DNA of 53,920 nucleotides, counting the filler, from Circinaria calcarea (lineage: Eukaryota): assembly GCA_051942165.1 (NCBI GenBank). It is 3 parts of 3 records of this genome, joined end to end, with 100 filler letters (N's around TTAATTAATTAA, not from the genome) between each part and the next. Parts side by side here need not be neighbours in the genome. Positions count along the whole stretch, not along the records: positions 1 to 17,918 come from JAVECS010000249.1; 2 more parts are not named here. The stretch is one strand, 5' to 3'. The translations under genes were made by a program, and so were the position numbers. This document shows, piece after piece, positions 1 to 53,920 of the stretch (the first letter of the stretch is position 1; every line of letters begins with the position of its first letter). The notes under the pieces were generated by a model. It saw only the letters and a program-made list of their open reading frames with translations, had not been told where the DNA came from and made no database searches.

Positions 1-245
1 GGGGGGAATGGGGGGGTTTTCGTAAAGGTGGATAAAAAAAAAGGGGGAGATGGATGCCCCGGGTTATATCTCATCAATTGCTCGGTAAAAAACTCCTCGT
101 AGCGACAAACGGTTGAAATCAAAGCCATTACGAGTGTTTGAAGAAAAAGGTGCTTAGGTATTAAAGAAATCTCCATCGAATTTTGTCCTCTCCTACATTT
201 GCAAATCCGCCAACTCCATCCGGGCCCCTTTATCCATTGTACCCA

Positions 246-2651
246 TCACCCTTTAACTCCCTTCCCCCCCCCTCCCAAGAGAATTTCGTACTTGCCAGAC
301 CGATAAACACCGTCGGCAGCGACCACGTCGATTTGCTTCCCCATGAAAATCCATCGCGGCGTATCTCTGGGCACACGGATAATTGTACACTTTCTAATAT
401 TCACCATGTTGCCAAGTTTGTCCTTTATTATTTTCTCGGGCCGGTCAAGGTCTAGTCGGGGGAATATTTTAGATTCTGCGTAAGCTAGTGCGTAATCTTG
501 GTATGTGGCGAAAAGGATTATCATATCTTGGGACTGATCTGACACTAGTTCGTAGTTTCCAGTCTCCAGGATATCACTCAGGACATACTTGCCATTTTGC
601 TTCCAAGAGGAAAGACGCTTAGCATCGCTGGGTGCCCGAACAATCAGGATATTGCTTGTGTCGACAGCCGGGTTCCGCCGACTTACAGCAAGTAGCCGTT
701 CAGGGTTGGAGAACTCTTTGTTTATTTTGACAGCGTTTTGCTGATCTTGAATTGTGGCGAAGAAAATGCCGTGTGGTACTTCGGGTAGTAACTCCGTTAC
801 CTTTGGTGGTTTCCCAGATGGCTTGTCGACAATTTTCAATTGACCCGGCTTCACGACGTCAAGATGAATTATCTGTAGTATCTCGGACCCATCTGAATTT
901 GAGATCGCCTCTCGCCGACTTTTAGCAGACGCCCACACGAGGTTAATATCGTCAAGGTCTTCCTGTCCTTGATCTCGTGCATCGAGTACAGCTTGAGGTT
1001 TTCCAAATCGCTTGTCCTTAGCCGTGGCATTACTGTAATCACCAATTGTGAGAAAGAACGGAATCGCGTCCTCTACTCCGTCCTGTACGTCCACCGTCTT
1101 AGGTTCGCCTTCAACGGGGTCTGGCTCCGGTTGATATTGCCCAGTCCTCGCAATCTTATCTGCCACTATTGCGTCATCTCGGCTGGGCACAGCGGAGGAA
1201 CCCCGAGGCATTTCCGTAGCCCAGACCAGTTTGATATGGTCAGTGTGTTTCACACCCTTTCCCCTTGCAATAGCTAAAACTTTAGGATTGATGAAAGCCG
1301 AATGCCTACACTCTGCATTGTCTAAATCCGTGCGTGTCAGGAAAAGAGGTTTCCTTTCTATAGGTTCCTTTGGTGAAATAGTAATGGTGTCCTTTGGCAG
1401 TAAACCCGTCCCGCGATAAAAGTTTTCGGAATCTATTACACTTTTGGCCGTAATTGGACCCATTAATCGAGGGGCGTTCGGCCAGACATAAACAACATCA
1501 ACATCGTTTAAAGTACCAGGAATCTCACTTTGCTTAGCAATCACAGCTTCAGGATTGGCGTACGCCGTGTTTATTTCAGTTGCCCTAAAGTAGTCTCCGA
1601 GGGTGCGGAAAACAGGTACCTTCGTTTGGGGTTGATTTTCTGGGTATGTTGTCACTGGTACCTCTTCAAAGTGTCCAGACTCCAATACATTGTTTCCCGC
1701 AATATCATTCAGTTTATCGCCATAATGCCTATACCGCATGGTATTTTCAGGCACTCGAATAATTCTTATGCCGTTGAGGTACGGTGCCCCTGCTTTCCGT
1801 GTAGCGTCTATATCTTTAGGGCTTCTGTATGGGATCTCGTCTTTCTGAGCCAATATCGCATCTCTCTGCGTAGCGAAAAGGAGTACAGTTTCCTTTGATA
1901 ATGTTTGCCCGTCCTCTGTTTGGAGCGGTAAGGTTGGTGATGGTGGCGGCGGTGGACCAGGCAGCCAGTCCAAAACGTCCACAAAACTTTTGGACTCCAA
2001 CACATCACTCGCTGCAACCCGGTCATTCACTTGCCCGTCTTCGGCAGTATATCGTTTAGCATCTTCAAATACCTGGATGATTAGAATGTCATCCGTATCT
2101 GTCGAACCTTGAAATCTCGCCATAAGTACATTATTAGGCGTCCCATACAAACGGTTTCGAGAAGTAGCCAGGTTGAAATGTCGAATTGTGGCAAATAGAG
2201 CGATTTTCTCCACTCGCGGCTTGTCTTTTGGATATCCGGGCGTCAAATCTCGAAAGGTACCTGAATCTAGTACGCCCTCGGCCGCGACACTAGGGTGCCG
2301 GTGACCGCCTTCATCATATGACTTTGCAGGGTAGGAGACGCTGATAATCCTAATAGTACACGCAGTCGTATTGCCTCCCTTTTGCGCGCGTAGTACGTCT
2401 CCTGGCGTGATATGCTCCTTCTCAGGGTCTAGCGTCTTAGCTAATTCGTAATCACGCAACGTGGCGAAAAGAGTGATCCTCCCCACAACATCCTTTTCCC
2501 GCGGAGCGGTACTGGCTACACGAACAATGTCAATTCCGGCAACATTCTGCTGACGGTCCTCTGCGGCAAGTACAGCTGTCGGGCTGGTGTAAGTATCGTC
2601 TCGAACTAGAGCGAGAATTCGATCCTGATCTGTAGCGAAAAGAGGTATGAG
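246..2651 (-). repeat. Nine tandem, divergent protein repeats (~60-105 aa)
   Basis: The motif hhF[ALR]TxxD..A......P..V...I.hh.V...A.R...VAAxxVLxSGx[FY] recurs, with units starting near 2651, 2480, 2205, 1890, 1620, 1353, 1065, 773 and 524. Confidence 0.9.
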
Positions 2652-4245
2652 GTCCAGGTTTGGGTCTGGTTCTTCCGGTGCGTCTGGCATCCTTACATCG
2701 TCGGGTAGATCCTGGTCGTTCTGTGATCCAGACTGCTCTATCTGCCAACCATGGTATGCTTTCCTCTGTTGAAAGTGCATTGCTCCTAGTGCTGGAAACT
2801 CCATCATCTCTAAGAGGTCAAGGAAAGCCACCCCATCGTTCGGTCCCTCATAATAGTAGTAATCGCCTGTAGTTGGAGATCCTTTTTTAGCCATATAATC
2901 TGCTAATCGTAAGATTCCTATGCAAAATTGGACCCACCACTCAAGCGCTTTGTTGTCCAGAGTGCCTGCATATGGGAGGAACTCAAGCATATCCGAGGAT
3001 GGCTGTGATGGGGCGGAAGAAGGTGGGTCGTTCACGACGAAATTAGCCCAGTTGATGATCAATTCTTCGTGGTGGCTCATGAGTCTTGCGAGATCAGAGA
3101 TGGTTGTCTGAGCGAAAATAGCGTCAACAGATTGTTGGTAGGTGAAGTCACCCAGAACAGATTTATCAGGAGGAAGTTCCCATTGACCGTTTCCGTTACG
3201 TTTGAGCTGTTTTCTGTTGGGCCGATAACCATCTCCGTATATGACAGCAATGTAGGCAAGGTGCTTGAGAGTGTCAAGGTCGAAGCCTTCCGGTTTTTCT
3301 GCACCAACCTGAACCCGTAGGCGACAGCGTTCGGAAGTGACCGCAGCATGGAGATGGGCATCTCTACCTTTGATGGCATTTAGATAGGCATTGATCTCAG
3401 AGAACGAGTCAAGTTCCGAGTCTAACACTCTAGAGACGAGTACGATACCATGAGAGGTCCCTAATCGTGTTAGCTAGAGCTAGAAAAGTCAGAGCAAAAT
3501 CAGCTGACATTCATTAGCGTTTGGATAATCCTCATGCTTGATATCTACATCTCCTTTCGGATAAGGCCTGTTCCCGATATGGGCAGGGCCACCTTCAAAG
3601 TCCAGGGAGCGAGCCCCAGCAATGAGCTTTTCGCGATCGAGGAGACCTTGCAGGTCATGCTGGGCAAGACGCCCAAGTTCCTGGTCGCCATAAACATACC
3701 ACCTTTGGGAGGCCTCAGCGTCACGTCGAATTTTTTGGAGGTGAATATCGGCAGCCAGGCTTTGCTTTTCTGGCTGAACTGTGACTTGGTCGACCTGGTC
3801 AATATCCATTGCTTCAGCCTCTCGGGCCGGTGGGAAATAGTCATAGTTGAGGTTACGGGGATTGCCCCTCAAAACCTCCTGGGCGATGTACAATGGCTCC
3901 GTACCGGTTTCCCTTCACTCAAGCATTTCAGTTAGTCATATGAGTTCAATGCAAAAAGGAGCAGGCGCCAAGTGGTCCTCGGCTTCGAAACCAAGATTAC
4001 ATCGGCGCCAGCGTCTAACATAATCCTTCTTGCTTGGCCTGTGACGCTATAGGCGAAGAGAAAGTACGGCGCTTGTCCGTCAGAATCTTCCTCACGTACC
4101 TGTGTTCTCCAGTTTTCAGTCCTGTGTTTTCTGTTCCTTGTGTGCCTGGGTTCGGCTGCCTAACTTCGTCGAGGAGTGTATTATGGAACGCGAATATCAT
4201 GTCCAAGCTGAAGCTAAACTTCGGCTTGTAGTCTTCGTTGAGCAT
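246..4245 (-). CDS. Degenerate amidoligase-like (Amidoligase_2 / COOH-NH2 ligase fold) protein with nine C-terminal ~90-aa repeats; probably 3 exons
   Basis: ORFs 4015-4245, 3489-3893 and 246-3428 join into one gene. Intron 3461-3508 (GTCAGC...GCTAAC...TAG) restores EWTSHGIVLVSRVL. A first intron ends near 3912 (GACTAAC branch); its donor is uncertain. Family-like motifs occur in order: FSLDMIFAFH, EPLYIAQEVL, WYVYGDQEL, GIVLVSRVL, CRLRVQVG, LKHLA, INW, EFLPYAGTLD..WVQFC. The 3' end lies in low-complexity contig-end sequence. Confidence 0.75.
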
Positions 4246-5218
4246 CTTGAGAGTTGAGACACTGTAGGAACAGTAAGGACGCCTCCGAGTGATTGATTCT
4301 TACACAACTGTTTTGATGTGCTTATGCTACATGTAGTGCGAGAAGGCCAGCTTTTCTCGCATCCGCCTGGAGTAGTGGCAGATAAATGGTCCATTTCACG
4401 AGACAAAGAGAGAAGATGCTTGCTAACCAAAAACGACAGATGGACTGACGTGAGGATCATGAAGATGAATGCATCCTCGGGAACAGTGATAGGAGGGGAG
4501 GAATGGCCGGAAATGGATCTTTGGTGTTCCGCTTTATCCTTTCTGAACGAGTTTCAGGCGGTCTAACAGAAACTTGACTTTCGAGAGAAACGGGCAAATC
4601 CATAGCATCTCAGGACAGTACCCCGTATTCGCTGTATTGCTCTTCCGTTGGTCAGAACTGCGACTCGAGGATGCTGTTGTAGGACTCGAGGACTACATCA
4701 ATGGATTATCTGAACCTTGGGTTAGGCTAGCACGGGTAGTTACCTCGGTTAAATACTTAATCTCCAAAGGGTATTATCAGGCACGCTATTCTAAATATGT
4801 AACGAACGGACTTGCAAGATAAATTCCGAGAATGAGATATGAGCGATGGTCGTGCACATGTGAGAAAGTCTGCTCTGCTCCGTAGTCATGTCTATTCAAA
4901 GGTTTATATTCGTGATAGACGCGTAAAGGGAAACAATATATCAGCCTGAGCCGTCAAGGCAATAAATCCTTCGTAGCGTACACGCTTCTCGGACACCCGA
5001 CAGCAACGTATGGCAGACCGATGCTCTGCAGGGGAGCTTACAGTACAAGCATGGATCGGTTAGTGAATCCACGTAGACAAACTAAAGAGTAAATCCTATT
5101 AGGGGTACAAAAGCATATATATCCATGTAAACACTCCGCCAGCACCTGAGTAACCCACAGTATGTATAAGTAAGGTACTTATCAAGATATGGAAATAGCC
5201 TCGAAACAAACATCTATC

Positions 5219-8200
5219 CTATCCGTAAAGTTCCTCCTCATCATCCCCACCAGTATCTCCGAAGTCGCCATCGTCACCGTCACTCGAGGGCTCTCGCACC
5301 ACTGCTTTCCCCTTCCCCTTTCCCTTGGAGCTCCCATTCGTAAATACATCCCCGTCCCCATCATCGCCACTCTGATAGTCCCTCGCTATCGATTTTCCCT
5401 TTCCCTTAGCACTCACATTAGAGGATGCATACCTAGCTGGGGTACCGTAGTCGTTGCTGGTGACATACGCCTCGTCGTCATCATCGTCTTCCCCGTCCTC
5501 GTAGTCATGTTCGGAGCTCCAATTCGTAGCGATGGCCGTCCCCTTACCCTTGTTTATGGCTTTGGTATTGTATCGAGGTTTGGGTTTTGACCTAGAATAT
5601 ACCGCCTGTCCCGTACCGTTCACTTTGGGATATGGCAGATCTAACTGTGGAGGTAGGTTGCCGCCTGTACTGCTACTGTTCAAAGTTGGTCCTTCGAAGG
5701 CCTTACGGACTCGTTGGTAGTGTTCGAGTTCTTTGGCGCTATGCATGGTCAGTTTGATGAGTGATTGTGTCAAGTATCCTCGTTAGTCTTACCTGACACT
5801 GCCAATGAGTTCTTGTTGAGCAGCATAGAAGTCTTCTTCGGTGACCACAACGGCGATGTCCTCCTTGATAGCATAATGGTCAAAGAAATACGCAGCGGTG
5901 ACAGGTACAGGCATTGCCTTGATCTTTGCATCAACAGCAGATGCTTGTCGAGTGATAGCTTTGAGCATCGCATCCGAACACAGAGCATACAGATCGGCAC
6001 CGGTATAAGTAAAAGGGAGGGACTCGGCCACAAGGCGAAGCGATAGCTTTGGGTGAAGGGTGAATTTCCGTGTCAAAGCCTCCAAAATGGTAAGTTGCTT
6101 GTCATGAGTATCAGATACACCAAGGTAAAGCATCTTGTCAAATCTGCCAGGTCGAAGGAGCGCTTGATCAAGCAGATCAGGCCGATTTGTGGCACCGATA
6201 ACGAAGACGCCTCCTCCAGCTTCGTCACCATTGCTCATACCATCCAACTCTGCAAGAAGCTGACTGACGATACGATCCATAACGCCACCACTATCACCTT
6301 GGTTTCCTCGCTTTGGCGCGACGGAATCGAGTTCGTCGAAGAAGACAACGCAAGGTCTAGCATCTCTGGCTCGCTGGAACACACGACGTACATTAGCTTC
6401 AGACTCGCCTATGTACATGTTGAGTAGCTCCGGTCCTTTGACGGAGAAGAAGTTAAGAGAGAATTCCGTAGCAATCGCCTTTGCTAGTAGTGTTTTGCCA
6501 GTACCCGGTGGACCGTAGAATAAAATCCCGCTTCGTTTCTTCATGCCTTTGGCGAATAGTTCGGGCCGCTCTAGAGGCAGTTGTATTGTTTCCATCACGG
6601 CATCCTTGACATTCGTCAAACCTCCAACGTCGTCCCAGCTAACGTTGGGGATTTTCGGAGCGCCGATAGCATCTGCGAAATTCTTACGGGCGGCCTCGAC
6701 GGCAAGGTCAAAGTCAGCTTTCGTGACAGTACATGTCGCTCCCCCGGAAACCAACAGGTCCCTTAACAAAAGAGCACCCGAATGCTCAGCGTTTTTCGAG
6801 TTCTCGGATCCCAAAGCCTCTAGACGTTCCTGTCGCGCGATACGAGCTCGCTCGACAACATCGACCAAGTCACCAGCAACAAATGCTGCAGTCTTGACCG
6901 CTATAGCTGAAAGATCAACATCAAAAGCTAATCTTACCCCTTGAGCTTGGATGACCTCCTCTAAAATTCCTTCTCTCTCGCCTTCATCAGGAGCTGAAAC
7001 CTCTAATTCATGAGTGAACAGACTGCGAATGTCTTCGGGGACCTTGTCGATATCTGTTGTCGTCATAATTATAGCTTTGACATCCTCTACAACATCTTTG
7101 AGCACCGAACCCATTCGGTCGGCCGTCAGTGCCTCCAAGTGTCGGATTAGGGGCACGGTAAACTCTGGTCCACAACTCATTACCCGATCAACTTTGGCTT
7201 TGAGAGAAGCTTCTGTCTTGACATCTCCTCCCCCTGCACCACCTTCTGTAAGTATATCATATGCGTCGATAGGGAATACGTGAAGGCCAAGATCGGCGCA
7301 TGCACGTGAGGCTAAGTGGGCTTTACCAATACGTCGCTGAGTTGAGTGAAGCAGGATAACAATTGGCTTCAAATCCAAATGAAGTGTACCAGCGGCTGTA
7401 GCTGCTGCTAGAAGCTCACGTATTCGGCGTCGAAGAGGCGTGATGTGTAACCTATCAATACTTGCTGAATGATGCACGGCAGGGTTGGTAAGGATAGATA
7501 ACCTAGGGGGACGTCGAAGACCAAGGTAGTACTCCCAAGGATTTCCTATGGATGAGGGTACCTTAGACTGTTCCGTTCCGACTTGCACCATACGTGTGGT
7601 TTTCGGCTCGATAGACGCAACACCCCAAGTATCTGTTTCTTTCGGACGGTTTTCATCATCGGATGACCTCGTAACTTGTCCAACCTTAAACCAGGCTACC
7701 CCGGTCTTTCCCTCTTCTAATTGATTGCCCATGGTTGGACTTATCAAGAGCTCCTCAATCTCATCTGCTACCTCGGAACTACCTTCGGAAAGGATCTTAC
7801 TAACATCAATATCCATACTAATACTGACAAGGTCACCCTTTCGGAGTATGCGACGTCTTCGCTCAAAGTGTCGCTTAAGGCTTGCCAGTATGCCTGGCTG
7901 CATGGCCTTTTCAGTAGACAGCGGCGTTGCAAGCCTCAGCAACGTAATTTCTTTCGCTATCGGCGGACCTAGCACACTATCAATCTTCGATTTCACTGGC
8001 ATTTTGGCGTCTTGCGATTCTATCAAAAGTGGCATGAGCCTCACGGTCGACGGATTTCCAAGGTTTGCCAGTAAAATTGGTGAAAAGTAAGCCTCTGGAA
8101 GTGGTCTTCGGGTTGAGAGGGCTGTGCTAGATCTTCTCATCGTAGCTTTTCTCTGCGGGTTGTCAGGATTGTTCTTAGGTGTTAGGTCTGCCAAGCTATA

Positions 8201-9700
8201 TAGTTTAACGGCTCTGAATTCATCAGCTTCCACGCCGTTATCCTCGAATGGCTTAGCACCCCAGTAACCATCATTGCTCCTTCTTGAGTTCTGCGAGGCA
8301 TAGACTTTAACCCAATCGCCAGAAAAGCACCCTAACCTGGATAGCATTGTAACGTCTATGAAAACTCTTGCTTCTTCATCTTCATCACTTTTTGGTTGTG
8401 GAAATAAGACACTATCTGGCACTGATCTGAGCAGAGCCTTGGCCTGAAAGGGCTTGGCAGGAGCTTTTCTATCATTTCGTAGTGTCGTACTTGTGAAGTT
8501 CGAGTAGACAGAGCCAGGGGTGTTAGCTCCGCTGTTTCGGCCAAATACCATTCGAGGAGTAGCAGAGGTAACCGTTGTTGTCGCTCCTGGGCCTGATAAC
8601 GGCAGACTGGGAGGGCTCAATGTAATTAGGTTATCGGACAAGTCATCGGAGAGACTACTGTTCTCTGTGTCAGAACACTCGGAGTCTGAGCTGGAATACT
8701 TTTTGAGATTTTGCCTCTGCATTTTAGTCTGCGGGGGGTCGCCATTCTCCAAGGAAGAGGAAAACTGCTCAGCAGAGGTATCCTCGGCCTCTTCCGTAGG
8801 GATTCCGGGAGACGGTGATCCCTTTGGGAGCGACGTACCGTATTTCATAGTCTCCCCATTAGAGACTACGTCGATCAAGATTCTCGTCGTCGAACTCACG
8901 AACCCTTGATTGACAGGCTCACACATGGTGACTCTGACAGGGAGGAAAGCGACATGCGTGATTGGATGAGCAGGTAGGGGAAGTGGCAGTAGGTCACCTT
9001 GATGGATAATTCTCATAGAGGCTATGGATCTTCGAATAGCAGCTCTTAGACGATTTTGTTGATCCTGGCTTAATGACACCTCTTTCTCATAATCTGTCCC
9101 ACTACTCTCATTACTCGGCTTTCCGTTGACCTTCCCTTTACCTTTCCCAACTGACCCATGTGATTGGAAGCCACCGCCAAATCGCCTTTGAATCTCCTCA
9201 TGTTTTTGGAGAGCGTTTCCGTCAACTCTGACGACGATACGGTCCAAGGTTACAGGCTGTGTGTCCAAGACCAGGATTTTAAAGCCAAGTTTGGCTACGG
9301 CAAAGCCACCTCTTTGCTGGGAGTTCTTGATAAATCCCTGAATGGACAAAGATGAAGGCGGAAAACGTATCGAAGGAGCGGTTGAGGCCTTGGCCGGTCC
9401 ACTTGGAGTATCCTCGGACTTGACTGGTATTACCACCCAAGACGCATCTTCCAGCAAGTGCGGAGAATGGGGCCTCCAAGGAGTTATGGCAACGTGTTTG
9501 GCCTGTCCGTCGGTACAGCCATGCTGAAAGTGAGCAACGGAGCAACCAAAGAGCTCCGCAAAAAGTTCTGCCGATACAAGCCCAACGTCGCCCTCGCCAT
9601 GATTCTCTAGGATCAACTTAGCAGATAGGGGTGCTCTATCCGTCCTTCTCCGCCGCCGCCGTTTCTTACGGTGCTCCAAAGTCACGTTCGTGTCTTCCAT
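5219..9700 (-). CDS. PEX6: Peroxisomal biogenesis AAA ATPase Pex6 (~1475 aa, 2 exons)
   Basis: Degenerate D1 (HSTQRRIGKA) and intact D2 (GPPGTGKT, FFDELD, ATNRPDLLD..LRPGRFD); IGAPKIPNVSWDDVGG is typical of Pex6. Intron 5739-5792 (GTAAGA...CTGAC...TAG) joins ELIGSVS to AKELEHYQRVR, so ORF 5219-5773 is the last exon. Confidence 0.95.
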
Positions 9701-9800
9701 TAGTATTACCTTTTACTTGAAGATGGTTCAGCACAAGCTCATGAATTCGAATGGTCGTCAACTGCCTCCATACTTTATACCTCGATCCTGCTAATAAATG

Positions 9801-9806
9801 CCGAGG
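9801..9806. promoter_or_regulatory. CCGAGG/CCTCGG FarA/CTF1-type fatty-acid response core
   Basis: Exact CCGAGG ~100 bp upstream of the PEX6 ATG, in the divergent PEX6/lipase promoter. This core is the established Far-regulon motif for peroxin and lipid genes in filamentous fungi. A single hexamer could be chance. Confidence 0.4.
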
Positions 9807-10322
9807 TCAAATGAGATGTGATGCTAAGACAGGTTATTGCAACCAACACTTACCGCACAAGACTGCATCAATGTTGCTACTGAATGTCGAGGTATATGTA
9901 CACATTAAATTATAACTTATTAGGCAAACTGTTAATGCGCAAAGCAGATGGTATGTGTAGTCGTCCTCATTCATTCGACATTTGTTCCTGCATCCAAACA
10001 CACCTTACGGAGAAACGACAGGAGCGTTTGATCGTCTTATTCGAAATTGATTGGTCCGAGTTCCGGGCAATATGGTAAACAATTAATTTAAATTAGGCCT
10101 CCTTCACATGCAAATCTATAAATGGCGGGAAGATAGACATTTACACCACCGTCTACTAGATACTCGGTAGCGCGACAGGGCCTACCGGGATGTGAGCGCT
10201 ATGTCATTGCTCTTCGATGGTCATCTCTACTACGCCTGGCTTTTCTTTTGCTCGAGCAAAGACCATTTTGCAGCATTCGGGGAGAGCCGATTATTCAAAT
10301 GCTCCCTCCCTAGAGTAGTGAG

Positions 10323-12610
10323 ATGGCGACAAGAGCCACAGAGTCCAAGGCCGAGTCTGCCACTCAGTTCGCTCGACAAGCCGAACGGCTTTCTCTCCTA
10401 ACACAGCGCCGGCAGAATGAAGATTCATGTGCGACTGCCGCCGTTGAGGCTCAATTCGTGACTCCTAGAGACCCAGTTGTCCGGACCGCGAACGGAGGAC
10501 GCTTACCCGCCGTACCCTTGGACGAGGCTCGCAAACTCAATGAGCTGAAAGATCAGGTCGAACGAGACTCAGTAAACGGACCTACGGCCGCGGCTGATGG
10601 AGGTCAACAGAGGCAGCAGGACGGTGATGCGCTCGCGCAAAAGGCTCCGAGTGAGGAAACACTCAGTGGACCTGACCGTGAAGAGGCGTCCGAATCCTCG
10701 ACGAAACCAGAGCCGACCTTATATACCGCCTTGCTTCCTTCAACCACCCACCCTCTTTTCCCCTCTCTCCCATTGTACGGGCCACCAACTCTAGCGCGGG
10801 ATCTCCAATGTGCCTTCTTCCGAGTCTCGTCTTCCGTTTTATCACTATGCTTTCTAGGCGTCATTGTCCTTGGTTCGATATTTACAAGTATACCCCTGAT
10901 GTGCCGGCATGTTGGCTTGCGCCTTACATTCCGAAATCCCAACGCGCGCCGGCCTTTTCACGCAGAAGAGGAGAAACGGAAACACATCAGACAAGAACAA
11001 GCCAAGGCATGGAAGCACCGTCGACGGCGGAAAAGCAGTGTCGCTAGGCACATGGAAAATTGTGAGGAAGGCGCCGGCAGTGAATTCGAGCCTACGGAAG
11101 GTAGAAAAGACCCCCTAATTTGTGACGTGGCATACTACGCTCGTAGGGTGGGCTTGGACGTCGAAGAGTTCAAGGTTCTTACCGAGGATGGGTTTGTCCT
11201 TACATTATGGCACGTCTATCATCCGAAAGAATACACTCCTGCCTCGTGCGAACGTCGCGCTTACAGGCAGCCGGAAGTCTTCCCAGAGGGACATGTTGCA
11301 GCGGGTCAGACCCATGGCGCTACCGGCTCGCAGTATCCGAGTGGGAAAAAGAGGTATCCAGTCCTTCTCGTTCATGGTTTGCTACAGAGCGCTGGTGCAT
11401 ACTGCTGTAATGACGACGACAGCCTCGCGTTTTACCTGTGTAAAAGGTGTGACTTGTGCTCCCGATAAGGTTACGAACGCTGACCTTCGAAAGTGGCTAC
11501 GACGTTTGGCTAGGTAACAATAGATGTGGGTTTGAGCCTGAACATCAACTTCTCGAGTATCCTGATCCCCGAATGTGGGCATGGAATATCCGTCAGATGG
11601 GTGTGATGGATCTTCCCGCCCTCATTTCTCGTGTCCTTTCAGAAACGGGGTTTGAGAAGCTAGGCTTGGTTTGCCATTCGCAAGGTACAACAGAGGCATT
11701 CGTTGCACTGGCAAAGGAGCAAAGGCCAGACCTTGGCAGCAAGATTAGTGTCTTTTGCGCATTAGCACCTGCCGTCTACGCTGGCCCACTCATTGGAAAG
11801 ATGTACCTAAAATTCATGCGCATTATTTCAACGAGGATGTTTCGCGTGTTCTTCGGTATACACGCATTCATACCCTTTATGATGACTATGCATTCGCTGT
11901 TGCCGGGCAACTTTTATGGCGCTTTAGGGTATCGGGCCTTCTCCTTTCTTTTCAACTGGACCGACGAGCGTTGGGACCAAGGGCTCCGCGACAGGTTTTT
12001 TCAGTTCGCTCCTGTATACGTTAGTGCAGAAAGTATGCGGTGGTGGCTTGGCCGAGAATGCTTCGCTACGCAGAAGTGCATACTCGCGACAAGAGAGGAG
12101 GCAGAGCAAGAGGATGAGGAAGATGAAGACGGAGAGGAGAACTATTGTGTACATGAACGAATTCACCCCACTGAAAAGTCTGGTGACGATAGCAAGGGTA
12201 GCCCGACTCGGTCCATTGGCCGGACCGCTTGGTACGATGAGCAAATCCCTCCTATAGCGCTCTGGATCGGTGGATCGGATGAACTAGTCGATGGGAGGAG
12301 ACTGCTCCGCCGGTTCGAACGGGGTCGGGAACCCTTTGTGCGTATTGTCCATTCGAAAATCATAGAAGAATATGAGCATCTCGATTTCCTATGGGCGTTG
12401 AGTGCATCATACACTGTTCACGCGGAGATACGGGATATTTTGTTAGCCCCCCTCTTACCCGCACCCTGACACTAGAGTCTAGATGGAACACTGACTGAAC
12501 CATATAGGTGGAAAACCGCGTCCTCGGAATCTCGGGGCGTGTGCCGCATCCCCAAGGGATGCGAAGACGTCGGTATATGGAAGGATCCAAAGAGGTGGGA
12601 AGCAGCATGA
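10323..12610 (+). CDS. Alpha/beta-hydrolase lipase, sterol-esterase (Yeh1/Tgl1-like) family; 3 exons
   Basis: Motifs TEDGFVLTLWH, VHGLLQS, GYDVWLGNNR, nucleophile elbow CHSQG, GSDELVD and YEHLD; one N-proximal TM segment. Introns 11447-11493 and 12442-12507. The last exon (LWKTASSESRGVCRIPKGCE...) is missed by the ORF track. Confidence 0.88.
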
Positions 12611-13685
12611 TTATATCTAGGGATATATACATATGTACATATTAGGCAGGGAACCAGACTACCCCATTTAGGAGTTCAATTAAAACATAGAAGCTATTAA
12701 GCGTTCCATCGACAACTTGCATACCATTGACAAGTGATCCCTCCGCGGCGAAAAAAACCCCCACCAAGTAAAGAAAACATTTCTCAAAACCCACATGCTC
12801 TTTCCTATCCTCGACGCTCTGGTAATGTTCCCTACAATTAAGCTACCCCCTTGGCCGATTCCTTTACCAATCTTCCACCTTTCACTTCTCAAACTCCCCC
12901 CCTTTTCCTCTTAAACCCTCCCTCTCTCTTCCCTTTTGAAAAAACCACTCGAAACTCCAAAACATCATTTCGAATCCAGCATTTTCCTATCCTTTAATTT
13001 CAAAGTCGAGGGTGGTGAGTGCGCGTTCCCAATGGCGGAGCAGATGGGTTAAATGGCGTTTAGGAGAGCATTAGAGGGGTTTGTACAGGGAGTGCTACGG
13101 CGTTCGAGTTGAAAGGTTGGGAGAGGGGAGGGGACTGACAGAATAGAGTAGGAGAATAAGAACAGTGGGAAGGGGGACAAGGAGATAGGATGGGTAGGTA
13201 TACCGGAATCTTGAGCCAACGGGAATGAGTAGAATCGTGTGAGTGGTTATTCGGTCTAGTGTGGACTGATGTTGGTAAGGTAGAGAGGACTGAGGGATTC
13301 AGATGGGTTTAGCTGCTTGGGCTAGGGTAGGTACTCTCGAAGTCTAGGTATTGTGTCGTCGTAGCTATTTCTTTCGGTTTGACGACTTTAACATGGATGT
13401 CCAGATTATGATATGGCTCGCTACCAGAGTGTAGTCCAGAACCCATTGGGACCAATTGATGGCACTAAGATATTCTACACAGGAAAGAAATCACACACGT
13501 GCTCTCTGTCGGACCCTACTTTTCGAACACAGGATTCCGAGAAAATGCTAGGAAATTTCTGTCATCCATTTACCTACTGCGGATTCTTTTCCCTTCCATC
13601 TTTCGCTTCAGGGACTCCAAGCTCCATCTGCAAAGTCTCATCCCGAGAGCTGTACCGCTAGAGGAGGCTCACGTTCTTCAACAGC

Positions 13686-14629
13686 ATGACTACGGAAGCG
13701 AAGGTGCCAACGATCACAAAATCGAGCATGAAACCTGCGATGGACTCTTCTGAGTTAAGTGAGTCCCTAGTTCAGATCCTGTCATGACAGTTATAGTGTC
13801 TGAGAAATCCTAGTGGGCTGACTTTTCTGCCAACAGTCACCCTTGACGAATTCTGCTCTCGCTTGAATCCTAACCGGGTTACTTTTCCTGGATGTCCGTT
13901 GTCTCTTCCATGCGCCACAGGTTCGGTTACCGAGAGAATTGTTAGGGAGATGTACAACACGCATTTGGGCGAAGTACTCGAGGTGCTGGACCAGCATAAA
14001 ATCCGTAAACGCCGCGTCGACCTCGTTTCCATCTGGAAGTGGGACGGACCTAAGAAGCCAACTCTTCAGATATACGCCGACGATGAAGGTATTACCTCTT
14101 GGCCGACGGTAGCAGAGCAGCTCTACAATCTATTTCCCGAAGGCATGCCGAGGGCTTTCAACTGGAGCTGCGAGGTCCCAAACGTATCGACATATATGCC
14201 TTTCCAGAAGCGGTTGCACCGCAGGACTGTGAATATTTCAGTTCCAAGGCTCCACAGCTGGACAACATATTGCACCAATCCTTGGGAGATGATCTTGAAG
14301 CGTTTGGATTGTACATGTGCGGGGATAAAGTATCCGAGGCCACGTCTGGACCGCTGAAAACAACCATTTTGATCTACGTCAAGCCCAGGGTACGACATGA
14401 TTGGGCCGGCATCATGGCTTGTGCCCGAACCATAATCTCGACTGATCGGGTTGCAATCTGGTTCCAAGAGGCCCAGATACTCGATCTGGTCCAGCGAACT
14501 GCTTCCGAAGAAAACAAGAGTTTGGAGGAGCACATTAGGCGAATGAGAGCAGAGCGTAGGCTCAGTTTCAGGTTCCGCAAGATTGTCAAGAGTATTTGGC
14601 GAGGGCCGCGCATCGAAAAGGGTATTTGA
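13686..14629 (+). pseudogene. Frameshifted hypothetical gene with an internally duplicated module (pseudogene or sequencing error)
   Basis: ATG 13686, intron 13759-13836, then ORF 13863 frame. The protein-like sequence switches to the ORF 14099 frame near 14133-14140 (tatttcccga). Confidence 0.55.
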
Positions 14630-15221
14630 TTTGAAATATGCCGATTTGCTTTGCCAGAGGAAAAACATTAGGGGGGTTTGTGTATCAGAATTACTCCCAA
14701 GAAAAACATGCGAGGACTTTACGCACCAGACCCTATCTCTGTTTGTGGAAACTCTGTGACCGACTCATACGATTAGCTTGCCATAAGCCAGAAGAGTTTT
14801 CTCACTCTTTATGCCTACAGCAGCAATTACACATATACTATGCACTTATAACAACGGTTGAACTCCTATAGTCGATGGCGACCTTGTAAGTGCATGTAGA
14901 GTACTCCAACGAGGTCGAGTTATAAAAGCTCGTCAGGACTAATATGCATTGGAAAGAGATATGTCATGCCCCTGCATTCTGGCAATGAAAGTTCATGGGT
15001 AAGAAGTAATCAAATATAAACTCCTAGATGCTCTGATATATACGAAAGGTAGAAATCAGATTGATAAGCCTTCTCCTCAGCTTCATTCAGAATCGCATGA
15101 GTGCAATTGTTCCGACTTGCCAGTAGTAATCCCAAGTTGCCACTAAGCAAGCGGGGTAAATTTGACGCGCACACGCAGTTAGCGCCGGGCGGGAATCTTC
15201 GGCAGCCGGAGAAACCCTCTT

Positions 15222-15259
15222 TTATCTCCTTATCTATCGGACGTCCCCGTAAGTGATAG
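15222..15259. promoter_or_regulatory. Cluster of four HGATAR (AreA/NIT2-type GATA) sites
   Basis: TTATCT 15222, TTATCT 15230, CTATCG 15234 and TGATAG 15254 lie within 40 bp, ~290 bp upstream of an amino-acid permease. Confidence 0.5.
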
Positions 15260-15534
15260 GACCACCAGCATAAAAGCACCGAGAGAGTGGTGGGTATGAG
15301 AGAAGAACCCGTTTTGCCCCTCCTTGCCAACCTCGTTCGCGGAGCTGGCTCTTATTGGACCTGCCATTGAGAGATAGTGTGGTCCGCCTTCTTCGTCTGC
15401 ATCAATCTAGCCTGGAACATTACCCTATATCTATAATGACGCCCCCTCGCAACAGTGCCGTGCCTTCAAGTCCCTATTCCCGCGAATAGCAGGGTGGATT
15501 CTTCGTCAAAAATACCTACAAAAACCCTCCCATC

Positions 15535-17377
15535 ATGGCTGAGTCGCGCGGATATAGTATCTCTTCGGCGCGGAGGAAGTCAGTCGCAGAACATGCCGTA
15601 ACTTCTGTACTCAGCAGCGGAGAAGTACCGATCTATGAGCGCGACTTGACCGCGGACGACGAGGTACTGGCAGCCCTGGGATACAAGCCCGAATTCAAAC
15701 GGGAATTTAGCCTGTGGACAACTTTTTGCGTCAGCTTCGCCGTTCTGGGCTTACTTCCTTCGTTCGCCGCGACTTTATACTATGGCATGGGGTACGCAGG
15801 AACGCCGGGAATGGTCTGGGGTTGGCTCATCGCGATGGTCTTTATTCAGTGCGTGGCGATGAGTATGGCCGAGCTATGCTCGTCTATGCCAACTAGTGGA
15901 GGGCTCTACTACGCGTCTGCTGTGCTGGCTCCACCTGGTTATGGCCCATTTGCTGCTTGGGTAACTGGCTGGTCAAATTGGCTGGCTCAAGTTACTGCGG
16001 CTCCATCCGTGGATTATGCTCGTAAGCATACTATGAGGTACAAATGGAAATATAACACTTACATCTTCCAGTCGCTGCCATGGTTTTAGCTGCCGCCTCA
16101 ATCAACAGTCCAGCCTATTTCCCGGAGGCGTGGCATGTGTTCCTTCTGACGTCGCTACTCATGCTCATTCATGCATGTATTAGCAGCATGCCAACAAGAT
16201 GGATCGCAAACTTCAATTCTGTTGGATCTTCTTTCAACATGATTGCCCTCTTCATTGTAATCATTATGATACCCGCCGGTACAAATAGAGAATCACAAGG
16301 GCTGCCACGCTTCACGCCATCCTCACAGGTGTGGGGCAACCTCTACAATGGAACAGATTTTCCTGAAGGACTTGCTGTCTTGATGTCGTTCGTTGGAGTT
16401 TTGTGGTCGATGAGTGGGTACGACAGTGCCTTTCACCTGAGCGAAGAATGTGCCAATGCCAACATCGCCTCGCCGAGAGCAATTGTCTTGACTTCGGCGA
16501 CTGGTGGACTTTTTGGTTGGTTTCTTCAGCTCGTCGTCGCCTATACGGTTATTGATATCCCCAGCGTCATCACTTCCGACCTTGGGCAGCCTTGGGCAGC
16601 GTATCTACTTCAGGTGATGCCCCAGAAAACTGCTCTTGCCATCCTCGCTCTTACGATCATGGGCGCATTTTCTATGGGCCAGGGCTGCATGGTGGCTGCC
16701 TCTCGGGTCACCTTTGCTTACGCTCGTGATGGTTGCTTTCCCTGCTCCTGGTGGATTAAGCGTGTCGATCGGCATACACAGACTCCTGTCAATGCAGTCT
16801 GGTTCAATACGGCCATTGGCATTTGCATGACTCTATTGATATTTGGTGGTACTGTTGCAATTGGCGCCATCTTTTCCATCGGGGCTGTTGCTGCTTTCGT
16901 TGCATTCGCCATCCCTATCTTCATTCGAGTTTTCTTCGTGGGAGATAGGTTCAGACCCGGACCATGGAATCTGGGCAGGTTCAGTACCCCTATTGGAGTC
17001 ATTGCCTGTGCGTTTGTGCTTGTCATGGTGCCCGTACTGTGCTTGCCCAGTCTTACAGGCGCAAATCTTGAGTACGTCCTCATTCTGATTTTCTTCAGAT
17101 ACAAATTTACTAACCAAGACTCGCCAGCCCATCGACGATGAATTGGACATGTCTCGTATACGGGGCGCCCATGCTATGTGCCGTGATGTGGTGGGTTGTA
17201 AGCGCGCGCCACTGGTTCAAGGGGCCGAAAGTCAACATCGAGCATCAGATACTCGGAAGGGAGGAAAATATCATGTATGGCAAGGATGGGAGTGACAAGA
17301 ATGGAGGGTCAAGCGCCAATAGTCTCACTAAGGACATGCGTGATCTATCCGATCGAAAAGCTACAGATTTGGCTTGA
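15535..17377 (+). CDS. APC-superfamily amino acid/polyamine permease (Uga4/Tpo5-like); 3 exons
   Basis: Motifs LGYKPEFKREFS, MAELCSSMPTSGGLY, GYDSAFHLSEE, ASRVTFAYARDG and MNWTCLV...WFKGP; ~12 TM segments. Introns 16022-16071 and 17072-17127. Confidence 0.92.
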
Positions 17378-17582
17378 TCCAAGGGCTCTCATTGTACAGC
17401 TGGAACTCTGCATAGCCATAGGACCGTCCATCGTACCCTTTCTATTTCATATACATGGATGTATTTATTGTTCCAAATTGAAAAGCATCAAGGGTATCCT
17501 GTATTAGGGTCTGACCTGAGATCCAGTTTGACAACGGCTTCTTTCCCTGTGCCCGAAAATCCTAACCTTAACTTTAAGATGT

Positions 17583-17777
17583 TTTGCTCAGGTAGCTCCC
17601 ATGACCAAGCCCTCTGAGCACCCTGAGCCAAACCCAATACTCAGATGGTTCTGATGCCAAGCTCTCTGAGCATTCTGAGCATCGGCGGTGTAGTTTCCCC
17701 CCGCCTCCGGTGTCACATGTCAGTAGTATGGCTGTAACGCCATAACATTGCTCAGTATGCTCATGGAGGTGAGCAAA
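17583..17777. promoter_or_regulatory. Cluster of TGCTCA/TGAGCA motifs (Mac1/CuRE-like) followed by a TATA-like element
   Basis: Seven exact TGCTCA/TGAGCA hexamers in 195 bp, bounded by inverted TTTGCTCA (17583) and TGAGCAAA (17770); TATATA at ~17792. Confidence 0.55.
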
Positions 17778-17918
17778 GTGAAGCAACGTATTATATAGGC
17801 AGGCAGGCTATTCCCGCTCTTTAAAATAGCATGCTTATGTCTAGACACATACGGAATAAACAATAGACCAATATTACTGTTCCGGTAATCGTGCACCACG
17901 GGAGTGAACTCTATCCCT

Positions 17919-18018
17919 NNNNNNNNNNNNNNNNNNNNNNNNNNNNNNNNNNNNNNNNNNNNTTAATTAATTAANNNNNNNNNNNNNNNNNNNNNNNNNN
18001 NNNNNNNNNNNNNNNNNN
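17919..18018. other. Assembly spacer (N44-TTAATTAATTAA-N44)
   Basis: 100-nt N run containing a six-frame stop linker. Confidence 0.98.
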
Positions 18019-18364
18019 GAGGGGAAAGAAATCAAAAATGGGGCAAGGTTTGGGAGAAATTGTGTGCGAAGGGGGAGGGGAGGGGGTGTGACTTATAGTT
18101 CTTTTTACAATGGAGAAGAAACAATAAGCGGCGCGGATAGGAGGTACGAGAATTAGGACCAGTGCAAATTCGAAGTAATAAACCTCTACTACTTCCTCGG
18201 AGCCAAAACACTCACACCAACAAGGAGAAAGGAGACATTGGAGTTTCAAAACGTTCAATTTCCTCTCCCATCCAAGAAAAATACAGCTCCCTGCATATAC
18301 TATGTACAAACCGACAAATCAAGTATGTTCCCCCCCAGGACCGTAGTCATCCATCCCCACAGCT

Positions 18365-21300
18365 TCAACTATGTCCCCCGATGAAATCACTCCAGCGCCG
18401 TACTTCAGGCGGGATGCCCTCCTTCCGGGGTAATCGAGCATTCATGCATTGCGCAAACAGGAGAGCCGTCTGCCTTCACAGTCAGCTATAATACAGACAA
18501 CCGTAGATTAAAGAAACATGCAAAACTGACCTTAGGCTCCATGAACAAGGGTACTCCAAAATCAACCGCGTTCCTCCTCATCACATAATCTTTATCCAAC
18601 AGCATCTTCGCCCGTTGGCTTGCCAGATTGAAAACCCCTCGGATGTCGTATTTTTGAAACACTTCCCTCAACGCCCGCTTATCCTCCACCGGGAACTCAA
18701 TAACCTCGACAGACACATCGCCCTTAACTGTCGATTCCAAATGCTGCTTGACGTCCTGACTGGCGGCGAACAGTTTGTACCCTAGAGGATTGAGATAGTC
18801 GACAATCGCTGATAGTTCCGGTTTCGAAGTGTCGCCTCCAAACAACAGGCCCTCACCAGGTTCCGGCACGCGGAAATTCATGGTGGACTGCAACGAGGTC
18901 CAGTATGCCTCAATAAGGTCTTTGCCGAAGCATGCAATCTCACCGGTACTCGACATTTCGACACCGAGGAAAGGATCGGCACCAGCTAATCGGGTCCAGG
19001 AAAACTGTGGTACTTTCGTCGCAAGGTAATCTCGTTTCACAGACATGAGATCCTGCGGTTCCGGCACATCGCGTCCGATCAACGCTTTGGTAGCAACGTC
19101 AATGAAGTTGGTTCCGAGTACCTTACTGACAAACGGGAACGACCTGGACGCACGGAGGTTGCACTCTATCACCTTGAGGGCTGGCTCACCACCGGACGGA
19201 TCATCGGCTTTGATGATTTGCATGTTGAACGGGCCCGTAATGCTCCATGCTTTGGCAACTTTCTGGGCGATTTCTTTGACTCGCGCCATAACTCCGGCCT
19301 CGAGGTTTACAGGCGGTAGAATTAGGGTCGCATCACCCGAATGAACTCCAGCTGGCTCCACATGCTCACTAACAGCATGAATGATGAGTTTTCCTGCAGA
19401 TCCAACCGCATCAACGTCAATCTCCTGAGCACCTTCGATGAATTTTGTAATGACAACGGGATGATCGGGCGAAACTGCACTGGCAGACACAAGTTTGTCT
19501 TTCAGCTCCTCTTGGCTTCGGATAACACTCATCGCTGCTCCTGATAACACATAACTGGGTCGAACGAGGACAGGATATCCCACTTCATCTGCAAAGGTCT
19601 GAGCAGCGGCAACTGATGTCAGTTCTTTCCAGGCAGGTTGGTCTACCCCAATACTGTCAAGAATCTGAGAAAATTTATGGCGGTCTTCTGCCTTATCAAT
19701 GTCTTGAGGATCTGTCCCAAGTACGTGAGCCTTGCCAGTCTCTTGTAACCGTAGAGCAATATTCTGCGGGAGTTGCCCTCCAACAGACACGACTACGCCG
19801 CTCGCAGATTCGAGTTCATATATGTCCATGACACGTTCGTAGCTGAGCTCTTCGAAGTATAACCTGTCGGCGGTATCGAAATCTGTCGAGTATGTCTCAG
19901 GATTGTAATTGATCATGACAGTCTTTTTACCCATGCTCCTAAGTGCAAGCGTCGCGTTTACCGCACACCAATCGAACTCAACTGAGCTTCCGATACGGTA
20001 AACACCACTGCCTAGAATGATGATGCCAGGATCATCGAAGCTAACGTCGTGCGAAGTAGCGTTGTAAGTGGTATATAGGTAATTTGTGTCCGCTGGGAAC
20101 TCAGCCGCAAGAGTGTCGATCTTCTTAACGAACGGTCGAATACCAAAACTTTTCCTCCTTGCTCTTACTTCGTCTTCGGTACTTCCCACACATGTAGCTA
20201 TTTGCTTGTCGGAGAAGCCCATCTTCTTGGCCTTGCTAACAAGCTCCTTTTTCAGCCCAAAGAGGCTTCCAACGTCTTTTAGCTCGTAATGTACATCAAC
20301 TATATTCTGCAATTTGTACAGGAACCATTTATCAATCTTTGTCAGCTCGTGAACTCTGTCGACCGAGTAGTCCTCATGTAGCATGGCCTGGCCGACAGCA
20401 AGCCATCTCCGGTCTGTGGGGTTGCGTAAAGTTTCATCCAAGTCATCGAACTTGTCACCCTGGAATCCGACATATCTTGGGTCTAGCTGCCGGATAGCCT
20501 TCTGGATTGACTCTTCGAACGTGCGACCGATTGCCATTACCTCGCCGACCGATTTCATAGAGCTGCCAATGTCCCGCCTTACGTGTTGAAATTTGCTCAA
20601 ATCCCAACGAGGGATCTTGGTCACAACGTAGTCCAGACTCGGTTCGAAGTTCGCTGTAGTTGTCTTGGTGACAGCGTTCGGTAGTTCCGGGAGAGTATGG
20701 CCAAGGCCGATCTTTGCGGCAGTGTATGCCAAAGGGTACCCAGTAGCTTTCGATGCCAGAGCAGAAGATCTGGACAGGCGAGCATTGACTTCGATCACCC
20801 TATAGTCTAAGCCATCGGGTTGCAGGGCATATTGAACGTTACATTCTCCTACAACCCCCAAATGTCGAACAATCTTGATGGCGGCCGTCCGAAGCATGTG
20901 GTATTCCTCGTCGCTAAGAGTCTGGCTTGGAGCTACCACGATGCTGTCACCAGTGTGGATACCCAAAGGATCGAAATTCTCCATATTGCAAACAGTAATG
21001 CAATTATTCGCCCCATCTCGCACAACCTCGTATTCCAGCTCTTTCCATCCTTTGAGAGATTTCTCAACCAAAATCTGTGGCGATAGTGTCAGGGACCTTG
21101 ATGACAGGTTCTTCAATTCCTCCTCATTATTGGCGAACCCTGAACCCAGGCCTCCTAGTGCATATGCTGATCTTACGATAATAGGATATCCGATCTGTTC
21201 GGCCGCGGCAAGAGCTTCATCAACGGTAGCTACAGCAATTGATTCCGCGATAGGTATGTTGATTTCCTTCAACGCTTTCGCGAAAAGATCACGGTCTTCA

Positions 21301-22030
21301 CTGGTCTTTAACGTGTTGATACTAGTGCCGAGTACTTTGACACCGTATCGATCCCAGATACCCATATCCTCCATCTTCACACCGAGATTAAGACCAGTCT
21401 GACCACCAAACGTCAAAAGCACACCATCTGGTTTCTCCCGCTCTATAACGTACGTGACATATTCCGGGGTGACCGGTAAATAATATACTTCGTCGGCTAG
21501 CTTATGGTCCGTCTGGATGGTTGCAATGTTCGGATTGATGAGGATGGATGCAACATTGGCTTCCTTCAAAGCTTTAAGAGCCTGAGACCCTGAGAGGAGA
21601 ACGCTGTTAGCCATTGAATCTTATCTCTGCATGTTAGACGGTCGATATGGACCACCCTGCAAACGATAAGGTGCAGTTCCGTCTACGTACCAGAGTAATC
21701 GAATTCCCCAGCTTGACCAATGGTTAGCCCTCCACTGCCAATGACAAGCACCTTTTTGACATCGACCAAGTTCTTCCCTCCGGCAAGTACACCACTGTTG
21801 ATATATGCCTTTGCACTCGGGGCCTCTTGTCCGGTTATGGCGTGCCTTGCGGAGCTGGTAAACGCCCTGCTTGATGACCATACCGGCGCAGGTTTTCTTC
21901 CAACTCCTAAAATAGATTTTGTGGGATTACGGATTGTGGAAAAGTTCCGAGCAATACGTGGAGAGCCATTGGTGAAGCAGCATCTCAAGAGGGTTGGGGG
22001 CTGCCCCGCTAGGCGCTTCAAGAGAGCCAT
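18365..22030 (-). CDS. CPA2: Arginine-specific carbamoyl-phosphate synthase large chain, mitochondrial; 3 exons
   Basis: Arg/Ser-rich presequence; KKVLVIGSGGLTIGQAGEFDYSG|GSQA; two ATP-grasp halves (ENFDPLGIHTGDS, IEVNARLSRS, EHVEPAGVHSGDA, IECNLRASRS); MGS-like tail. Introns 21590-21690 and 18470-18530. Confidence 0.96.
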
Positions 22031-22692
22031 TGAAGCTGGTAGAAAGAGAGTACGGGAGGACCAGAGCTGCCTGGATTGTCAGTAGACAGCCTCCAGGCGG
22101 ATTGATGTATTTTCCAAGTAGGAGGAGGCATGTGGTGTGCGAGCAGGAAAACTTTTGCTCGCCCCAATGCGGAGGAGATCCCTTTTTTTTTTCAAGCTTG
22201 TGACGATCACAACAGCCTTACGGATTACGAGGTATGGCGGTACCGGGAATGTTAGCCGCTATCTATCAGACTAATCAACGGGTAGCGATATCGGCCCCGC
22301 CAAACCCAATCATCCTTCTTCCTCGACGTACTCCCCTTACGTAGCAATTCCGTCGTGCGATAGTTGGACATTGCAACCAACAAAGTATTACCATCATAAG
22401 CTTAATAGACGGCTTAGAGCATCTTCAGGCCGGAAGATGAAAAACTTCCTTTAAGAAATTGATAGTATCATATGGAATTATCCTTTCTTTGGAATGTTGT
22501 CAAAAATAATATACACAAGTTGGGACAGAAAGAATAGGGAGAGACTGTTGACTCCCGCTTTCATACAATATATGACCATGGTATTTAATTCCTTCCACAA
22601 CCAGGCCAAGACTGTCAACAACACTCCCTGCAGCATGTAGTACGAATAAGGCAATCTTCTCGCCCAATACCATACATCACCTTACGTACTTT

Positions 22693-25245
22693 TCATTGGC
22701 CGGACTCTAACACTGGCAGCAAAGGATCACCCATTCGTATACCACCGACACCCATCTCCCAGGCAACTTGCTCGATTGACTCGCCCGCGGGCTTGTTCGG
22801 GGGTGTGTTCTTTGCCAGCACCATGCGTACAAACTCTGCGAGTAGGAAAAGCTGCTCTTCCAGCTGCGCCCTCCCGCCGAGCTCATCAGCCTTGATGTGT
22901 CGCTCTTGCAGGTCTTGTTCACGTTTCTCGGTCAGTAACTCCAAGACTTGAGCAACCTTTGCCAGATCGATTCTATCATCCGAAGCGCTTCGTACTCTTT
23001 GCCGCCGGGACTTCGAAGTCTTGGTTTTCTCCTGCTCCATTCGTGCAACTTGCAAAGAAATCATGCGCAAGGTACTTAGATCTGGATACAAATGGAAATA
23101 GTCCTTGAGGGCATAAAGCGCCACAACGGTTCCCTCGAGATCGTGGGCTAAACAAAAGCAGCGGATAATCTGATCGTATAGGTCTCGACTGAATGTATCG
23201 CGAGTAGTATGCTGTGCTTTATGATTCAGTTTGGAAAAAAAGGTAATCATGTCACAGAATATGTAACGAGGAGTAGGGAAGTTGGCTAAGTGATGCGTCA
23301 CCCTGCCGAGGTGTGCTTTCTCGCAATCCCACAGGCAGGCATACGTTTCAAGATCAGGTCGTACAACGTTGGACATATCCCGGTATGTCTTCCACGACGT
23401 TTTGTAGTTTCCGCGTCGCAATTCTGCATAGAGGATGTGGTTCATGAAATACGCGTTGGGTGTGATTTCTGCCAGAGCAAGATGAGTCCGTAGGTGTTCG
23501 ACATGTCTCAGCATGCTGCGGCGCTCATAGTAGAGGAGGAGAAGCGAAAACGTCTCAATTGTAGCTGGCGGAACAGTGCGTTGCAAGTGAGGTGGAATAT
23601 GAACTTGGGGAACTTGTGCTTCCACTGGCTTGTGGTGGTTCTCGCCGCTGTTTACGTATCGTTTCGCAACAAGTTCTAGTCTCTTGTGAATCATGGCCCA
23701 ACCCATTTGCAGTGCTTTCTTTGCGCTCTTAATGTTCCCACTCCGCAACCAGGCTCCCATGATCCCATTCAGATGCTTTGGGTCAGGTTTGACATTACGC
23801 TGATACATCAGCTCTATTACTGACGCAGCTGCATCCACCTCGCCCATGCCGAGCAGTTTCTTCATCCAACTACCGTAGAAGAATTTATTTTGAAACTTCC
23901 GGGGTAGGACTGTCAACGCTGTCAATGAGACTTTCGAGAGTGATGGGGCGTCGAGGCTTTGAGACTGCAGACTATCGACCAAACCTAGCGATGTCCGATA
24001 AAGTTCGCTAGAATCATAGCCTGAAGTTTGACCAACAAGCATCAGGTCCTTGAAAACCGCCAGTGCAAGCTCTTTGTGGCCAGCGTTCAAGAAGCACATG
24101 GTTATCCTATCGTAGTCATCTAACGTGATGTCGGATCCAAGATCCTCTCGTAAGCGAATATAAAGAGCCCAGGCATGCTTGAGAGCATCATCGTTATGGC
24201 GTTGAACCCAAGCTGCAATAACCGGAATCAAAGTTCTGGCTCTCGTCTTGTCCCGCACATTCAAGATACCAAAGGCGAGTTTCTCCGCTTTTTCAATGCG
24301 GCCGCCAGATGAGTAAACTCTTACACCTAGGTCTTCGGAAGCTTGAGCAGTATCTTTGTTTGCGCGAAGCTCGGCCTCGTTGCTTTCCCACTGTCGTATA
24401 GCTTCCTCGTAACGACCCTCCAGTAGTAAACATTCAATCAGGGTCATCCTCTGAGAGACAGTCAAATGTCGGCCAGCCTCCACCATATCATCCAAAATTG
24501 TTCTTAAACGAGCCGGTCGGTCTCGGTCGGACTTCTGAGCTCGATATTGGCTTTCCCATAGCACATCCCAGGACGTATCCGGAATCAACGATAGGAATGG
24601 AGGTAGGCTTTGCTTGCATCGAGTATACCATCGCCATAGGTTTTGTTGAGCAACTGAGTCGGTCAGGTTTCTCGAAACTTTGCTTAAAGCAGAATTAAGA
24701 TGCCGGAGGAGGGGAGCTTGTAGAAGAGGGAGATATAGTTTAATTTCTAGGTCGTTTTGATTTGGCATATATGCTGCGGCAACGCCCTTATTGTTCTGTA
24801 ACTCTCCTTCCGTATCATCGGAGCCACAAGGTAGTGCATCTGGCAGATGCTCCGTCTCTGAGAAGCTGCCTGTACTGTCTGTTGGGTCGTTTGTAATAGC
24901 TTCCTTCACTTTGCTCCGGTCCTCCGGTGACAGTGGAATTAGAGACTTCCCGGTCTGTAGATCTTGGAGCTCCTGCTCCAGCTGCGAGATCCTCGCCCTT
25001 AGCTCTTTTGCCTCGTCACCATCTATATCCTCAGGTTCTATGGGTTTCCTGTCCACGGAGCCAGGAAACAGCTGCTCGTACCACCGTACCGAGACCGGGG
25101 ACCGGCCATTATCGTCCTTGAAACTTGGCTTGGAAGACGTAAAGACTGGCCTGATTGGCAATCCCCTTAATAGCGACTCAACCTGCTTACGTGGCACCAG
25201 GGAAATATGGCATTGACGTACTGCGCCTCGAATCAACCTTTGCAT
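22693..25245 (-). CDS. Mitochondrial pentatricopeptide-repeat (PPR) protein
   Basis: 850-aa ORF with a presequence-like N-terminus and PPR-like helical units (AASVIELMYQRNVKPDPKHLNGIMGAW, PATIETFSLLL, ITPNAYFMNHIL, VRPDLETYACL). Confidence 0.75.
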   Translation of the reverse strand: MQRLIRGAVRQCHISLVPRKQVESLLRGLPIRPVFTSSKPSFKDDNGRSPVSVRWYEQLFPGSVDRKPIEPEDIDGDEAKELRARISQLEQELQDLQTGKSLIPLSPEDRSKVKEAITNDPTDSTGSFSETEHLPDALPCGSDDTEGELQNNKGVAAAYMPNQNDLEIKLYLPLLQAPLLRHLNSALSKVSRNLTDSVAQQNLWRWYTRCKQSLPPFLSLIPDTSWDVLWESQYRAQKSDRDRPARLRTILDDMVEAGRHLTVSQRMTLIECLLLEGRYEEAIRQWESNEAELRANKDTAQASEDLGVRVYSSGGRIEKAEKLAFGILNVRDKTRARTLIPVIAAWVQRHNDDALKHAWALYIRLREDLGSDITLDDYDRITMCFLNAGHKELALAVFKDLMLVGQTSGYDSSELYRTSLGLVDSLQSQSLDAPSLSKVSLTALTVLPRKFQNKFFYGSWMKKLLGMGEVDAAASVIELMYQRNVKPDPKHLNGIMGAWLRSGNIKSAKKALQMGWAMIHKRLELVAKRYVNSGENHHKPVEAQVPQVHIPPHLQRTVPPATIETFSLLLLYYERRSMLRHVEHLRTHLALAEITPNAYFMNHILYAELRRGNYKTSWKTYRDMSNVVRPDLETYACLWDCEKAHLGRVTHHLANFPTPRYIFCDMITFFSKLNHKAQHTTRDTFSRDLYDQIIRCFCLAHDLEGTVVALYALKDYFHLYPDLSTLRMISLQVARMEQEKTKTSKSRRQRVRSASDDRIDLAKVAQVLELLTEKREQDLQERHIKADELGGRAQLEEQLFLLAEFVRMVLAKNTPPNKPAGESIEQVAWEMGVGGIRMGDPLLPVLESGQ

Positions 25246-25398
25246 GAATTGTCGGCCGTCGCAACTTGGATTGACTGTGGACTATTCTAGGAGGGTTTTT
25301 CTGGTAGAAATGAGATCATCGGGCCTTGGCGGCATGGGACGCGATAATCCGTTGGAACACCTGCAGAAGACGCGACTCCATGCTCAATATTGATATAA

Positions 25399-27947
25399 AT
25401 GTCTACAAATATAAGAGAAGATGCTGAGCAGCTTGTTGGAAACGGAGAACATCATGACCTTACAGGCGAGGCACAGGTAAAACTTTCATCTAAGATGGAC
25501 CCAATAAATTCATCTCTTAATATATGACAGGCATGCTTTGTTTACACCCCTACCAAGGAAAGTGATGGACCTCGCCGACGTCCTAAGAAGAAAAGGAAGT
25601 TTTCCCATCCATCCGAAGTCTTAGGCATACGAGATGAAAATTGTTTCGTGCCACTCTTGAACGGTTCAGAGCAGAGTGAATATGTTGATGACCGGTTGGA
25701 GGCATTCGAAGCTACATGGGTTGAACAGAAAAGATTAATAGAGGTATATCTCTAAGACTGAGGGTGACTCTCCATCTCAAGCTGCGGTTCTGATATTTAG
25801 CAGGCTGTCTTGGACGAGATCAATGCTAGTACTGTGGACAACGTAACACGTTTTTTAGCATCTGTCGATCCGAATGAGTATGTGGTAGTATATCTACTAA
25901 GGCTTTGCCACAGCTAATCTTGACCGTCCAAGGTATAGGAATCAGATCCCAACATGCATAATCAGAACCGGACCAGCCGTTACAGCTTCGGGATCTGTGT
26001 TCGGTTTGGTTGCCGGCAGAATGGCCGCGGACGGAAAAGAGCTTATGATCAACCTTACGCCTTCTCAATGCCCAAATCTCAAAACGGCACTTAAGCATAT
26101 CATCCGACAAGGAACAAGTCAAAATCCGACTGGAGACGAAGACGCAGATATGCCAACCACTCGGCAGGTGTGTGAATTATCCCTCTGAACACAAGCCATA
26201 CTAATTGTCAGGGTACTCGTTATCTCAACTATGACTTGGAAATCCTCTACGAACATATGCGTCAACATTCTGTGAAGAAGATTATCCTGGCCTTCCAGAA
26301 TACCGAAGCCTTTGATCGTAACCTCCTTGCTGAGCTAGTCGACGTACTTAGGTGGATTAGGATCTATATCTGTACTCATTCTCGCTGACCAGATCCAGAT
26401 CCTGGAGCGATCGGATTCCGTCGGTATTTATACTCGAGATAGCAACATCAATCGAAAATCTTCAAGAGAAGATGTCTCAGGCAACCATGCGTCACTTGAA
26501 TGGTGTTGCATTTGAATCAATCGACCCTGAACAGAGTTTGGAGTGGATTTTCAAAGCCGTAACCTCACCGGATACTCGAAGACCGTTGTGGATAGGGCCG
26601 GGCTTGAGTAAGCTGATTCTCGATCGCCAGCTTGAGCATATCCAGAGTGCCAATGCTTTTATTCAGGCAGCCAAGGTACGCTCTTAGCTTCTTTTTCACT
26701 ATCCTGTTACTCATGTCATTAGTACGCTTACATGACCCATTTCTTCGCCAACCCGTTGAGCGTTCTATTGAACTCTAAAAACGCTCTGAAATTACTGCAA
26801 TATGAGCACTATGAAGCTCTGCGGGACTTGTCATCTTTTAGAGGGTGAGAAATTCGATCAAATTTATTAATGCCTCCATGTTAAATTCCTTAGTTTCGTC
26901 CAAGATTTAGTTGAGAAGAACGAACTTGACAAAGCGCAGAGCCTGTTGGACGATGATGAAACCCTCCACAAGAACGTATTTGAAATATTGCACCTGGGCC
27001 AGACATGCCTTCAGGATCTGCTAGGGGGTTTAGACGTCCTCCATAAGGTACAGTCTAGCATATCCGACAAGCCAGCTATGAAATGGTCGGAACTATACAT
27101 TAGGGGAATGTCTGCAAACCTAGCGGATTCCACTAACCTCAGGGATGTCCTTCTAGCAGTAAGAAAAATGCCGTCTGATCGCATGGAAGAAATGCTCATC
27201 AAAATCTCCGACAATTCAAACCTCCACATATCTGCAATAATCTCTGACCTCCAAGCCATGACCGCAAGCATCAACGGCGCCGGCCCCCTCCGCAGCGAAT
27301 TCGACGTCCGCCACGAATCCTTGCGCACCACCATCGTCGCCCAAAAAGTAGAACTCAGCAAACACAAAGCCGGCCTCTCGAAACAAGACGCCGCATACTC
27401 CCAGCTCGTCAGCCGCATCAACACCACCCTGCAAGAATTCTTTAGCAAATACCTCATCAACCCCAAAGACCTAGTCTTCCACGAGATCTTCCTCTTCGAC
27501 CTCAAATCTCCCTGCCGAGACGTCTTCACCCCGGCACCTCGCTATGCTGTCGAACGCGCCCTGAGTGCACCGCACGACTATCTCGATTGCGATTGCTGTG
27601 ATCCCGGGGCGGGCCGGCTGTCATCGAGTCAGCCGGCGACTACCATTCTCTATCAGTTGTACCTAGAGTCGGGGGCGCTGATCAACATTGGGGATCTGTG
27701 GTTGGCATTTTATGCGATTGTTGGGCCGGAGCAGGGCGAAGGAGATGAGACGAGCGAGGAGCAGGCTTTGTATGTATATCTCTAGCCTAGGCTTCGGTGA
27801 TCGAGCTGGAGGATTGGGCTTTTGGCTGATTGATATTGCAGGGCTTTGTTCTACCGCGCCTTGGCTGAGTTGAGATATCTGGGGTTTATCAAGAATAGCC
27901 GGAAGAAAACGGATCATCTCACGAAACTGGCATGGAAGGGTCTGTGA
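25399..27947 (+). CDS. ORC3: Origin recognition complex subunit 3; multi-exon
   Basis: Reconstructed exons give QACFVYTP, QCPNLKTALK, LNYDLEIL, YAYMTHFFANPLS, RYAVERALSAPHDYLDC, LYQLYLESGALIN and ALFYRALAELRYLGFIKNSRKKTDHL..LAWKGL*. About 8 short GT-AG introns (e.g. 25477-25530). Confidence 0.92.
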
Positions 27948-28239
27948 TTTTTTGAGAAATGGTATCCATATTGTGCAGACTCTTCTGTAATCCATAGATC
28001 ATGGCAAAAAGTCATGTATTGGATACAATGTAATTTTTCCGTTTTCTCGATATCTTGCGCCTAAGCACCATGCTTCCGGTCTGCCAGGGGAATCAGAAGT
28101 TGCCACCAATCCGAGCTCCAGGAATGCCCCTCAAAAAAAAAGGCATTTTCCCCAACGACTCCTCAGAATGGTAGTGATTCGTAAGAAACAGTAATAACCC
28201 CCGGTGCCTCCTTTCTCTCTCCTCCGACCAACCTTCCGG

Positions 28240-29701
28240 CTAATCATACCAGAACCAACGCCGCCACCCCCTCTCCTCCCTCCGAATTCCTCCAGTCTCC
28301 CTGCGCAGCCTCTCCGTCTCCCTGCGGATCCGCGCAGTGCTCCTTCGGATTTGCTCTGTCTCCCGCCTCAGGCGCTCGGTCTCTTCGCGGAATCGTTCCG
28401 TCTGCCGCTCATAATCTGGCGCCATGTCGTAGTCCTCGCCAACCAACCTCGCCATATCTTCGCCGTGCTCGCTGGATTCTGCCTCCGCCTCCACGGCATC
28501 TGGTGATGGATCAGTCCCACCCGTATCCGCGCGCTCGAAAATATCCCGTTGGCCCAGTGGTCTGCCACCGTCGCTTATCACCACGGCTTCCCGCCGCCGC
28601 CGCCGCAGTGCTTGCTCTTCCAGACTCTCTTCCCTGATCCTTCTCCCTGCGGTTGAGCTCAGGCCGGCCGTATCATCCCCACCCAACATGTGTATGTCCT
28701 CGTCGTCTCTGTCCTCCCACATCGCACTCCCCACCAACCCGCATTTCCGCAGCTGTTTCCTCCCCTCGGGATCATAGTCCACCATGTGCAGGATCTCGCA
28801 CATGTCCATATCGTCCGTCTGGTTGCTCTTGACCCGCTTGACGATCTCGCGCCTTTCGATTTCGGAGGCCGAGGGCCCGCCGAAGGGGTATTTGGCTAGC
28901 CAGCGGGTGATGAGGCCTGTGCGGAGGGTAGCGGAGAGGTCCCAGCGCATGCATTTGCGGAGGATGTACAGGGCGTCCTTTTCGGGTTGGGGGCGGGAGG
29001 GGAGATTGGTGTCAAGGGTGGAGGAGATGGGGTGCGCAAGGGGATCGGACAGGAAGGTGGCGAGGCAGGTTATCAGGGCGGTGTACGTTGCTTGGGTGCA
29101 GAGGGAGGTGTGGACCGCTGTTTTAGGGTAGTTAGATGGTGGGGAGGGGAGGCACCGAGGCAGGGAAGAGGCAGAGGGAGGGAGACGAACATGTCTTTTC
29201 GAGGAATTTGAGAGATGTGAGGGCTTTGTCGCGGCGTGATGGGTCCTTGCCCGCTATATCCTGTAGAAGAAGCTCGTACGTAGGAGCCTGGGTGGCGCGC
29301 TCGACGACGATCTTAATTGCTCTGTGAACGTTTAGTGTGTATTGGGATAGTTGGGTTGGACCCGATGAAGCTCACGCTGTTCGGATATCTTGGTTTGCTC
29401 CATCAGCAAGCTGTCGCAGAGTATCGAGCTTTACGGCTATTCTCGTCAATCATTCGATCAAGCATTCCACTGAGTCTGCTGACCGTTCTCTGTATGTTGG
29501 CTGATAAGTTCCGGGGGCTTTTCCTCCTTGGTGATTTGAGATGCTTTTCGAATGGCCAGCAGTTGCAAATGCACTGTGCGAGCAGCGCAGAACCCGAAAA
29601 TGCCTGATCGGAGGAGATGAGTATACATGAGATGGCGGCGCAGATGAGGAATACCTACCTAGTCCGAGCGATAGCAGTGCATCCTGACGTCCGGATGCCA
29701 T
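28240..29701 (-). CDS. Conserved fungal hypothetical protein with N-terminal hydrophobic segment and helical body; 5 exons
   Basis: Four canonical introns give MASGRQDALLSLGLGIFGFC...VKLDTLRQLADGANQDIRTAAIKIVVERAT..., continuing into ORF 28240-28950 (WLAKYPFGG, RRIREESLEEQALRRRRREAVVISDG). Confidence 0.7.
28270..28400 (-). repeat. Degenerate 21-nt / 7-aa tandem repeat
   Basis: Encodes TERFREE TERLRRE TEQIRRS TARIRRE TERLRRE TGGIRRE. Confidence 0.8.
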
Positions 29702-29740
29702 ATTGAATTAACGGTTTAATTCCCCATTCTCAACGAGCCC

Positions 29741-29795
29741 ATGGTACTGCGGTTTGACTCAGATCAATGGTACTGAGGATTGGTGACTTGAGTCA
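29741..29795. promoter_or_regulatory. Two perfect TGA(C/G)TCA (Gcn4/CpcA/AP-1-type) sites
   Basis: TGACTCA 29755-29761 and TGAGTCA 29789-29795, each downstream of a copy of ATGGTACTG; 54-94 bp upstream of the ATG at 29701. Confidence 0.5.
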
Positions 29796-30055
29796 ACCTA
29801 AGATAGGGTTTGCTCCCATAAACGGAGCTCTACCATAGTTGACAAGAATTCCGCTTTGCCAATCTGATTGAATTCTTTCACTACAGATTTAAGATTTCAC
29901 ATCATCCACCATGGACGAGGGTGAATACAGTAGGTGGTCGATATTTGGATTTGCCCAAGCAGTTCTATAAGTGGCTAACAATGATATGATATCAATTCAT
30001 GACTGTTTCATAATGCTATATTTATTTCAACATCATAGACAATGTTCTTTCCAGA

Positions 30056-31888
30056 TCATAGGCTGGCTTTCCCCCTAGACTCAAAAGGCAGAATGAAAGT
30101 CAACATCCCTGCAGCTATAAACAACGCTCCGCTCACATATACCGGTGCTGCCGTCTTAAGATTTGCGTAAATCGCGACTATCGGCGCCATAATTCCAAAA
30201 ACTCGATTCGCAGTCGCCGTTACAGCATTCCCTGTTCCTCTATCCTTTGTAGGAAATATCTCCGGAGTGTATCCGTACAGAACCGCGTACATGATATTGG
30301 CGAAAAGGTTGTATGCGCAATTCCAGCCAAGGAGAGCGTTGGAAGTGAGAGCGGTGGTTGATGCAAACAGAAAGACGCCTGTTAGGGCTGCCGAGACTCC
30401 TAATGCCCCTTTCCGTCCAAACCGCGGGAGTTCGACCAAGGCGCCACCGATCAAAGAACCTGGGACCCCGAGCACAGCTATTATAAGTGAGTCACGGTAG
30501 GTAATGTACGTTGAGCCGTCACCGAAGTTTGCACCGCGTGTAGCCTGGATATAAGGTAAGAACGCATTATATAGTGGGAATCCGAGACCAATGAATCCCC
30601 AAATGAGCGTGATCAGAGACGTTGAGTATGCAAGTTTCGGCGTTGCAAATAGCGCTCGAAGGTGCGTAAAGTTCAATTTCTCGAGTTTTCGACTCAGAGC
30701 GGCCGCTGCATCTGTACCTACTTGGCCCTCTCGATCATACACTTGCAAGTCTGCAAGAGTGAGGGTACAAGTCTTGCCGTTCCGTCTTGCAACCTCATGG
30801 ACCACACTAACGGCTTGCTCATCCTTGCCTGTAGGTTTTCTAGGATCAGCATGATACACTGGAATGCACCTTGTTCTGCGTGAACGATTCGTATGCTCAT
30901 GTAGCGACTAGAACGCCCAGCTTTCTCTTGATGAACCCTAGGTCACGTAACTGCCAACATAACGCGAAAAGGAGAAAATCGACATACCTCGGCCCATTAA
31001 GTATTTGGGTGACTCGTACAATGTGAAGCAGAAGAATCGCAAGATGAACATTATCATAGCCATCCCACCCATGCAGATCATAAAGTATCTCCATCCCATG
31101 TTCTCGGCTCGTGTGCATGTTTTGGCAGTTTGTTGGCAAGAGAAGTTTGATAAAAGCGGCCAGGCGATTAGCGTTGCCAATAACTGAGCGAAAGCCCAGA
31201 AGACCGACAGCACGGTGAGGAGATACTGATGGGTCCCAGGGAGGAATTCCAGGAAGATGGCAGAATCAACCGGAAGGTTACCCCCAACTCCAATACTCCA
31301 CAAAGCTGCAAACGTGCCGATGGCAGCGAAGTTCGGTGATCCGGCCGATATCAACCCAAAGACAGAAGTGATGCCGATCGTCAAGTTGAACGCCCATCGC
31401 CTCCCGAAGATATCGCAACCAAAACCCCAGAAGATTGCACCTGCAAGTAACCCAATGTTTTGCGATAGAGATAGCAGGGGCGGCTTCGACGGTGAGAACT
31501 CGTTGGCAACGGGCTATGTGTGAACATGCGTGAGCTGCGAATTTAGGCCCTTTGGTCCTCTTGTTCTTATGGTGAACGTACGGTAAATATTAAACTAGTA
31601 ACTATGGGCCAAAGATTGTCGGATGCATACCCGAAACCTACAACCACGAACAACTGCCACTGATACCGTCCCATGCCGATGTCTTGGATCTGTCAATTAT
31701 GTCAATAACACTCTTTTGGCAACAATAACGGGACAATGAGCACCAACCGCATTATTCAGCACATGGGCTTTTGCTTCATAGACAGGATCAAGAGTGCCCT
31801 TGAGGACACCTTCAGCGGCAACTTCATGGCTCAAGGTACCCTCCTCCGAAGCGACAAGTGTATCCGGCTCCTTTTTGGTGTTCGTCAT
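30056..31888 (-). CDS. MFS transporter (SV2-like / sugar-porter related); 4 exons
   Basis: Motifs IQDIGMGRYQWQLF, GCDIFGRRWAFN, GGNLPVDSAIFLEFLP, GWRY, YESPKYL and YTPEIFPTKDRGTGN; three canonical introns including ~30830-30987. Confidence 0.9.
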
Positions 31889-32817
31889 TTTCTCAAGTTA
31901 TACAAACACTGCACAGGAGAGGGCGTAGAAGGTGTCTTTTCTGGGCTTTATGGACTATACTACAGACCGAACTGCGACAAAGATGAAGAGCTGGAAAATC
32001 AAGCAGTCGCACGGTAAAAGTATCGATAGTACAACAGCAGATTTATATATCCCTCCTTCAGCTTCCTAACTTCCTTTAGCACGTTTTTCTGTTCGTACCC
32101 GTTATCACGCCATTGTCTGCAACATGTATGATGATCTCTTTGATAGCGCTTTGATTGGTGAGAAACTCGGTTCCAGTGGGCTGAACCGTTCGTCGATCCG
32201 CTGCTATACCCAAAAAGCTTATAGCTCCGGACGCCACCATGAGGGTTAAGCTGACAAAACCCAACCTTATCCGCACTTAAGGCATTGAACCACTCACTTT
32301 GTACGGAGTAGATCAGTTGTTGTAGTTGCCAAATGAATTAGTCGGCTTTCGAGATGCTAAGGAATATTCTAATCGACAAGTTAACAATATTTGGACCAAG
32401 GATAGATTGAAAGAGATAATGGCACAGGCAGAGCTGGCGAACATGAAGCTGCTGAAGACTACCCGAAGGAGACTTGGACCCAATTAGCGGGTGGAAGAGA
32501 TTTGTGTTGTTTTTCGAAACTAATCGTAGACGCTCAAGGCGGTGAAAGATGTTCCATCATTAGAATATTCGGTATTCTACTCTTAGTGGATATCCTTATG
32601 AAAAAGACCACTATGTAGCTTCATGTGCTTAAAGGATTAGGTAGTTTATTGCATTGTTAGTATGTTCCGGTCTTGTTTATAGTGTCACAGCCCTAATCAG
32701 GCGGAATCGGCTTATCAATTAACCTACTTTTCGGAACGGAAGAACGCAGGTAAGGCTCGCGATAGCTATTAGAATTCTCAAAAGTTTTAGAACTGAGAAT
32801 GGTTGAAAATTCCAATC

Positions 32818-35732
32818 ATGCCACCGTCGCAATTGAAACGGCTAAAGTCATCTTTACGAGAGCATGGTATAGTCGGCCCCCAACAGTCTAAAAAGCAGAA
32901 AAAGCAGGGCGGAAAGAATGGGCAAACGAAGGATAAGAGAGTACAGCGCAATGCCGCCCTACATGGAATACGAGAGCAGTTCAACCCTTTTGAGGTCAAG
33001 GTACCTGCCAGGGGAAGCAAATACGACTTCACAAATGGGGGTTCTAGCGGTGGTAAAATTGGTAAGGGCGTCGTTGGGAGACCAGGAGTCACCAAAGGCC
33101 TGGGTGAAGAAACTGTACGTGCAATGAATCTTCTGAAGGAGCGCTCGAATACTCGCTCACTTCTTATAGCGGCGGAAAACTTTACTTGTCGAAATGCAGC
33201 GGCGCCAAAAGGTCGGAGGTATAATGGACCGCAGGTTTGGAGAGAATGATCCTACCATGGCACCCGAAGAGAAAGCTCTTGAACGCTTCGTCAAGGAAAA
33301 GCAAAGGGGTAGCAAGAGAGATTCACTATTTAATTTAGAAGATGAAGAGGGAGACCAAGAAGAGCTTACGCATTTTGGCCGATCCTTGTCATTGACAGGT
33401 ACCAAGCGGTTGGACGACTACGACGAAGCGGAAATGAGCGATTCAAACGACGATGACGCCTATGCGGAGGGGGAGCGCAGATCACGCAAACGTCGACGAC
33501 TCTTAGATACCAGCTCTGCGGATGGCTTCGTGTCAGATATGGAAGGCCCCATTGCTCCAGAGAGGGCCAAGACGAAGCAGGAGGTTATGAAGGAGGTGAT
33601 TGCGAAATCTAAACTTCATAAATACGAAAGGCAGAAAGTCAAGGAAGACGATGATGACCTCAGGGCAGAGCTGGACCAAGGCATGTCTGACATCTACGCG
33701 CTTATGAGGGGGAGGCAAGGCCCATCTGAAGTCCAACCCACTCGTGATGCGATTCCTGTTGAGTCTAGCATGAATCCAGACCGGGCAGCGCTACTTGGTG
33801 GCAAGGATCGTTCACTGGCAGATAAGGAGTATGATGAGAGACTTCGACAAATGGCCTTTGATGCACGCTCCAAGCCAACAGAGAGGACGAAGACCGAGGA
33901 GGAGCGATTAAGCGAAGAGGCACAAAAGTTAAAGGAGCTTGAGGAGAAAAGACTGGCGAGGATGAGGGGGGAAGATAGTGGGAGTGATGCTGATGGTGAC
34001 AGTCCAAGGCTAAACCTCGAGGGGGACGAAGACATGGGGGGCGATGAAACGGATCCACTAGGCCTTGGGCGAGGTATTCCTACCACAGACCAACGAGAGC
34101 ATCTCGATGTTGAAGATGAAGACGATTTTGTTCTGGACGACAATCTTATCGCTAGTGGTTCCGACGTCGTAGATACTTCTGAAGACGAGAGCGATGGCGG
34201 TTCTGTGGCCAGTTCATCCAGCGATGATGATAAGGAGTTTACCGAGGGACTGTTGTCGAAAGAAGATGCTGGCCGCGAGGGACTCGATCCGCGGACGGGC
34301 CACAAGAAAACCTCGATGTCCACTGAATCGGCCTCCACCCTGGCGTTTACATATTCTTGTCCCCAGACACACGAAGAGCTCTTGGGAATCATGGAAAAGG
34401 TGACTGTTTCTGACTTACCCACGGTTATTCAGCGTATAAGAGCATTGTACCATCCTAAGCTCAATGGTGATAATAAATCAAAACTTGGGGTCTTCTCTGC
34501 TATACTTGTGGATCACTTGTCGTACCTAGCGAATCTACCTACACATCCACCTTTCACTGTGCTTGAGGCACTTATACGTCACATCCACTCACTTGCCAAG
34601 TCATTCCCTTTAGAGGTCGGTCGAGCTTTTCGAGCACGTCTTAAATCTCTCAACGAGGCACGGCCAACTTCTCCGACACCTGGCGATCTTATGATTTTCA
34701 CTGCCATAGCATCAATGTTCCCCACATCGGATCATTTCCATCAGGTCGTCACACCAGCCATCCTTTCCATGGGCAGATACCTAGGTCAGAAGGTTCCACG
34801 ATCACTCAGTGACCTGACAACAGGTACTTATCTGGCTACGCTTTGTTTACAGTATCAGCGGCTGTCAAAACGTTACATACCGGAGGTAGTGAACTACGTG
34901 GCAAACGCGTTGCACTCTCTTGCGCCAGTGAAACCAACCCAGGGCCTGGGATACTTTCCCCATCATGAGCTTCCCGCTAGTTTGCGAATCACTTCTATGC
35001 CCCCAGTGTCAGAAAACAGAAGGAGACAGTTGAAATTTTGGGACATAAGCCACATAGATGGGTATACCATGGAGGCCGATGAAGAGGTCAAACTAGGTCT
35101 CATTGAGACAAACCTTGCACTTGTTGATGCGATGATAGAGCTCTGGGTGGGTAAATCAGCATTCATCGAAATCTTCGATCCTTTCTCGAAAATCCTAGGG
35201 TACCTCTCTAGTACGCCTTGTTCCTCAAAGCTTCCATCTATAACTCAGGTAGGTCGTCAAACCCTAGGTAGGATTTCCCTGATTAACACGACCGGCTAAC
35301 AAGAACACACAGGACAAGATCCGCACCACCCTTACCAAACTCCAGCGCCTCCTCCAACAAGCGCGCATTAACCGCCGCCCGCTCCTCCTCCACCACCATC
35401 GCCCCCTCGCCATCAAAACCTCCATCCCCAAATTCGAGGAATCCTACAACCCGGACAAACACTACGACCCCGACCGCGACCGTGCCGAACTCGGTAAACT
35501 GAAAGCGGAATATAAGCGTGAACGTAAGGGTGCGATGCGGGAACTCCGGAAAGATGCTAATTTCATCGCCCGGGAGAATTTGCGGGAGAAGAAGGAGAGG
35601 GATGCGCAGTATGAGCGCAAGTACAAGAGGCTGGTTGCGGAGATTCAGGGCGAGGAGGGAAGGGAGGCGAATGCGTATGAGCGGGAGAAGAGGATGCGGA
35701 AGGGGAAAGGGAAAGGGAAGGGGGGAAGGTAG
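32818..35732 (+). CDS. NOP14: Nucleolar protein 14 (SSU processome); 3 exons
   Basis: Motifs MPPSQLKRLK, DRRFGENDP, KTKQEVMKEVIAKSKLHKYERQ, FPTSDHFHQVVTP and PKFEESYNPDKHYDPD..ERKGAMRELRKD. Introns 33115-33169 and 35249-35312. Confidence 0.94.
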
Positions 35733-35921
35733 TGGTTGGTTGTGATAAGCTGCAGGTAAAATACCGGTTAGGATAAACTGGAAAACACGGATCAAATATT
35801 TGTTCCACATGAAGAATTCTCTCCCTCGCCCCCCTCCCCCCCCCTTCTTCCATTATTGCCGTGCGTCCTATTCTCTTTTCTTTGCGACGAGTTCTCTCAG
35901 TTTGTCACGTTCCCTTACCAA

Positions 35922-36021
35922 NNNNNNNNNNNNNNNNNNNNNNNNNNNNNNNNNNNNNNNNNNNNTTAATTAATTAANNNNNNNNNNNNNNNNNNNNNNN
36001 NNNNNNNNNNNNNNNNNNNNN
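35922..36021. other. Assembly spacer (N44-TTAATTAATTAA-N44)
   Basis: 100-nt N run containing a six-frame stop linker. Confidence 0.98.
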
Positions 36022-36038
36022 GGTATCAGACATGCGAA

Positions 36039-37057
36039 ATGGCACCGCTCTCCCAAGCGTCTATGGTCAGAGGAGTAATCGTGGACACAGAATGTATATT
36101 GCTGACACAAGGGAGTAGCAAGCGTTGGCAAGACTAAGAGCCTACGTGCCTCCTCCGACCAATTACTTTGCTTTGCCACTGTCCCGGAGAGCAGCTGTCC
36201 TCATAGTCTTATTCGCGGATCGGCATGGTGAATTGAGGGTGGTCTTGACCGAGAGGTCAAGTACTTTGAATTCATGTATTTTCTCGCCATTTTAGACTGT
36301 TCTTATACAAGTCACATGTGATGCTAATCATCGCCAAAAGATGCCGGCCAAGTTGCGTTTCCGGGAGGTGTGTGCTTCCCATGCTCATTGGGGTTGTGCC
36401 GCTTAGAAACCTGCTCTCTCAGGTAGAGCCGACACTCTCGACGAAACCCCGTTTCAAACGGCACGCCGCGAAGCGTTCGAGGAGATAGGTCTACCAAGTG
36501 ACGATTCACAGATACCCCCGCCGTTCCGCCTCGAGCATCTTTGCGAGCTACCCGCCCACGTGGCCCTGACAGAATTGGGTGTCCGACCTTGCGTAAGCTT
36601 TCTAAGCACAGGAGACTCTCCCAATGCAGAGGAGAGTTTAATCCCCAGACTCGAAGCCAAAGAAGTCTCGGCCGTCTTCTCGGCACTGTTCCACAACTTC
36701 CTCTTGGAGCGGGATGAGACCGAGGACGACCCGGTTGAGGCATCCAAGTGGTACAAAGGATCCTGGGGTATGTGGAATCATCAGAGATGGCGAATGCACA
36801 ACTTCTACATTCCCAGTGATCGAAAGGCCAAGGGACCGTCGAGGAAATACTATCGGGCATTTGGATTGACGGCAAGGATACTCGTCGATGCTGCGAGAGT
36901 GGCGTACGGTGAAGACCCTCAGTTCGAATTCGACACTAGCATTGGAGAGGAAGGTATGCTGCATAGGTTAATGGAGATGGGCAGACTCACTGCCAACCGG
37001 AAACCTGGAGATCGTCTGACGCAGGACATATTGGCAAAGGCTGCTGCTAAAATATAA
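36039..37057 (+). CDS. PCD1: Peroxisomal Nudix CoA diphosphatase (Pcd1/NUDT7-like); 4 exons
   Basis: Motifs RRAAVLIVLF, VVLTERSSTL, YAGQVAFPGG, Nudix box TARREAFEEIGL and FGLTARIL; PTS1-like C-terminus AKI. Introns 36066-36118, 36276-36340 and 36368-36422. Confidence 0.88.
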
Positions 37058-37390
37058 ATAAGGTTATGCTGGATATCTATTCGGTTCGATGCAATACTAC
37101 ATATTAGAATCTGACTATACTTAGCCTCCCGGTTGTTGCTCTATAGCTGATATGATCTCATATGAACATGCATGGTATGAACTAAAAATAGCAGTTGTCC
37201 TCAATGAATCTCAGTTAAGCCGACTATCAATTCCATCGAATGCCAACGTAGAGAGTAGAATTCTATACAATTCGGTATTTCAATGGCCAATATGGCATAT
37301 ACGCCGATCCTATGCCATCTATCTAATCTCCTAGTACGCCATATCTCATGCCTTCTTACACGCTACGTATGGAAGGAGGGCGGATAATAG

Positions 37391-39115
37391 CTAATCCTTT
37401 TTCCTTTCTTCTGCCCTTCCGGCAACCACGCCTTCCTTCTCCGCCTCCATAGCCTCTGCCACCTGGCTTTCCTTTGCTTGGCCTTCACCATCACCTTGAG
37501 AATCTGCTCTCCGCTGGTCTTCCTTTTCATCAATGTTCTCATCATCCTTTGGCGTCTCGCGTCCTGTTTCCTTATTCTCCTCATTCTGTTCGTTTTCTTC
37601 CTCAATCAACTCTTGTTGCTCCTTAAGAACCTCTAGCCTTTGCTTATTAGTGGCAGCACCTTCAGCATTGTGAACTTCGAGCTCGATCTCATGGAACAAT
37701 TCCTCGGGAATAGATGAAAGCACGGCCTGTAAAGCATCCATCTGGGAAGAAATCTCAGAGTCCTTGCCTTGGGTATACATGAAAGCGTTGCTGAGGACCA
37801 GAAGGGTAGAAGGAACGCCGTATTTGAGTCGAAGGTCGAGCCACATTTGCAAATCGTCCCGGAGGCGAGCCGGACTCATGCCATGTGTTCGAAGACCCCT
37901 AGACGCACATGCCATCTGGAGCTCCGGAACCGACAAGGAATCAACTCCCTCAAAGGAAATCGCCCGATCATCTCGCTTAATCTGTCTCATGCGGTGGCGA
38001 ATCTGATATCGAAGCATCGCGTCCGTACCAAAGTTGTTAAGGTTCATGTAGCGACACATGCCGACCAGCTGCGGCCGGGAAAGATTGTCTAGTGTAAGAT
38101 CGTCCTTGAATATTTTGCAGACCTTGATTACGTCTTCGTGGTTTGGAGAATCGCCAGTAGCGCGCACCTTCCGAAAGAACTCCGCAAACTCCTCCTTTTG
38201 TGCATTTACAGCACTGACCGGAAGCCCGGTCTCCTTCAATGTTTCGCGGAGAAAGTTGCTGACCTCTTTTCTGGTAGCTCGAAGGTTGGTAGCCTTCGTA
38301 TCCTTTGATTTTTGACCCTCATAAGTGCTCGGAAGAAGGTTTGGAAAGAGCCGAAGAGCCACCGGAAGGAGTAGCTCAGCAAAAGGTACGATGACAAAGA
38401 CCGAGAACGGGACAAGTCGACCAAGGTCTTGCACAGTACGCTGAAGTTGCCGATGTTCCCTTCGACTCAGCTCATAACCAGCAGCCATTTTGAGTGCCAG
38501 CTTGCTGCTTATCCTAACTTCGGTCGCTAGCAGTTTCGTTCCATCCCAGTAGTGCAGAGCTTCCCGCTTGACCTTTTGCCAAAGCGTCAGTTTCTTCTGC
38601 TCCTTCTTTGCGTCAGCCAGCTTCGTCTCCTCAGCCTGTGAAACCACCGCCTTATCTGCGGCAAGTTCGGATAGGCTGCTGTTCGCCATAGCTTCTGTCT
38701 TCTCCACCCCTGTAGCTCCAATTTGGTCTGGCTTTTTCTTGATCTCGGAACCTATCGATGATGCAGAGTCAGACACCGCCTTAGCTTCCGTGGACCGTTT
38801 TGAGGCATCATCGGGTAGCGGTTTCTTCGCCTCTTCCGCATTAAATCCGGGCGGAGGAAAGGCTTGACCTCCACCGTATGATGCAGATGTATCGGTTGCA
38901 TAAGATCGTCGCGAAAAGAGTATGGCAAGCGCCCGTATATGGGGCGGTTGGAATTGGATGCGAGGGTTGAGGAAAGGGCCGGAAGCGGATCTTAAGCTAC
39001 CTAAAGAAGAAATAAGTTTCATGTACATGTACTGACGAAGCTCAAGTTACATACCACTACGTAGTAAAGGGAGCCGTATAGATCCATTCCGAGCGATTCT
39101 GGTAGCAGCACTCAT
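37391..39115 (-). CDS. MDM38: LETM1/Mdm38-family mitochondrial inner-membrane protein; 2 exons
   Basis: Motifs HYWDGTKLL, LSRREHRQLQRTVQDLGRLVPFSVF, FPNLLPSTY, FKDDLTLDNLSRPQL and ELQMACASRG. Intron 39001-39054. Confidence 0.93.
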
Positions 39116-39623
39116 GGTTTGGAAGCCGCGCAACCAGGCTAAAGCGGTGAAGTGAATGCACCGTAGCCAAAATACAATTCTAGAAAGTCAAATAAGCTGA
39201 TCATTAGTACCTTGTAGAAGTTAAATGTGTAGGAAAGATGGTGTGGATGGCGCTGTGAGCTTACAAAATGTCAATCAATGTTGCCTGTCACGAAATCTAC
39301 ACTAGCGACAACTAGCTTCGGGTTTCTGTAAGGCTGGTATTTCTCCGTTTCCGGAATGCTCTCGGCAGAGATGAATGATGAGTAGAGCGCCCCCCTCCCA
39401 ACAATTTCTCATCCACGTCCTACATCTCACACCATCTGTATTGTACATAAATCGTGTCCGTTGCAGGAACAAGCACGTCTCAACATAATGCTTTAGCTGT
39501 ATATATCTGAAGCTTTGCGCTTCTCCACCTGCCAGGAGCAGGCTTTTACGCTCCCTTCCCTCTCCGCATCCGCCATCGACTCTGCAGCTGCTTACTTCCC
39601 TCCCCCATTCCTTTATCACCTCA

Positions 39624-40410
39624 ATGGCTACACCACGGCTCAAAAAGGCTGCACGCGTCATTCTTGTGGGGGCTCCTGGAGTTGGTAAAGGTACACAAGC
39701 CGAGCGTCTCATGCAGCGGTTTCCACAGCTCTCTGCTGTTAGCTCCGGGGATCTCCTGCGCGCAAGTGTCCGGAACAAAACAGCTCTAGGTAGGCATTGG
39801 ATAATCGGATAGCTACCTGATGGTTCTGCGGCTTACCTGTTTCTGCCGTATAGGTCTTCAAGCCGAAAGTATCATGAGGTCCGGCGAGTTAGTCCCCGAC
39901 GAGATGATCTTAAGACTCATACTCAACGAGCTAAAGTCAAAGAGATGGGTTTCTCCCAAATCATCCGTGAGCGATGCTGTGCCTGCAATGCCTTCGGATG
40001 AGCCAGCTGCGTCATTCATCCTTGATGGTTTTCCCAGGACCGCAAACCAAGCATCCCGACTCGACGCACTCATCCCGATTAACCTTGTTGTATCGTTGAT
40101 AACTCCAGTTGATATTATACTCTCGCGTATAGCATCTAGATGGGTACACGCTCCAAGCGGTAGGGTCTACAATACCGGCTTCAATGCACCCAAGGCAGCA
40201 GGCAAGGACGATGTAACTGGGGAACCTTTAAGCAAAAGGCCTGATGATGACGAGGCCACTTGGAAAATGCGGCTTAAGAAGTTTGCCGAAACGAGCCAGC
40301 CATTACTTGAACACTATGAGAAGAAGGGTGTTTTATGGACGGTAATGGGGAATAGCAGCGACGAGATCAGTCCGGCGCTGTTTTCTAAATTTGAGCAACA
40401 GTTTGCCTGA
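39624..40410 (+). CDS. ADK2: Mitochondrial GTP:AMP phosphotransferase (adenylate kinase family)
   Basis: Motifs GAPGVGKGT, SSGDLLR, LDGFPRT and LID RWVHAPSGRVYN...DDVTGEPL. Intron 39790-39853. Confidence 0.9.
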
Positions 40411-40908
40411 GCTTTACTAGCTATACAATGAAATCATCAGCACACCATTGCCTCAGTTTATTGTTAGGTGGTAAGTATTCCAATCAGCGCATTTCGATTC
40501 TAATCGACACTGAAGCCATCTTATCCTCAATCCGTTCCCTGTCCCACAGTAGTTCACCGTTCCATTGAGAATGAAACGATCTCGAATAGGCTGGATACTG
40601 AATCTGGTCTTCTGACCGACTGCGACCTCTTTTGCCAAGCAATATCGCCATGTGCAAAGGCTCATGATCCGGACCCCTTTATCCCGTCCATCGATCCATG
40701 CTCATTCATGTCCAGTAAGCACTTCTCGGGCCGGTATGGCTCCGTGTCTAATCCGTGTCAATGTGATCGCTACGAAACTTCAGAACCAAAAGGATCTTCC
40801 ACTCGGGGACTAGGTAGTTCATACCTCTTGGGAACTAACCATGACTGCATTGTCATCCCAGCAATCCAATGTTCATTCGATGTCCTTCAATAGAATCATT
40901 TTGCATCC

Positions 40909-41689
40909 TCAATCCCCCCCTCCTTTCTCCCCCCTCGCATACGTGATCTTCAGGCGCTTCGGCGGCTTCCCCTCACTTTCTTCTTCATCTTTCTCAGTAA
41001 CTTTCTTAGTTTTCTTAATGCCTGCACCAGCTTTGGTATTCGTTGCACTGTTCGGCGTCGGGTGGTTACTTTCTCTAGCCGATGACAGGTTGGGATTACT
41101 AGCCGTCGGTGTTGCTGTATGAGACGGGGTGGTTTGAGCACTGGAAGGCGGAGGAGAGTCCTGTTAAACGTTCCTGTTAATCAGTGCTCAACAAAACAAA
41201 GCTGTGCAAGCAAATGATTCGCTTAATATGGCTGTGGAGCTGTAAATGTGGCGTTTCATCCTCTGACAAGTTAGAGAAATTGGAATATATGCCTACCCTC
41301 ATGTAACTGGCTGAACTACGACTGAAGACCCTGTCCTGTTCCAGAACCGTTCCTTTCCGTCTGGTAGAAGTACCCCCTCCAGTAGTTGCACCAGTGGTAC
41401 CCGCCGATGAACCTTTGATGTAATTGTCGAATCCCTTGATGATGTTGCCGGCCCCAGTTTCTTCCAGATACGAGGCTTCGAAGCGGTATATCTGATCTTC
41501 GAGGGCAGCCTACAGAAGTGCATGAGTGAACTGAACCTTCTTGTCTATGCCCAGAAGACACCTTACCATGTTTTTATCTAGAAGACGCTTCTTCTGGAGA
41601 GTCTCTCGAAGGTCGCGCTTTAGCTTCTCATAGTAAGGGACTCCTCGGGTCGCATCAGCGTTGGAATTGGGCGCGATGTTTTCGGCCAT
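40909..41689 (-). CDS. EAF6: NuA4/NuA3 histone acetyltransferase subunit Eaf6; 3 exons
   Basis: PYYEKLKRDLRETLQKKRLLDKNM|AALEDQIYRFEASYLEETGAGNIIKGFDNYIKG...DRVFSRSS; C-terminus KRLKITY. Confidence 0.9.
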
Positions 41690-42068
41690 GATCGCAGTGG
41701 TGATGGCAGTAGTGTCAAGATAAGTGATGAAGATGGAGTTAGAAGCTTGGGATTACTTCGGTTCTGAGTTACTTGGCGCGCAACGGGCATTCAGATCTCT
41801 GGGTGTTTGCTTTGTTTGCAACGTGGGGGACCCTATGGTAGTTCATGCATGCAAGTTTAAACTTGCTCAAAAGCGTGCAATTCCACGCGACTCATAGGGC
41901 TGGCCTTCCAAGCCACACTTACTTTACTTTGTATCTTATCGTCACCGACAGTACCATGATACAAGTACCTCCACAAGTCCTCTGTACTTCACAAGAAGCC
42001 TTTCGATTCATAATACATTCTTTCCTCGTCAATAATCTCTATCGCCAAAGGATCAGCTTCATTACAAG

Positions 42069-42733
42069 ATGGATCATAGTGGACACATGGGGCATGGAGG
42101 CATGGACATGCCCTCCGAGGGCCCAATGTGCAATATGAATGTATGGCACATTTATGACTTCGAAAAATGGCGTATTGCCCTCTAATAGACTCTAGATGCT
42201 CTTCACCTGGGATACAACGAATCTGTGTATCATCTTTCACTGGTGGCATATATATTCTACATTTACCCTCCTTCTATCCCTCGCTGCGATCGCCTTCCTA
42301 ACAGCCGGCTACGAAGGCGTACGGGAGGTGAGCAGGCGGTACGAAGCCTCGAGCGCCGAGTATCTAAACAGTTTACCCAGTATGTTCCATCTTAAGCATT
42401 GGTGGTCGCGACCTTGGGCTAAGGTCATGCCTAGGTGATGGTGAAGAGTCGAGCTCACTGCTGTGGCCAGGAAAAAACCAAGGGCGGACGGAGCAGAAGA
42501 CGAAGATGGTGAAGGCCGCCCTTTATGCCGTACAGGTGTTTTACAGCTTCTTCATCATGTAAGCAACACATGTCTGGAGCCATGTTTCAAGAAGAACGCT
42601 ACTAATTGGATCTTATAGGCTTCTCTTCATGACATATAATGGCTGGGTAATGCTCTCAGTAACGGTCGGTGCTTTTATTGGTTATCTAGCGTTCGGTGGT
42701 TCCCCTGCAACCAAGAGTGTAGCATGCCACTAG
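42069..42733 (+). CDS. CTR2: Ctr-family copper transporter (Ctr2-like); 4 exons
   Basis: Met/His-rich N-terminus MDHSGHMGHGGMDM, CNMN|MLFTW, MxxxM motif FFIM|LLFMTYNG, GxxxG and C-terminal ACH. One TGCTCA at 41864. Confidence 0.88.
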
Positions 42734-42790
42734 CGATGCAATTGGAATTGGATTTTATGAGCTCGTCATGATTTTGTATATCTTGAGGTT

Positions 42791-44498
42791 TCACGGTACA
42801 TCATCGTCGTCGGCTTCGCCAAATCCGAAGTTGAAATCTCCATTGTAAATGTCACTCTCCGCTCTGCCATTCACCAGTTGCTCCCATTTCCTCTTCTTTC
42901 CTTGCTTCAACGGCCCGAGCTTCTCCAGAATCCCTGAAAGGAGTCCTGGATGCGCTTCCTCCATCCTCCGAATGAACAAATTATAAGGGTTATCAATCTC
43001 CTTCCTGAACCCAGATACCTGATCCGGCTTATTTTTGAGAAATGCCACGGTCTCCATAAGATGCGCTTTGGGGACAAAATTTTGAGTAATGGCAATGCTT
43101 GGACGGAGATTAACCACAAGATGCCACCACCCTGAAGGAACATGCAGCACTTCGCCTTCGCTACATATGCCTTCCATGCAACCGGGGGTGTTCCTAGCTT
43201 CGGAATGGAAACCAAGGAGCCACTCAGCTATGCTCAAAGGACTTGTCACCTCGCTTTGGTCTTCGGAAACATATACGCCAGGTGGAGGAGGACAAGATGT
43301 GGACGTTGGAAACATGATCCAATACTTGGAGCCACGAATCACGGCGTTCCAGGCACTAATCAATCATCAGACATGTACCACTTGTGATCCTAGCCGAAAA
43401 CAAACCTCGTCGCGTTTGGGTCCTTGTGAAAGGTGCTACCGCTTCTTTCTGGACCCACAATCAACCATCGGCTGTCTGGTCGTTGATCCCCTAGGATGGC
43501 GAAGTAGTCTTCCCCAAAACATTCAGGGGCCCAGTATTGTCCTCCAACGTCTTTGCCCACTGTAATCTGTGTCTTTTCTGCAAAAGCTCGATCAAACAGG
43601 TATAGGGGGCTTTCATCCGAGTTATGATTCATATACTCCACATATGTCTTTAGAGGCCAATCAACTGCCTCCGCCCGGAAAAGGACCTCTCCATATGCTT
43701 TGAGTAACGATTCAGTTGACCAATCTCGATAGACCGGCCAGCATATGACCTCATCTGTCAATATAAACGGCTGATCTGCCCATTGGCTATCAAACTCAAG
43801 ACTTGACAAGCCGGCCAGCCGGGGTATACTGTTTCTGGTTGGAATGTTATTGGTGTATGGATCGAGCGGCACGTGGATACAGAGAAACGGACGATGTAGC
43901 ACGTCTGAGAATAAGTTCCTACAAGAGACTCTGGATACTTTGGCTTCTGGTATTCCAAGATAGGTAGAACGCCACGTCCCACGCCATACGAAAGAAGGTG
44001 GTGGAGATCTGCACATTCATTACTTAGTCTACTGAACAAAGTACGCTTACAATAGCGCAATCATGCAAGTTAGATTTGGTGCTCATTAAATGTACAATGG
44101 TGATGTGACTAATAGCATACTATGATTAATTCAAGAAAGCTTTAACATAAGTACAATTCTTAGATGCACAATATCCCGGCAGTAATCCTGTGGATATCGA
44201 GGACCATTTCGAAAACGCTGCAATGTGCTAAAATAACGGCCCTGGTTTCCACTTACAATAGAAATAGCGCTTTCCACAAGTCCTCAAGTCTGCTGAAGGC
44301 GTATATGGCCTTACATGTACGCCCTAGCTCCACTAAAGACGGTCCGTCGAGATATTCCAGTATCTGGACAATGAGCTCGTCCGGCATGGATGAGAACAAC
44401 CCTGCATTTGCCTTGATATTCTCGTCTGCAGTGTACGCATTGCCTGACGGTCTGATGTCCAATGGATGATGTGGAACAGGCAGGACTTCATGATCCAT
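42791..44498 (-). CDS. F-box + JmjC-domain protein (JMJD6-like); 3 exons
   Basis: F-box MPDELIVQILEYLD; DESPLYLFD; Fe ligands in GSTFHKDPN and VPSGWWHLVVN; AITQNF. Introns 44009-44256 and ~43356-43405. Confidence 0.9.
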
Positions 44499-44780
44499 GA
44501 CTCAGGCCGAGCCGCTGTCTGTCAGGGTTTCAGAATGATATCTTGTCTTCCAGAGTGCGTCTGTCTTGTAAAACATAAGCTCTGCTAAGATTGAGTGCCT
44601 GCGCCGCAGCTGTAGGACCCTCGTAGTATCATAAAAGGGATATCTCGTAATATCGAGGGATGTTTTGGTCGAAGCTCCACATGTCATATCGACATGGTGG
44701 GTCTTTTTAATTGTCTAGCTCTAAGCGTTATAACTCTGTCTCGCCTCCAAATTTCTATTATCATAAATCCATCTTCAGAG

Positions 44781-44787
44781 TGAGTCA
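44781..44787. promoter_or_regulatory. TGAGTCA Gcn4/CpcA-type site in the JmjC/eIF4A divergent promoter
   Basis: Exact heptamer; a second, TGACTCA, lies at 44498-44504. Confidence 0.35.
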
Positions 44788-45129
44788 GCAGTAAGACGGT
44801 GAATCTAAAGATGAATCACCGGCCTCTTCGGATATTCCGGCGCCGGATTTTGGCGCCCAAAACTTTCCACTCCGCCTGAAAAAGTACAAAACTTTTCTTA
44901 CAATCATCATCTTGATACCAAAACCACAACGCATTACTTCAGACAAATCTGCATACTCATACCATCAGCGCTCAACATAGAGAGCTCTGATCAATCATAC
45001 GTACATTTAACTCCTCTCTTCAAGGTCTTGAAGGGTCTAACCGTCCTGATTCTTAGACTGTAAACTCGCACTACCAGAAAGAATCGGATCACAGCGCAAG
45101 CCTGTGATCACCCATAAGAAGTCGCAATC

Positions 45130-46657
45130 ATGGCTTCCAACGACAAAGGTCTCGAGGAGATCCCAGAAGGTGCGCAAATCCAGTACTGGACATGTAATCC
45201 TACGCAGTCTTTGCTCTGCGCACATGTATGGGTGGAAAACTTTCAAGACCAACACTGACAGAAATTTTGCATGCTTAGGCCAAATCGAATCGAACTACGA
45301 TGAGGTCACCGACTCCTTTGATTCCATGAACTTGAAGAGCGAACTTTTGCGAGGTAGGAAACACGTTCACAACACATTTTGCAAGACTGACCTGGCTTGA
45401 TCAGGCGTTTACGCATACGGTTTCGAACGTCCTTCAGCAATCCAAATGCGCGCCATTATGCCAGTCATCAGGGGTTAGCCATAATAAAATCTCACCCGAT
45501 TCGAAAATATATCTGAACTTATGTTGTAGGATCGGATGTAATTGCGCAGGCCCAATCGGGTACGGGAAAGACCGCAACTTTCTCAATCTCCGTTCTCCAG
45601 AAGCTCGACCCAAACATCAAAGCATGCCAGGCACTTATTCTTGCTCCCACACGAGAATTGGCACAGCAAATCCAGAAGGTTGTGGTTGCTATTGGAGACT
45701 TTATGAACGTTGAATGTCACGCATGTATTGGAGGTACAAGCGTGCGGGATGATATGAAGGCACTTCAAGAAGGTCCTCAGGTCGTAGTCGGTACCCCTGG
45801 TCGTGTTCAAGACATGATTCAGCGTCGTGTCCTAAAGACCGACAGCATGAAGATGTTCGTGCTGGATGAAGCTGACGAGATGCTCTCGGTAAGTTTATTA
45901 GCAGCGTTACACGAATCCCTCGACTGTTCGTGCTAATGGTTCTGTTCAGCGCGGTTTCACTGAGCAAATATACGACATCTTCCAGCTTTTACCGCAATCT
46001 ACCCAGGTAGTTCTTTTGTCGGCAACCATGCCACAGGACGTTCTTGAAGTCACCACCAAGTTTATGCGTGACCCAGTCCGTATCTTGGTCAAGAAGGCTG
46101 AACTCACGCTTGAAGGTATCAAGCAATTCTACATTGCTGTAGAGAAGGAAGATTGGAAGCTTGACACGCTCTCGGATCTGTACGAAACCGTCACCATAAC
46201 CCAGGCCGTAATCTTCTGCAACACGCGGAGAAAGGTTGACTGGCTTACCGAGAAGCTTACTGCTCGCGACTTTACTGTGTCAGCAATGCACGGTGATATG
46301 GATCAAGGTCAACGTGACCTTATCATGAAGGAGTTCCGCTCTGGGTCCTCTCGGGTTCTGATCGCTACCGACCTTTTGGCCCGTGGTATTGACGTTCAAC
46401 AAGTCTCCTTGGTCATCAATTACGATCTACCCGCCAATCGTGAAAATTACATTCATCGTATTGGTCGGGGCGGTCGATTTGGACGAAAGGGTGTTGCCAT
46501 CAACTTTGTCACTGCTGATGATGTTCGAATGATGAGGGAAATTGAGCAATTCTATAGCACGCAGATTGAGGAGATGCCGATGAACGTTGCAGGTAAAGCC
46601 CTTGGAAATATACCTCACCCTCCTCAATACTGATCTTCTTTTACAGACCTCATCTAG
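45130..46657 (+). CDS. TIF1: Translation initiation factor eIF4A (DEAD-box helicase); 6 coding exons
   Basis: Motifs [39 protein letters not shown] and [10 protein letters not shown]; ends PMNVADLI. Probable 5'UTR intron 45001-45056. Confidence 0.97.
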
Positions 46658-47227
46658 ATAAGCACCTTGCTCCGCTGTAGCTCATAGCTTCAGGATTCGT
46701 TCTGGGTTCTCATATGTCTTGTGCTTTGTTGTCGCCGGAAAAAGATTCCTGTACGAGCACGAGTGAGGATATCCTCATTCCTTAAACGGGATGGGACCTT
46801 GATTAGAAGGTGTGAAAAATGATCGACGCTTTGGAGGACTTTGTCGGTAATGGTTCTCTTTCGATAGAATATGTGGAATGATCTCCCTGGAACGGCATGT
46901 TTACGGATTAAGTAGGGTGTACTTTCTTAAAAGTCCCATGCTTATGCTTCGTTGCGTATTTGAGTCTTGCTCTCGAGGTGAGACGGCATGTCATTATGAC
47001 ACCAATGCTGTCTTTTCTTTAAGAATAGACTCTCCAATGCAAAATTGTCCTCGATGCATTCGATGCCTTTTCAATCGCGAGTGCCCGTGATAAGCGAGAT
47101 GTGAAAATTTACAGTCCCAAATTTCTGGTTCGCCACATCGGATTTTCCTCCATTGTATCAACATATTGTAACCGACTAGGCCCTCGACTTTATATTGAGG
47201 CTATATACATATACCTGTATCTTTAGG

Positions 47228-48002
47228 ATGAATGTACCACCTACGGCCGACCTGCTGCTTGTGGCAAAGCCTTTAGTTGTGGAGCAAATCATCTTCCATA
47301 GGCGACTGCGTGCCGTCAAAGAAGAACTTCCCTCCAAACATGAATTTGCCGCACTTCAGCAACGGTTCAAGAAAATCGAAGAAGAATTCGCCTTTAGTAA
47401 ACAGGATGTCGCTAGGCTTCAAGAACGCGTCACGGCCCTAGAAGGCGAAGTTGCGGTCTTAAAGCTTTTAAAAGAGCAGGATAGAGTTCATCAAGTTGCT
47501 CCCAAACAGGCATCCGGTAAGTGAGTAACCGCTCTTCGGTATCATACCTGGAAGGGGAAACCTCCTGGATACCAATCGGAGATCTGTCAAGGTGGTAGCA
47601 GGTACACTGTGACATACAAAAGTTCCCCTGGCTAACTCTCGAGCAGCACAGCGACAGCTTTCCGAGATCACGACCACCGACGGAACCGTAGGGGAAACGG
47701 AGAAGCGACCGGCCTCCAATCTGGATGGTGTAGTGAGACAAGGCCGGCGAACGCTGCAGGCATATCTGGACGACTTCGATACCACCAGTGCCGAATGCGA
47801 GGACGAGCTCATCACTGCGTTCCTGGATGGCATGGCCAGCAGGCATTATCGAGCCGCGCTGGAAGGAGCTCTGGACCGGGTTGGTCGGAGATGGTCGAAT
47901 GTGAAGATAGAGGTGGCGAGGATGCTGGAAGACGCCATCAGGCGGGACAAAATGAGGAAGTCTTTGGATTTGCGGCAATGGGGTTTTCAGGCGTTCGATT
48001 GA
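47228..48002 (+). CDS. Hypothetical protein (~214 aa): N-terminal coiled coil plus C-terminal helical domain with Gag-like motifs; 2 exons
   Basis: Intron 47517-47646 (GTAAGT...GCTAAC...CAG) joins ORFs 47195 and 47733 in frame; heptads FKKIEEEFAFSKQDVARLQERVTALEGEVAVLK. Confidence 0.65.
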
Positions 48003-48088
48003 TGATTAAGGGCGGCTGGATATCGGATACCACTCGGGTTAGATTATGCTACATCAGGGTATGTCTAAATTCAAGGATGGTATTTTTT

Positions 48089-48922
48089 CTACGTTTCCAA
48101 AAACTCATACGGTCCTCCTTTCTCTTCTACCGCAACTTCTATCCCTTTATCCAATTCCTTGCCCCCAACTCTTATCCCAGCTTTCATGACATCTCCCACG
48201 TCCACTGAGCCAACCCCTTTCGGCGTACCCGTCAAGACAACATCGCCTCTGTCCAGGGTCATGACCTTGGAGATATCGCTCAATTGCCTCGGTATCCTGA
48301 AAAGCATCAATTCCGTGCTGTCCCTCTGCCTGACTTCGCCGTTGACGGAGAGATACAGCTCGACGTTATGCGGATCCGGTATCGAGGTCTTGGAAATGTA
48401 GTCGCTGACGGGCAAGAAAGTATCGAAGCCCTTGGCGATCGACCACGGCAAGCTTTTCTTCTTGGCTTCGTCCTGGACATTGCGTGCCGTCATGTCGATA
48501 CTCAAGCAATAGCCTAGGGACCTGGAGTCAGCTGCCTGGTGTTCAAGCTCCCCCAACTCCCTCATCCACGATTTTCCAGGACCCCCCACCATCTATGGCA
48601 TCCATTGCCCCTTTCTCGTCATCGGCATCTAGATCCCGCACCTGCCTTCCCATGATCAAGGCGAGTTCGACTTCGTAGTGTAATTTTACGCCCCGGGGCT
48701 TCAGGACAGGCCCACTGCCGGGAGGCAGGATCGACGATGGAGGTTTCAGGAAGAAGAAAGGCTGCTTGGGTCGGGCATTGTTGAGCTCCTTGACATGATC
48801 CCTATAATAGTATTGGTATCTGTAACCCTTGGATGACCCGGGTTCTCCAAAAAGGGTAACACAAACGCATAATTCCTGCCGATGCACACGACCTTCCGTG
48901 CATTGGCTCTGATCGATGCCAT
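48089..48922 (-). CDS. FAH-family hydrolase (FAHD1/Fmp41-like); 3 exons
   Basis: Motifs KVVCIGRNYA|DHVKEL, FFLKPPSS, HYEVEL, DMTARNVQ, WSIAKGFDTF and GDVVLTGTPKGVG. Confidence 0.92.
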
Positions 48923-49174
48923 GGAGTATATCCCACCCGTCAGAAGAAAAAAAAAACCTTCAACCTCTAGAACTCTGTACGGCAAGTAATACTGCTACTC
49001 AATGGACTTCCATTGTTGATTATCCAAGAAGGCCGCCATTGAAGCTGCAATCCGCCGTCGACGAGTTTGACCCAACCCCCCTGGGCCCAACAAAAAGGAC
49101 CTCCCTCCCCAAAAGTTCGAAGCTCCTCTCGTCCAGCCTAAAGCCCACCACGTAAAATAGAAATACCATCAAAC

Positions 49175-49647
49175 ATGCAAATCGCCCAAATCCTCTCCGA
49201 CCTGACCTCCCTGCGCGTCTGCGTAGGCCTTACCTTAACCACGCACCTTCCCACCAAAATACACAAAGACTAACCCGTGCGCCTCTCTAGGATCACGACG
49301 CAGCAATCGCCCTCGTCTCCAGCCACAAGGCCCCACCGAAAACCCCGGCATCTTCACAAAGCGATTCTACACCAGCGCAATCCTCGCGCAAGCAGTCGGA
49401 TACTTCCAGTCTTTGGATTTCCAAGCCCACCTTTACCCGGCGGACTTCGGCGATAGAAGGCGCAGAAGAGGATCCGGATCTGCAGCGGGCGATTGATCTG
49501 GTGGAATTGCATTTCGGGCTCAAGGAAAAGCACCTGCAGGGTGTGGATATGGGGCTACGGCAGGCGAGGGTTGAAGTTGATAGGGTGCTGCAAAGGTTAA
49601 AGGCTGGGGAGAGGGTAGGTTCACAGGGGCGCGGAGGGCTTGGGTAG
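49175..49647 (+). CDS. Small fungal hypothetical protein (~134 aa), absent from the ORF track; 2 exons
   Basis: MQIAQILSDLTSLRVC | intron 49223-49290 (GTAGGC...ACTAAC...TAG) | DHDAAIALVS...DPDLQRAIDLVELHFGLKEKH...LRQARVEVDRVL; open in frame to TAG 49647. Confidence 0.75.
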
Positions 49648-49761
49648 GTAGACCATGAGCAATTTGCAGTGCTCACACATTTCCAAAAAGTCATCAATTC
49701 GCAGCAGTATGGCACCGGAAAGTCGATAAGGATAGCTTTCATTGCTTAAGGATGGATTCTA

Positions 49762-51153
49762 TCAGGCGACAGCACTCGCGCTGTCAACCTCCATGCCTAC
49801 GTCACCTGTGGCCATCATCTTCAAAACTGGCTGCGTCTGGTACGCCAACTCGTGCCCGAGAAGAAATATCAACACTCGCTTTCGCAGCAGAGCCGCCCTC
49901 GTCTTCCTAACAAACACTTTTCGCTTCCTGACGCGCTGCGCTGATGTACTTGGAGCATTCCGCATCGTCTCAGGCAGATGATCAATGGATTCCGTATTTG
50001 AACCGTGATAGGGCACTGGTCTGTTACTAAGATTCGTCGATGCAGAGTGGGCGCTTTCAAATCCGCTTTGTGCAGGGTACCTTGCGAGAGGCTCATCAGA
50101 AACATCATCGTCTTCCGTGGCCCTCAAGATCATAATCCTCGGCGGAGGCAGGGTTGCCGATGTTACTCTCTTTGACAGCATCGGCGGTGTTTCAGCTTCA
50201 GGCTGAACCTTCTCTTGGTTCTCTACGGCAGCCTCCGGGAACGGCGGTGGTGCTTCGAAAGGAATTGGAGATACCACAGGCGAGTCCATTTTTTCGGCAG
50301 ATGTAGAAAGAGATTCCTTAGGCGCCGCCCGACTCTCTGGAGGACTTGTGTCGAAAATTTCCGATTCAGACTCGACGACTTGAGGAAAGTCCGTGATTGA
50401 CGGCCTATAAGGAGATTCAGGTAATGGAGGAAGCTCCATCTCTCCTGGCTCGTGAAGGGATTCGAGTATCGAAGGAGCCTTGCTGATTGATGATCTGTGC
50501 ATCAATTGAATTATATGAACAGACCTTGTGCCATCAATGGAACCGTCCATGGAGCCGCGTCTAGAGGATGTTACGGATGGAGGCCTTACTATCATTGGCT
50601 GCTGCGCCGTTTGGGGTATGTGAGGAGTCTGTGACTCCTTGAGGTTTTGCATAGGGCCATGGACAGAAGAGGCTGTTGAGCTTGGGTTCCTGTATACCGG
50701 CTGATGAACAAACGCAGAAGACTGCAGAGGCTCCTTATCTATGGATCCGTGAATGGAGCCATGGATAGAGGAGGCCATGGAGGGTGATTGGACGATTTCC
50801 GGTTGATGGACTGAGTTAGGTCGGTGGATACGCTTCGAGTCGTCCTCACTGGTGACGGAGCTGTGGATAGAGGAGGCTAATAAGGTTGGTTGTGGAGTCG
50901 ACTTCTCGAGGACAGCCGGTAGTGGAGCGAGATCCGGCTCGCTGTGGGCAGGCGAGAGAGGTTGCGGATTTGGATCCGAATTGATGATATCGTCCGACGA
51001 TTTACGGCTGTGTATACTTTTCGGGCGCGCAGAGGGTATAGTGATTGCAGGAGCGATAGCTTCACCCTTTACCAGGCGAGGCCAGCTCCAACCTGCAGAC
51101 CCCTTTTGATTCAAGTGCGGTGTCTGAGTAGGATGGCCAGTGACAGTAGACAT
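49762..51153 (-). CDS. Ser/Pro-rich, largely disordered hypothetical protein with degenerate internal repeats and a basic C-terminal helix
   Basis: Long uninterrupted ORF; likely ATG 51153; C-terminal RVRKRKVFVRKTRAALLRKRVLIFLLGHELA. Confidence 0.65.
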   Translation of the reverse strand: MSTVTGHPTQTPHLNQKGSAGWSWPRLVKGEAIAPAITIPSARPKSIHSRKSSDDIINSDPNPQPLSPAHSEPDLAPLPAVLEKSTPQPTLLASSIHSSVTSEDDSKRIHRPNSVHQPEIVQSPSMASSIHGSIHGSIDKEPLQSSAFVHQPVYRNPSSTASSVHGPMQNLKESQTPHIPQTAQQPMIVRPPSVTSSRRGSMDGSIDGTRSVHIIQLMHRSSISKAPSILESLHEPGEMELPPLPESPYRPSITDFPQVVESESEIFDTSPPESRAAPKESLSTSAEKMDSPVVSPIPFEAPPPFPEAAVENQEKVQPEAETPPMLSKRVTSATLPPPRIMILRATEDDDVSDEPLARYPAQSGFESAHSASTNLSNRPVPYHGSNTESIDHLPETMRNAPSTSAQRVRKRKVFVRKTRAALLRKRVLIFLLGHELAYQTQPVLKMMATGDVGMEVDSASAVA

Positions 51154-51398
51154 TATTAGACAGTACTGAATGAGTGATATGTATGTTGAAGAAAAAGAAG
51201 ACGTAGACAAATAAAAAGTTCGAGACTCTCATATACCACCCGCAGCCCATTTCGGCAAGTACGACCTCTGGGGGAATCTCGCTTCAGAAGTGACATCCGT
51301 ACCCCCAAACGACATGAACGACCAGCTCGCTGTTAATTCATATCGACTGTAAACCAATTGATATATCTCGCCACGGAAAGAGTGGCAGGACACTTCAA

Positions 51399-53260
51399 AT
51401 GGCGACCAGCGTGGATGCGAAGCTGCTCAAGCAGACCAAATTTCCGGCGGAATTCAGCCAGAAGGTTGACATGCAGAAGGTCAATGTCGAGGTTATGAAG
51501 AAGTTTGACGGAGCCATATCCCTACTAAGCTTCTCTAAGACTGACCGACTACAGATGGATTGCCGGCAAGATATCTGAGATCCTCGGGAACGAAGACGAC
51601 GTTGTCATTGAGCTCTGCTTCAATCTGCTCGAGGGCGCCCGTTTTGTAAAGCTACCCCAGACAAAACAGCAATCCTGTCCTTGAAACTGACCGGTCCCGC
51701 AGCCTGATATCAAGGTCTTGCAGATACAGCTTACAGGGTTTCTGGACAAAGACACGGCGAGGTTCTGCAAGGAGCTGTGGACATTGTGCCTCAGCGCGCA
51801 AAGCAACCCCCAAGGCGTCCCTAAAGAGTTGCTTGAAGCTAAAAAGCTAGAATTGATACAGGAAAAGGTAGGCTTTCTTAGGTTATTTCAGTGCAAGACC
51901 CACTGCTGAAAACCCTGCCAGATTGACGCCGAGAAAGCAGCGGAAGAAGTTCGGCGTCGAAAGGAACAAGAAAAGCTACGGGATCGGAACGTTGATAACA
52001 TACGCCAGCGTGAACGAGGTGAACGAGGTCGAGGCCGTGGTCGAGGGGGTAGAGGAGTTTCGGATTATGACCGTCGTCCACCTCGATACTCAAGATCTCC
52101 GCCACCCAGGCGTCGTGGTTCCCCTGATAGAAATGATTACAGAGGGCCGCCACCAAGGCGTGAGATCGATACATATATTCCTCGGGGTCGTGGGGGACGT
52201 TATCCAGACGATAGGAGACGTCGCTCACGTAGTATCTCACATTCTCCCACTCGTTCTCCTTCGCGCTCCGTCACCCCACCAAGGCGACGAAGAAGGGACT
52301 CGGATGAGTTCATCAGACCACGACGTCGATCTTATTCTCCAATAAGATCCCCGTCTCCGGTACGAAGGGGGTCAGGGAAGGGTAGGACCCGAAGGAATCC
52401 TGGTCGTGGTGATGATGGCGCAAGATCCTTGACACCCTCAGAAACCTCTCGCTCACGTTCACCTAGAACACACTACAAGAGACGCACTCCTTCCCTTTCT
52501 CCTCGCAGTCCATTACCGCCTCCACGATCCAGCTATCGTCGGCGCAGATATGCGTCGACATCCCGTTCACCGTCACGTTCTCGTTCGTTAGGCAGGGATC
52601 GCAGAAGATCGGGTAGATCGAGGAGATCGCCCTCCTATGCCACTGATAGCGAAGCGGGTGATTCACACGCTAATTATCGCAAAGGACGAAGACATCATGA
52701 CACCCGGCGCCGCAGCCCCAGCCGCAGCCCGAGCAGAGACCGCATCAGACGGCCTACACGAGGACATGCCGACCGAAGTAGGACTCCCATCCGTCGAAGT
52801 GACCGGAAGCGGCACCGTTCGATTGAGAGATATGCCCCTGCGGGGAGGAGAAGACGCAACACCTCTTCCGTGTCCTCACCTAACGAAAAGCGCCGCAGGA
52901 GAGCTGACTCTTCCGCGGATCAAGGAAGCATACGATCGCAGATGACGGAGTCAAAGTCCTTTCGCGATGGACCACCGGCAGCGACGGCATCTTCGAAAGA
53001 CGGAAACGAGGAGGTGGGTAGCGATTCATAGACATACATGCAAGAAGTACTGGTTGCCTCCTTTTTTCTTCACCTCCCAGCCCCCGTATCATCTGTCCTT
53101 CTTGTCTCTAGCCGCATCTGGGAACCTGTGGCTGACTGGTCTGTTTTCTTCCTGACAGACTCCATCTCTGGCCCTGACGGCCACCGAGCTTCGAGAACGT
53201 CTGCTGCGGGAAAAGGTCAAGGCCTTGAGAAAGTCTTCCGGGGGTCCGGTGGCGGAATAG
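51399..53260 (+). CDS. PWI-domain, RS-rich splicing factor (SRRM1/SRm160-like); 5 exons
   Basis: TKFPAEFSQKVDMQKVNVEVMKK|WIAGKISEILGNEDDVV, QIQLTGFL and ELWTLCLSAQSNPQGVP, then a long RS/RGG region. Last exon ELRERLLREKVKALRK ends at 53260. Confidence 0.9.
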
Positions 53261-53920
53261 GGTAGGTAGAGAGTAGCGTAGATGGTGCCCAAGGGCCCCT
53301 TCCTCTTCTTCCCCCTTTCAGCAAATGGTTGCTGTTGCATTTCGTGGTGCAAACTGGTCAGGAAATGACCTGTCACCATCTATCTGCTACCATGTTCCAA
53401 AGCCACACACGTCTGCAACCTGAGCCCGGGGCAGAAGAACCCCCACCCATAGATAGCTCGTCACCCTGTATCTGTCCCGTCCCGTCCCGTCTCGTTTCGA
53501 GAGGTAGATAGATGGGTTAAGTTGGCTTTTTCATAGAATTTCAGGGAAAAATTGGGAGAATCCCCAAACACATCGAAACTTTGTAAAAAAGGAAATCTTA
53601 CGCAAAGGGAGGGTGGCTTTTGAGATGATTTACACGGCACGGCACTCACCTTCTTACTACAACGTCTACAAGGATACAATTCCCTCCCTCCCTCCCCCTC
53701 TTCTCCCTTCTCCGGGGTTCCTACAAGTTCAGCGCTCTCCGACAAAATCGCCCTCGTTTAGCAAAGTAGGAAAAAAAGTCTCGTCCTTTTTAAAAAAAGG
53801 ATGGTAGCATTTTTCCATTTTCCATTTTTCCCTGGTCCATTCAAAAATATCTCTACCAGCACTTATCTGTTCTGATCCCGGCTACGAACGAGTAGAAAGA
53901 AGTATTGCCCGCCGCCTCCC

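Follow-up and report, generated by a model that had tools for sequence, protein, structure and literature searches.

Genomic setting and gene structure

The window, by which we mean the whole stretch of 53,920 nucleotides from Circinaria calcarea analysed here, is eukaryotic and fungal-type. Pfam families were found in 14 of the 25 long frames scanned, and include PEX6, carbamoyl-phosphate synthase, ORC3, Nop14, LETM1, adenylate kinase and the DEAD-box helicase C-terminal domain. The minus strand carries ORF 246..3428 (P0001), which encodes 1060 amino acids within a stop-to-stop frame of 1075 codons and contains nine diverged copies of a repeat unit (Table 1). There is no ATG near the 5′ end of this ORF, and two open segments upstream join to it in frame. 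The three-exon join reads through 1254 amino acids with no internal stops, and both introns are GT..AG with CTAAC-type branch sites. The repeat gene is thus probably spliced, with two introns and a 1254-residue product. Since intron 1 is long for a fungal intron, an extra micro-exon within it is possible, as is a different 5′ structure. Short open segments in other frames are present in predicted intron 1 (3913-4099, minus strand; 187 nt, compared with 48 nt for intron 2). The earlier note on this DNA had recorded neither the strand, nor the probable upstream exons, nor the amidoligase-like N-terminal part.

That ORF 246..3428 is not a real gene, but a chance ORF or a decayed pseudogene, is hardly credible. 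The weak donor of intron 2 would fit such a reading, and a look-up of public sequencing runs for 200..4400 listed none. However, a stop-free frame of 1075 codons in a genome of about 48% GC, the retention of fold-defining residues in all nine units, and a GC3 of 0.46, equal to that of the neighbouring PEX6 gene, all argue against it. Because the repeat gene lies among housekeeping genes with no obvious variable island, a classical allorecognition locus is not favoured. Between the repeat gene and PEX6 is a 187-codon frame (5219-5782, minus strand) whose product is low-complexity, Gly/Lys- and Asp/Glu-rich, and has no Pfam family. An 862-codon open frame at 22696-25281 (minus strand), also with no Pfam family at E<=1e-5, looks by eye like a helical-repeat (PPR/TPR-like) protein.

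Table 1. Features of the predicted repeat gene, in window coordinates.
Feature	Position	Strand	Detail or basis
Predicted whole gene	246..4245	-	join(4245..4100, 3912..3509, 3460..249) + stop 248..246; 1254-aa product
Predicted exon 1	4100..4245	-	ATG at 4245 is the first after an in-frame stop; GTACGT donor at 4099
Predicted intron 1, 187 nt	3913..4099	-	GTACGT...ACTAAC...AG
Predicted exon 2	3509..3912	-	Open frame 3492..3914; splice phases compatible with exons 1 and 3
Predicted intron 2, 48 nt	3461..3508	-	GTCAGC...GCTAAC...AG; sole in-frame GT-AG pair; weak donor
Exon-3 part of putative N-terminal amidoligase-like region	2754..3460	-	ESM Atlas features on 2655..3461
Acidic Pro-rich linker preceding unit 1	2655..2753	-	Sequence
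Unit 1, truncated, 57 aa: strand 1, helices 1-2, strand 2	2484..2654	-	39.7 bits leave-one-out
Unit 2 core, 80 aa	2244..2483	-	51.1 bits leave-one-out
Unit 3 core, 79 aa (unit modelled)	1974..2210	-	63.0 bits leave-one-out
Unit 4 core, 78 aa	1659..1892	-	55.4 bits leave-one-out
Unit 5 core, 72 aa, short strand 3-strand 4 loop	1410..1625	-	31.4 bits leave-one-out
Unit 6 core, 78 aa	1125..1358	-	35.7 bits leave-one-out
Unit 7 core, 81 aa, diverged C-terminal block	828..1070	-	55.8 bits leave-one-out
Unit 8 core, 78 aa	543..776	-	51.9 bits leave-one-out
Unit 9 core, 83 aa, 5-aa insert between helices 1 and 2	279..527	-	39.9 bits leave-one-out
Gly/Lys-rich 10-aa tail and stop codon	246..278	-	Sequence

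The ORF contains nine diverged copies of one domain

All nine unit starts quoted in the earlier note were located in the ORF, at residues 261, 318, 409, 515, 604, 693, 789, 887 and 970. Searched with a profile of all nine units, ORF 246..3428 yields exactly nine domains, with i-E-values from 1.6e-15 to 2.1e-33. The earlier note had proposed unit-to-unit HMM significance as a check. In leave-one-out comparisons, every unit (9/9) scores 31.4-63.0 bits against the profile of the remaining eight, far above its shuffled controls (1000 per unit; best <=8.7 bits), confirming that the nine-unit array is beyond chance. Elsewhere in the window, the six-frame translation outside the ORF gave one match to the nine-unit profile, a 22-aa stretch at 46685..46774 (minus strand; 14.2 bits, E 0.0021 within the window) that matches helices 1-2. 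Its frame spans 30 codons, just downstream of an eIF4A-like gene, and we judged the stretch to be probably chance, possibly a decayed unit fragment, and did not count it as a further unit.

The length first given for the domain, about 90 residues, holds as a period that includes the linkers (83-106 aa from start to start for full units), but the folded core of the full units is only 72-83 aa. Unit 1 is truncated, as had been noticed from the translation, with its final two strands and final helix missing. A C-terminal block had been ascribed to units 2-9; unit 7 has the block too, but there it is strongly diverged. The inter-unit linkers measure, in order, 0, 11, 27, 11, 17, 18, 17 and 5 aa, and the seven that are not empty consist to 71-100% of P/E/D/K/T/S/G/Q, that is, of Pro, charged and small polar residues. 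Pairwise identity between units is 18-41%, with a mean of 26%. Tandem Repeats Finder (TRF) returned no rows, and the DNA repeat search of the array found only traces of 15-40 nt over the conserved LFAT..D codons, in agreement with the earlier impression that no obvious DNA-level repeat remains.

The unit matches no named family

When each of the nine units was searched singly, Pfam-A (models up to 2025) gave no match at E<=1. The ORF as a whole gave, at the same threshold, no family beyond two sub-threshold strays that lie off the unit boundaries, Pterin_4a (12.3 bits vs a cut-off of 26) and DUF2120 (11.7 bits vs 25.3). Pfam membership takes an HMM score at or above the gathering cut-off of the family, and the unit falls short of it for every Pfam-A family; an HD-CE match was likewise below the cut-off. 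PHROGs and NCBIfam contained no match to the units, with phrog_17449 (0.24) and the Hfq and MdtP rows of NCBIfam all below cut-off. Against PDB sequences, neither phmmer nor the profile returned anything under E 0.068, and the chains that appeared, Hsp70 (E 0.068 and above) and Mab-21 (0.83), were set aside as below cut-off. These results support the earlier statement that the units belong to no known repeat family. In the literature, we found no description of the unit domain, nor of a fungal amidoligase with such repeats.

From the sequence comparisons, the unit family appears to be undescribed in the Pfam-A, PHROGs, NCBIfam and PDB libraries queried and is likely to represent a new domain family. 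We delimit it provisionally by mutual profile recognition, seen for 9/9 units, and by F6 in strand 1, A15 in helix 1 and P25 where helix 2 begins, present in 17/17 rows of an alignment of the nine units with eight domains from other proteins.

Single-copy relatives define two further architectures

Among 1,835,955,588 representative proteins, the nine-unit profile gave 10 matches at E<=0.001, one of them at E<=1e-10. Nine of the ten are credible relatives, a count that comes from collections poor in fungal genomes, and each has a single copy. The tenth, a bacterial multi-repeat protein (P0011, E 6.2e-4), was rejected, as hhalign gave it 11% probability and it has a beta-rich repeat of its own. 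Within the eight outside domains of the alignment, YorP (0.043) and S1CSD-TOTE-2 (0.082) appeared as sub-threshold Pfam matches, each in 1 of the 17 domains.

Eight of the relatives are small proteins of 218-420 aa, all with an N-terminal region that is basic and conserved, low-complexity spacers of acidic character, the unit itself, and a C-terminal motif that is likewise conserved. Four further clusters of this small family came from a second search, which was word-based. The family (P0004-P0010, P0012-P0016) is an unnamed one in its own right; its N-terminal basic region of about 95 aa and its C-terminal motif of about 25 aa are both without a Pfam or PDB match, as are the small proteins themselves. 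The ninth relative, P0003, has 868 aa; the unit occupies residues 3-75, and a HET domain (PF06985, E 1.3e-32) starts at residue 179. Neither the window ORF nor its upstream exons contain HET, which occurs only in P0003. The unit is thus used in at least three architectures, namely the nine-copy array following the amidoligase-like region, a single copy before HET, and a single copy in small proteins that are largely low-complexity, and so far appears only in fungi.

No protein with at least two units was found in these collections, which are poor in fungal genomes and from which the window's own protein is absent. The search for homologues of the whole ORF (lengths 583-1855 aa) yielded none among 8000 scored candidates, and that with N-terminal residues 1-258 against shorter proteins none among 1025. 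Scans of metagenome contigs gave 103 pattern stretches with the ORF protein and 368 with the small-family alignment, and none was confirmed in either case.

In a maximum-likelihood tree, a branch with support 86/76 has the nine window units together on one side, and the small family is recovered as a clade (99/99), with branch lengths of 0.5-3.9 changes per column. Unit 1 is the closest to the outside copies, with 46% identity to the copy in the HET protein. The low identity between units, the long branches and the lack of a DNA repeat point to old duplications or to fast-diverging copies, and support the earlier view that the copies are old.

There is a small chance that the unit is already catalogued elsewhere, in InterPro member databases, AlphaFold DB clusters or a recent paper, and hence is not new. 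The collections searched are poor in fungi, and all of the relatives come from ENA or Logan assemblies, with names on 0 of the 31 members read. However, the empty Pfam-A result for models up to 2025 and the lack of a description in the literature speak against this.

The unit is predicted to fold as a compact alpha/beta domain

AlphaFold2, supplied with the 17-row alignment, modelled unit 3 with a mean pLDDT of 96.8 and a pTM of 0.86. The model is mixed alpha/beta, with elements E2-6, H9-18, H25-33, E44-48, E53-55, E61-66 and H68-73, that is, in the order strand-helix-helix-strand-strand-strand-helix. When units 8 and 9 were modelled together from a 4-row alignment, both had the same element order, at pLDDT 78.8 and pTM 0.48. 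The independent alpha/beta folding proposed in the earlier note is supported by these models. The low pTM of the pair, allowing for its shallow alignment, is what is expected if the units are beads with no fixed mutual orientation; together with the Pro/charge-rich linkers of 5-27 aa it is consistent with beads on a string, and the array may well be flexible. A predicted complex of two copies of unit 3 scored 0.00, with the chain folded without an alignment and its fold unsure, and is neutral on self-association.

Foldseek searches with the unit models, a check also suggested beforehand, returned no neighbour at E<=0.001 in the PDB (0 of 80 and 0 of 69 matches listed; best E-values 1.5 and 1.1) or in BFVD (0 of 201; best 0.65). 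VIA-align gave no structural neighbour of the unit either. As far as predicted models allow, the unit appears to have a fold with no detectable neighbour in the PDB or BFVD.

Conservation in the unit is of a structural type

We took as conserved those columns kept in at least 13 of the 17 rows and placed them on the unit 3 model. In strand 1 these are Leu5 and Phe6. Helix 1 is directly preceded by Thr8, has Asp11 in its first turn, and contributes Leu14 and Ala15. Helix 2 opens with Ser/Thr/Asn and Pro25, after which come Val28, Ala31 and Arg32. Ile42 directly precedes strand 2, Arg53 lies within strand 3, and Gly59 is in the turn. The spacing of Thr8 and Asp11 is that of a classical capping box. 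Cys is almost absent and surface positions vary freely. Among the conserved columns of the 17 rows there is nothing that resembles a catalytic constellation. Asp11 and Arg53 are present in 16/17 rows, spanning all three architectures, and judged from the alignment would be the only candidates for a conserved functional site. Because the conservation is of a structural type and the surfaces are free, we read the units as probable non-catalytic binding or scaffold modules.

The same observations could be taken to mean that the nine units serve only as a passive spacer or stalk, a row of folded beads that bind no specific ligand and provide distance or bulk. We consider this improbable, although it deserves to be weighed. 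The strong divergence of the units (18-41% identity), the restriction of conservation to structural positions and the variation in linker length from 5 to 27 aa are all in keeping with a spacer. However, a single copy is kept in two other architectures, where a spacer makes little sense, and neither would a spacer account for R53 and D11 in 16/17 rows across the three.

Alternatively, the units could bind something other than protein, for example a nucleic acid, a nucleotide or a metabolite. Type I KH domains are built of a strand, two helices, strands and a helix, and the secondary-structure order of the unit is similar, recalling strand-helix-helix-strand-strand-helix in topology only; the small single-unit proteins, moreover, have a basic conserved N-terminal region. 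However, the unit has an extra strand, the GXXG loop expected between helices 1 and 2 (alignment columns 19-24) occurs in 0/17 rows, there is no Pfam KH match, and neither KH nor another nucleic-acid-binding fold is among the Foldseek rows. We regard a non-protein ligand as quite unlikely, and the reading of the units as non-catalytic binding or scaffold modules is the one we carry forward.

The N-terminal region resembles amidoligases in language-model features

The ESM Atlas gave a weak pointer to Amidoligase_2 for the whole ORF (score 0.90, recognition 1847). For 2655..3461 (minus strand) alone, the score was 0.94, with 207/256 features shared with Amidoligase_2 clusters and a recognition of 2386. 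All 30 of the 30 matches to this region were Amidoligase_2 clusters, the best being a 398-member cluster drawn mainly from Ascomycota. None of the clusters listed is reported with a repeat array such as that of the window protein. However, Pfam PF12224 gave no row at E<=10 when the exon translations were scanned one by one, and the PHROGs and NCBIfam HMMs gave no amidoligase match to the N-terminal region even at E<=10. The region 2655..3461 may be either a very diverged member of Amidoligase_2 or an artefact of the feature search. Members of Amidoligase_2 are marked by a glutamine-synthetase-like fold with acidic and basic residues that bind ATP/Mg. Several amidoligase motif positions may be substituted here. 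The language-model features are a good lead to an amidoligase-like domain in the N-terminal third (about 455 aa once spliced), one that would be strongly diverged and might be altered in its catalysis. The available portion of PMC3158057 describes an expansion of amidoligase domains in some ascomycetes.

The fusion raises the possibility that the units are acceptor or carrier domains acting in cis, which would be modified by the amidoligase-like domain, perhaps through amide ligation to a conserved side chain. Protein-modifying amidoligases are known in general, and here such a domain would be joined to nine modules with an almost invariant Asp and Arg. The Asp, however, is at an expected helix-capping position, the amidoligase is absent from the single-unit relatives, and its kinship is without HMM confirmation. 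We find this explanation very unlikely.

Discussion

Taken together, autonomous modules, flexible linkers, conservation confined to structural positions, and single-copy reuse in small proteins and with HET suggest an interaction module, and on that reading the window protein would act as a multivalent adaptor to which an amidoligase-like head is tethered. This is the best explanation of our results, and we lean towards it, if only slightly. It would involve an unnamed domain of about 78 aa, duplicated long ago to nine copies, each folding on its own and connected to the next by a flexible Pro/charge-rich linker. The units would make up the C-terminal two thirds of a cytosolic protein of probably 1254 aa, in which the N-terminal third would be a strongly diverged Amidoligase_2-like domain. 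Acting as non-catalytic binding or scaffold modules, they would form an array that presents or tethers this N-terminal domain. The same module is reused singly, in small proteins and before the HET (TIR-like) cell-death domain.

HET is a cell-death-inducing, TIR-related domain that, in the available parts of PMC10890737 and PMC9815663, is typically joined to variable recognition domains. In Podospora Bh, the former describes, in those parts, a HET-associated domain (HAD) and a lectin-fold domain as fungus-restricted accessory domains attached to HET. Like HAD, the unit is so far fungal-type only, is found in one polypeptide with HET (P0003) and is absent from Pfam. The two differ when compared by description: HAD is beta-rich and lies C-terminal of HET, whereas the unit is alpha/beta and at the extreme N-terminus; the window units, moreover, occur without HET and in nine copies. 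The ANK, TPR and WD40 arrays of high internal conservation in fungal NLRs, as far as the available text of PMC9815663 describes them, are also tandem, in fungal cytosolic proteins, and have relatives with HET. In contrast to those solenoid repeats of 30-45 aa, the window units are whole domains of about 78 aa with linkers, are only 18-41% identical and leave no DNA repeat, and the window ORF has no Pfam match to NB-ARC, NACHT, ANK, TPR or WD40.

By analogy with animal death-fold and TIR adaptors, whose hub assembly is the closest parallel to such a role, the unit could be a new-fold recruitment (adaptor) domain of fungal cell-death or conflict signalling. A nine-valent array on a catalytically altered amidoligase-like sensor would then gather single-unit proteins, including HET executioners, through unit-to-unit contacts. 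We offer this as a long shot.

The novelty lies in the domain family, and unannotated fungal domains are common. Should the model prove correct, the unit would be a compact domain, about 78 aa long, that has neither a named sequence family nor a structural neighbour in the PDB. It would make a new entry for domain catalogues and give a handle on a set of uncharacterised fungal proteins. It would also connect, in a way open to testing, an amidoligase-like protein with the HET (TIR-like) cell-death machinery, for which few upstream partners are known.

What the first reader, a model, noticed from the sequence alone, without database searches (positions are those of the whole stretch)
2750..4245. 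Amidoligase domain with systematically erased catalytic residues (candidate pseudoenzyme)
Established pattern for Amidoligase_2 / glutamate-cysteine-ligase-fold proteins: FGxExE, W..xDxS, ExxS, CGxHxH, RY..N and TxEFR supply the metal and ATP ligands. Here the motifs appear in the right order but read FSLDMIF, WYVYGDQEL, GIVLVSRV, CRLRVQVG, HEELIINW and MLEFLPY. The ExE, the E of ExxS, both His and the Arg of EFR are substituted, while hydrophobic scaffold positions and the reading frame are kept. Inference: selective loss of chemistry with a retained fold, not general decay.
Basis: partly seen in the sequence, partly recalled or inferred. Interest (0 to 1): 0.75.

Follow-up and report, generated by a model that had tools for sequence, protein, structure and literature searches.

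The report
Dead amidoligase fused to nine repeats
This fungal gene has an unbroken predicted reading frame for a large protein whose front part descends from an amide-bond-forming enzyme family but lacks six of the eight residues such enzymes use, and whose rear part is nine copies of a small unassigned domain, so it is likely a non-catalytic binding or scaffold protein.

Summary
A three-exon model (4245-246, minus strand) is open for 1,254 codons.

The N-terminal domain has no direct Pfam hit, but 72 relatives (best E 1e-22) were found, 68 carrying PF12224. Its predicted fold matches glutamine-synthetase/glutamate-cysteine-ligase structures.

Of 45 relatives covering eight canonical active-site positions, 41 keep all eight; this protein keeps two. 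At columns at least 90% conserved it keeps 3 of 14 polar and 11 of 13 non-polar residues (Fisher p=0.002; neutral simulation P=0.002). A true pseudogene paralogue shows the opposite pattern.

Corrections: the first motif is FSFSLD (Glu to Ser, Glu to Asp), and D125 and E343 survive.

No orthologue was found, so dN/dS, expression and function are untested. The scan holds no look-alike sequence, only an analogous dead glutamine-synthetase domain. Verdict: a real, lineage-specific pseudo-ligase; moderate interest.

The parts
4100..4245 (-). Exon 1: ATG at 4245; holds core strand 1, FSFSLD in place of FGxExE (S13 at 4209-4207, D15 at 4203-4201)
   Evidence: Gapless match of the first 25 residues to relatives that begin at the same Met
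3913..4099 (-). Predicted intron 1, 187 nt: GTACGT donor, ACTAAC branch site, AAG acceptor
   Evidence: Signals seen; best of 53 open splice models, but others lie within 1-3 bits; no trace of former coding sequence, 399 of 1,000 shuffles score as high; not confirmed by RNA
3509..3912 (-). Exon 2: holds the subfamily motif R..TEPLYIAQEVL and core strand 2, WYVYGDQE (W120, D125 kept; S to E127)
3461..3508 (-). Predicted intron 2, 48 nt: GTCAGC donor, GCTAAC branch, TAG acceptor
   Evidence: Its removal makes W-T-S-H-G-I-V-L-V-S-R, matching W-D-S-H-G-I-E-L-V-S-R of relatives
246..3460 (-). Exon 3: rest of the ligase-like domain, short acidic linker, nine repeats, stop at 248-246
   Evidence: Open frame of 1,075 codons between stops
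2736..4245 (-). Amidoligase_2-derived domain, residues 1 to about 425, with substituted active site: V190 (3443), R230 (3323), R232 (3317), Q234 (3311), M341, E343 kept (2984), L345 (2978), P346, Y347
249..2666 (-). Nine tandem ~90-residue repeats (2666-2496 truncated, 2495-2223, 2222-1920, 1904-1638, 1637-1371, 1370-1083, 1082-789, 788-540, 539-249), 16-40% identical to each other, F-x-T, A and P invariant; predicted beta-alpha-alpha-beta-beta-beta-alpha unit
   Evidence: Leave-one-out profile scores 30.8-66.9 bits, best shuffle 10.7; alignment; codon-position identity 0.42/0.49/0.34; model of repeat 4, pLDDT 86, pTM 0.78

Best explanation
The gene's predicted 1,254-residue product starts with an Amidoligase_2-derived domain that lacks six of eight canonical metal- and ATP-site residues, so it is likely a catalytically dead but still folded module, and it likely serves with the nine predicted-folded repeats behind it as a non-catalytic binding or scaffold protein. 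Shown: homology, the substitutions, their selectivity, the open frame of the model, the repeats. Inferred from the glutamine-synthetase fold: one Mg site (E134/E189/E196 in 4LNN numbering) is reduced to D15/D125/V190 and the other (E132/H245/E333) to S13/R232/E343. The phosphate-contacting His and the strand-6 Arg are Q234 and L345, so the gamma-acyl-phosphate step should fail. R232 may fill the empty metal position by pairing with E343, which would explain why that Glu survives (inference, not modelled). Inferred: the protein is soluble and intracellular, with no hydrophobic segment above 1.22. Untested: expression, partners, and whether the dead domain itself binds anything.
Against: No orthologue was found, so selection is inferred from one sequence, not measured. 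The relatives were collected with this protein as query, which favours residues it shares. At columns 30-60% conserved polar residues are also kept less often (11 of 44 against 25 of 61). Four acidic residues remain near the old site. The model covers exon 3 only, lacks strands 1-2 and was built on an alignment of intact relatives, so it leans towards their fold; Foldseek gave no significant match. A conserved Y-x-G-W segment of relatives is missing. No member of the fungal family has an activity that I could find, so 'dead' is judged against predicted chemistry.
Confidence: 0.56

Rival explanations
1. Structural passenger: selection acts on the repeat array, and the N-terminal domain keeps its hydrophobic core only because a misfolded domain would harm the whole protein. 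It has no binding role of its own.
For: Predicts the same polar/non-polar split. Most substitutions are one base away from the family residue (codons), as expected from relaxed constraint. The domain has also lost a conserved segment. The family turns over in this genome: L010 is broken and L008 has a frameshift.
Against: Moderately conserved polar subfamily residues are kept at the ordinary rate (11 of 19), including R49, E54 and H250. A useless 425-residue domain could have been deleted over a branch this long.
Confidence: 0.23
2. Changed chemistry or ligand sensing: D15, D125, E127 and E343 with R232 form a remodelled single-metal or metal-free site that binds a glutamyl-type ligand or catalyses another reaction. 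Dop is a precedent of this fold doing hydrolysis (recalled; it is a structural match).
For: D125, E343 and N320 are kept; the Ser of DxS is now Glu; His is replaced by Arg. PA5508 (4HPP) is described with a single Mg (PMC6478659, passages).
Against: That single-Mg site uses three Glu, and its third is Val here. Both His, the strand-6 Arg, Thr, Gln and the CG glycine are lost together. Three polar residues kept of 14 needs no special explanation.
Confidence: 0.13
3. Unexpressed or mis-modelled gene: intron 1 is not spliced as modelled, which would put a stop at 4018-4016, and the locus is a recent pseudogene of an older pseudoenzyme.
For: Intron 1 is 187 nt, ends in the less common AAG after a skipped GAG, and several models score alike. 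Relatives have coding sequence at this point.
Against: Canonical donor and branch site. All stops fall inside the two predicted introns, and the 3,765 exon bases are open. The segment shows no trace of former coding sequence.
Confidence: 0.08

Closest known systems
Fungal Amidoligase_2 (PF12224) proteins of a subfamily whose named members come mostly from lichen-forming fungi, e.g. Lasallia pustulata SLM37669.1, Xylographa MCJ1287956.1 and MCJ1397409.1, Schaereria MCJ1484228.1, Trapelia MCJ1246253.1
   Same: Same start, motif order and subfamily signatures; 31-34% identity over profile columns to the nearest; often a long variable C-terminal extension.
   Different: They keep FGxExE, DxS/T, ExxS, CGxHxH and EFRQH. 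None of the 72 matches the repeats. No activity is reported for them in the papers I found.
Carboxylate-amine ligases of the glutamine-synthetase fold: YbdK/GCS2 (1tt4), GshA (1v4g), yeast GCL (3ig5), PafA (4bjr), Dop (9cku), glutamine synthetases
   Different: The catalytic motifs defined in PMC2588565 (strand-1 ExE, strand-3 acid, strand-4 HxH/N, strand-6 ExR) are broken here.
Lengsin (LGSN, 2j9i), the lens pseudo-glutamine synthetase
   Different: Lengsin derives from class I glutamine synthetase in vertebrates and has no repeat array. This protein derives independently from Amidoligase_2 in a fungus. It may work like lengsin; it is not one.
[quoted passage not shown]
   Same: Fungal glutamine-synthetase-fold domain fused to a second region (PMC6478659, passages).
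   Different: FluG keeps, and needs, the metal and ATP ligands that are lost here.

Membership tests
Amidoligase_2 (PF12224), by descent | Direct score above the Pfam cut-off (22 bits) | tested here: not met
   No PF12224 match for any exon piece at E up to 10; the spliced domain was not scanned; a family search of the genome missed this locus.
Amidoligase_2 (PF12224), by descent | Significant sequence homology to members | tested here: met
   72 hits at E<=0.001, best 1e-22; 68 of 72 match PF12224 at E<=0.01; ESM Atlas 30 of 30 hits in this family, score 0.94.
Amidoligase_2 (PF12224), by descent | Motif blocks in family order along the whole domain | tested here: met
Glutamine-synthetase / GCS fold | Saddle-shaped sheet with backing helices | tested here: met
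Active carboxylate-amine ligase (PMC2588565) | Ex[EH] on core strand 1 | tested here: not met
   S13-L-D15; each Glu is in 45 of 46 relatives that cover it
Active carboxylate-amine ligase (PMC2588565) | Acidic residue on core strand 2 | tested here: met
   D125; Asp in 50 of 53 relatives
Active carboxylate-amine ligase (PMC2588565) | Acidic residue on core strand 3 | tested here: not met
   V190; Glu in 61 of 65 relatives
Active carboxylate-amine ligase (PMC2588565) | [HD]x[NH] on core strand 4 | tested here: not met
   R232-V-Q234; His in 67 of 69 and 68 of 69 relatives
Active carboxylate-amine ligase (PMC2588565) | Ex[RK] on core strand 6 | tested here: not met
   E343 kept, L345 in place of Arg; both are in 70 of 70 relatives
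Active carboxylate-amine ligase (PMC2588565) | Arginine fingers on strand 5 and the loop before it | tested here: inconclusive
   I could not map these positions without a residue-level structural alignment; the family's conserved loop Arg reads Lys in both alignments.
Active carboxylate-amine ligase (PMC2588565) | ATP-dependent amide-bond formation | not testable with these tools
   needs an assay
Pseudoenzyme (general class) | Enzyme fold with conserved catalytic motifs missing in an intact frame | tested here: met
   class definition from the abstract starts of PMC5106787 and PMC10211241
Pseudoenzyme (general class) | Expressed, inactive in assay, with a non-catalytic role | not testable with these tools
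   needs transcripts and bench work

The most novel reading that the evidence does not exclude
This is an Amidoligase_2 pseudoenzyme, none of which turned up in my paper searches, fused to nine copies of a new ~90-residue domain that may have an undescribed fold. It is the extreme case of a repeated trend: the strand-3 Glu and neighbouring ligands are lost independently in several lichen-fungal members, which suggests that this subfamily has a second, non-catalytic binding function that outlives its chemistry.
Probability: 0.25. Interest if true: 0.65.

Novelty: new variant of a known kind. Interest (0 to 1): 0.44.

Why it matters
Fungal Amidoligase_2 proteins are annotated as enzymes with no known substrate. 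A copy that keeps the fold but drops the chemistry marks which residues serve catalysis and which serve something else, and it is a natural negative control for the first assays of the family. The repeat unit is a small domain, confidently modelled, that I could not assign to any family. Pseudoenzymes as such are common, and this fold already has one in lengsin, so the general lesson is not surprising. With one known copy the reach is limited.

Tried and rejected
Orthologue hunts found none: word-based protein searches with the exon-3 domain (414-2000 aa targets), with all of exon 3 (588-1873 aa) and with the repeat profile; metagenome contigs, 74 pattern matches and none confirmed. The phmmer search of 1.84 billion representatives hit only the N-terminal domain (best stretches end at residue 281 of 1,070). 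These blanks are weak evidence.

Expression: no RNA holder listed, and no run at all could be listed.

N-terminal domain: no significant PDB sequence match or Foldseek match.

Rejected: the string NLGFEAE inside intron 1 as the true FGxExE motif, because exon 1 gives the gapless match. Intron 1 as former coding sequence. Codon-usage scoring was uninformative in this genome. An intact same-subfamily paralogue in this genome: two searches returned this locus as best hit; the assembly is fragmented and only top candidates are scored.

Papers: seven searches (amidoligase+fungi; COOH-NH2 ligase or amidoligase; carboxylate-amine ligase terms; lengsin terms; PF12224; amidoligase+lichen; pseudoenzyme terms) listed no paper on an inactive Amidoligase_2. 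Iyer et al. 2009 (Mol Biosyst), which treats amidoligases of this fold, is not held and was not read; it or its supplements may mention inactive members. No complex prediction was run, as no binding pair is claimed.

Full report
Setting. The window is fungal DNA; places 1-17918 are one contig of a 31.5-Mb assembly. The gene lies on the minus strand, downstream of a PEX6 gene, and ends 245 bases from the contig end. The last few codons lie in low-complexity sequence and may be unreliable.

Gene model. Exons 4245-4100, 3912-3509 and 3460-246 give 1,254 codons without a stop. Intron 2 is well fixed: removing it creates WTSHGIVLVSR, matching WDSHGIELVSR in relatives. The start is fixed by a gapless match of the first 25 residues to relatives that begin at the same Met. 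Intron 1 is less sure. It has a GTACGT donor, an ACTAAC branch site and an AAG acceptor, and is the best of 53 open models (191.9 bits), but others score within 1-3 bits. None of the 25 best models changes an active-site position.

Homology. No exon piece matches PF12224 directly. The ESM Atlas returned that family for 30 of 30 hits. A phmmer search of 1.84 billion representatives gave 72 proteins at E<=0.001, best 1e-22, all in the N-terminal domain; 68 of 72 match PF12224. Of 20 relatives looked up, those with a named cluster member are from lichen-forming fungi, apart from one Stromatinia protein. The genome holds seven other PF12224 loci. In a tree of 72 rows (this protein, 66 of the 72 relatives, 5 of the 7 paralogues; six short relatives and the broken L008 and L010 were left out) a 99/92 branch separates it from the five paralogues. 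It sits unresolved among the relatives on a long branch, 1.92 against a median of 0.68. Two searches with intact relatives returned this locus as the best hit in the genome.

Active site. PMC2588565 (parts 1-2 of 3 read) defines the catalytic motifs by core strand. PMC6478659 Table 3 (passages) gives their roles: one Mg bound by E134, E189 and E196, the other by E132, H245 and E333. My mapping to this family is by motif order, not by residue-level superposition. The eight positions read S13, D15, D125, V190, R232, Q234, E343 and L345: six differ from the family residue, one of them conservatively. Of the 72 relatives, 45 cover all eight positions: 41 keep all, two lose one, one loses three, one loses four. 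The other 27 cover fewer positions, and 25 of them lose none.

Is the loss selective? Of 29 columns at least 90% conserved, two have no counterpart in the model and were dropped. Of the other 27, 3 of 14 polar and 11 of 13 non-polar residues are kept (Fisher p=0.0018); at 85% and 80% thresholds p is 0.013 and 0.025. At columns 60-85% conserved there is no split (11 of 19, 34 of 52); at 30-60% there is a mild one (11 of 44, 25 of 61). A simulation of neutral base changes in these 27 codons, stopped at the observed total loss, kept three or fewer polar residues in 44 of 20,000 runs. It needed about 0.31 changes per base, which left about 26 stops in the whole frame and no open frame in 300 runs. 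The genome supplies a natural control: L010 has frameshifts and stops, yet keeps GLHVHVG, EIISR and EFRQH. One bias remains: the relatives were found with this protein as query.

Residues 449-1254 are nine repeats of about 90 residues, the first truncated. Each scores 30.8-66.9 bits against a profile of the other eight; the best of 500 shuffles each scored 10.7 or less. They are 16-40% identical, and codon positions 1, 2 and 3 agree at 0.42, 0.49 and 0.34, the pattern of protein-level selection. Repeat 4, folded with the nine-repeat alignment, has pLDDT 86 and pTM 0.78. I could not assign it to a family; the searches are listed under Tried and rejected.

Mechanism. Both metal sites and the phosphate contacts are damaged, so canonical ATP-dependent ligation is very unlikely (about 0.85-0.9, my estimate). 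What the domain does instead is inferred. I favour a folded, non-catalytic binding module in a soluble scaffold protein (0.56), working like lengsin but of separate origin. The rivals are a structural passenger (0.23), a remodelled site built on D15, D125, E127, E343 and R232 (0.13), and an unexpressed or mis-spliced gene (0.08).

Recurrence. A few relatives are partly eroded: P0032 loses four of eight, P0058 (Xylographa) three of eight, and the strand-3 Glu is also lost in P0024 and P0057. P0032 groups with intact P0015 and P0018 (100/99), and P0058 and P0024 lie in another 100/99 group, so by my reading of the tree these are separate losses, unrelated to this one. Whether those genes are functional was not checked.

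Literature and earlier notes. Fungal amidoligases appear only in passing: as a domain enriched in Sclerotinia and Botrytis (PMC3158057, one passage) and as a gene often lost in asexual Epichloe (PMC8982410, one passage). Seven searches listed no inactive member. The scan has no look-alike sequence and no notes on this genome. Note e1-7300096 describes an analogous dead glutamine-synthetase domain with basic residues at metal positions; I did not check it.

Verdict. It is a new variant of a known kind, a pseudoenzyme of the glutamine-synthetase fold, with an unexplained repeat array. It is known from one genome, with no expression or functional data. Interest 0.44.

Noticed in passing
L010:1250-2250 (G000:C693): A true pseudogene of the same Pfam family: several frameshifts and stops, most catalytic motifs intact. 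Used as a control.
   Followed up: yes
L008: about 1510 (G000:C2460): Amidoligase_2 paralogue with intact motifs and a single frame change; recent damage or an assembly error.
   Followed up: partly
P0032, P0058, P0024, P0057, P0052, P0056: Relatives with one to four canonical ligands substituted, on different branches; the strand-3 Glu is lost in four of them.
   Followed up: partly
window 249-2666: Nine-repeat array of an unassigned, confidently modelled ~90-residue domain; worth its own follow-up.
   Followed up: partly
window 1-300: Homopolymer-rich sequence at the contig end; the last nine or so codons of the gene may be unreliable. No further repeat was seen in other frames.
   Followed up: partly
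window 5219-9712 (-): PEX6 peroxisomal AAA ATPase gene directly upstream, useful as a synteny anchor. A lipase-like gene (10314-12466, +) and an amino-acid permease (16056-17138, +) follow.
   Followed up: partly
P0006, P0016, P0056, P0058, P0059 and others: Many relatives carry long, unrelated C-terminal extensions or inserts, so domain accretion seems common in this subfamily.
   Followed up: no
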